The notes beneath the pieces are model-generated. The model was not told where the DNA came from, did not search any database, and saw only the letters and a list, made by a program, of their open reading frames with translations. Positions 1 to 21,271 of a stretch of DNA of 21,271 bases are shown one piece after another. How positions within the stretch are numbered: position 1 is the first letter of the stretch; each line of letters opens with the position of its first letter. Location: positions 1 through 21,271 of the forward strand of contig JBDRSV010000018.1 in NCBI GenBank assembly GCA_043824495.1, written 5' to 3'. A program made the translations under genes and the position numbers. Source of the stretch: Candidatus Aenigmatarchaeota archaeon (GTDB lineage: Archaea; Aenigmatarchaeota; Aenigmatarchaeia; QMZP01).

Positions 1-558
1 GTTGTAATAGACCCAATAAAACTGATAGAAGAATATGGTCCAGATGCTCTTAGATATTTCTTAATTAGAGATATTCCTTTTGGTGAAGATGGAGATTTTT
101 CAGAAGATGCCCTGAAAGCAAGAATAAATGGTGAGCTTGTATCAGATTTAGGAAATTTAGTTAATAGAGTTCTTACAATTGCACAGAAATTTGATGGAGA
201 AATAAAAGGAAAAGATGAACTAAGTAGCAAACTAGATTTCAAGAAAATAGAAGATAAGATGAATAAACTAGAGCTTCACCATGCTGTTGACGAGATTTGG
301 GCTTTCATACGCGCATCAAACAAATACATAAATGACAAAGAACCTTGGAATCTGGAAGGAGATGAACTAGGTCATGTTTTGTACAATCTATTAGAGTCAC
401 TTCGTGTGATCTCTATCTTAGTTTCACCTTTCATGCCAGAAACAACGGATAAAATAAACAAGCAGCTTGAAGTCAAAGCGGGAACTCTGAAGGACTTGAA
501 ATTCAAGGATTTCAAAGGAAAGCCAAAGAAAGGTGAATTTCTTTTCACTAAAATTTAA
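1..558 (+). CDS. metG: Methionyl-tRNA synthetase, C-terminal part (5' truncated by window edge); short form without C-terminal dimerisation/tRNA-binding domain
   Basis: Frame 1 is open from base 1: VVIDPIKLIEEYGPDALRYFLIRDIPFGEDGDFSEDALKARINGELVSDLGNLVNR...NKYINDKEPW...ISILVSPFMPET, i.e. the post-KMSKS region and anticodon-binding domain of MetRS. The 259..558 ORF is its tail. Confidence 0.95.
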   Translation, partial: VVIDPIKLIEEYGPDALRYFLIRDIPFGEDGDFSEDALKARINGELVSDLGNLVNRVLTIAQKFDGEIKGKDELSSKLDFKKIEDKMNKLELHHAVDEIWAFIRASNKYINDKEPWNLEGDELGHVLYNLLESLRVISILVSPFMPETTDKINKQLEVKAGTLKDLKFKDFKGKPKKGEFLFTKI

Positions 559-644
559 TTTGCTCCTATAATTGTGATCATAATAGCTGTAATTGTTATA
601 TCCATAGTCTCAAAGATTTTCTTGCCTAAGAAGGAAAAAAGTAG

Positions 645-1193
645 CTATCTCAAAAGATCAGATTTAGAAACAATTCCAGTTACTTTACCCTTTCTCGTTA
701 CAAGTATTGCTTGATTATGTCTTAGAAGCTGTGTCATTGTTTGTAATCCAGTGCTTTCTGGAACTTGTGGGAAAGAATCTGCCATTAGATCTTCTACATC
801 AAGATCTCTAACACTCTCCAAATCGTGCTTTTCGGAAATATAATCAACAATGCTTCTCTCAGAAACGCTTCCAACACATGATCCATTATTCATAACAGGT
901 ATTTGTGATATACCGTTCTTTTTCATTAAATTTATCGCTTTCATTATTTTATCATCGCTCTTTACAGAAATTATCCTCTTTTGCATTATCTCCTCTGCAG
1001 TTGGTTGTTTTTCATTTTCTTTTCTTTCTAGAATATCTAATATAACTTTTACATTCTCGTATGAAGGATTTATCTTGCCTGCTTCCAGTTTAGCAATAAA
1101 GGATTGACTAACTTGAGCTAATCTAGCTAGATCTTTCTGTTTCAATCCCAGACTTTTTCTCCTTCTCGGTATCTCTTCAATTTCTGGTAGCAT
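645..1193 (-). CDS. Xre-type HTH plus tandem CBS-domain transcriptional regulator (archaeal COG3620-like)
   Basis: N-terminal HTH (RRKSLGLKQKDLARLAQVSQSFIAKLEAGKINPS) followed by two CBS motifs (MKKNGISQIPV...VGSVSE; GKVTGIVSKSDLL). ATG at 1193 preferred over GTG at 1205. Confidence 0.9.
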   Translation of the reverse strand: MLPEIEEIPRRRKSLGLKQKDLARLAQVSQSFIAKLEAGKINPSYENVKVILDILERKENEKQPTAEEIMQKRIISVKSDDKIMKAINLMKKNGISQIPVMNNGSCVGSVSERSIVDYISEKHDLESVRDLDVEDLMADSFPQVPESTGLQTMTQLLRHNQAILVTRKGKVTGIVSKSDLLR

Positions 1194-1329
1194 GTGTATT
1201 CCCACAGGAATATATCCCGATTTTTATAGTATTATTAATAACAATAAACTTTTAATACTTTATAAATGTTGTAGATTGTAACTAGTTTTAATCATTAAAC
1301 ACAAACATTAAGTCAACTTAACTTAATTG

Positions 1330-1926
1330 ATGATTATGAAATTGTTTCTCATTGTTATTATAATAGTTGCAATAATAGGGGCATACTTCTTGCCACAAGT
1401 AACTCTAGGTGGAGTAATAGAAAAACAAACAGAATTAATAGAAATCCCAATAAAAGTTCATGTGATTACTGATACTTCTGGTTACTATACTAGTGCAAGA
1501 GATCAAGAAAACATAGAAGAATTGTTCAAGAGAGCTAATGAAATTTTATCCCAGGCCGATATCCAACTAAATATAGATGAAATTGTTTCAACTGATGTGA
1601 GATTCGATGCAATACCAAACACAATAAATGGAAATTACGATGAAATTGTTTCACATGAAAAATACGACAAAGAGAAAATTAATTTAATTCTAACACAGAG
1701 CCTTAATGGTATTAATGGACTAGCTTTACTGGAGATAAATTCATTTTTAGTTTCAGATTTCACAACAGTGAATGATTATAGAACAATAGCTTATGAGGTT
1801 GGGCATCTTCTAGGATTAAGACATGTATCTCCTTCTAGTAGTTTAATGGCTAGAGGAAGAAACGGTGAAATCTTAACAAAAATAGAGATTGAAACAATCA
1901 GAGAAAATGCTTTAAAATTCTCTTAA
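1330..1926 (+). CDS. Membrane-anchored/secreted metzincin-like zinc metallopeptidase-fold protein (first zinc His replaced by Tyr)
   Basis: N-terminal hydrophobic segment; YEVGHLLGLRH matches HExxHxxGxxH except at position 1; a Met-turn-like SSLM follows. Start could be 1330 or 1336. Confidence 0.7.
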   Translation: MIMKLFLIVIIIVAIIGAYFLPQVTLGGVIEKQTELIEIPIKVHVITDTSGYYTSARDQENIEELFKRANEILSQADIQLNIDEIVSTDVRFDAIPNTINGNYDEIVSHEKYDKEKINLILTQSLNGINGLALLEINSFLVSDFTTVNDYRTIAYEVGHLLGLRHVSPSSSLMARGRNGEILTKIEIETIRENALKFS

Positions 1927-1991
1927 GTTCGACTAAAACCGGTTCCTTTTATAAAAAACTTTTTAAAACTTACTGTTCTATTTTAATTCGT

Positions 1992-2408
1992 ATGATAAAA
2001 CCTAGCCCTGAAGCCATCAAACTTTTTGAGGCTTTGTCTAGTAGGGGAATCACAAGCAGATTAGAAAAGGTGAGCCCCATTATCGATCTAACAATAGAGA
2101 GAGCCAAGTTAGATATAGAAATTAGTGATAGTAGACATTTTACTGATTCTGAACAAATGCAAAAAGATTTAGAGAGAAATTATTGGTCTAAAAGAGAGGG
2201 ATATGAAAAAATACATATACCTCGCCGTGTCATTGAGGAGCATCTAGATAAAGTTGCGGATTCTCTAGCAAAAGTAGCAAAGGATAGAATGAGTATACCA
2301 GTAGCAAAGGATAGAATGGGTATACCAGAAAAGAAAGAAACTCCAGGAGATGACATAAACTTCAAAAGAGATTATGGTGACACAGTTGCATATGACTATG
2401 ACCCTTAA
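1992..2408 (+). CDS. DUF559/Vsr-like endonuclease-fold protein, probably degenerate active site
   Basis: Pattern SPEAIKLFEAL...IDLTI..AKLDIEISDSRH...KDLERNYWSKREGYEKIHIP resembles the DUF559 D...ExDGxxH...D..R...L...G pattern. Confidence 0.6.
   Translation: MIKPSPEAIKLFEALSSRGITSRLEKVSPIIDLTIERAKLDIEISDSRHFTDSEQMQKDLERNYWSKREGYEKIHIPRRVIEEHLDKVADSLAKVAKDRMSIPVAKDRMGIPEKKETPGDDINFKRDYGDTVAYDYDP
2274..2327 (+). repeat. In-frame 27-bp tandem duplication (VAKDRMSIP / VAKDRMGIP)
   Basis: gtagcaaaggatagaatgagtatacca (2274-2300) and gtagcaaaggatagaatgggtatacca (2301-2327), 26/27 identical. Confidence 0.95.
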
Positions 2409-2559
2409 GTTACAAATTCTTCCACTTCAGGAATCTGAAGGATAGTATAAACGCAAAGTGAAATAGGATTCAATAACCAAAAAAACATGCTTAGATATAA
2501 CTTATGGAAAAGATATGGATACTCCTTACCAAATGATAAAATTGAGAAAATAATGAGAA

Positions 2560-2737
2560 TGGGCCCGGAGGGATTCGAATTCGTGGGACATAAGGTTTCC
2601 CTGACGTCCTCCCACGGCCACCCGGATTTCTGTCATCGCGAGTAAATTCGCTATACACGCTTTTAATGACTTTAAAAGCTTCATCGGGTTGCTCAAAACA
2701 TCCCACGGATGCTCTAACCAGACTGAGCTACGAGCCC
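2560..2737 (-). tRNA. tRNA-Lys(UUU) with three introns. Exons 2737-2706, 2679-2672, 2625-2611, 2579-2560; introns of 26 nt (30/31), 46 nt (38/39) and 31 nt (53/54)
   Basis: The spliced sequence GGGCTCGTAGCTCAGTCTGGTTAGAGCATCCGGCTTTTAACCGGGTGGCCGTGGGTTCGAATCCCTCCGGGCCCA (75 nt, no encoded CCA) folds as a cloverleaf with loop CT-TTT-AA. Each intron forms a 4-bp central helix with two 3-nt bulges (CATC/GATG, TTTT/AGAA, CGTG/CACG). Confidence 0.88.
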
Positions 2738-2859
2738 ATTCAGATCTTTATTCTCGATATATAGATCTATACTCATAATTAGTGGAATTTGTTTATTTAA
2801 ATCTAAATTTGGGATATTGGCACTCAAAAACATATAATTAAGGAAGATAATAAGATACT

Positions 2860-3801
2860 ATGGGAAAAGAGACCTATGATGTTCTGATTGTCGGAGGAGG
2901 TGCAAGCGGCCTATCTGCAGCACTTTATACTTCTAGAAGAGGTTTGAAAACACTCATTGTAACTGTTGATATTGGAGGACAATGTAATCTAACTAGTCAT
3001 ATAGAGAACTATCCTGGCATAGATAAGACATCTGGTTGGGCACTAATACAGAAAATGCAAGCACAAGTAATAGGATTCGGTACTGAAATAAAAATAGGAA
3101 AAGTGATGTCAACAGGAAAAACGAAAACAGGATTCTTTGTAAAGACAGCTGCTGGTGATAGATACGAATCTAAAAGTCTCATACTAGCTCATGGAAAAGC
3201 ACCAAAGAAAATGGGAATAAAAGGAGAGGCTACGTTCCTTGGTAAAGGAGTTTCTACTTGTATTGTATGTGATGGTCCTTTATTTAAGGGGAGAATAGTT
3301 GCCGTTGTTGGGTATTCTGCGTCTGCAGTTGAATCAGCAGACGAATTAGCTATCATAGGGAAGAAAGTTTACCTTGTTTGTGATAAAGAAAAAGTATATG
3401 GAGAGCAAGCAAGAATAGATGATCTGAAAAAGAGAAAAAATGTTGAAATACTTCTCAATACTAAACCGAAAGAAGTAAAGGGAGAGAAGTTTGTTAAGTC
3501 ATTGATTGTAACACAGGGAAAGAAATCAAGAGAAATCCAGCTTGAAGGTGTCTTTGTAGAGCTTGGTTATATTGTTGACACATCAAATGTGAAGAATTTG
3601 GTAAAGCTAAGTCCAAAAAACGAGATCATAACTGATAGAACAACAAAAACTTCTCAGCCAGGGGTTTTTGCAGCAGGTGATGTAACAGACATTCCATATA
3701 AGCAAGTTGTCATATCTGCTGGTGAAGGCGCTAAAGCTGGATTAGAAGCATATCATTTTGTCAAAGGAGATAAAGGAGTTAGAATTGATTGGGGGAAATA
3801 A
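2860..3801 (+). CDS. trxB: Thioredoxin reductase-like flavoprotein with degenerate NAD(P)H-binding motifs
   Basis: GGGASG FAD motif, GGQ...IENYPG, redox CIVC in [11 protein letters not shown]-terminal [14 protein letters not shown]...QVVISAGEG. Confidence 0.9.
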
Positions 3802-4295
3802 TGCCTGAAACAAAAAAACTCAAAATTGGAATATTCTCTTTTACAGGAGATGAAGGTTGTGTCATTACACTCATAGAAGTTTTGAATGATTATTTCTTTA
3901 AATGGAAAGATTATTTAGACATAAAATATGCTAGAGTTTTGCAGAAAAACAATACGCTGGAAGATATAGATGTGTCTATTATAGAAGGAGCAATATCAAG
4001 TAAGAGAGAAGAGAAGAAAATAAAAGAAATAAGAAAAAACTCAAAAAGAATAATAGCATTTGGTTCTTGTGCAATAAGTGGTACACCGTCCAACCATAGG
4101 AACTTCTTTGATAAGGAGAAACTAGAAGAAATAGATTTTATTGTTAAAAGATTCAAGCTTAATAAGAAGGTAGAGCCACTAAACAAATTCATAAAAGTGG
4201 ATGTAGAAGTTCCTGGCTGCCCTATAATAGAGAAAATTTTTATTGACCAAATGTATAAGTATTTTGAAGAGTTCGGAATAAAGGTTCCTAGGTAA
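3801..4295 (+). CDS. [NiFe]-hydrogenase small subunit, truncated to the proximal Fe-S cluster domain (group 3b-like)
   Basis: Motifs FTGDEGC, IEGAI, FGSCAISG, VPGCP; the protein ends about 20 aa after GCP. ATG 3801 overlaps the trxB stop (TAATG). Confidence 0.88.
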   Translation: MPETKKLKIGIFSFTGDEGCVITLIEVLNDYFFKWKDYLDIKYARVLQKNNTLEDIDVSIIEGAISSKREEKKIKEIRKNSKRIIAFGSCAISGTPSNHRNFFDKEKLEEIDFIVKRFKLNKKVEPLNKFIKVDVEVPGCPIIEKIFIDQMYKYFEEFGIKVPR

Positions 4296-4299
4296 TAAT

Positions 4300-5586
4300 A
4301 TGCACAAAACAGATGATATTGAAATAGATCAAATTAGTAAGATAGAAGGGCACTCTGATTTACACATAAAAGTGAGAGATGGTGAAGTTAAAGATGTCCA
4401 GATGATGGTAACAGAAAACAAAAGATTCTATACACAAGCAATTAGAGGAAAGAACATAAAGAATATTGCTCAGGTTGTTTCTAGAATATGTGGAACATGT
4501 AGTGTTGCTCATAACACATGCTGCATTGAAGCAATTGAGAATGCATTTCAGATAAAGCCCAGTGAACAAACAATGATTCTAAGAAATCTTACAATGAATG
4601 GTTTGATGATAAGAGATCATGCTTTACATCTGTATATATTTTCCCTGCCTGATGTCTTCAATGTAGATTCTATATTACAGTTTAACAAACAACAACACAA
4701 ATATGTGCATGATACATTCGATGTCAAAAAAGTTGGTAATAACCTATGCACCAGAGTAGCTGGAAGAGCTGTTCATCCAACACTACCTCAGGTTGGTGGT
4801 TTTCTTAAACTTCCTGACATGAAACTGTTAAAAGAATCAGTTGTAGAAATGAAAAAAATAAGACCAAGAATACTTGATTTAATTGATGTGTTTACTCAAT
4901 GTGACTTCAAATTCGAGACAGATACAGAATTTGTTGGACTTACAAATAGCGATTATAATTTCCTCGGTGGAGAAATATGTAGTAGTCAAGGACATTGTTT
5001 ACCGGAAAATCAGTTCTGGGATCATTTAGAGAGAGTTGTGCTACCTTATTCGCAAGCAACTGCATTTGAATTCGAAGGTGAAGAATATTTTGTTGGATCT
5101 TTAGCTAGAATGAATCTAAACAAGAAAAGCCTACATAAAGAAACACAAAAAGATGCGGCCAAGGCTTTGAAATTCTTCCCATCAAAGAACATGTTTCATA
5201 ATAACTTGTCTCAGGCAATAGAGATTCTGCATTGTATAGATAAATCAACTGAGATAATTGAAAAACTTGAAATAAAACCTGAAGTCAGACCAGTTATAGA
5301 ACCAAGAATGGCAAGCGGTATTGGTGTGATAGAAGCTCCTAGAGGTACATTGTACTACATGGTTACAATAAAACCAGATGGAAAAATTAGTTATGGCAAT
5401 CTAGTTATACCAAGTGCACAGAATCAAATTAAACTAAACATAGATTTGAAGAATTTCATAAATCCTATGATAAAAACACACGATAAGGATTACATAAAAC
5501 ATGAATTAGAAAAGCTGATCAGAGCTTATGATCCATGCATGTCTTGTGCAGCTCACTTCTTGAAAGTTCACTGGAATGAGAAATAA
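4300..5586 (+). CDS. [NiFe]-hydrogenase large subunit (group 3b-like)
   Basis: KIEGH, L1 RICGTC, EAPRG, L2 DPCMSCAAH, plus a cleavable C-terminal extension (FLKVHWNEK). Confidence 0.95.
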   Translation: MHKTDDIEIDQISKIEGHSDLHIKVRDGEVKDVQMMVTENKRFYTQAIRGKNIKNIAQVVSRICGTCSVAHNTCCIEAIENAFQIKPSEQTMILRNLTMNGLMIRDHALHLYIFSLPDVFNVDSILQFNKQQHKYVHDTFDVKKVGNNLCTRVAGRAVHPTLPQVGGFLKLPDMKLLKESVVEMKKIRPRILDLIDVFTQCDFKFETDTEFVGLTNSDYNFLGGEICSSQGHCLPENQFWDHLERVVLPYSQATAFEFEGEEYFVGSLARMNLNKKSLHKETQKDAAKALKFFPSKNMFHNNLSQAIEILHCIDKSTEIIEKLEIKPEVRPVIEPRMASGIGVIEAPRGTLYYMVTIKPDGKISYGNLVIPSAQNQIKLNIDLKNFINPMIKTHDKDYIKHELEKLIRAYDPCMSCAAHFLKVHWNEK

Positions 5587-6057
5587 TTACACTTCTTTGC
5601 CTTCTTTTATCCAGCCAATGTAATTGTCTAACCAGTGTTTATACGTCTCTTCAGGAAAGCGTCTTAATGATTGTAAAGAGATCATTTTTACTTTCTCTAT
5701 GTATTCTTGATCCAAATGTTTTACAGCAGGGCAATCAGGATCTATTAGAAATCTAACCGATCCGTTTTGAGGAATACCTATTAAAGGATAAGCTAAACAA
5801 TCCAGTGGTTTCATTTCTTGTGTTTTACATGTGTGTTTAGATGTTAGAAAAGGGCATTTTTTGTTTTCTAACCAGTCCTGGAAAACATAATAAACACCAT
5901 TGGGAGTTTCTTCCTTTTTGAGCTTCACACCGAATTTCTCTTTGAATATTAATGCTTCTTCTTCAGATAGAATAGGAACTCCAACAGCCTTTCTAGATTG
6001 ACAGCATTTTGCTTCACATGGAACGCAATGATCTATTAATGAAATATCTTCATTCAT
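5587..6057 (-). CDS. YkgJ-family cysteine-cluster (Fe-S/Zn) protein
   Basis: CxxCxxxCC, CPFL...C, KPxxCxxYP and CPA motifs. Confidence 0.8.
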   Translation of the reverse strand: MNEDISLIDHCVPCEAKCCQSRKAVGVPILSEEEALIFKEKFGVKLKKEETPNGVYYVFQDWLENKKCPFLTSKHTCKTQEMKPLDCLAYPLIGIPQNGSVRFLIDPDCPAVKHLDQEYIEKVKMISLQSLRRFPEETYKHWLDNYIGWIKEGKEV

Positions 6058-6070
6058 AATAATTATTGTT

Positions 6071-6454
6071 TTACAGCTTTTTAATCTCTTTTGATATTTG
6101 TTCTAGAGCCTGTTCTTTTGTGATCTTATCTGGAACACCTATTATGAATACACTTTCTAACATGTCCATTTTTCTAAGAAGTTTGAGGTTGAAACCAAGA
6201 TCATAATCGTGCATAGAATAGTTTGGAGAGAGTTCTATCTTATCTATATCCGTAAGCACTCGAACTTCTTTTATTCCGAGAATAGTGTCTATTATAACAG
6301 GGTTTCTTCCAATTACTTCTAGATTTTCTGTTGGATCTATCTCTTCGAATTCAATATCTGGGAATTTTTTAGATAGAGGTTTGATTAGTTTAAGTGGTAA
6401 ACTGTCTTGTTCTACTAAAGGATTCCCTAAAACAAATATTTTTTTTGGTTGCAT
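6071..6454 (-). CDS. Hydrogenase maturation protease-like protein (HycI/HyaD family)
   Basis: VLGNPLVEQDSL (cf. GNxLxxDDG), IIDT and SMHD motifs; adjacent to a hydrogenase carrying a C-terminal extension. Confidence 0.75.
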   Translation of the reverse strand: MQPKKIFVLGNPLVEQDSLPLKLIKPLSKKFPDIEFEEIDPTENLEVIGRNPVIIDTILGIKEVRVLTDIDKIELSPNYSMHDYDLGFNLKLLRKMDMLESVFIIGVPDKITKEQALEQISKEIKKL

Positions 6455-7365
6455 TATATAGCTCTTTCCCTGTGTTCGCTCTTTACATTAATTATTAGGA
6501 AAGCTCCTATGAGTATGACAGCTGAACCAACCAGCTGAAGTATAGGTGCTGGTTCTGCAAGGAATCCTACTCCTAGTATAAGTGTGATTACAGGAGCTAT
6601 TAGTAGAATGGTTGCAGCTTTTGATATGTTGATGTATTTCAAACTCCAGTAGAATGTGAGTATGTATCCAAATAGTATTGCAGTTGATATGAACAAGTTT
6701 ATTATCTGGTATGGTTGTAGTTCGAATAACAAATAGAATTTATTTGTGAGTAGAACTATTCCAAACAATACTAAAGCTCCGAAGAACATTCTACCAAATG
6801 AAATAACAAGGTTAGATTCTTTTAGCATCATAGCTTTCTTAGCTATTACAAGTTCTATTGCCCAGAATATGGTTGCGCCTATTATTAGGAAATCACCGAG
6901 TGCAGGATTCATCCATAAATCTGCAGGATTGATTGTTGCAGAATATAGAGTAACAGTTCCTATAATCATGAGTACAAGCGCTATTAACTGCTTCTTAGAT
7001 ATTCTTTCTCTCAAGAAAATGAATGCAAGTATTGTTGCGTATAATGGCAGAGTCTTATGTAAGAAAGCTCCACGTCCACCTGTAGTCATTGTTAATCCAG
7101 TGAAAAATAGTATGAATGCTATACCACCGCCTATAACACCGATAGCGAGCAGATATTTCCATGAAACTTTCTTGAATTTACTGTAATCAAACTTAGTGTG
7201 AATAGATGCTAGAATGAAGAATACGACACCGATTATTATAGCCCTCACAGCTGTGAATATTGTTGTGTCTAATCCAACGATGAAGATTTTGTTTGCAAAA
7301 ATAGCAAACCCACTTATTATAGCCGTCAAAAGGGCAAGTAATGTTCCAACAATTTCTTTTTTCAT
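6454..7365 (-). CDS. DMT/EamA-family transporter
   Basis: About 10 TM segments in two EamA-like repeats. Confidence 0.85.
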   Translation of the reverse strand: MKKEIVGTLLALLTAIISGFAIFANKIFIVGLDTTIFTAVRAIIIGVVFFILASIHTKFDYSKFKKVSWKYLLAIGVIGGGIAFILFFTGLTMTTGGRGAFLHKTLPLYATILAFIFLRERISKKQLIALVLMIIGTVTLYSATINPADLWMNPALGDFLIIGATIFWAIELVIAKKAMMLKESNLVISFGRMFFGALVLFGIVLLTNKFYLLFELQPYQIINLFISTAILFGYILTFYWSLKYINISKAATILLIAPVITLILGVGFLAEPAPILQLVGSAVILIGAFLIINVKSEHRERAI

Positions 7366-7398
7366 TTCAATATAACCTTAATCTTATTCTATAAAAAT

Positions 7399-7932
7399 CT
7401 AATCAAAAAAGTCCTCTGAGATATTTTTAATTTTCAAAATTTTTTTTGCTGTTTCAATATCGGTTTTCTCTGCCACAAATCCCCAGTGTGTGATCACGAG
7501 ATCACCTGTTTTTAGATTTGGTATTAGTATATTCTTGTACTCTTTCTCCTCTTTAGGGGTCTTCAGTATAACTGTTTTCTCTTTCATTTCAATTACTTGT
7601 CCTGGATAGGTTCTACATTTTTCAGGATCAAAGTCCCCCATTTCCTTATATCTCTTTTCTATTATTTCATCATGTTCTACGAGGAAATATTTTCTGATTA
7701 TGTCTGCATCTATTTCATCTTTATTTTCCTTTTTAGCAAGAAGAGTGCACATAGCTAAAGCCACTTTAAACATATTTTCTATGTTTTCAGGAAGTTCTCT
7801 GCTTTCAGAAATTCTGTTAATTAAATCATCAACAACTTCTTGTGTTGTTGATCCTCTCTGAACCAAAGTTCCTGCACATGGTATTGCATACCTGATAAAA
7901 AGTTCCCTATCTTTCACTTTCATTGGGTCCAC
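7399..7932 (-). CDS. Hydrogenase-associated protein: helical N-domain plus C-terminal HypC-like OB domain
   Basis: C-terminal CRTYPGQVIE...GDLVITHWGFVAEK resembles HypC (C..P..V...GDYVLVHxGFA); N-terminus has ELFIRYAIPC. Confidence 0.55.
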   Translation of the reverse strand: MDPMKVKDRELFIRYAIPCAGTLVQRGSTTQEVVDDLINRISESRELPENIENMFKVALAMCTLLAKKENKDEIDADIIRKYFLVEHDEIIEKRYKEMGDFDPEKCRTYPGQVIEMKEKTVILKTPKEEKEYKNILIPNLKTGDLVITHWGFVAEKTDIETAKKILKIKNISEDFFD

Positions 7933-8116
7933 ACACTATAGAAACATCTTCTTTTTCTATTTTTTCAATTGCTACTCCGCCAGCAAAAATAACATAGTCT
8001 CCAGATTTCAAACCTTGAACAAGTTCTACGTTTAGTTCTATTTTCTTATCTTTAAACTTTGCTATAGCTTTTTTCCCATCAGATTCCAGGATCCTAGCAG
8101 TTGTCACTTGACACAT
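7907..8116 (-). CDS. hypC: HypC/HybG/HupF-family chaperone
   Basis: 69 aa, N-terminal Met-Cys, GDYVIFAGGVAIEKI; the conserved His is absent. Confidence 0.75.
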   Translation of the reverse strand: MCQVTTARILESDGKKAIAKFKDKKIELNVELVQGLKSGDYVIFAGGVAIEKIEKEDVSIVCGPNESER

Positions 8117-8153
8117 GATTATAATTAAATAGAGGACTTTTATTTATTCTGGT

Positions 8154-9488
8154 TTACCAGTATAACATAGCCAAACCGCTAAGTAGAATCACACCAATAG
8201 CAGCTAGTATTAAACCTACTTTTGCCATATCTTTCACTCTCACGTAGCCTGACGAATATGCTATAGCAGACGGCGGCGTCCCAACGGGCACTATGAAGTC
8301 CAAAGAAACTCCGATTGCTGCAATCATTACAATTGGTGTAATTGGTAGACCTAGAGCTGCGGCAAGAGGAATCATAAGAGGTATCATAACAGCTCCTGCT
8401 GCCGTGTTACTCGCCACTACAGTCAAAAGAATAGCGAATAGCGCCAACCCGACGAATATTATGAACATTGGCTGAGCGATAATACTAGTTTCAATTAAAC
8501 TCGCTATTAAGATGTCTAGACCCGAGGATTGTATAGCTAAACCTAGAGATAGTCCACCACCAATCAGGATCAGAACAGCCCAATTTATTTTTGCAAAGTC
8601 TTCTGTATCTAAAAGACCAAACACGTAAAGAGCTATGATAGGAACTAATGCGACTGTACTGCTTGCCAGACCGTGGAATTTTGTTGTTAACCATAATAAC
8701 GCAGTTGCAGCAAAAATGATAAGTATTTTCTTTTGATATCTGTTTAGTGTGTTGTTGAATTCAATTTTCTTCAAACTTGTAATTTCTGATTTAAACACTC
8801 GAGTAAGAACAACCCACATTATAGGAATAAATATTACGACAAACGGAAGCCCATAATACATCCAGTCTGTGAAACCAAATGATATTCCGGCTTCATTCAA
8901 AAACTTGGCGGCTATTACGTTTGGTGTGCTACCAACAAGACTTCCTATTCCACCAACTGTTGCTGAGAAAGCAATTCCAAGAACCAATGCTTTACCGTAG
9001 TTAGATTTCAAAGGTTTGATCTGATTTTTTGCGAGAATGACTAATGCAATAGGGAGAAGAATGGCCGCAGATGCTGTATTACTCATCCACATTGATAGGA
9101 AAGCTGAAACAATCATTATACCCAGAAGGAATTTTGAAGGAGAATGACCAAACCTGTCAAGAAATTTCATTGCTATATATTCGTCTAATTTGTGTTTCTG
9201 CATCGCACGAGCTAACACGAAACCTCCCATAAGCAATACGACTACAGGATCAAAGAATGGTGCGAATGTTTCAGTTGGTGTATACCCTGCTACAACAATT
9301 AGCAAGAATGCTATTAAGATGGCAGTCGCGTGTAGAGGCAGAACTTCAGTGAACCAGAGAAGCATTGCAATTATCATTATTGCTAGAACAGTTTGAGCTA
9401 AAGGATCTATCCCCATTGGCGCTATGCCTACAAGGATGGAGATAACCATGGAGATTAAGATTATACTATATCGTTTTTTCCTTTCCAT
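8154..9488 (-). CDS. SLC13/DASS-family sodium:dicarboxylate/sulfate symporter
   Basis: SMWMSNTASA, GSLVGSTPN, SNTAAGA and PVGTPPSAIAY signature loops. Confidence 0.92.
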   Translation of the reverse strand: MERKKRYSIILISMVISILVGIAPMGIDPLAQTVLAIMIIAMLLWFTEVLPLHATAILIAFLLIVVAGYTPTETFAPFFDPVVVLLMGGFVLARAMQKHKLDEYIAMKFLDRFGHSPSKFLLGIMIVSAFLSMWMSNTASAAILLPIALVILAKNQIKPLKSNYGKALVLGIAFSATVGGIGSLVGSTPNVIAAKFLNEAGISFGFTDWMYYGLPFVVIFIPIMWVVLTRVFKSEITSLKKIEFNNTLNRYQKKILIIFAATALLWLTTKFHGLASSTVALVPIIALYVFGLLDTEDFAKINWAVLILIGGGLSLGLAIQSSGLDILIASLIETSIIAQPMFIIFVGLALFAILLTVVASNTAAGAVMIPLMIPLAAALGLPITPIVMIAAIGVSLDFIVPVGTPPSAIAYSSGYVRVKDMAKVGLILAAIGVILLSGLAMLYW

Positions 9489-9623
9489 GCTAGTTCTTTT
9501 AATTATTCTCCTTCTCGGTATATATATTCTCCGTTCAAGGTATTCTATAAAATAAAGTTATTGAAGATGATTATCCTATTAAAAATAGTTAGGCTCTTTT
9601 AATAGTGGGTGAAGACAAATAAT

Positions 9624-10097
9624 ATGATGGGAGATGTGATTAACAGAAATCTAAAGATTATCACAATATTAGCAGTTATAGGAATAATAATTTCATCCTT
9701 TTTACTTTATTTGAAAATGAGCGGAGGCGAGAGTTTTTGTGATTTCTCCGCTGAAATTTCATGTGATGCAGTAAGTCAGAGTCCTTATGCAGAACTCCCA
9801 CCTAATTCAGGGATTCCTATAGCAGGACTTGGTATAATAGCATTCTTACTCTACATAATACCTTCTATATGGTTGATGAAAGCAAAAGAAAAAATATTGG
9901 GCATGGAGAAAAAAACAATTCACTACCTGTTGCTCGCTTGGGGTGTTTTCAGTTTGATATTTTATGCATATCTAACTTATTTGGAATTGTATGTAATCTA
10001 TGCGATCTGTCCATTATGCGTAGTAGAAGCTATTATAACAATCGTGATGTTCATTTTCATAGTTTATAATGTAAAAATAATGAGAGATGAGTCATGA
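9624..10097 (+). CDS. Vitamin K epoxide reductase (VKOR) family protein
   Basis: Loop Cys pair FCDFSAEISCDAVSQSPYA, active-site CPLC, 4 TM segments. Confidence 0.9.
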   Translation: MMGDVINRNLKIITILAVIGIIISSFLLYLKMSGGESFCDFSAEISCDAVSQSPYAELPPNSGIPIAGLGIIAFLLYIIPSIWLMKAKEKILGMEKKTIHYLLLAWGVFSLIFYAYLTYLELYVIYAICPLCVVEAIITIVMFIFIVYNVKIMRDES

Positions 10098-10486
10098 AGT
10101 TTTTAGTGCTTTTAACAATAGCTGCTATTATTTTTGTGAGTGGTTGTACAGCTGCTCCCGCAAAAGATCATGCTTTTACTAACTGTTTGACAGAGAATGG
10201 TATAAGTGAATATGGTGCATATTGGTGTCCAAATTGTGCAAGAGTTAAATTAACTCTTGGTGATGCACATCACAATGTGGATTATCATGAGTGTGATCCA
10301 AAATGTGTGGTTGATGATAATGGAAATCTTCCAGACTTCTGCAATGGAGTTATGAGCGAGACAGACGTTTGTCTCGAAAAGGGTGTTAACAAATATCCTA
10401 CATGGATAAAAGACGGTCAGCAAATATATGTAGGATCGGATCTAACTAAACTTGCAGAAGCTAGTGGATGTCAGCTTCCTGAATAG
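10094..10486 (+). CDS. Thioredoxin-like lipoprotein (VKOR-partner type)
   Basis: Lipobox-like FVSGC; YGAYWCPNC, YHEC...C and YPTW motifs as in the Trx domain fused to cyanobacterial/plant VKOR; start overlaps the VKOR stop. Confidence 0.85.
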   Translation: MKFLVLLTIAAIIFVSGCTAAPAKDHAFTNCLTENGISEYGAYWCPNCARVKLTLGDAHHNVDYHECDPKCVVDDNGNLPDFCNGVMSETDVCLEKGVNKYPTWIKDGQQIYVGSDLTKLAEASGCQLPE

Positions 10487-10493
10487 GATATAA

Positions 10494-11330
10494 ATGGTAA
10501 GTAAAAAAGAAATCGGAGAAGAGAATAGTAGAGCAAACATTTATAGTAAAAATAAGTCTGCAAGAAGGAGGCTTATTAGTATTGGTGCGATATACATAAT
10601 TGCAGTTTATGTGACATATCTTCTTGCAGGAATTGGTTTGATCTGGTTCCAGGGTATTCTCATTACTCTAGGATTGGCCTTATACCTTGGGGTGATTGTT
10701 GGAATCATTCTTCTTATTTTTGGACTTCTGGAAATCAAGGATTTCTTCTGGTATGGACGAGGATTATCTCTAGCAATACCAGTTAGATTTACAAGTACAA
10801 TAAAAGCCAAAGCAGCTCATGTGACAGGGCTGGGTGCAATAGTACTTGGTGTGTTTGTTGCAATGGTAGAACTTCCATGTACTGGGGGTCCATATCTTGC
10901 TATTACTGCAATACTGGCATCAAAATTTGATTTGCTGGCTTTCTACTACCTCTTACTGTATAATTTCATTTTTGTCTTGCCTTTGATAATTATAGTATTC
11001 CTTGCAGCTTTTGGTGTTAAGTACGAGAAAATGAAAGCATGGAAACAGTCTCAAAAGAAATGGATGAGACTTATTGCAGGAATCTTGTTGATATCTTTCG
11101 GTGTATTTATCATATCATATTATCTGGGCTTCGTAAATATAGAATATTTGGGTGTTGACACATCTGGTGGGGCGATCACTCTGGAGGGTTTAACCTTACC
11201 TGTTGTGATAGGAACAGCAATAATAGATTCTGTTAATCCTTGTGCAATTGGAGTTCTATTATTACTGGTCGCAACACTTGTTTCAATAAGTAGAGCTGAG
11301 AAAATCCAGATAAAAAAATCTATAGAGTGA
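10494..11330 (+). CDS. CcdA/DsbD-beta-like transmembrane disulfide transporter, circularly permuted
   Basis: Contains ELPCTGGPY and IDSVNPCA motifs and IKDFFWYGRG; multiple TM segments. Confidence 0.8.
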   Translation: MVSKKEIGEENSRANIYSKNKSARRRLISIGAIYIIAVYVTYLLAGIGLIWFQGILITLGLALYLGVIVGIILLIFGLLEIKDFFWYGRGLSLAIPVRFTSTIKAKAAHVTGLGAIVLGVFVAMVELPCTGGPYLAITAILASKFDLLAFYYLLLYNFIFVLPLIIIVFLAAFGVKYEKMKAWKQSQKKWMRLIAGILLISFGVFIISYYLGFVNIEYLGVDTSGGAITLEGLTLPVVIGTAIIDSVNPCAIGVLLLLVATLVSISRAEKIQIKKSIE

Positions 11331-11337
11331 TTAATTA

Positions 11338-11826
11338 ATGACATGTAAACCAGAACAGTTATGGGCTGCACTTAGAATAGTCCTTGGATGGATATTCTTA
11401 TGGGCATTTCTTGACAAAGTTTTCGGATTAGGATTCGCTACAAAACCGGAAGCCGCATGGATAGCTGGTGGATCTCCAACAAGTGGATTTCTTCAATTTG
11501 GAACACATGGACCATTAGCTTCTATGTTCCAGGTTCTTGCAGGAAACGTCTTTATTGACGGCATCTTCATGTTAGGACTACTGTTACTAGGGCTAGCATT
11601 AATATTGGGTATTGGTGTCAGAATTGCAGGACATGCTGGTGCATTATTGATGTTCTTAATGTGGTTGAGTCTTATACCACCTGCTAATAATCCAATAGTG
11701 GATGAACACATAGTTTATCTAATCTTGCTACTACTAATGGCTAAGGTAAAGGCTGGACAGTGGTATGGTCTAGGTAAATGGTGGTCCAACAAAACTTTTG
11801 TTAAGAATCATCCAATTTTAGAATGA
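11338..11826 (+). CDS. DoxX/DoxD-family membrane protein
   Basis: LRIVLGWIFLWAFLDK...GGSPTSGFL...NPIVDEH...G.W.GLG motifs. Confidence 0.85.
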   Translation: MTCKPEQLWAALRIVLGWIFLWAFLDKVFGLGFATKPEAAWIAGGSPTSGFLQFGTHGPLASMFQVLAGNVFIDGIFMLGLLLLGLALILGIGVRIAGHAGALLMFLMWLSLIPPANNPIVDEHIVYLILLLLMAKVKAGQWYGLGKWWSNKTFVKNHPILE

Positions 11827-11829
11827 AAC

Positions 11830-13002
11830 CTATAGGAAAATATTGAACAAATAACCAATGATTAGTATTTGAGGAACTGTTATCAATGGTAATAATAGAG
11901 CTGCTCTTTTTCCTATATTAGAAGCTATCAATCCTATTTCTGTGTAATCTGTTGCAACACCGGCCATCAAGAATGTAAATGCGTTCCCTGTTGCGCCTGT
12001 TTGATTGTATATCTCAAAAGCTATCGGTGAAGAACCCTCAGAGCACACTTCTATTATAGTGGCTATCACTAGTGTTATAAACAAGCCAATTAGTGTTGGT
12101 CCAAGATATGTGGCAAATAATTCAGCATGTATGAAAACTCGAGCAAAACTAGCAAATATCATACCTATTAAAACCCACCACAATACCATCTTTGTAAGAG
12201 ACCAGGAGCCTCTTACTATTCCTTTTGCAATCTTCATGTTATCAGGACTTTTCTTGTAGAATTTCCATCTCTTTTTAATGTCATTGCCAACAGAAAAATC
12301 CTCTATTATATCAGATGTATGTGGATTTACCTCAACCAAATTTTTTCTTTCCAATACCTGATAAATGAGACCGGTTATGATTGCGATTAATATAGCGGAC
12401 AGTATGAAGTAAAGTGCGTTTATTCCAAAGAAACCAAATAGAAGGATGGTCATGGGTAAATTAGCCCATGGACTAGCTAACAAGAAAGCGATGACAGAAG
12501 AAACTGAAGCACCCTTTCTATAGAATTCCATTGAGATTGCTAAAATTCCGTGAGAACACGCAGACATAATAAATCCTAGGAGAACAGACCAGCCTATTGT
12601 TCTCTTCTCGTTTTTAGAAAGAAACTTAGAAATGTATTCACTTGGTATAAGGTACTCCACGAAACCTCCTATTACAAAACCGAGTATTATTGCCCACCAT
12701 ATAAGTAGTAGATAATCGTAGAATGCGAACCAGAAATCATTCAAAATTGTTATTCCAAAAACTGAAACAACAGGATTCAGTACAAATAATATAATCAATG
12801 CAATTAATAATTGATAAAGTCTTTCTTGATACCATTTCTTATTGTGTTTATTTGATTCTGATGGTGAACATGAAGGACAATATGGATCCTTTTTAGGTCT
12901 GTTCTTTTCTTCATATTTTTTAATGCAATGATTACTACAAAAATAATTTCCATGGGCTTTTATGTGACCTTTCATTCCACATATAGGGTCTCTTTCTTTC
13001 AT
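11830..13002 (-). CDS. DUF318/ArsP-type permease with N-terminal YHS/TRASH-like metal-binding domain
   Basis: N-terminal DPICGM...YFCSNHC; permease motifs SACSHG, FLLASP, EVCSEG. Confidence 0.8.
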   Translation of the reverse strand: MKERDPICGMKGHIKAHGNYFCSNHCIKKYEEKNRPKKDPYCPSCSPSESNKHNKKWYQERLYQLLIALIILFVLNPVVSVFGITILNDFWFAFYDYLLLIWWAIILGFVIGGFVEYLIPSEYISKFLSKNEKRTIGWSVLLGFIMSACSHGILAISMEFYRKGASVSSVIAFLLASPWANLPMTILLFGFFGINALYFILSAILIAIITGLIYQVLERKNLVEVNPHTSDIIEDFSVGNDIKKRWKFYKKSPDNMKIAKGIVRGSWSLTKMVLWWVLIGMIFASFARVFIHAELFATYLGPTLIGLFITLVIATIIEVCSEGSSPIAFEIYNQTGATGNAFTFLMAGVATDYTEIGLIASNIGKRAALLLPLITVPQILIIGYLFNIFL

Positions 13003-13058
13003 TTCCTATTAATTTATAGTTTCTAGACTAATATAGTACATAACTCTAGAGGATCTTT

Positions 13059-13967
13059 ATGTCAATTAAATTATGGTTAATAGAAATGAGAGCGCCGTTC
13101 TTAACAGCTTCGATCATACCTGTTTTTATTGGTGCTTCATATGCATTCTATTCAACAGGATTGTTTAATTTATTACTGTTTATTCTGACTCTTATGGGAG
13201 CCATTTTCTTGCATTTAGGAACAAATCTGGCTAATGAGTTTTATGATTTTAATAATGGAACAGACAAGATAAACAAGAAAAGAAATCCTTTCTCAGGAGG
13301 TAGTGGATTGCTACCAGCCGGTCAAATGAATGCTGGTAGTGTTCATGGTTTATCTATAGTTTTCTTTGCTTTAGCATCTCTAATAGGATTGTATTTATTC
13401 TTTATACTAGGTCCTATTATTCTAGTCTTTGGTTTGATAGGAATAATATCAGGATACTTCTATACGAACACAACAGTAAACTTTGCAAAGAGAGGTATAG
13501 GAGAATTTCTCGTTGGTTTGAATTTTGGAGTGTTGTTAGTTTTAGGAACATTCTTCGTTCAAACAGGAATGTTATCACTTTCAGCTGTGTTCGTTTCTCT
13601 CCCAATAGCGTTCTTAGTAACCGGAATATTATATATCAACCAATTCCCTGATTATGAAGCTGATAAAAAAACAGGAAAAACAAATCTTGTAGTTAAGATG
13701 GGAAGGAAAAAGGCAGTTACAGGATACATTTTCCTAATATCTCTGGTTTATGCAACAATAATATTATATGTTGCTTCAGGATTCTTACCTTTAGCTTCTT
13801 TACTGGCTTTAATCACAATACCGATCGCAATGAAATCGGTTAAAATAGCAAAGAAACATCATTCAGCTTTCCCTCAAATAATTCCAGCTCAATCATCAAC
13901 AATAATGAATCATCTTGTTACGGGAATAATATTAATAATTACAATTTTGATATCCACTCTACTCTAA
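13059..13967 (+). CDS. menA: 1,4-dihydroxy-2-naphthoate prenyltransferase (UbiA superfamily)
   Basis: MRAPFLTASIIP, NLANEFYDFNNGTD, GEFLVG.NFG, NQFPDYEADKKTGK.NLVV motifs. Confidence 0.85.
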   Translation: MSIKLWLIEMRAPFLTASIIPVFIGASYAFYSTGLFNLLLFILTLMGAIFLHLGTNLANEFYDFNNGTDKINKKRNPFSGGSGLLPAGQMNAGSVHGLSIVFFALASLIGLYLFFILGPIILVFGLIGIISGYFYTNTTVNFAKRGIGEFLVGLNFGVLLVLGTFFVQTGMLSLSAVFVSLPIAFLVTGILYINQFPDYEADKKTGKTNLVVKMGRKKAVTGYIFLISLVYATIILYVASGFLPLASLLALITIPIAMKSVKIAKKHHSAFPQIIPAQSSTIMNHLVTGIILIITILISTLL

Positions 13968-14188
13968 TTCTTCATCTCGTTTTTCTTTTCTGTCTCTTCA
14001 GGCATCATAGTCTTCTCTTTTATTGTAATTGGTATAATACCTAAATCCCACTCCAGAGCAGCTATAAGTGCAGGGCTTGATCCACTCGGAGCATCAACAA
14101 GAGGAGGAGCTCCTTGTGCTAATTGTAATCTTCTCGTGGCTATTATTCTAACCTTCTCAAATCTTGATTGTTTTTTTCCTTCTTTCAT
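13964..14188 (-). CDS. rpoK: DNA-directed RNA polymerase subunit K (Rpo6/omega)
   Basis: SRFEKVRIIATRRLQLAQGAPPLV...IAALEWDLGIIPITI; SD GGTGA 3 nt upstream of the ATG. Confidence 0.9.
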   Translation of the reverse strand: MKEGKKQSRFEKVRIIATRRLQLAQGAPPLVDAPSGSSPALIAALEWDLGIIPITIKEKTMMPEETEKKNEMKN

Positions 14189-14211
14189 AATTCACCGTCC
14201 TTAATAGAAAC

Positions 14212-14228
14212 GGGAGGGAATCCCTCCC
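14212..14228. terminator. GC-rich perfect hairpin between the micro-ORFs and rpoK (terminator or regulatory)
   Basis: GGGAGGG-AAT-CCCTCCC; followed on the minus strand by GTTTCT. Confidence 0.4.
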
Positions 14229-14277
14229 AAATATAAAGAGTTAAAAGATACATAGGTAGTTTATCTTTAACTAATCA

Positions 14278-14316
14278 CTATTTTTTCTTTTCCTTTTTTT
14301 GCTTTTTCTTGGCCAT
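14278..14316 (-). CDS. Candidate 12-aa basic micropeptide MAKKKQKKEKKK
   Basis: SD GGGTGA(T) 4 nt upstream of the ATG; double stop TAG TGA. Confidence 0.45.
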   Translation of the reverse strand: MAKKKQKKEKKK

Positions 14317-14371
14317 TAAATCACCCAAATTTATATTAAATAAATAAAAAACATTTATCTAGACGAATGTA

Positions 14372-14410
14372 TTATTCATCATCTTCATCATCTTCTTCTC
14401 TCCAAAACAT
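14372..14410 (-). CDS. Candidate 12-aa acidic micropeptide MFWREEDDEDDE
   Basis: SD GAGGAGGT 5 nt upstream of the ATG; TAA stop. An in-frame upstream ATG at 14425 would add MRRYN. Confidence 0.45.
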   Translation of the reverse strand: MFWREEDDEDDE

Positions 14411-14610
14411 ATTATACCTCCTCATATTGTGAAATGTGAGTTTTTGAATTGGTTTTCAAAATAAAAATTGATTTGATTAAAAACCAAAAAGGGGTGAATT
14501 TTCTTCTGTTGTCTAAAGAAAAACCGATTCATAGAAATCAATCTTCAGACATATGTTCCCTATCAGAATATCAAAGGAACTGTGTTTATTTGGTACTTTG
14601 GACTTATAAA

Positions 14611-15120
14611 CTAATATCTTAACAAAGAAAAAACGTCATACCCTCTTAGCTTCTCTATACCGTGTAGAGTATATAGTTCTATAACGAAGCAAAAAAGTGG
14701 CTTACCACCCAATTTTTCTACTAGTTTAGCTGAGGCAGCTGCAGTTCCACCAGTTGCTAGAAGATCATCTACAACGAGAACCTTTTGCCCTTCTTTGATC
14801 GAACCCATTTGAATTTCTAGAGAATCAGATCCATACTCCTTTTCATAAGACTCCTCGAATGTTTCACCCGGAAGCTTTCCTTTCTTCCTTATAGGAACAA
14901 ATCCTACTCCTAGCTCATTTGCAAGGGCCCCTCCAATTATAAAGCCTCTAGATTCAATACCAGCTACTAGCTCCACGTCTCTATTCTCGTATCTATCAGA
15001 AATGATCCGTACAAGTTCTTGGAATGCCTCGGGGTCCCTTAGAAGAGGGTTGATATCCTTGAACATAATACCCTCTTTAGGAAAATTTGGTATGTCCCTT
15101 ATTCTCCTTTTTAGGTTCAT
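14611..15120 (-). CDS. apt: Adenine phosphoribosyltransferase
   Basis: IPNFPKEGIMFKDI, GIESRGF, RKKGKLP, YEKEYG and the PRPP-binding VVDDLLATGGT motif. Confidence 0.97.
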   Translation of the reverse strand: MNLKRRIRDIPNFPKEGIMFKDINPLLRDPEAFQELVRIISDRYENRDVELVAGIESRGFIIGGALANELGVGFVPIRKKGKLPGETFEESYEKEYGSDSLEIQMGSIKEGQKVLVVDDLLATGGTAAASAKLVEKLGGKPLFCFVIELYTLHGIEKLRGYDVFSLLRY

Positions 15121-15151
15121 ATTATTTTATTGTTACAAAGAAATAAAAAAA

Positions 15152-15239
15152 GCGCCCCTGGACGAGAGACAGTAAAAATGTCCCGATCTGATGATGTTAA
15201 TAATGTAGAAGATGAAGTCGAAGGCTGAGAGTCGTGGAC
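15152..15239. repeat. Intergenic repeat copy E1
   Basis: GCGCCCCTGGACGAGAGA..TGTCC..GCTGAGAG..TGGAC; blocks in the same order as in E2. Confidence 0.6.
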
Positions 15240-15273
15240 GAAGATATTAAAATAATCAAATTATTCTATTTCT

Positions 15274-15684
15274 ATGGAGAAACAAAGACCACAAGTAGGA
15301 GTTGCGGTTATTGTAGTTAAGAATAATAAAGTTCTTCTCCTCCGAAGAACCAATTCACATGGCGAAGGTACATGGAATTTTCCCGGAGGTCATTTAGAAT
15401 TTAATGAATCGTTGGAAGATTGTTCAAAAAGAGAAACCCTTGAAGAAAGCGATATAACCATCAAAAATATAAAATTTGCGAGTCTAACAAATGATGTATT
15501 TAAAGAGAAGAAAAAGCACTATATAACCATTTTCATGATTTCGGATTGGAAATCGGGAGAAGCAAAAATAATGGAACCAAATAAAGCTACAAACATAGGA
15601 TGGTTTGAGTGGGACAATCTACCCCAACCTCTTTTTCTAACAGAAGAAAGTCTACTTAAACAGGGTTACAACCCTTTCAAATAA
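15274..15684 (+). CDS. NUDIX hydrolase (MutT/NUDT15-like)
   Basis: Nudix box GGHLEFNESLEDCSKRETLEESDI; HYITIF and EP.K...W.WF motifs. Confidence 0.92.
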   Translation: MEKQRPQVGVAVIVVKNNKVLLLRRTNSHGEGTWNFPGGHLEFNESLEDCSKRETLEESDITIKNIKFASLTNDVFKEKKKHYITIFMISDWKSGEAKIMEPNKATNIGWFEWDNLPQPLFLTEESLLKQGYNPFK

Positions 15685-15730
15685 TTCTCACAATTTCTTT
15701 AATTGATCAGTCATGAATACCAGTCAAATC

Positions 15731-15838
15731 GAGGTGAAAGTACCTCACGCTCTGGGCGAGAGATGTCCACTTTGAGCAAAGCCCTATAACGCCTCTATTA
15801 AGCTTTGCTGAGAGAGAAATCAATGGCTCAGATTGGAC
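15731..15838. repeat. Intergenic repeat copy E2, strongly structured
   Basis: ACGCTCTGGGCGAGAGATGTCC..TATAACGCC..GCTGAGAG..TGGAC; stems GAGGT/ACCTC, GTCCA/TGGAC, AGCAAAGC/GCTTTGCT, CTGAG/CTCAG. Confidence 0.65.
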
Positions 15839-15860
15839 TCTATAATGAATCTAATAATGA

Positions 15861-16106
15861 TTATATGATTTTTATTATTTTTTTAATACTCTCATCTGAT
15901 AATTTGTAGTATACTTTTCTTCCATCCCTTCTGGATTTCAATACACCCAGATTTTCAAGTTTTGCAAGCTGAATAGAAATTGTCGATTGCTTCCTTTTAG
16001 TATGAGGTATTATCTCACAGACGCATTTTTCACCGTCTGTAAGAAAATCCACGATATTTAGTCGTGTTTCATCGCTTAGAGCTTTGAATATTTTCAGTCT
16101 GTCCAT
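15861..16106 (-). CDS. arsR: ArsR/SmtB-family transcriptional repressor
   Basis: FKALSDETRL.I...L...EKCVCEI (alpha3 Cys metalloid site), QSTISIQL..L...G, RRDGRKVYYKL. Confidence 0.9.
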   Translation of the reverse strand: MDRLKIFKALSDETRLNIVDFLTDGEKCVCEIIPHTKRKQSTISIQLAKLENLGVLKSRRDGRKVYYKLSDESIKKIIKII

Positions 16107-16113
16107 TAATTTA

Positions 16114-16135
16114 TATATTGATATGTATCAATATA
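16114..16135. promoter_or_regulatory. Probable ArsR operator in the divergent promoter
   Basis: Perfect 10-2-10 inverted repeat TATATTGATA-TG-TATCAATATA within the 32-bp gap between the arsR and trx starts. Confidence 0.75.
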
Positions 16136-16138
16136 AAT

Positions 16139-16402
16139 ATGGCAATTATAAGAATAGAAGTTTTCGGTCCCAGTCCTCCTTGTACCAGGTGCAAGATGCT
16201 GAAAAATATAGCAGAAAATGTTGCAAAAAAACTGAAAACTGAAGGTATTGAAGTGAAAGTATTCCATTCAAACATAACATCACAGGAAACCATAAAAAAA
16301 TACGGTATTCTGGTTTCACCCGCTCTTGCAATAAATGGTATCGTGAGATTTATGGGAAGGCTGCCAACAGAAAGTGAGATAGAGAAAGAAATAAAAAAAT
16401 AA
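16139..16402 (+). CDS. Small thioredoxin-family redox-active disulfide protein (MTH895-like)
   Basis: IEVFGPSPPCTRC, YGILVSPALAING..RFMGRLP. ATG 16139 preferred because 16118 lies inside the operator. Confidence 0.85.
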   Translation: MAIIRIEVFGPSPPCTRCKMLKNIAENVAKKLKTEGIEVKVFHSNITSQETIKKYGILVSPALAINGIVRFMGRLPTESEIEKEIKK

Positions 16403-16416
16403 GATAAGGTGTTATT

Positions 16417-17451
16417 GTGAATGAAAATACACGAATAATAAGAAAGGTTATTTTAATCCTTTTCATAGTTGCTGTTTTTTCATTACTTATTTACAGTAGA
16501 ATAGAGGCTTATTCCTTGGTTCCAACTCTGCAGCAATCTGATTTGTCAAAATATATGTGGTTCGAAATACCGATTTACTACCTATGGGACTACGTTAGCC
16601 ACGCTTGGATATGCCTTCTTTTCGCTTTTGTTGTAGCCGGATTGTTTTATGAATTTGTGCCCAAAACATTTTTCACAAAATACATGAGCAGCAAGAAAGC
16701 ATCAGGCTATCTTATAGGAATAATAATGGCACCTTTCTTTACTGCATGTTCATGTACCATGGTGCCTATTTTTGCAGGACTGGTATACGGCGGAGCAGGC
16801 ATAGGACCTGCAATATCGTTCCTTTTGATGGCACCTGCAGCTAACATACTAACAATAATAGTTACTGGAGAATTGATTGGGTGGGAAATAGCTCTTATAA
16901 GAATAATAGTCTCTGCCATTACTGCTATCATTGCAGGTGTTTTCATAGCCAAAACGCCCTGGGGAAAATCCATAGAAAAGCGGTTTAAGTTAAAGGAATC
17001 CAGAAAATCTGACAATATCCAGATATCCAATCCCCCTTTAGATGATCGTTTATGGTCGTCCATTACATTTGGCGGCTTTCTGGCAAAAAAGATAATTCCG
17101 TATTTTGTAGTCGGCTTAGTGGCAGTAAGTTATGTGGAGGCTTATCTTCCGCAAGATCTTGTTACAACCTATTTAACTGGAATTTTGGGCATTATTTTAG
17201 CATCGCTTATAGGAGGTCCTTTATATACACCAACACTCGTGGAGATAGCACTTGGAAAAACTTTGCTAACTCTGGGAATGTCCAAAGCAGCCTTGCTTTC
17301 CTGGCTCATGGGGCAGCCTTATGATATACCAAACATGGTAGCAGTTTCAAGGATCGTCAAATGGAAGGTTGTCATAAACTATGCTTTAATAGCACTTGCC
17401 TTCAGTATAATATTTGGTTTGGTTTATGGAATTTTAATTGGTGTGATATAG
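16417..17451 (+). CDS. DUF318/ArsP-type permease
   Basis: PFFTACSCTMVP, FLLMAPAAN, FLAKKIIPY and GGPLYTP motifs; co-oriented with trx, downstream of arsR. Confidence 0.85.
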   Translation: MNENTRIIRKVILILFIVAVFSLLIYSRIEAYSLVPTLQQSDLSKYMWFEIPIYYLWDYVSHAWICLLFAFVVAGLFYEFVPKTFFTKYMSSKKASGYLIGIIMAPFFTACSCTMVPIFAGLVYGGAGIGPAISFLLMAPAANILTIIVTGELIGWEIALIRIIVSAITAIIAGVFIAKTPWGKSIEKRFKLKESRKSDNIQISNPPLDDRLWSSITFGGFLAKKIIPYFVVGLVAVSYVEAYLPQDLVTTYLTGILGIILASLIGGPLYTPTLVEIALGKTLLTLGMSKAALLSWLMGQPYDIPNMVAVSRIVKWKVVINYALIALAFSIIFGLVYGILIGVI

Positions 17452-17454
17452 AAA

Positions 17455-17925
17455 CTAAAAAATAATTGATATCCAGTCGCCCACCATATGCGTTACAATT
17501 ATAACCAATATTGTAATTGCAATGTGTTCAAAAACGACTTTATAAGGATTTGAACCGTCTCTTCGACCTAGGTAAAAACTAAAAATAGATATCAAAAGTA
17601 GTCCCCAAGCAACACTTATTATGATTGCAGTGAAAAGTTCAAATAATAGAACGGGAATTAAAAATGTCATTGCAAAGACAAACTTTGACAAGAAAGTTGA
17701 GAATGTGGATTCCCATACAAATTTTACAGGCTTCTTTGCAGATTCTTCTGACATATGCATGCCCAAAGAGTCAGAAAGCGCATCGGCTACCGCTATAACC
17801 AATATACCGCCTATAATAATGGATTGTGAGTGTGTGCTTGAATGAAGTCCGACTATCAAACCTAATGTTGTAATTATACCGGACGTCAATCCAAAGCTAA
17901 GCCCCTTCATAAAGGATAGTCTCAT
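17455..17925 (-). CDS. VIT1/CCC1-like membrane protein
   Basis: FGLTSGIITTLGLIVG...IAVADALSDSLGMHMSEES. Confidence 0.8.
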   Translation of the reverse strand: MRLSFMKGLSFGLTSGIITTLGLIVGLHSSTHSQSIIIGGILVIAVADALSDSLGMHMSEESAKKPVKFVWESTFSTFLSKFVFAMTFLIPVLLFELFTAIIISVAWGLLLISIFSFYLGRRDGSNPYKVVFEHIAITILVIIVTHMVGDWISIIF

Positions 17926-17964
17926 AAAATAGTATTGTTTTAATCTTAATTATATGTTACACAT

Positions 17965-18082
17965 AATTCAACACCAAATATGACACCGGGAGAGAACGAT
18001 GTGTAGTGTGAGACATTGTTATAACGTCTTAAGCGGACGGACGTTGTGGATATTGAGTAATATGTTATATATCTGAATCAAG
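17965..18082. repeat. Intergenic repeat copy E3
   Basis: AATTCAACAC + GACACCGGGAGAGAACGATGTGTAGTGTGAGACATTG + TATAACGTCTTAA + TATATAT..GAATCAAG; core 31/37 identical to E5. Confidence 0.85.
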
Positions 18083-18674
18083 TACTCTGAATATGCGCTC
18101 CCACAACATTTTTTGTTTCTATATCTGAGATATCAATCACATCATTTCCAAAGATTTTTGTGATGTCATTAATCCTTTCCTTGACAATTTCATTATCTTT
18201 GTTAATCGCCACAATTGTAGGTACATCTGGGAACATTGTTCTAATTTCTTTGAGCACTTGTTCTTGTTTTTTTATTCTATTGAAATCTGAAAAAATACGC
18301 ACAACAAAAATTATAATAGCTGGCTTTTTATCCAATAGTCGTATATTTTCTTTTTTCAGTGTTTCATGTTTGTTTATGGAATAAAAACAGAACACGCGGA
18401 AATTTTTTCCTTCAAAAGAACCATCAGAAATTCTAAATCTGCCTATGAAAGGATACATTTTTGTTTTTACTTTACTTCCAGTCAAATTTTTTATAAGTTC
18501 CCCCTTTCCAGCTCCTGGAGAACCCAATAATAAAACAATTGGTTTCTTTGTTAGAATTCTCCGCTGTAAACGATCTGATATGAATACTTTTATCAAAAAC
18601 ATGATGACTATCGATAATACTAAAAAGAATAAAATCCATATTACCGGAATCGTTTCTGTCTGTAGTATTAACAT
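18078..18674 (-). CDS. Membrane-anchored small-GTPase-like P-loop protein, degenerate
   Basis: N-terminal TM segment; G1 GSPGAGKG, G2-like YPFI, G4-like INKD; no DxxG. Confidence 0.6.
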   Translation of the reverse strand: MLILQTETIPVIWILFFLVLSIVIMFLIKVFISDRLQRRILTKKPIVLLLGSPGAGKGELIKNLTGSKVKTKMYPFIGRFRISDGSFEGKNFRVFCFYSINKHETLKKENIRLLDKKPAIIIFVVRIFSDFNRIKKQEQVLKEIRTMFPDVPTIVAINKDNEIVKERINDITKIFGNDVIDISDIETKNVVGAHIQST

Positions 18675-18683
18675 ACTCTCACT

Positions 18684-19169
18684 CTAATATATGTTCTTCT
18701 TAAACCTCTTAAACGTTCTGTCTGTTAGTAAATATTGTCCTATTAAGGTTATAGCAATACCTAATATAACAGTTATGTCCCTAATAATCTCCAATCCAAT
18801 TAACATTTGGATGTCTAGAGCTGCGGTAAAAATTGCCATTCCTATAATTATAAGGGAAAAATATGATTCAGGGAAACCTCTTAATATGAGGAAAAATAAA
18901 GCAAAAGGTATTACTAATAAGAATGAACTTAAGAATAAAAGTGTTAGGTTATTGTTATCTGGACACTCAAGATCTGTATGAGGACCTAAGAATTGAGCAT
19001 CAAATAGAATAATTTCTCCTTTACATCCCATAACACTTCCCATCATAAAATGTCCAGATTCATGTAATATAATAGTTGTAGACAAAACACAAATGGTAAA
19101 AAGTGTTATATACACGAAAAGCTTAAAATATAATGTCGCTTTTTCATTTTCTATATCTATGGGTTCCAT
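18684..19169 (-). CDS. Integral membrane protein with HExxH motif (M50-like/hypothetical)
   Basis: ILHESGH after TM1; 4-5 TM segments. Confidence 0.55.
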   Translation of the reverse strand: MEPIDIENEKATLYFKLFVYITLFTICVLSTTIILHESGHFMMGSVMGCKGEIILFDAQFLGPHTDLECPDNNNLTLLFLSSFLLVIPFALFFLILRGFPESYFSLIIIGMAIFTAALDIQMLIGLEIIRDITVILGIAITLIGQYLLTDRTFKRFKKNIY

Positions 19170-19293
19170 TATATATTTATATGAATTTTTTGTTATAAAA
19201 ATGCAAATTGGATAGGTTTGTTAGGGAGACGCAACTTCAACTTAAACGCCCTGACCAATATTTTACAACAGGCTCGCATGATACTGATTGATG

Positions 19294-19364
19294 AGTAGGA
19301 CGCCCCGGGCGGGCTACAGATCTCAATTATAACGCCGTGAATCGATTGATTTATATATTGAATC
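19294..19364. repeat. Intergenic repeat copy E4 (divergent)
   Basis: AGTAGGACGC (9/10 to E5) + CCCGGGCGGG..TTATAACGCC..TATATATTGAATC. Confidence 0.55.
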
Positions 19365-19446
19365 TGGGGTTTAAGAGTTGATCACATAAATTTTCACACA
19401 AGAAGCGGTATACTTATACGGATTATTCAGTACATAAGAATTTCTC

Positions 19447-20337
19447 TCATAATAGAATAATTATTACGCCCAATATCATTACAATAAACAAAATTATTTT
19501 TCTAATTATGCTTCTCTTAGTTATATTTTCTTTGAATACCTTTGGAAAGAATCGTCCTAATATTAGCGCATAAAGCAAAACTATGACTGGTTGGAAAGAA
19601 CTAATTGCACTTACAAGTGTTACTGATGTTAAAGATATTGCAAATGTAAATGCGGCTGATCCACTAAACGTCAAAAACTCTTCAAAAGCGAACAGGCGAA
19701 AATTTTCTTTGAATGTTTTGATTTGTGACTTTATTCCATGTCTAGTTTTGGTCATGAAAACTAATGGCAATATAAAAAGGAATGAAAATAAAGTCGCCCA
19801 AGTAAAGCCAGTTCCCCAGCTCACAATTGTAAAAACATATTTGTAGATAACAACCTCAAAGGCAATAATTATTGTACATAAAATCATCCAGAAGAAAGAA
19901 GAATTTAGTTTAAATTTTTGCTTTCCTTTAAGCGTTAGAAGCGTTGCACTAAGAATAATTATAAAAAATCCAATATATTGTATTGTATTTAAAATCTCAC
20001 CAATTAAAAGAAAAGCGAACACTGGGACAAATATTTTTCCAAGCGAAAAAAGAGAAACAACAACAGATGTATCATCATTCTGTAGAGCTTTATAATATGG
20101 ATATAAGTACCCAATACCTGTAAATCCTAAAATGATGAAAAATGGAATTTGCTGGATCGTGATTAGGGACGGAAAGTCTAGGAGAAGTATTAGTGGTAAA
20201 AATAAAACATTTGTGAAAGAAGCAAAGAAGATGAGAGTTGTCGTTCTCTTAAAAAGATTGTTGGTGAAATGATTATCAATAACATTTGCCAAGCCATGTA
20301 AAATGGGTCCCAATAAAGCAAATATTAACCAGTGCAT
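19447..20337 (-). CDS. DMT/EamA-family transporter
   Basis: MHWLIFALLGP...NVIDN, YKAL..DDTSVV..LF, GE.L...QY.G. ATG 20337 preferred over 20397. Confidence 0.85.
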   Translation of the reverse strand: MHWLIFALLGPILHGLANVIDNHFTNNLFKRTTTLIFFASFTNVLFLPLILLLDFPSLITIQQIPFFIILGFTGIGYLYPYYKALQNDDTSVVVSLFSLGKIFVPVFAFLLIGEILNTIQYIGFFIIILSATLLTLKGKQKFKLNSSFFWMILCTIIIAFEVVIYKYVFTIVSWGTGFTWATLFSFLFILPLVFMTKTRHGIKSQIKTFKENFRLFAFEEFLTFSGSAAFTFAISLTSVTLVSAISSFQPVIVLLYALILGRFFPKVFKENITKRSIIRKIILFIVMILGVIIILL

Positions 20338-20436
20338 ACTAGTTAGTAAGTTGAATGTGCTTAAAAATAACTGATTAAGAGTAAAACTCTTCATCAATTT
20401 CAGTATATTTAACGGATTGTTTAGTACATAACTATA

Positions 20437-20613
20437 TTAACCAGTTTTATGTTCCCAAATAAAAGTTCCTGTACCTGAAAGTATAAACCCTGCAAAAAGA
20501 CCAATAATAAAACCTACTTGAGAATTATTAAAAACCCAAGAGGCTAATATCCAAATAATTATAAATACAATAAAGAAAATTATTACTTTTCCTATAGCTT
20601 CTTGTCCTTTCAT
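20437..20613 (-). CDS. Small two-TM hypothetical protein, 58 aa (absent from the ORF track)
   Basis: Hand translation: MKGQEAIGKVIIFFIVFIIIWILASWVFNNSQVGFIIGLFAGFILSGTGTFIWEHKTG*; fills the gap between EamA and E5. Confidence 0.65.
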   Translation of the reverse strand: MKGQEAIGKVIIFFIVFIIIWILASWVFNNSQVGFIIGLFAGFILSGTGTFIWEHKTG

Positions 20614-20663
20614 AAATTGCCATTGGACCCTGGATTTATATCATTTACCCCTATTCAGAGAGG

Positions 20664-20802
20664 AATTCAACACTTAAGCCTCAGAAGACATTCATATGAT
20701 TCCATATTACCGATTAAGAAGCAGGACGCTGGGAGAGAACCATGTGCAGTGTGAAACATCGCCCTGTAGACGTCTTAAAGACATATATATTAGAAGATCA
20801 AG
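20664..20802. repeat. Intergenic repeat copy E5
   Basis: AATTCAACAC + AGCAG + GACGCTGGGAGAGAACCATGTGCAGTGTGAAACATCG + ACGTCTTAA + TATATAT..GAAGATCAAG. Confidence 0.85.
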
Positions 20803-20877
20803 CATCAGAATGAAATGAAGAGTGCAGAAGGCATTGTGAACCGTTAAATATTCATAGTTTAATAATAATCTTATTGT

Positions 20878-21271
20878 ATGGACGTTAAAGAATCAATTCG
20901 TCAAAGAAAAAGCATACGTAAATATCAAGATAAGAAAATTCCTGAAGAAATTATCAAAGATCTTTTAGATGCTGCACGAAGAGCTCCTTCAGCAAAGAAT
21001 ACACAATCTCATAAATATTTTGTTGTTAAAGATGAAGAGACTATGCATAAATTAAAGGAACATAATGCATTCAAACAACCTTTTGTATATGATGCTCCTT
21101 TAATTATTATTTGTTGTGCAGATCCAAGCCAATATCCTGAAAGTGTGGATGTTGATGATTCTCCTGAAAATTATGCTTTGATAGATCTTTCAATTGCTTC
21201 TTCTTTTTTAACCTTAAGAGCTACCGAATTAGGTCTTGGTACAGTATTCGTAGCATGGATATACCGTGACA
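20878..21271 (+). CDS. Nitroreductase-family flavoprotein (3' truncated by window edge)
   Basis: Hand translation: MDVKESIRQRKSIRKYQDKKIPEEIIKDLLDAARRAPSAKNTQ...APLII..D.SIA...L.A.ELGLGT. Confidence 0.92.
   Translation, partial: MDVKESIRQRKSIRKYQDKKIPEEIIKDLLDAARRAPSAKNTQSHKYFVVKDEETMHKLKEHNAFKQPFVYDAPLIIICCADPSQYPESVDVDDSPENYALIDLSIASSFLTLRATELGLGTVFVAWIYRD

Follow-up and report, generated by a model that had tools for sequence, protein, structure and literature searches.

A sequence that reads as a tRNA-Lys(UUU) gene with three introns lies on the minus strand of the window, that is, the whole stretch of 21,271 nucleotides that was analysed (contig C18 of a 1.01 Mb assembly in 29 contigs, ~35% GC and 80% complete). 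Features of the locus are collected in Table 1. The exons were joined in silico to give 75 nt, which ARAGORN called as tRNA-Lys(ttt). The original prediction had proposed that introns of 26, 46 and 31 nt leave a 75-nt Lys cloverleaf and that one exon is just 8 nt long, and both points were confirmed. In the spliced molecule the acceptor stem is 7 bp and the anticodon stem 5 bp long, and the D arm is normal. The anticodon loop has 7 nt (CUUUUAA), the variable loop has 5 nt, and the T loop reads UUCGAAU. The sole flaw lies in the T stem, where U50 and U64 are mismatched (U50.U64). CCA is absent from the gene.

Table 1. Features in and around the tRNA-Lys(UUU) gene, in window coordinates, listed in the direction of transcription (BHB, bulge-helix-bulge)
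Feature	Position	Strand	Length (nt)	Description	Basis
Possible archaeal TATA box, TATATAT	2757..2763	-		20-26 nt upstream of mature 5' end	sequence
Whole tRNA-Lys(UUU) gene	2560..2737	-	178	4 exons and 3 introns	in-silico splicing, ARAGORN; BHB-aware genome scan
Exon 1	2706..2737	-	32	tRNA positions 1-30: acceptor 5' strand, D arm, anticodon stem 27-30
Intron 1, site 30/31	2680..2705	-	26	full hBHBh' motif	BHB score 7/7
Exon 2, GCUUUUAA	2672..2679	-	8	position 31 and entire anticodon loop 32-38; anticodon UUU
Intron 2, site 38/39	2626..2671	-	46		BHB score 7/7
Antisense in intron 2, UUAAAAGC	2659..2666	-	8	perfect antisense of exon 2 (positions 31-38)
Block after antisense	2632..2658	-		GUG 2658-2656, UAUA 2655-2652, variable hairpin 2651-2638, GAUGAC 2637-2632
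Exon 3	2611..2625	-	15	positions 39-53: anticodon stem 3' strand, variable loop, T stem 5' strand
Intron 3, site 53/54	2580..2610	-	31	HBh' motif	BHB score 7/7
Exon 4	2560..2579	-	20	positions 54-73: T loop UUCGAAU, T stem 3' strand, acceptor 3' strand, discriminator A
Possible archaeal terminator, T-rich tract	2538..2559	-		two T4 runs, directly after discriminator base	sequence

Junctions were scored against one fixed geometry, in which four base pairs make up the central helix, three make up the inner helix and each 3-nt bulge is cut behind its second nucleotide; all seven pairs form at each of the three introns. The helices and bulges that had been listed for the three junctions were all present. 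Intron 1 has the central helix (H) CAUC/GAUG, bulges CG^U and AA^G, the inner helix (h') GGG/CCC and an outer helix (h) GAG/CUU. Intron 2 has H UUUU/AGAA (one G.U), bulges AA^A and AU^C, and h' GUCAU/AUGAC; its 3' bulge is imperfect on the outer side, where G31 and C32 face it, and is not a clean 3 nt. Intron 3 has H CGUG/CACG, bulges GG^A and AA^U, and h' GGAC/GUCC, without an outer helix.

Chance controls were run on the introns and on the whole interior of the gene. With exons fixed and introns shuffled (2000 trials), a 7/7 BHB was kept in 0.15%, 0.6% and 0% of trials at the respective junctions, and at all three together in 0/2000. Interior dinucleotide shuffles gave an ARAGORN-accepted tRNA from strict BHBs in 0/300. 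Alternative parses were enumerated by combining the relaxed BHB candidates that lie between the two acceptor strands, which gave 6,789 combinations. 47 of these were accepted by ARAGORN, which on its own is therefore a permissive, weak filter. The three-intron Lys parse was the best of the 6,789; no other brought together three complete motifs, standard loops and a single stem mismatch. That a different parse is correct, whether in its intron borders, in a canonical 37/38 cut or in its anticodon, is scarcely credible. The 46 other accepted variants carry Leu, Phe, Ile, His or stop anticodons, and a 37/38 cut also yields a 75-nt Lys(UUU), but every alternative has weaker BHBs, extra stem mismatches or odd loops. 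The 37/38 cut of intron 2 was rejected: it pairs 2/4 central-helix positions and leaves U38, against A38 in all orthologs. A better parse with a different anticodon, which the original prediction had named as fatal to it, was not found among the 6,789, and the UUU anticodon holds.

In the unspliced window no tRNA was reported by ARAGORN or by Rfam (gathering cut-off and E<=10), as expected from the earlier suggestion that standard annotation may miss the gene. In the ~1 Mb assembly, ARAGORN run without introns gave 15 tRNAs and Rfam gave 22 above its cut-off, about half a normal set. Because these counts are so low, heavy tRNA disruption is the rule in this genome. GC-rich islands were scanned with a strict BHB-aware procedure, which gave 17 loci, recovered the three-intron Lys gene and corrected several other calls. 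Neither a second tRNA-Lys(UUU) nor a tRNA-Lys(CUU) was found in the 80%-complete assembly. Within what has been assembled of the genome, the tRNA-Lys(UUU) described here is the sole Lys tRNA gene, which answers, for that 80%, the question raised with the original prediction of whether another tRNA-Lys(UUU) exists.

Several other RNA loci were noted. Two calls mislabelled by ARAGORN were reassigned after removal of BHB introns: C26:28511-28606 to tRNA-Asn(GUU) with one intron at 30/31, and C13:548-649 to tRNA-Arg(CCU) with two short introns. A tRNA-Ser(UGA) gene (C8:7343-7525, plus) has an intron of ~98 nt with a perfect box C word (AUGAUGA) and may host a small guide RNA. In the window, positions 19213-19346 form an intergenic GC-rich island (~50% GC vs 31% around) that has no Rfam match. 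It holds ATGATACTGATTGATGAG, in which box C-, D'- and C'-like words are packed together, and possibly represents a gene for a small RNA. A 5S rRNA gene lies at most 1-1.5 kb from tRNA-Lys(UUU) in several relatives (L003:133-246, L012:217-330, L016:2620-2733 and L004:2114-2279); none was detected in the window. The L004 match spans 166 nt vs ~115 nt and may hold an insert.

Orthologs were first found by DNA search of 40 related genomes. A match in a genome of the same genus (G001) was set aside, having turned out to be tRNA-Arg(UCU). A pattern of exon 2, a loop, the antisense and RUG was then searched in 301 genomes of the class, and matched in 33 of them, exactly once each and nearly all in the same order; the reversed pattern, run as a control, gave 0 matches in the 301. 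29 orthologs were spliced-aligned to the mature sequence, with junctions accurate to ~2 nt. These tRNA-Lys genes, all of the same order, contain 1-5 introns each at recurring sites. The intron at ~38/39 is present in 29/29 (the retrieval pattern requires it). The intron at ~30/31 is found in 23/29 and is precisely absent in the remaining 6. T-loop introns occur in ~20/29, D-arm introns in ~8/29, and the 53/54 intron in 4-5/29 plus one tRNA-Lys(CUU). One gene (L048, genome G008) has ~five introns, and T-loop introns reach ~500 nt (L037, G035 C14) and ~364 nt (L057, G024 C37). Precise intron-less alleles, uninterrupted across the site, exist at 30/31 (6 orthologs) and at 53/54 (many orthologs), so that the inserts behave like discrete introns.

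Covariation was seen at the splice motifs. The H helix of intron 1 is CAUC/GAUG here and CACC/GGUG, CGCC/GGCG or CAUC/GGUG in relatives, and the h' helix of intron 2 is GUCAU/AUGAC here and GCCAU/AUGGC or GCCGU/AUGGC in relatives. Relatives' intron 2 has a 4-nt 3' bulge, which strict BHB geometry does not fit. It can mostly be read as 37/38 or 38/39, because the first nucleotide behind the 5' cut is, in the majority of relatives, identical to the last one of the intron. In this genome 38/39, one nucleotide off the canonical site, is the sole workable reading. Intron 2 is an ortholog and one-nucleotide variant of the canonical-site intron. The earlier statement that no intron sits at 37/38 is thus literally true of this gene and does not carry over to the orthologs, most of which allow either reading.

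Intron 3 has 31-nt homologues in three tRNA-Lys(UUU) orthologs and one tRNA-Lys(CUU). In three relatives, read by eye, its H helix is CGAG/CUCG and the T stem is perfect; here H is CGUG/CACG. The U50-A pair of the intron motif here replaces the relatives' A50-U, and U50.U64 is left in the T stem. The A50-to-U change has been repaired in intron 3 and left unrepaired in the T stem, which speaks for selection on splicing. In all likelihood, positions 2560-2737 form a functional tRNA-Lys(UUU) gene whose three BHB introns are spliced by an archaeal endonuclease and RtcB. Alternatively, the locus would be a tRNA pseudogene in decay, its three insertions never excised, with a working tRNA-Lys(UUU) in the unassembled 20%; the U50.U64 mismatch and an 80%-complete genome in which the endonuclease gene was not found would be in keeping with this. 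Such a pseudogene is very improbable, given that perfect BHB motifs are kept at all three junctions, that the A50-to-U change is compensated inside intron 3, that the same introns recur with covariation in orthologs across the order, and that the assembly holds no second copy.

The splicing enzymes were searched for in this genome and in the 40 relatives. EndA was not found in the 80%-complete assembly with Pfam PF01974, TIGR00324 or tblastn with the relatives' proteins, and two sites syntenic with relatives' EndA genes hold other genes here. An EndA domain match was obtained in 39/40 relatives, the same genus included (example loci L031:1656-2825, minus, and L021:1474-2004, minus). In ~38/40 the match lies in a ~400-aa frame with two adjacent C-terminal-type domains, an epsilon-like pattern; the type was assigned by alignment in two genomes (G023 and G001) and from the two-domain pattern in the other 36. 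The G023 protein was aligned with the ARMAN-2 epsilon2 enzyme (4FZ2) over residues 14-387 (E 2e-96) and keeps Y160, K161, Y236, H251 and K282, residues shown to matter in the ARMAN-2 enzyme (PMC12397907). The same-genus homolog (G001) has 309 aa and covers ARMAN-2 residues 106-387 (E 8.5e-81). The epsilon2 type, one chain of ~390 aa built from three units, with the Y-H-K triad for catalysis and Y160/K161 in its ASL loop, is represented among the relatives by the G023 protein. A separate alpha-type EndA gene of 176-184 aa is also present in ~22 relatives. In the available part of PMC5829648, epsilon-type EndA is reported from Micrarchaeum and Mancarchaeum only. The original prediction had expected a broad-specificity endonuclease in this lineage and had suggested that the EndA architecture be classified. 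The expectation is supported by the epsilon-like pattern in ~38/40 relatives and by the alignments of G023 and G001 with ARMAN-2; the classification as epsilon-like stands for the relatives, and no EndA was found to classify in this 80%-complete assembly. RtcB ligase is present (PF01139, contig C2:319-3141, plus, E 5e-144) in a 1002-aa open frame. Its Pfam match is split, with profile 1-52 at 319-480 and profile 49-426 at 1969-3141; the insert of ~500 aa is possibly an intein.

Expression of the gene would proceed as follows. A pre-tRNA of ~178 nt would be transcribed, and the introns at 30/31, 38/39 and 53/54 would each fold with flanking exon into a bulge-helix-bulge. The splicing endonuclease, probably of the broad-specificity epsilon type as in nearly all relatives, would cut after the second nucleotide of every 3-nt bulge. 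The exons would be joined by RtcB, and CCA would be added later. Introns 1 and 2 are probably removed stepwise, one and then the other, because the 8-nt exon 2 is held in the mature fold by G31-C39 alone; it would be lost if all four nearby cuts fell at once. In both the MFE and the centroid fold of the precursor, an 8-bp hairpin of exon 2 with UUAAAAGC forms instead of the intron 2 BHB. Since the MFE fold prefers this exon 2/antisense hairpin, a rearrangement or a protein would be needed for the intron 2 BHB to form.

The interior of intron 2 was compared among 27 orthologs. The order is fixed: the anticodon loop is followed by 5-11 nt of loop and then by UUAAAAGC, after which come RUG, a 4-mer with A as its last letter, a hairpin, RAUGRC, AGRA and the 3' splice site. 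In this genome UAUA stands in the place of a box D' and GAUGAC in that of a box C'. The D'-like 4-mer (YNNA) is CUGA in 5/27 tabulated orthologs and in 2 further ones, UUGA in 3/27 and UAUA here. Many compensatory changes were seen among the 27 in the hairpin between the D'-like and C'-like words. At least one G.A pair is always possible in YNNA-hairpin-RAUGAC, and position 2b is G in 4 orthologs. RAUGAC-AGAA is kept in the L061-L063 clade, which builds its BHB from other sequence.

A related intron was found in another tRNA gene. The tRNA-Arg(UCU) gene of this genome (C12:7364-7490, minus; L071) has a 52-nt intron at 37/38 with the layout of Lys intron 2: an antisense to its own anticodon loop (UUAGAAG), a hairpin, CUGAUGAG, and AGAAG before the 3' splice site. 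The tRNA-Arg(UCU) gene of the same genus (L072, ~320-470, minus) has UUAGAAG, AG, a clean CUGA, a hairpin, UAUGAC and AGAAG, together with a T-loop intron. Counted from the 4-mer abutting the hairpin, the fifth pair falls on C32 in Lys and on U34 in Arg(UCU), in a duplex that is short, with the target near its end.

Known classes of RNA element were compared with the block. Standard kink-turn readings were rejected, as no register fits all orthologs. An H/ACA-pocket reading leaves just 1-5 nt on the 3' side of the pocket, and a hammerhead-like reading has the motifs in the wrong order. The antisense was also considered as a means of retaining the 8-nt exon while intron 1 is cut out; this was discarded, as six orthologs without intron 1 keep the antisense. 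In its layout the block is like one half of a box C/D guide such as that of pre-tRNA-Trp, but neither a terminal box C (RUGAUGA) nor a box D (CUGA) stands at the ends of intron 2, and the intron 2 module has no Rfam C/D match. Fibrillarin and L7Ae are encoded in the genome; a Nop5/Nop domain was not found anywhere in the assembly. The position directly upstream of fibrillarin is the usual nop5 site. Two ORFs of 233 and 187 aa, with no Pfam match, lie there (C25:15742-17015; L070:742-2016, plus).

On these data the conserved block may have no function of its own, being structural filler or an oddity passed down with an old intron that merely tolerates splicing; we put this at a little short of an even chance. 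Such a block need not have the terminal box C/D pair, the Rfam match or the Nop5 domain that were sought here, and its box-like positions would be free to vary, as they do where the 2b A is G in 4 orthologs and where CUGA is a minority form. Against it, the antisense and the 3-nt spacer are invariant and RAUGRC-AGRA is conserved while the hairpin between them changes freely, RAUGAC-AGAA is conserved in L061-L063 although the BHB there is made from other sequence, orthologs without intron 1 retain the antisense, and tRNA-Arg(UCU) is laid out alike, with an antisense that matches its own anticodon loop. A more tentative proposal, which we regard as possible though doubtful, is that intron 2 is a conserved cis-acting module made of the antisense, one C'/D'-like kink and a second short antisense that builds the BHB. 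The anticodon loop would at first be tied up in the duplex, so that ribose methylation is guided (by the N+5 rule, to C32 in Lys and to U34 in Arg) or splicing is timed; the module would then change to the BHB for excision. If this were true, intron 2 would be a stripped-down, one-kink relative of the guide in pre-tRNA-Trp, kept in U34 tRNAs across a DPANN order.

The tRNA-Lys(UUU) gene bears on how small genomes are read. In this genome the seeming absence of a lysine tRNA is a failure of detection and not biology. About half of the expected tRNA set was missed by ARAGORN and Rfam, part of which may lie in the absent 20%. As detection by these programs is incomplete, counting the tRNAs of such genomes calls for intron-aware tools. 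The range of heavily disrupted tRNA genes and of the epsilon-type endonuclease is extended here to a DPANN order outside Micrarchaeota. The 8-nt anticodon exon and its antisense module offer a testable case of whether archaeal tRNA introns are kept for a job, be it splicing order or modification guiding.

The three-intron tRNA-Lys(UUU) belongs to the known archaeal multi-intron tRNA genes. These are known from Thermoproteales, Korarchaeum, Nanoarchaeum and ARMAN-1/2 (PMC4033280) and, in the available parts of two further sources, from other DPANN lineages (PMC5829648) and Asgard archaea (PMC11291895). As in Thermoproteales (Sugahara et al. 2008; PMC4033280), there are several BHB/HBh' introns per gene at non-canonical sites in the anticodon stem and T arm. 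Thermoproteales have up to three introns per tRNA gene, linked to a broad-specificity endonuclease (PMC4033280). The host here differs in being a DPANN archaeon with ~35% GC and a genome of ~1 Mb, in an enzyme that is not alpha-beta, and in orthologs that reach ~five introns, with T-loop introns up to ~500 nt.

With ARMAN-1/2 (Micrarchaeota; PMC3488258, PMC12397907) the genome shares its small size, DPANN affiliation and non-canonical, multiple introns. Relatives carry a full-length homolog of the ARMAN-2 EndA with the catalytic triad and loop residues Y160/K161 conserved (G023). The phylum is another one, however, about half of the relatives add an alpha-type gene, and the enzyme was not found in this assembly. 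As far as the available text of the sources goes, Atabeyarchaeia and Freyarchaeia (Asgard; PMC11291895) and DPANN with L3-loop alpha4 EndA (PMC5829648) are similar in that most tRNA genes are interrupted, many by multiple introns and at non-canonical sites. Standard predictors give incomplete tRNA sets there too, according to the same parts of both sources (PMC11291895, PMC5829648). The lineages and, to judge from those parts, the endonuclease types differ from those described here. An anticodon-antisense module is not described in the portions of PMC11291895 and PMC5829648 that were available.

The intron 2 module is the part of the gene that could be new. Its nearest counterpart is the box C/D guide reportedly described by Clouet d'Orval et al. 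in 2001 in the intron of euryarchaeal pre-tRNA-Trp, in Haloferax volcanii. In both cases an anticodon-side intron is complementary to its own anticodon region beside box-like motifs, and the guide pairing and the BHB fold are mutually exclusive. Unlike pre-tRNA-Trp, the introns here have one box-like pair without a terminal C/D, an antisense of 8 nt and a hairpin between the boxes. The tRNAs also differ, being Lys(UUU) and Arg(UCU), in which the N+5 rule would point to C32 and U34, respectively.

Follow-up and report, generated by a model that had tools for sequence, protein, structure and literature searches.

A candidate hydrogen-linked, NAD(P)H-independent thioredoxin reductase system encoded by a DPANN archaeal operon

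A tightly coupled three-gene operon in an Aenigmatarchaeota-like DPANN archaeon (genome 1.01 Mb, 80% complete) sets a thioredoxin reductase (TrxR)-like flavoprotein, P0001, directly upstream of the small and large subunits of a [NiFe] hydrogenase. The balance of the sequence evidence tilts modestly toward this operon encoding a hydrogen-linked, NAD(P)H-independent disulfide reductase system, most likely acting on thioredoxin, along the whole of the route proposed below. Because the hydrogenase shares its operon with a TrxR-like enzyme that lacks an NADPH site, and the two are fused into one protein in relatives, H2 probably keeps protein thiols reduced, either directly or by way of a small ferredoxin. 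A sequence-only reading of this DNA knew of no description of such an architecture, and the open-access literature on hydrogenases together with thioredoxin reductases, on their fusion, and on DPANN or Aenigmarchaeota gave none.

The operon and its hydrogenase

The operon occupies positions 2860-5586 of the window, by which we mean the whole 21,271-nt stretch of DNA that was analysed, and its three open reading frames stand as first described (Table 1). The TrxR-like gene ends in a TAA at 3799-3801 whose final A is the first base of the small-subunit ATG (GGGAAATAATGCC), and the small-subunit stop (4293-4295) is separated by 4 nt from the large-subunit ATG at 4300; both junctions had been read correctly at the outset, and translational coupling of the TrxR-like and small-subunit genes is confirmed. 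An alternative in-frame start for the small subunit is a TTG at 3789.

Table 1. The operon, its maturation and transport genes, and a candidate thioredoxin substrate in the window
Feature	Coordinates	Strand	Remarks
TrxR-like flavoprotein P0001	2860..3801	+	313 aa; Pfam Pyr_redox_2 1.7e-37
hyd2-type [NiFe]-hydrogenase small subunit	3801..4295	+	164 aa from ATG; Pfam Oxidored_q6 4.9e-20
[NiFe]-hydrogenase large subunit, group-3b-related	4300..5586	+	428 aa; Pfam NiFeSe_Hases 1.3e-30
HycI-like maturation endopeptidase	6071..6454	-	127 aa; adjoins hyd2 genes in most related loci
EamA-family transporter	6454..7365	-	303 aa; recurs within hyd2 clusters of relatives
HypC-domain protein with ~100-aa N-terminal extension	7399..7932	-	177 aa; conserved in hyd2 clusters
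HypC chaperone	7907..8116	-	69 aa
Small thioredoxin, Thioredoxin_3 / MJ0307-MTH895 type, CTRC	16118..16402	+	Candidate substrate, 12 kb downstream

The large subunit carries the Ni-Fe motifs RICGTCSVAH and DPCMSCAAH and, at its C terminus, an extension for cleavage by an endopeptidase. The small subunit consists of the N-terminal proximal-cluster domain only, with the ligand motifs GDEGC, GSCA and PGCP, the usual first Cys of the pair being replaced by Gly in its subclade. Every Ni-Fe and cluster ligand is in place, and the genes for the endopeptidase and two HypC proteins lie nearby. This genome (80% complete) yielded neither HypD nor HypF, and five related genomes with a hydrogenase (75-95% complete) yielded no HypD, which puts maturation of the Ni-Fe site in some doubt.

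Among solved structures, the large subunit is best matched by the group 3b enzyme SHI of Pyrococcus/Thermococcus (5yxy and 9nez, 8.7e-62), a cytosolic bidirectional type, and the small subunit aligns to residues ~3-145 of the 261-aa SHI delta subunit (about 3e-15). SHI, however, is a tetramer in which a three-cluster delta subunit (about 250-260 aa, with proximal, medial and distal clusters) works alongside a beta/gamma NADPH diaphorase, whereas the present enzyme has one cluster and no beta/gamma. Against the NCBIfam ShyA model the large subunit scores 245 bits, the equivalog cut-off being 700 bits. The absence of beta and gamma from the cluster had already been read from the sequence, and it extends to the genome as assembled (1.01 Mb, 80% complete), which gave no match to Fer4_22 (PF17179, beta) or DHODB_Fe-S_bind (PF10418, gamma); a tblastn search of the same genome with classical-3b beta/gamma sequences had a single match, a 241-aa FNR-type protein encoded on a different contig and not linked to the operon.

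The hydrogenase appears instead to belong to the hyd2 clade (Jaffe 2020, PMC7304191), with which it shares the truncated small subunit (164 aa, equal to the mean given in that paper), the lack of adjacent beta/gamma genes and the HypC-like genes nearby. Pairwise identity of the large subunit points the same way, at 44-59% to CPR/DPANN loci, or 44-69% over DPANN/CPR loci whose small subunits are short, versus 31-35% to classical 3b loci with beta/gamma/delta. These related loci were retrieved with a large-subunit alignment as query against genome contigs; a single sequence as query gave no match. The paper deals with CPR bacteria, noting PF07992 and Fe-S domains in some neighbours and describing the function as uncertain (PMC7304191). 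The present hydrogenase comes from a DPANN archaeon and is paired with a TrxR-like protein that has a CxxC but lacks nucleotide motifs, and that in relatives is fused to the small subunit.

Elsewhere in the window, a 156-aa Cys-rich open reading frame (5587-6057, minus strand) was considered as a conserved electron carrier and rejected, having no Pfam or NCBIfam match and no counterpart among the loci retrieved. Neither ARAGORN nor Rfam reports an RNA gene in the window; a multi-intron tRNA is nonetheless visible there by eye.

A dithiol flavoprotein with degraded nucleotide motifs

How much of a thioredoxin reductase is left in P0001? Its FAD motif (GGGASG) and CxxC dithiol (CIVC) are kept, as the sequence-only reading had it, and so are the Trx-contact residues GKG...CDGPLF (GKG/Phe); the corresponding signature, G[KR]G...CDGP[LF], is kept both in the lineage of P0001 and in the type A lineage described below. 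The same reading held that both pyridine-nucleotide motifs are lost, and they are indeed degraded, to GYSASA and CDKEKVY, beyond what chance would give: in a MAFFT alignment of P0001 with its 119 nearest homologues (47-66% identity), GxGxxA is present in 116 of the 119, HR.. at the 2'-phosphate site in 112 and CxxC in 118. P0004, the nearest relative at 65% identity, has GGSASA and TPTPVLF at the nucleotide motifs, so that in both proteins Ser replaces the second Gly of GxGxxA. D175 in the CDKEKVY of P0001 aligns with the Glu of the sister proteins P0009 and P0011 (NERQ/TERQ), and P0004 has no acidic residue there. NADH sites typically carry an acidic residue here, and because D175 occupies that very position, we infer, and do not read directly from the motifs, that P0001 has lost the use of NAD(P)H.

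The best NCBIfam family for P0001 is TIGR01292 TrxR, at 290.7 bits against a cut-off of 343.45 bits, with weak matches to CoA-disulfide and sulfur reductases. FNRs built on the TrxR fold, two structures of which are among the PDB matches of P0001 (3lzw, 2zbw), have lost the CxxC and kept the nucleotide motifs; P0001 shows the reverse of such a diaphorase or FNR, with CxxC and Trx-contact residues kept and nucleotide motifs lost. No other TrxR homologue was found in the genome, although at 80% completeness a second, or genes for other partners, may be missed.

P0001 also carries a C-terminal Asp-Trp tail (D310-W311), and its alignment to the G. violaceus DTR/FFTR (5j60) reaches the chain end. 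In that protein the Trp of the tail stacks on FAD, and ferredoxin binding depends on it (PMC8154056). All 119 homologues have this tail unchanged, HRR-bearing ones included, and it is therefore no discriminator for the FFTR type. Like the FFTRs (clostridial 6gna; cyanobacterial FFTR/DTR 5j60; PMC8154056), P0001 combines a low-Mr TrxR fold, FAD and CxxC with lost NADPH motifs, and it further resembles the cyanobacterial enzyme in the tail and in the small ferredoxin genomically associated with its relatives. It differs in that AhpF and archaeal TrxR score better against it, in nesting within a DPANN NADPH-TrxR clade, and in that its gene is coupled to a hydrogenase; moreover, the ferredoxin concerned is a single-cluster protein of ~80 aa (CxxAxxC...CP), not a plant-type 2Fe-2S or 2x[4Fe-4S] ferredoxin.

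Two TrxR lineages in one operon slot

In relatives the same operon slot is occupied by a second TrxR lineage without an NADPH site, type A, which is unrelated to that of P0001. Its CxxC is kept and its HRR lost, and its best PDB matches are 5nii (4.7e-52), probably D. vulgaris TRi (DvTRi) to judge by its chain length of 309, and 3cty (2e-46). The thioredoxin reductase of T. acidophilum (3cty) and probably D. vulgaris TRi are nearest to type A, fused and unfused, and not to P0001, which belongs to another lineage and has CDKEK, with no TQ/NGK in place of HRRD; TRi genes have been described as isolated and not hydrogenase-linked, and the reductant of the NAD(P)H-independent D. vulgaris and Thermoplasma enzymes was left open (PMC5627308).

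Type A is the lineage of the fusions, in which one open reading frame encodes a TrxR-like domain, a variable linker of 20-100 aa and the hyd2 small subunit, with the large-subunit gene following directly (loci L010, L065 and L107). Fused proteins with PF07992 and PF01058 form at least 29 clusters at 90% identity (58-100% identity) and contain no ferredoxin domain. Unfused type A genes are found at L171 and L172 in the order TrxR-like/small/large, followed by a protease and an 81-aa ferredoxin, with large subunits 65% and 63% identical, respectively, to that of the window. The extra cysteines of the fusions (C11, C273, C277 and C288) were considered as cluster ligands and dropped, being unconserved in these unfused proteins. 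Two genomes of the same family (G004, G011) also carry type A in the hyd2 slot or cluster, and of type A proteins chosen solely for their long contigs, four out of four lie in hyd2 clusters, three of them in a TrxR-like/ferredoxin/HycI row. P0004, the only close relative of P0001, is encoded in the order TrxR-like/ferredoxin/small/large. A ferredoxin of 73-82 aa recurs beside TrxR-like and hyd2 genes in relatives. One of the same type lies 400 bp from the gene for P0047, a protein of the canonical clade whose motifs are lost, with no hydrogenase nearby.

In the tree, P0001 and P0004 group together (SH-aLRT 99) within the canonical DPANN TrxR clade, and type A, fusions included, forms a separate clade with support of 100; two lineages therefore arrived convergently at one operon slot and one pattern of motif loss. 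By this phylogeny P0001 is a second, independent recruitment, descended from a canonical DPANN NADPH-TrxR. Such an apparent double recruitment, a natural replicate, argues that the coupling is under selection.

The trxB-hydS-hydL synteny, which the sequence-only reading had treated as a touchstone of the link, proved patchy. It is upheld by the operons, the type A fusions and the P0004 locus, but the two nearest hydrogenase relatives (69% identical) have small and large genes without an upstream TrxR-like gene, as does a same-genus genome that carries a canonical HRR-type TrxR elsewhere. A TrxR-like gene lies in the flanks of 8 of 146 sampled hyd2 loci (about 5%), and others have a ferredoxin with an FNR-like flavoprotein, or POR. 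For P0001's own lineage the linkage rests on two genes, P0001 and P0004.

A proposed route from H2 to thiols and its rivals

In the route we propose, the minimal heterodimeric hyd2 [NiFe] hydrogenase would split H2, and the electrons would exit through the single proximal Fe-S cluster of the small subunit. They could reach the FAD of the TrxR-like protein by direct docking or through an 82-aa single-cluster ferredoxin, whose gene is unlinked and lies on another contig (C22:7205-7450), and from FAD would go by way of the CxxC dithiol to the small thioredoxin (Thioredoxin_3), which would in turn serve peroxiredoxins and ribonucleotide reductase. We infer the electron route, the direction of H2 uptake and thioredoxin as the acceptor; the thiol inventory of the genome comprises one small thioredoxin (the only thioredoxin-family protein found), two peroxiredoxins and one ribonucleotide reductase.

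The hydrogenase had been cast as electron donor from the outset. That the TrxR-like flavoprotein replaces the diaphorase module as redox partner, possibly through a small carrier, is well supported at the level of sequence by the fusion clusters, the operons and the recurrent ferredoxin; the direct Fe-S-to-FAD transfer in the same proposal fared less well, since at the P0004 locus a ferredoxin gene lies between the TrxR-like and small-subunit genes. A complex prediction for P0001 and the small subunit, with FAD and 4Fe-4S included and both chains supplied as alignments, scored 0.00 and weighs neither way, and an AlphaFold2 model of the fused protein P0245 (26-row alignment; pTM 0.55, mean pLDDT 73) has a disordered linker that comes with a domain packing unreadable from the model. 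In concept the route resembles the group 3c Mvh-Hdr complex of methanogens (MvhAGD-HdrABC), where H2 electrons run through Fe-S clusters and a flavoprotein to a disulfide, and the Mvh large subunit is the next-best structure match after 3b (5odc, 4.4e-47); but that system relies on the HdrA flavoprotein, the MvhD adaptor, electron bifurcation and heterodisulfide chemistry, and none of these components is found here.

Might the genes cluster simply through a shared ferredoxin, with no uptake of H2? Other enzymes would then reduce the ferredoxin, hyd2 would vent surplus electrons as H2, and the TrxR-like protein would be ferredoxin-dependent (FFTR-like). Ferredoxin is the most constant neighbour of the motif-less TrxR-like genes, even where no hydrogenase is near (P0047), and CPR hyd2 operons with ferredoxin and an FNR-like flavoprotein, or beside POR/ACD, would fit fermentative H2 evolution; ferredoxin docks on the DTR-type tail (PMC8154056), and DPANN 3b-type enzymes are treated as H2-evolving in the literature (PMC8421398). 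Yet a covalent fusion of TrxR-like protein and small subunit, devoid of a ferredoxin domain, is hard to explain if both merely compete for a carrier, and the genome (80% complete) gave neither a POR nor any other obvious enzyme to reduce ferredoxin apart from the 241-aa FNR-type protein; we regard this account as unlikely. Rather more doubtful is an acceptor other than thioredoxin, be it sulfur, polysulfide, or a disulfide or persulfide of low molecular weight; the system, with its CxxC flavoprotein, would then be a 'sulfhydrogenase' in the literal sense. Reduction of S0/polysulfide by group 3b enzymes has been seen in vitro, according to work cited in PMC7304191, and the CxxC flavoprotein superfamily includes the CoA-disulfide and sulfur reductases that P0001 weakly matches, but the Trx-contact signature persists in both lineages, the best-matching family is a TrxR, and the genome encodes a small thioredoxin together with Trx-dependent clients.

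The acidic D175 raises a different prospect, that the flavoprotein still binds NADH as an unusual diaphorase of an NADH-linked hydrogenase, its CxxC being regulatory or vestigial, and the existence of TrxR-fold FNRs lends this some plausibility. The substitution of Ser in GxGxxA in both P0001 and P0004, the missing acidic residue of P0004 and the opposite motif pattern of those FNRs make it very improbable. The type A proteins in the same slot speak against it as well, matching as they do 5nii and 3cty, the latter a T. acidophilum thioredoxin reductase that does not use NAD(P)H (PMC5627308). Least credible of all is fortuitous adjacency or a relic hydrogenase, with a TrxR-like gene that landed upstream and draws on an unrelated donor: the patchy linkage and the missing HypD and HypF would suit it, but the overlapping start and stop codons, the intact ligands with their maturation genes, and the independent origin of the linkage, fusions included, in a second TrxR lineage would not.

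Beyond the single operon, we consider it nearly an even call, and tentatively entertain, that an unnamed subgroup of DPANN group-3 [NiFe] hydrogenases works with an NAD(P)H-independent TrxR-type partner as an H2:thioredoxin oxidoreductase, the partner having been recruited at least twice (type A, often fused, and here a derivative of canonical TrxR). Group-3 hydrogenases are classed by their partner module: F420, NADP, Hdr or NAD. If the proposal is true, a thioredoxin reductase partner would be a new module class and would overturn the routine NADPH-linked annotation of DPANN '3b' enzymes. The hydrogenase and H2, with or without the 75-80-aa ferredoxin, would also be the long-sought physiological reductant of TRi-type enzymes, and the system offers a testable candidate for the reductant of NAD(P)H-independent thioredoxin reductases. 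In these reduced-genome cells H2 from the environment, and not NADPH, would then power thiol redox homeostasis and dNTP synthesis, which suggests a source of reducing power for the peroxiredoxins and ribonucleotide reductase of ultra-small anaerobic symbionts with little central metabolism.

A three-gene operon with a minimal hydrogenase

The source genome (1.01 Mb, 29 contigs, 80% complete) carries on contig C18 three plus-strand ORFs running head to tail at 2860-5586, and the nearest homologues of the window's proteins come from DPANN archaea (Aenigmatarchaeota, Woesearchaeota, Micrarchaeota). As the sequence-only reading had claimed, the stop codon of the TrxR-like gene overlaps the ATG of the small subunit (TAATG), and the gap from the small-subunit stop to the large-subunit ATG is four bases.

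Features of the operon and other genes in the window
Feature	Position	Strand	Remarks
Probable tRNA gene	2557-2740	-	interrupted by long or multiple introns
TrxR-like flavoprotein, P0001	2860-3801	+	313 aa, Pyr_redox_2
Hydrogenase small subunit	3801-4295	+	164 aa, Oxidored_q6
Hydrogenase large subunit	4300-5586	+	428 aa, NiFeSe_Hases
Cys-rich ORF (CVPCEAKCC...)	5587-6057	-	156 aa
VKOR; secreted Cys-rich thioredoxin-like lipoprotein; protein without assigned family; DoxX-like protein	9609-11826		162 aa; 130 aa, CPNC; 278 aa
ArsP_1-type permease	11830-13002
Thioredoxin, Thioredoxin_3/MJ0307-type	16118-16402		94 aa, CTRC
Second ArsP_1-type permease	within 16118-17451
Nitroreductase	20878-21270		window end

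The large subunit has both Ni-Fe cysteine pairs and a C-terminal extension; its best solved-structure match is a group-3b alpha subunit (5yxy, 8.7e-62), and it scores far under the NCBIfam equivalog cut-offs. Of the 261-aa delta subunit of SHI, the classical group-3b tetramer, the small subunit matches only the first ~145 residues, and so can carry the proximal cluster only. A comparison of 160 related loci, drawn from contigs of genomes and metagenomes, showed a small subunit of ~155-190 aa and no adjacent beta/gamma genes in every CPR/DPANN relative (large subunit 44-69% identical), and the classical order beta(343)-gamma(277)-delta(260)-alpha at loci with 31-35% large-subunit identity. By these features, the window hydrogenase belongs to the hyd2 clade, first described in CPR bacteria with a truncated small subunit (mean 164 aa) and no beta/gamma, some of whose neighbours carry PF07992 and Fe-S, 'function remains uncertain' (Jaffe et al. 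2020, PMC7304191). The absence of beta/gamma from the window's cluster, claimed earlier, held, and no beta/gamma domains were detected in the 80%-complete genome. The first cluster-ligand motif of hyd2 small subunits varies in our alignment (CCEDS, CDEGC or GDEGC); GDEGC, the variant of the window's subclade, occurs both with and without a TrxR-like neighbour, and since it leaves only three Cys, the cluster there is likely to have an Asp/Glu ligand or to be of the 3Fe type.

Downstream, on the minus strand, lie genes for a HycI-like endopeptidase, an EamA transporter, a HypC-fusion protein and HypC, in the same layout as in a 69% identical relative (L170). HypC, the HypC-fusion protein and the endopeptidase, with DUF6390 in relatives, are the sole cluster-linked maturation candidates. 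Searches found neither HypD nor HypF_C in the source genome (80% complete), and no HypD in five related hydrogenase-bearing genomes (G001, G002, G004, G006 and G011, 75-95% complete); because neither protein was found to account for Ni-Fe maturation, our confidence in hydrogenase activity is somewhat lower. CPR hyd2 loci appear to have hypF/D/E-sized neighbours. The Cys-rich ORF directly behind the large subunit had no family match and no homologue in the related loci fetched. In L168, also 69% identical, a 113-aa nitroreductase-like ORF (7281-7622) overlaps the large-subunit stop.

TrxR-like partners of two descents

When P0001 was aligned with its 119 nearest homologues, GxGxxA was kept in 116 and the HR-type 2'-phosphate motif in 112; P0001 has GYSASA and CDKEKVY instead, and its closest relative, P0004 (65% identical), GGSASA and TPTPVLF. 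CxxC, present in 118 of the 119, is intact in P0001 (CIVC), as are the FAD motif and the Trx-contact G-K-G...CDGPLF, so the earlier description of the motifs was accurate.

How general is the linkage to hydrogenase? In the flanks of 146 hyd2 loci, many on short contigs, none of the surveyed partners was recognised at 105. A ferredoxin and/or a 414-aa ferredoxin-reductase-like flavoprotein (Pyr_redox_2 + Reductase_C) was found at 15, mainly CPR, and POR at another count of 15, two of which also have the FNR-like flavoprotein and appear in both counts. The linkage is patchy: TrxR-like/small/large orders and fusions do exist in relatives, but only 8 of the 146 loci have a TrxR-like gene, and in the same-genus genome G001 small/large have none beside them, the canonical TrxR of that genome (GGGNSA/HRRDQFR) lying on a different contig. 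At seven CPR loci (L028, L036, L037, L039, L042, L045, L149; e.g. L037:4929-8296) the order is 93-aa ferredoxin, 414-aa putidaredoxin-reductase-like flavoprotein, small, large, apparently with an NAD(P)H-linked module as the alternative partner of the same minimal hydrogenase.

Three of the eight cases (L010, L065, L107) are single ORFs, immediately preceding the large subunit, that join a ~300-aa TrxR-like domain to the small subunit. With the L010 fusion as query, PF07992 and PF01058 were found together in at least 29 database clusters (formed at 90% identity); these are 58-100% identical, with named members mostly from Aenigmarchaeota. The linker (20-100 aa) shows no conservation, which makes for a tether between the domains and not a rigid joint. 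These fusions belong to a separate lineage, type A, which retains CxxC and GxGxxA (GNGNHAAE) and has HRR in 0 of 120 members; its closest solved structures are 5nii (4.7e-52), by its 309-residue length probably D. vulgaris TRi, and 3cty (2e-46), the T. acidophilum TR that does not use NAD(P)H (PMC5627308). In L171 and L172, whose large subunits are 65% and 63% identical, the window's operon slot is filled by unfused type A (TrxR-like/small/large, then protease and 81-aa ferredoxin); in same-family genomes G004 and G011 type A lies within the hyd2 cluster. Four more type A proteins, selected blindly by the length of the surrounding contig alone, were all in hyd2 clusters, three with TrxR-like/ferredoxin/HycI convergent with small/large and one as TrxR-like/small/large. 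Given the fusions, the shared slot and the blind sample, type A is essentially a hydrogenase-cluster gene, whereas hyd2 often occurs without it.

P0001 is of another kind, type B, 28-39% identical to type A versus 47-55% to canonical DPANN TrxRs. A quick IQ-TREE analysis nested P0001 and P0004 (SH-aLRT 99) inside the canonical clade (100), with type A as the other clade (100) and the fusions as one subclade (96). Synteny of the window with L168 and L170 starts exactly at the small-subunit start. From these identities, the tree, the synteny break and the gene content of G001, we read the window's slot as a non-orthologous replacement or independent recruitment, in which a canonical TrxR copy would have moved in and shed its nucleotide motifs. 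P0004, the sole other type B member, has the order TrxR-like/81-aa ferredoxin/small/large. The G006 TrxR homologue matches as two segments of one 713-aa open frame (C14:9616-11730), suggesting an insertion, perhaps an intein.

Ferredoxin and the C-terminal tail

The recurring ferredoxin is a 73-94 aa single-cluster type (Fer4_13/Fer4_15, CIGAxxC...CP). The source genome has one, of 82 aa, on contig C22 near RNR, an Fe-S assembly protein and a 241-aa FNR-type protein; it shares 45% identity with the one encoded immediately upstream of the L085 small subunit. P0047, which is the third protein of the canonical clade to have lost the motifs (GGSNTA/YNAEKLA), is encoded 400 bp away from a ferredoxin of this type, and no hydrogenase was found within 5 kb; ferredoxin is therefore the most general denominator.

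P0001 ends in ...IDWGK. A C-terminal Trp recurs in all of the 119 DPANN TrxR homologues closest to it, even where the NADPH motifs (GGGNSA/HRR) are intact. A 35-row alignment of canonical-clade relatives shows no variation at D310 and W311, yet the Asp-Trp tail was described as distinctive of cyanobacterial ferredoxin-dependent TrxR. The sole solved structure aligned through the P0001 tail to the chain end is the G. violaceus DTR/FFTR (5j60), whose tail Trp stacks on the other monomer's flavin; neither ferredoxin binding nor activity is possible without this Trp (PMC8154056). The corresponding end of type A is D-Y, and the fusion linker begins right after; we infer only that the hydrogenase cluster may dock at the ferredoxin docking site.

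Electron route and thiol redox context

P0001 is the single TrxR homologue detected in the 80%-complete genome, and the 94-aa thioredoxin its sole thioredoxin-family protein found; a search found no glutaredoxin. Candidate clients are two peroxiredoxins and one RNR. The thioredoxin directly precedes the second ArsP_1-type permease, the two forming the known redox_disulf_2/permease gene pair, so it may serve the permease instead of general thiol redox. The 9609-11826 genes look like an extracytoplasmic disulfide-bond-forming module. The probable tRNA, uncalled by ARAGORN and Rfam, has its acceptor and D-arm (GGGCTCGTAGCTCAGTCTGGTTAGAGC...) ~180 nt from the T-arm and 3' acceptor (...TTCGAATCCCTCCGGGCCCA).

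We lean towards a route in which H2 would be split at the Ni-Fe site and electrons would pass to the proximal cluster, to the FAD of the TrxR-like protein, directly or by ferredoxin, and through CxxC to thioredoxin. By textbook potentials, H2 (-414 mV) is thermodynamically able to reduce thioredoxin (about -270 mV). In type A the fusions point to close, probably direct coupling; for the window's type B, transfer by way of ferredoxin is no less likely. The P0047 locus and the POR-bearing hyd2 loci would also fit a ferredoxin hub in which the hydrogenase gives off H2, a reading we consider unlikely, as the fusions argue for close coupling and POR was not detected in the 80%-complete source genome.

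That the acceptor is sulfur or a disulfide other than thioredoxin finds little credence with us, given the intact Trx-contact of P0001. D175, aligned with Glu in sister proteins (NERQ/TERQ), stands where NADH-specific enzymes have an acidic residue; this qualifies the putative loss of NADH binding, and a residual NADH diaphorase seems quite improbable to us. Coincidence or a relic would accord with HypD and HypF_C being undetected in the 80%-complete genome, but the TAATG overlap speaks against it and we hold it to be highly improbable.

Taken singly, the hyd2 enzyme, NADPH-independent TrxRs and FFTRs are known, and DPANN papers annotate such hydrogenases as NADPH-linked 3b; our search of open literature found no account of coupling between a hydrogenase and a TrxR-type flavoprotein. 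New to the picture of H2-driven thioredoxin reduction favoured here are an unfused type B partner of separate descent, blind-sample evidence for type A as a hydrogenase-cluster gene, and the possible link, through ferredoxin and the tail, to the cyanobacterial-type FFTR.

Follow-up and report, generated by a model that had tools for sequence, protein, structure and literature searches.

A tandem of oppositely charged micro-ORFs upstream of rpoK in an Aenigmatarchaeota genome and its likeness to two micro-gene families of the order

Prothymosin-alpha and histone H1 form a disordered, charge-driven complex, in which a polyanion neutralizes a polycation. In bacterial SSB (...DDDIPF) and in gp2.5 of phage T7, an acidic C-terminal tail has an aromatic residue at its end. 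DSS1/Sem1 (PF05160) combines small size, acidity and disorder with Trp and Phe anchors. On the basic side, eL41 (PF05162) and bacterial peptides of the bS22/bL37 type, of roughly 20-35 aa and composed almost exclusively of K and R, fill RNA pockets and are often missed by gene callers. Among bacterial proteins, the acidic DNA mimic DMP12 acts on HU, a basic nucleic-acid binder (PMC3643605); this was the only analogue found in the literature on acidic DNA-mimic proteins, and a search for charged small proteins in archaea or DPANN yielded nothing relevant.

Here we describe two micro-ORFs of 12 codons, the acidic ORF1 and the basic ORF2, located between the genes apt and rpoK of a DPANN-type archaeon (Candidatus Aenigmatarchaeota archaeon), whose genome of about 1.0 Mb (29 contigs, 36% GC) is 80% complete. 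The stretch of DNA analyzed comprises 21,271 nt and is referred to below as the window. ORF1 and ORF2 are candidate short members of two families of micro-ORFs occurring in related genomes, designated A (acidic) and B (basic). In size and composition, family B and ORF2 resemble the eL41-type peptides, from which family B differs in being K-rich, in starting with MA, in its variable length and in the lack of a PF05162 match for its members of 20-42 aa; B peptides are not known to associate with ribosomes. Canonical A members are like free-standing SSB or gp2.5 tails, with D/E runs punctuated by W and usually ending in F, although those tails belong to larger proteins and ORF1 has no terminal aromatic residue. 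The likeness of A to DSS1/Sem1 lies in the small size, acidity, disorder and Trp and Phe anchors, but DSS1/Sem1 is a eukaryotic protein of about 70-90 aa, whereas A has no Pfam match. A putative A-B pair would be analogous to DMP12-HU and prothymosin-alpha-H1, in that a polyanion neutralizes or occupies a polycationic nucleic-acid binder; those systems, however, consist of folded proteins or much longer intrinsically disordered ones without a two-gene micro-operon, whereas A and B are peptides of 12-36 aa.

Position and expression signals of the two micro-ORFs

A preliminary description of the window had put forward a tandem of oppositely charged 12-aa ORFs on the same strand, each with a Shine-Dalgarno (SD) sequence, and this arrangement was confirmed: both ORFs lie on the minus strand between apt and rpoK and are separated by 55 nt (Table 1). 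ORF2 contains 8 K among its 12 residues, together with Q and E. An in-frame alternative ATG of ORF1, at 14425-14423, overlaps the SD of this ORF and would give MRRYNMFWREEDDEDDE. ORF1 and ORF2 are both purine tracts of low complexity; in ORF1, the acidic run is a near-perfect (GAAGATGAT)x2 repeat of the slippage type. A recent nonsense truncation of ORF1 was excluded, since read-through past its stop codon yields no more acidic sequence.

Table 1. Positions of the genes, micro-ORFs and signals discussed in the text.
Feature	Contig or locus	Position	Strand	Remarks
apt (adenine phosphoribosyltransferase-like, 169 aa)	window	14611..15120	-	Pfam PF00156
Four T4-T5 runs after the apt stop codon	window	14458..14523 (14523-14519, 14490-14486, 14483-14479, 14467-14458)	-	probable apt terminators
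SD of ORF1, GAGGAGGT	window	14416..14423	-	5-nt spacer; 7-nt match to AGGAGGTGATC, ATG at aligned position 13
ORF1, MFWREEDDEDDE	window	14372..14410	-	ATG 14410-14408, TAA 14374-14372; net charge -7; candidate short family A member
T6-A-T3-A-T3 run between the ORFs	window	14338..14351	-	by sequence, resembles an archaeal oligo-T terminator
SD of ORF2, GGGTGAT	window	14320..14326	-	3-nt spacer; 6-nt match (GGTGAT), ATG at aligned position 14
ORF2, MAKKKQKKEKKK	window	14275..14316	-	ATG 14316-14314, TAG 14280-14278, TGA 14277-14275; net charge +7; candidate family B member
rpoK TATA box, TTTATATT within CTCTTTATATTTG	window	14230..14237	-	downstream of both micro-ORFs; top 0.03% of PWM sites genome-wide
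GC-rich perfect palindrome, GGGAGGGATTCCCTCCC	window	14212..14228	-	between rpoK TATA box and SD; hairpin in RNA fold
rpoK (RNA polymerase subunit K/Rpb6, 74 aa)	window	13964..14188	-	Pfam PF01192
Acidic copy, MLFVEEEDESEEEGFEEEESDMF, 23 aa	C14	2100-2171	-	TATA box, SD, terminator; beside cytidylyltransferase gene
Basic copy, MAAKKKKTAKKTTKKTTKKKKR, 22 aa	C28	3687-3755	+	polylysine; TATA box, SD, terminator; methionine aminopeptidase neighbor
Basic copy, MVLKKKKNTVKK..., 34 aa	C11	13287-13391	+	polylysine; TATA box, SD, terminator
Basic-then-acidic unit, genus g10	L251	1335-1450
Basic-then-acidic unit, family f2	L263	1908-1988	-
Basic-then-acidic unit, family f2	L272	1409-1501	+
Basic-then-acidic unit, family f2	L274	1406-1492	+
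Fused ORF, MAAKKKKAAPAKKKQAEEEEEESEEEW, 27 aa	L292	1019-1102	+	one relative; basic N-half, acidic C-half ending in W

For the scoring of SD sequences, upstream regions were aligned to the anti-SD complement AGGAGGTGATC. Among the 885 long ORFs in the genome, 216 are preceded by a match of at least 5 nt, their ATGs falling at aligned positions 11-16 and most often at 14; the SD strength and spacing of ORF1 and ORF2 equal those of real genes of this genome. The earlier statement that the micro-ORF SDs are at least as strong as that of rpoK is borne out by matches of 7 nt (ORF1) and 6 nt (ORF2), compared with 5 nt for rpoK (GGTGA, ATG at aligned position 13). Within the 113 kb outside long ORFs, only 16 ATG-initiated ORFs of fewer than 30 aa have an SD of at least 6 nt at gene-like spacing. 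Genome-wide, ORF1 and ORF2 are two of only nine ORFs of 8-25 aa that combine a net charge of at least 6 (of either sign) with an SD of at least 5 nt.

Frames of this kind might arise by chance, if two ATGs in a purine-rich spacer simply came to follow purine words resembling an SD. A poly-purine tract is open whichever frame is read, SD words consist largely of purines, and the DNA of the 422-nt interval is not conserved, only low-complexity scraps having been recovered when it was searched in 40 relatives. Dinucleotide shuffles of the interval, on the other hand, produced at least two such SD-led ORFs in only 5 of 20000 cases and opposite charges of +6 and -6 or beyond in none of 20000. These counts, and the resemblance to family members documented below, make chance frames quite improbable.

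The genes surrounding the pair are not arranged as in related genomes. In 29 relatives from the same taxonomic family, whose rpoK products are only 45-58% identical to that of this archaeon, PAC2 lies directly upstream of rpoK, followed by rpsB and rpl19e. Neither apt nor a charged micro-ORF was found upstream of rpoK in any of these 29 loci, and the only same-genus genome has no such ORF pair at rpoK. The rpoK locus is thus rearranged in this genome and the association with rpoK is not conserved, so that a link of the pair to this gene is not supported. PAC2 was not found in this genome (80% complete). A search for closer relatives through apt in metagenome and genome contigs gave nothing above 58% identity, no identical apt protein is recorded, and in a search of 5.8 billion proteins rpoK had no match other than itself. 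Bacterial MAGs are the source of most of the best apt relatives (at most 58% identity), a few others being from Woesearchaeota, Bathyarchaeia and other archaeal MAGs, which suggests that apt is probably of bacterial origin.

Promoters were sought with a PWM derived from this genome (AAAA..TTTAAATA), which places the TATA start most often about 28-32 nt ahead of the ATG, an indication of many leaderless genes. By this matrix, neither ORF1 nor ORF2 is preceded by a canonical TATA box. Ahead of ORF2, AT-rich and TATA-like sequence is confined to the T6-A-T3-A-T3 run, which is not a canonical promoter by the PWM, and the only strong minus-strand match in 14150-14650 is the TATA box of rpoK. This last position contradicts the suggestion, made in the preliminary description, that the ORFs are leader peptides. 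As uORFs they would tune rpoK, e.g., through ribosome stalling or destabilization on the D/E or K runs; they do lie on the strand of rpoK, 95-220 nt upstream of it, and both D/E runs near the N-terminus and poly-lysine runs perturb elongation in bacteria. However, a strong TATA box belonging to rpoK itself is located downstream of both ORFs, the RNA fold of the interval is unremarkable (z = -1.6), and neither an ORF inside the rpoK leader nor alternative RNA structures, as expected of an attenuator or uORF, were found. Such ORFs precede rpoK in none of the 29 relatives, and the same peptide types occur elsewhere as free-standing genes. A role as uORFs of rpoK is therefore improbable.

The interval was also considered as a non-coding element, i.e., an sRNA, a C/D-box RNA, or a protein-binding or cassette-boundary sequence. 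Its AUGAUGA words resemble C boxes, and a Logan contig from SRR26275509, an independent assembly identical over 14418-13950, ends at 14418, inside the SD of ORF1, so that strains may differ on the apt side of this junction. In opposition to this, Rfam 15 gave no match at gathering scores, and a permissive search returned only chance-level ones (E about 1-4, far below the cut-offs); the interval has no significant structure and is not repeated elsewhere in the genome (BLAST). A non-coding function thus appears very improbable. ARAGORN found no tRNA in the interval. The specific candidate of a C/D-box sRNA was rejected, as there is no CUGA D box.

Acidic and basic micro-genes in this and related genomes

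Three further SD-led, charged and unannotated micro-ORFs were identified in this genome, each with a visible TATA box and terminator: an acidic copy on contig C14 and two basic copies on contigs C28 and C11 (Table 1). The interval between apt and rpoK has no DNA similarity to these canonical copies; ORF1 and ORF2 are consequently not fresh duplicates. The basic ORF of C11 (MVLKKKK...) matches a 42-aa ORF (MVLRRK...) adjoining the methionine aminopeptidase gene in the same-genus genome. The GNAT gene adjoining the C14 copy is not conserved beside family A genes in relatives.

Family A was defined by synteny, with the flanking genes as anchors, its members being convergent with a gene of the cytidylyltransferase type (PF01467). 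In 25 of the 29 loci of the taxonomic family, and also on contig C14, the cytidylyltransferase gene is accompanied by an acidic, SD-led micro-ORF, 16-36 aa in length. The members show the pattern M-[FIL]-[WFL]-x, D/E run, [IVL]W, D/E run, usually with a C-terminal F. Their ATGs are at aligned SD positions 13-16, and the members inspected have a TTTAAA-type TATA box (TTTAAA[AT]) 45-65 nt upstream and a T-rich terminator. In within-genus pairs, the A ORF has 67-94% nucleotide identity versus 42-89% for the flanks, the ORF being generally better conserved, and length differences are multiples of 3; the intergenic DNA of congeners is about 42-79% identical (89% downstream in the closest pair). By these sequence features, family A is a real, unannotated gene family.

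ORF1 reproduces the N-terminal half of the A pattern. It has an SD-led ATG at an aligned spacing of 12-16 and the N-terminal M-[FIL]-[WFL]-[KR or x] followed by a D/E run, as seen when its N-terminus (MFWR-EEDDEDDE) is set beside those of family A (MIWKSEEEDDD, MFWEDEEDE, MFWLQDDDDEDD). Across 47 genomes of the taxonomic family, there are only four instances of the motif M-[FI]-W-[KR]-x-(D/E)4, three of them in canonical A genes and the fourth in ORF1, and this otherwise exclusive occurrence speaks against chance frames. The central [IVL]-W and the C-terminal F are both absent from ORF1, which stops after 12 residues; a few syntenic A members (16-18 aa, genera g23 and g36) also have no terminal F. 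ORF1 has no canonical TATA box of its own, and a T6 run does follow it. Since the cytidylyltransferase slot is held by the C14 copy (MLFVEEEDESEEEGFEEEESDMF), ORF1 would be an extra copy.

Family B comprises SD-led micro-ORFs of 8-34 aa that start with MA[AKR][KR].... They adjoin either the cytidylyltransferase gene or a methionine aminopeptidase gene (PF00557), the latter in 8 of the 29 relatives (8-31 aa) and on contig C28, where the basic ORF is divergent from it. Syntenic examples include MAKKKRKKKKKR and MAKKKAKSKKKR (12 aa each), MAKKKAAKKGGKKKKK and MAARRRKKTARKRKR; MAKKKAAKKGGKKKK is of the same type. Their SDs are mostly GGAGG(T), while ORF2 uses GGTGAT. A DNA pattern composed of an SD, MA and basic codons had 19 matches in the 47 genomes versus 0 for its reversed counterpart; micro-ORFs of 5-34 aa account for 11 of these matches. 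The same pattern also caught proteins of 100 aa in two genomes (MAK(R/K)(K/R)KKAA(K/R)KYYIMKSGRK...), which look like a lysine-tailed chromatin-type protein.

ORF2 fits family B in its N-terminus (MAKKK), length (cf. MAKKKRKKKKKR and MAKKKAKSKKKR) and composition: it has the start M-A-[AKR]-[KR]-[KR], at least 60% K/R, a length within 8-34 aa and an SD-led start at an aligned spacing of 12-16. That MAKKK and the length are shared with syntenic B genes is a further argument against chance frames. Neither a canonical TATA box 55-85 nt upstream nor a neighboring methionine aminopeptidase or cytidylyltransferase gene, both characteristic of family B, accompanies ORF2; the syntenic B copy of this genome is the one on contig C28.

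A profile search with the A alignment gave no match in 1.84 billion representatives and recovered only one known member in 301 genomes of the phylum, this method being blind to such short, biased sequences; a search with the single peptide recovered only this genome itself. Pfam and NCBIfam contained no match for A or B members (none in Pfam at E up to 1 for A members of 34-36 aa, and none at E up to 10 for B members of 20-42 aa), and eL41 (PF05162) was not found in this genome. Homology of ORF1 and ORF2 to families A and B is not provable, given the low complexity of the two purine tracts and the near-perfect twofold repeat that makes up the acidic run of ORF1. The equal length of 12 aa and the -7/+7 symmetry, emphasized in the preliminary description, are real features of the pair, but they are incidental, since family members vary from 8 to 42 aa (basic) and from 16 to 36 aa (acidic).

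The most likely reading of the sequence comparisons, with about even chances, is that ORF1 and ORF2 are translated extra, shortened copies of the order-wide micro-protein families A and B. The intact translation signals, the lack of recent duplication and the rapid divergence of intergenic DNA argue for selection acting on both ORFs. Counting against it are the strong T-runs behind apt, the T6 run dividing the two ORFs and the absence of such a pair at rpoK in the only same-genus genome. A rather unlikely alternative is that they are non-functional relics, i.e., an old duplicated or translocated A/B pair that lost its promoter in the rearrangement joining apt to rpoK, was shortened and is now decaying. 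We retain it because neither ORF has a canonical promoter, ORF1 has no W and F hallmarks and the sequence is of low complexity, the acidic run being a slippage-type repeat; in addition, both ORFs are shorter than the canonical copies of this genome (23, 22 and 34 aa) and the locus is rearranged on both sides relative to relatives. Against decay stand the SDs of 7 and 6 nt, the ATGs, the optimal spacing and the stop codons, all intact in a pair that, having no nucleotide similarity to the canonical copies, is not recent, in a taxonomic family whose intergenic DNA diverges fast. Moreover, some syntenic and evidently maintained orthologs have only 8-12 aa (B) or 16-18 aa (A).

Adjacent and fused A and B genes and their candidate roles

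In six genomes representing two families of the order, a basic gene is followed by an acidic one, the two sharing a single TATA box and a single terminator. In the three genomes of genus g10, B lies 24 nt upstream of A, with a single TATA box before B and a single terminator after A. The acidic-gene SD of the g10 unit (GAGGTG) is complementary to CACCTC just past the stop codon of this gene, and a long-range stem could mask the SD. In family f2, a basic-then-acidic unit is located beside the cytidylyltransferase gene in three of five genomes, the other two having B only; its acidic gene has no ATG but, at the equivalent position, a GTG or TTG start. The distance of this start from the stop codon of B, 10-20 nt, points to translational coupling of B and A. 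One relative carries a fused ORF with its own TATA box, SD and terminator, flanked by a surface-protein-like gene and a gene for a large membrane protein. The acidic-then-basic order of the pair described here constitutes a third kind of A/B juxtaposition. In the third family, f3, A and B are found at the two separate anchors, and most genera keep them at separate loci; adjacency is therefore frequent but not obligatory. The idea of a cognate pair, raised in the preliminary description, accordingly gains comparative support from the tandem in six relatives of two families and from one fusion, as a recurrent rather than an obligatory arrangement.

From composition and arrangement we infer a mechanism in which a nucleic-acid-binding polycation is combined with an aromatic-anchored polyanion that neutralizes it or mimics its target. 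Ribosomes would load at both SDs of a transcript that is either weakly promoted or due to read-through. As a polycation of the 'MAKKK...' type, the B peptide would bind nucleic acid (rRNA or DNA), and the A peptide, a polyanion with a hydrophobic/aromatic N-terminus, would be its counter-ion or chaperone or, alternatively, a nucleic-acid mimic occupying basic surfaces. A and B would buffer each other's charge, and the position beside rpoK would be an accident of rearrangement, not a functional link.

A more far-reaching proposal, tenable but doubtful, is that of an order-wide two-component polyelectrolyte system, in which oligo-lysine peptides and Trp/Phe-anchored oligo-Asp/Glu peptides would form a disordered, charge-neutral complex, with the present pair as a second, minimal version of 12+12 residues. 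If true, this would be the smallest known pair of a basic nucleic-acid binder and an acidic chaperone or mimic, with its genes kept apart, joined in a micro-operon or fused into one 27-aa zwitterion.

The pair beside rpoK is probably a minor copy; the broader outcome is the description of two micro-gene families that span the order and are repeatedly paired. ORFs of fewer than about 30 codons are passed over by gene callers, which makes such genes invisible in every annotated DPANN genome. The two families encode a polyanion and a polycation of 8-36 residues, with their own promoters, ribosome-binding sites and terminators in the members inspected, and they are retained in many genomes of ~1 Mb, where little dispensable DNA survives. 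The recurrent tandem and the fusion make a functional A-B link testable with synthetic peptides. If A and B do work together, they would provide a minimal natural model of charge-driven disordered complexes and could fill a gap in the present picture of the nucleoid or the ribosome of reduced archaea.

Two minor observations concern the surroundings of rpoK itself. Downstream of this gene there is a convergent gene of the UbiA/MenA type, with a 4-nt overlap. Upstream, the GC-rich palindrome (Table 1) is situated where an archaeal repressor site (operator) or a 5' hairpin would lie, and is a candidate for either role.
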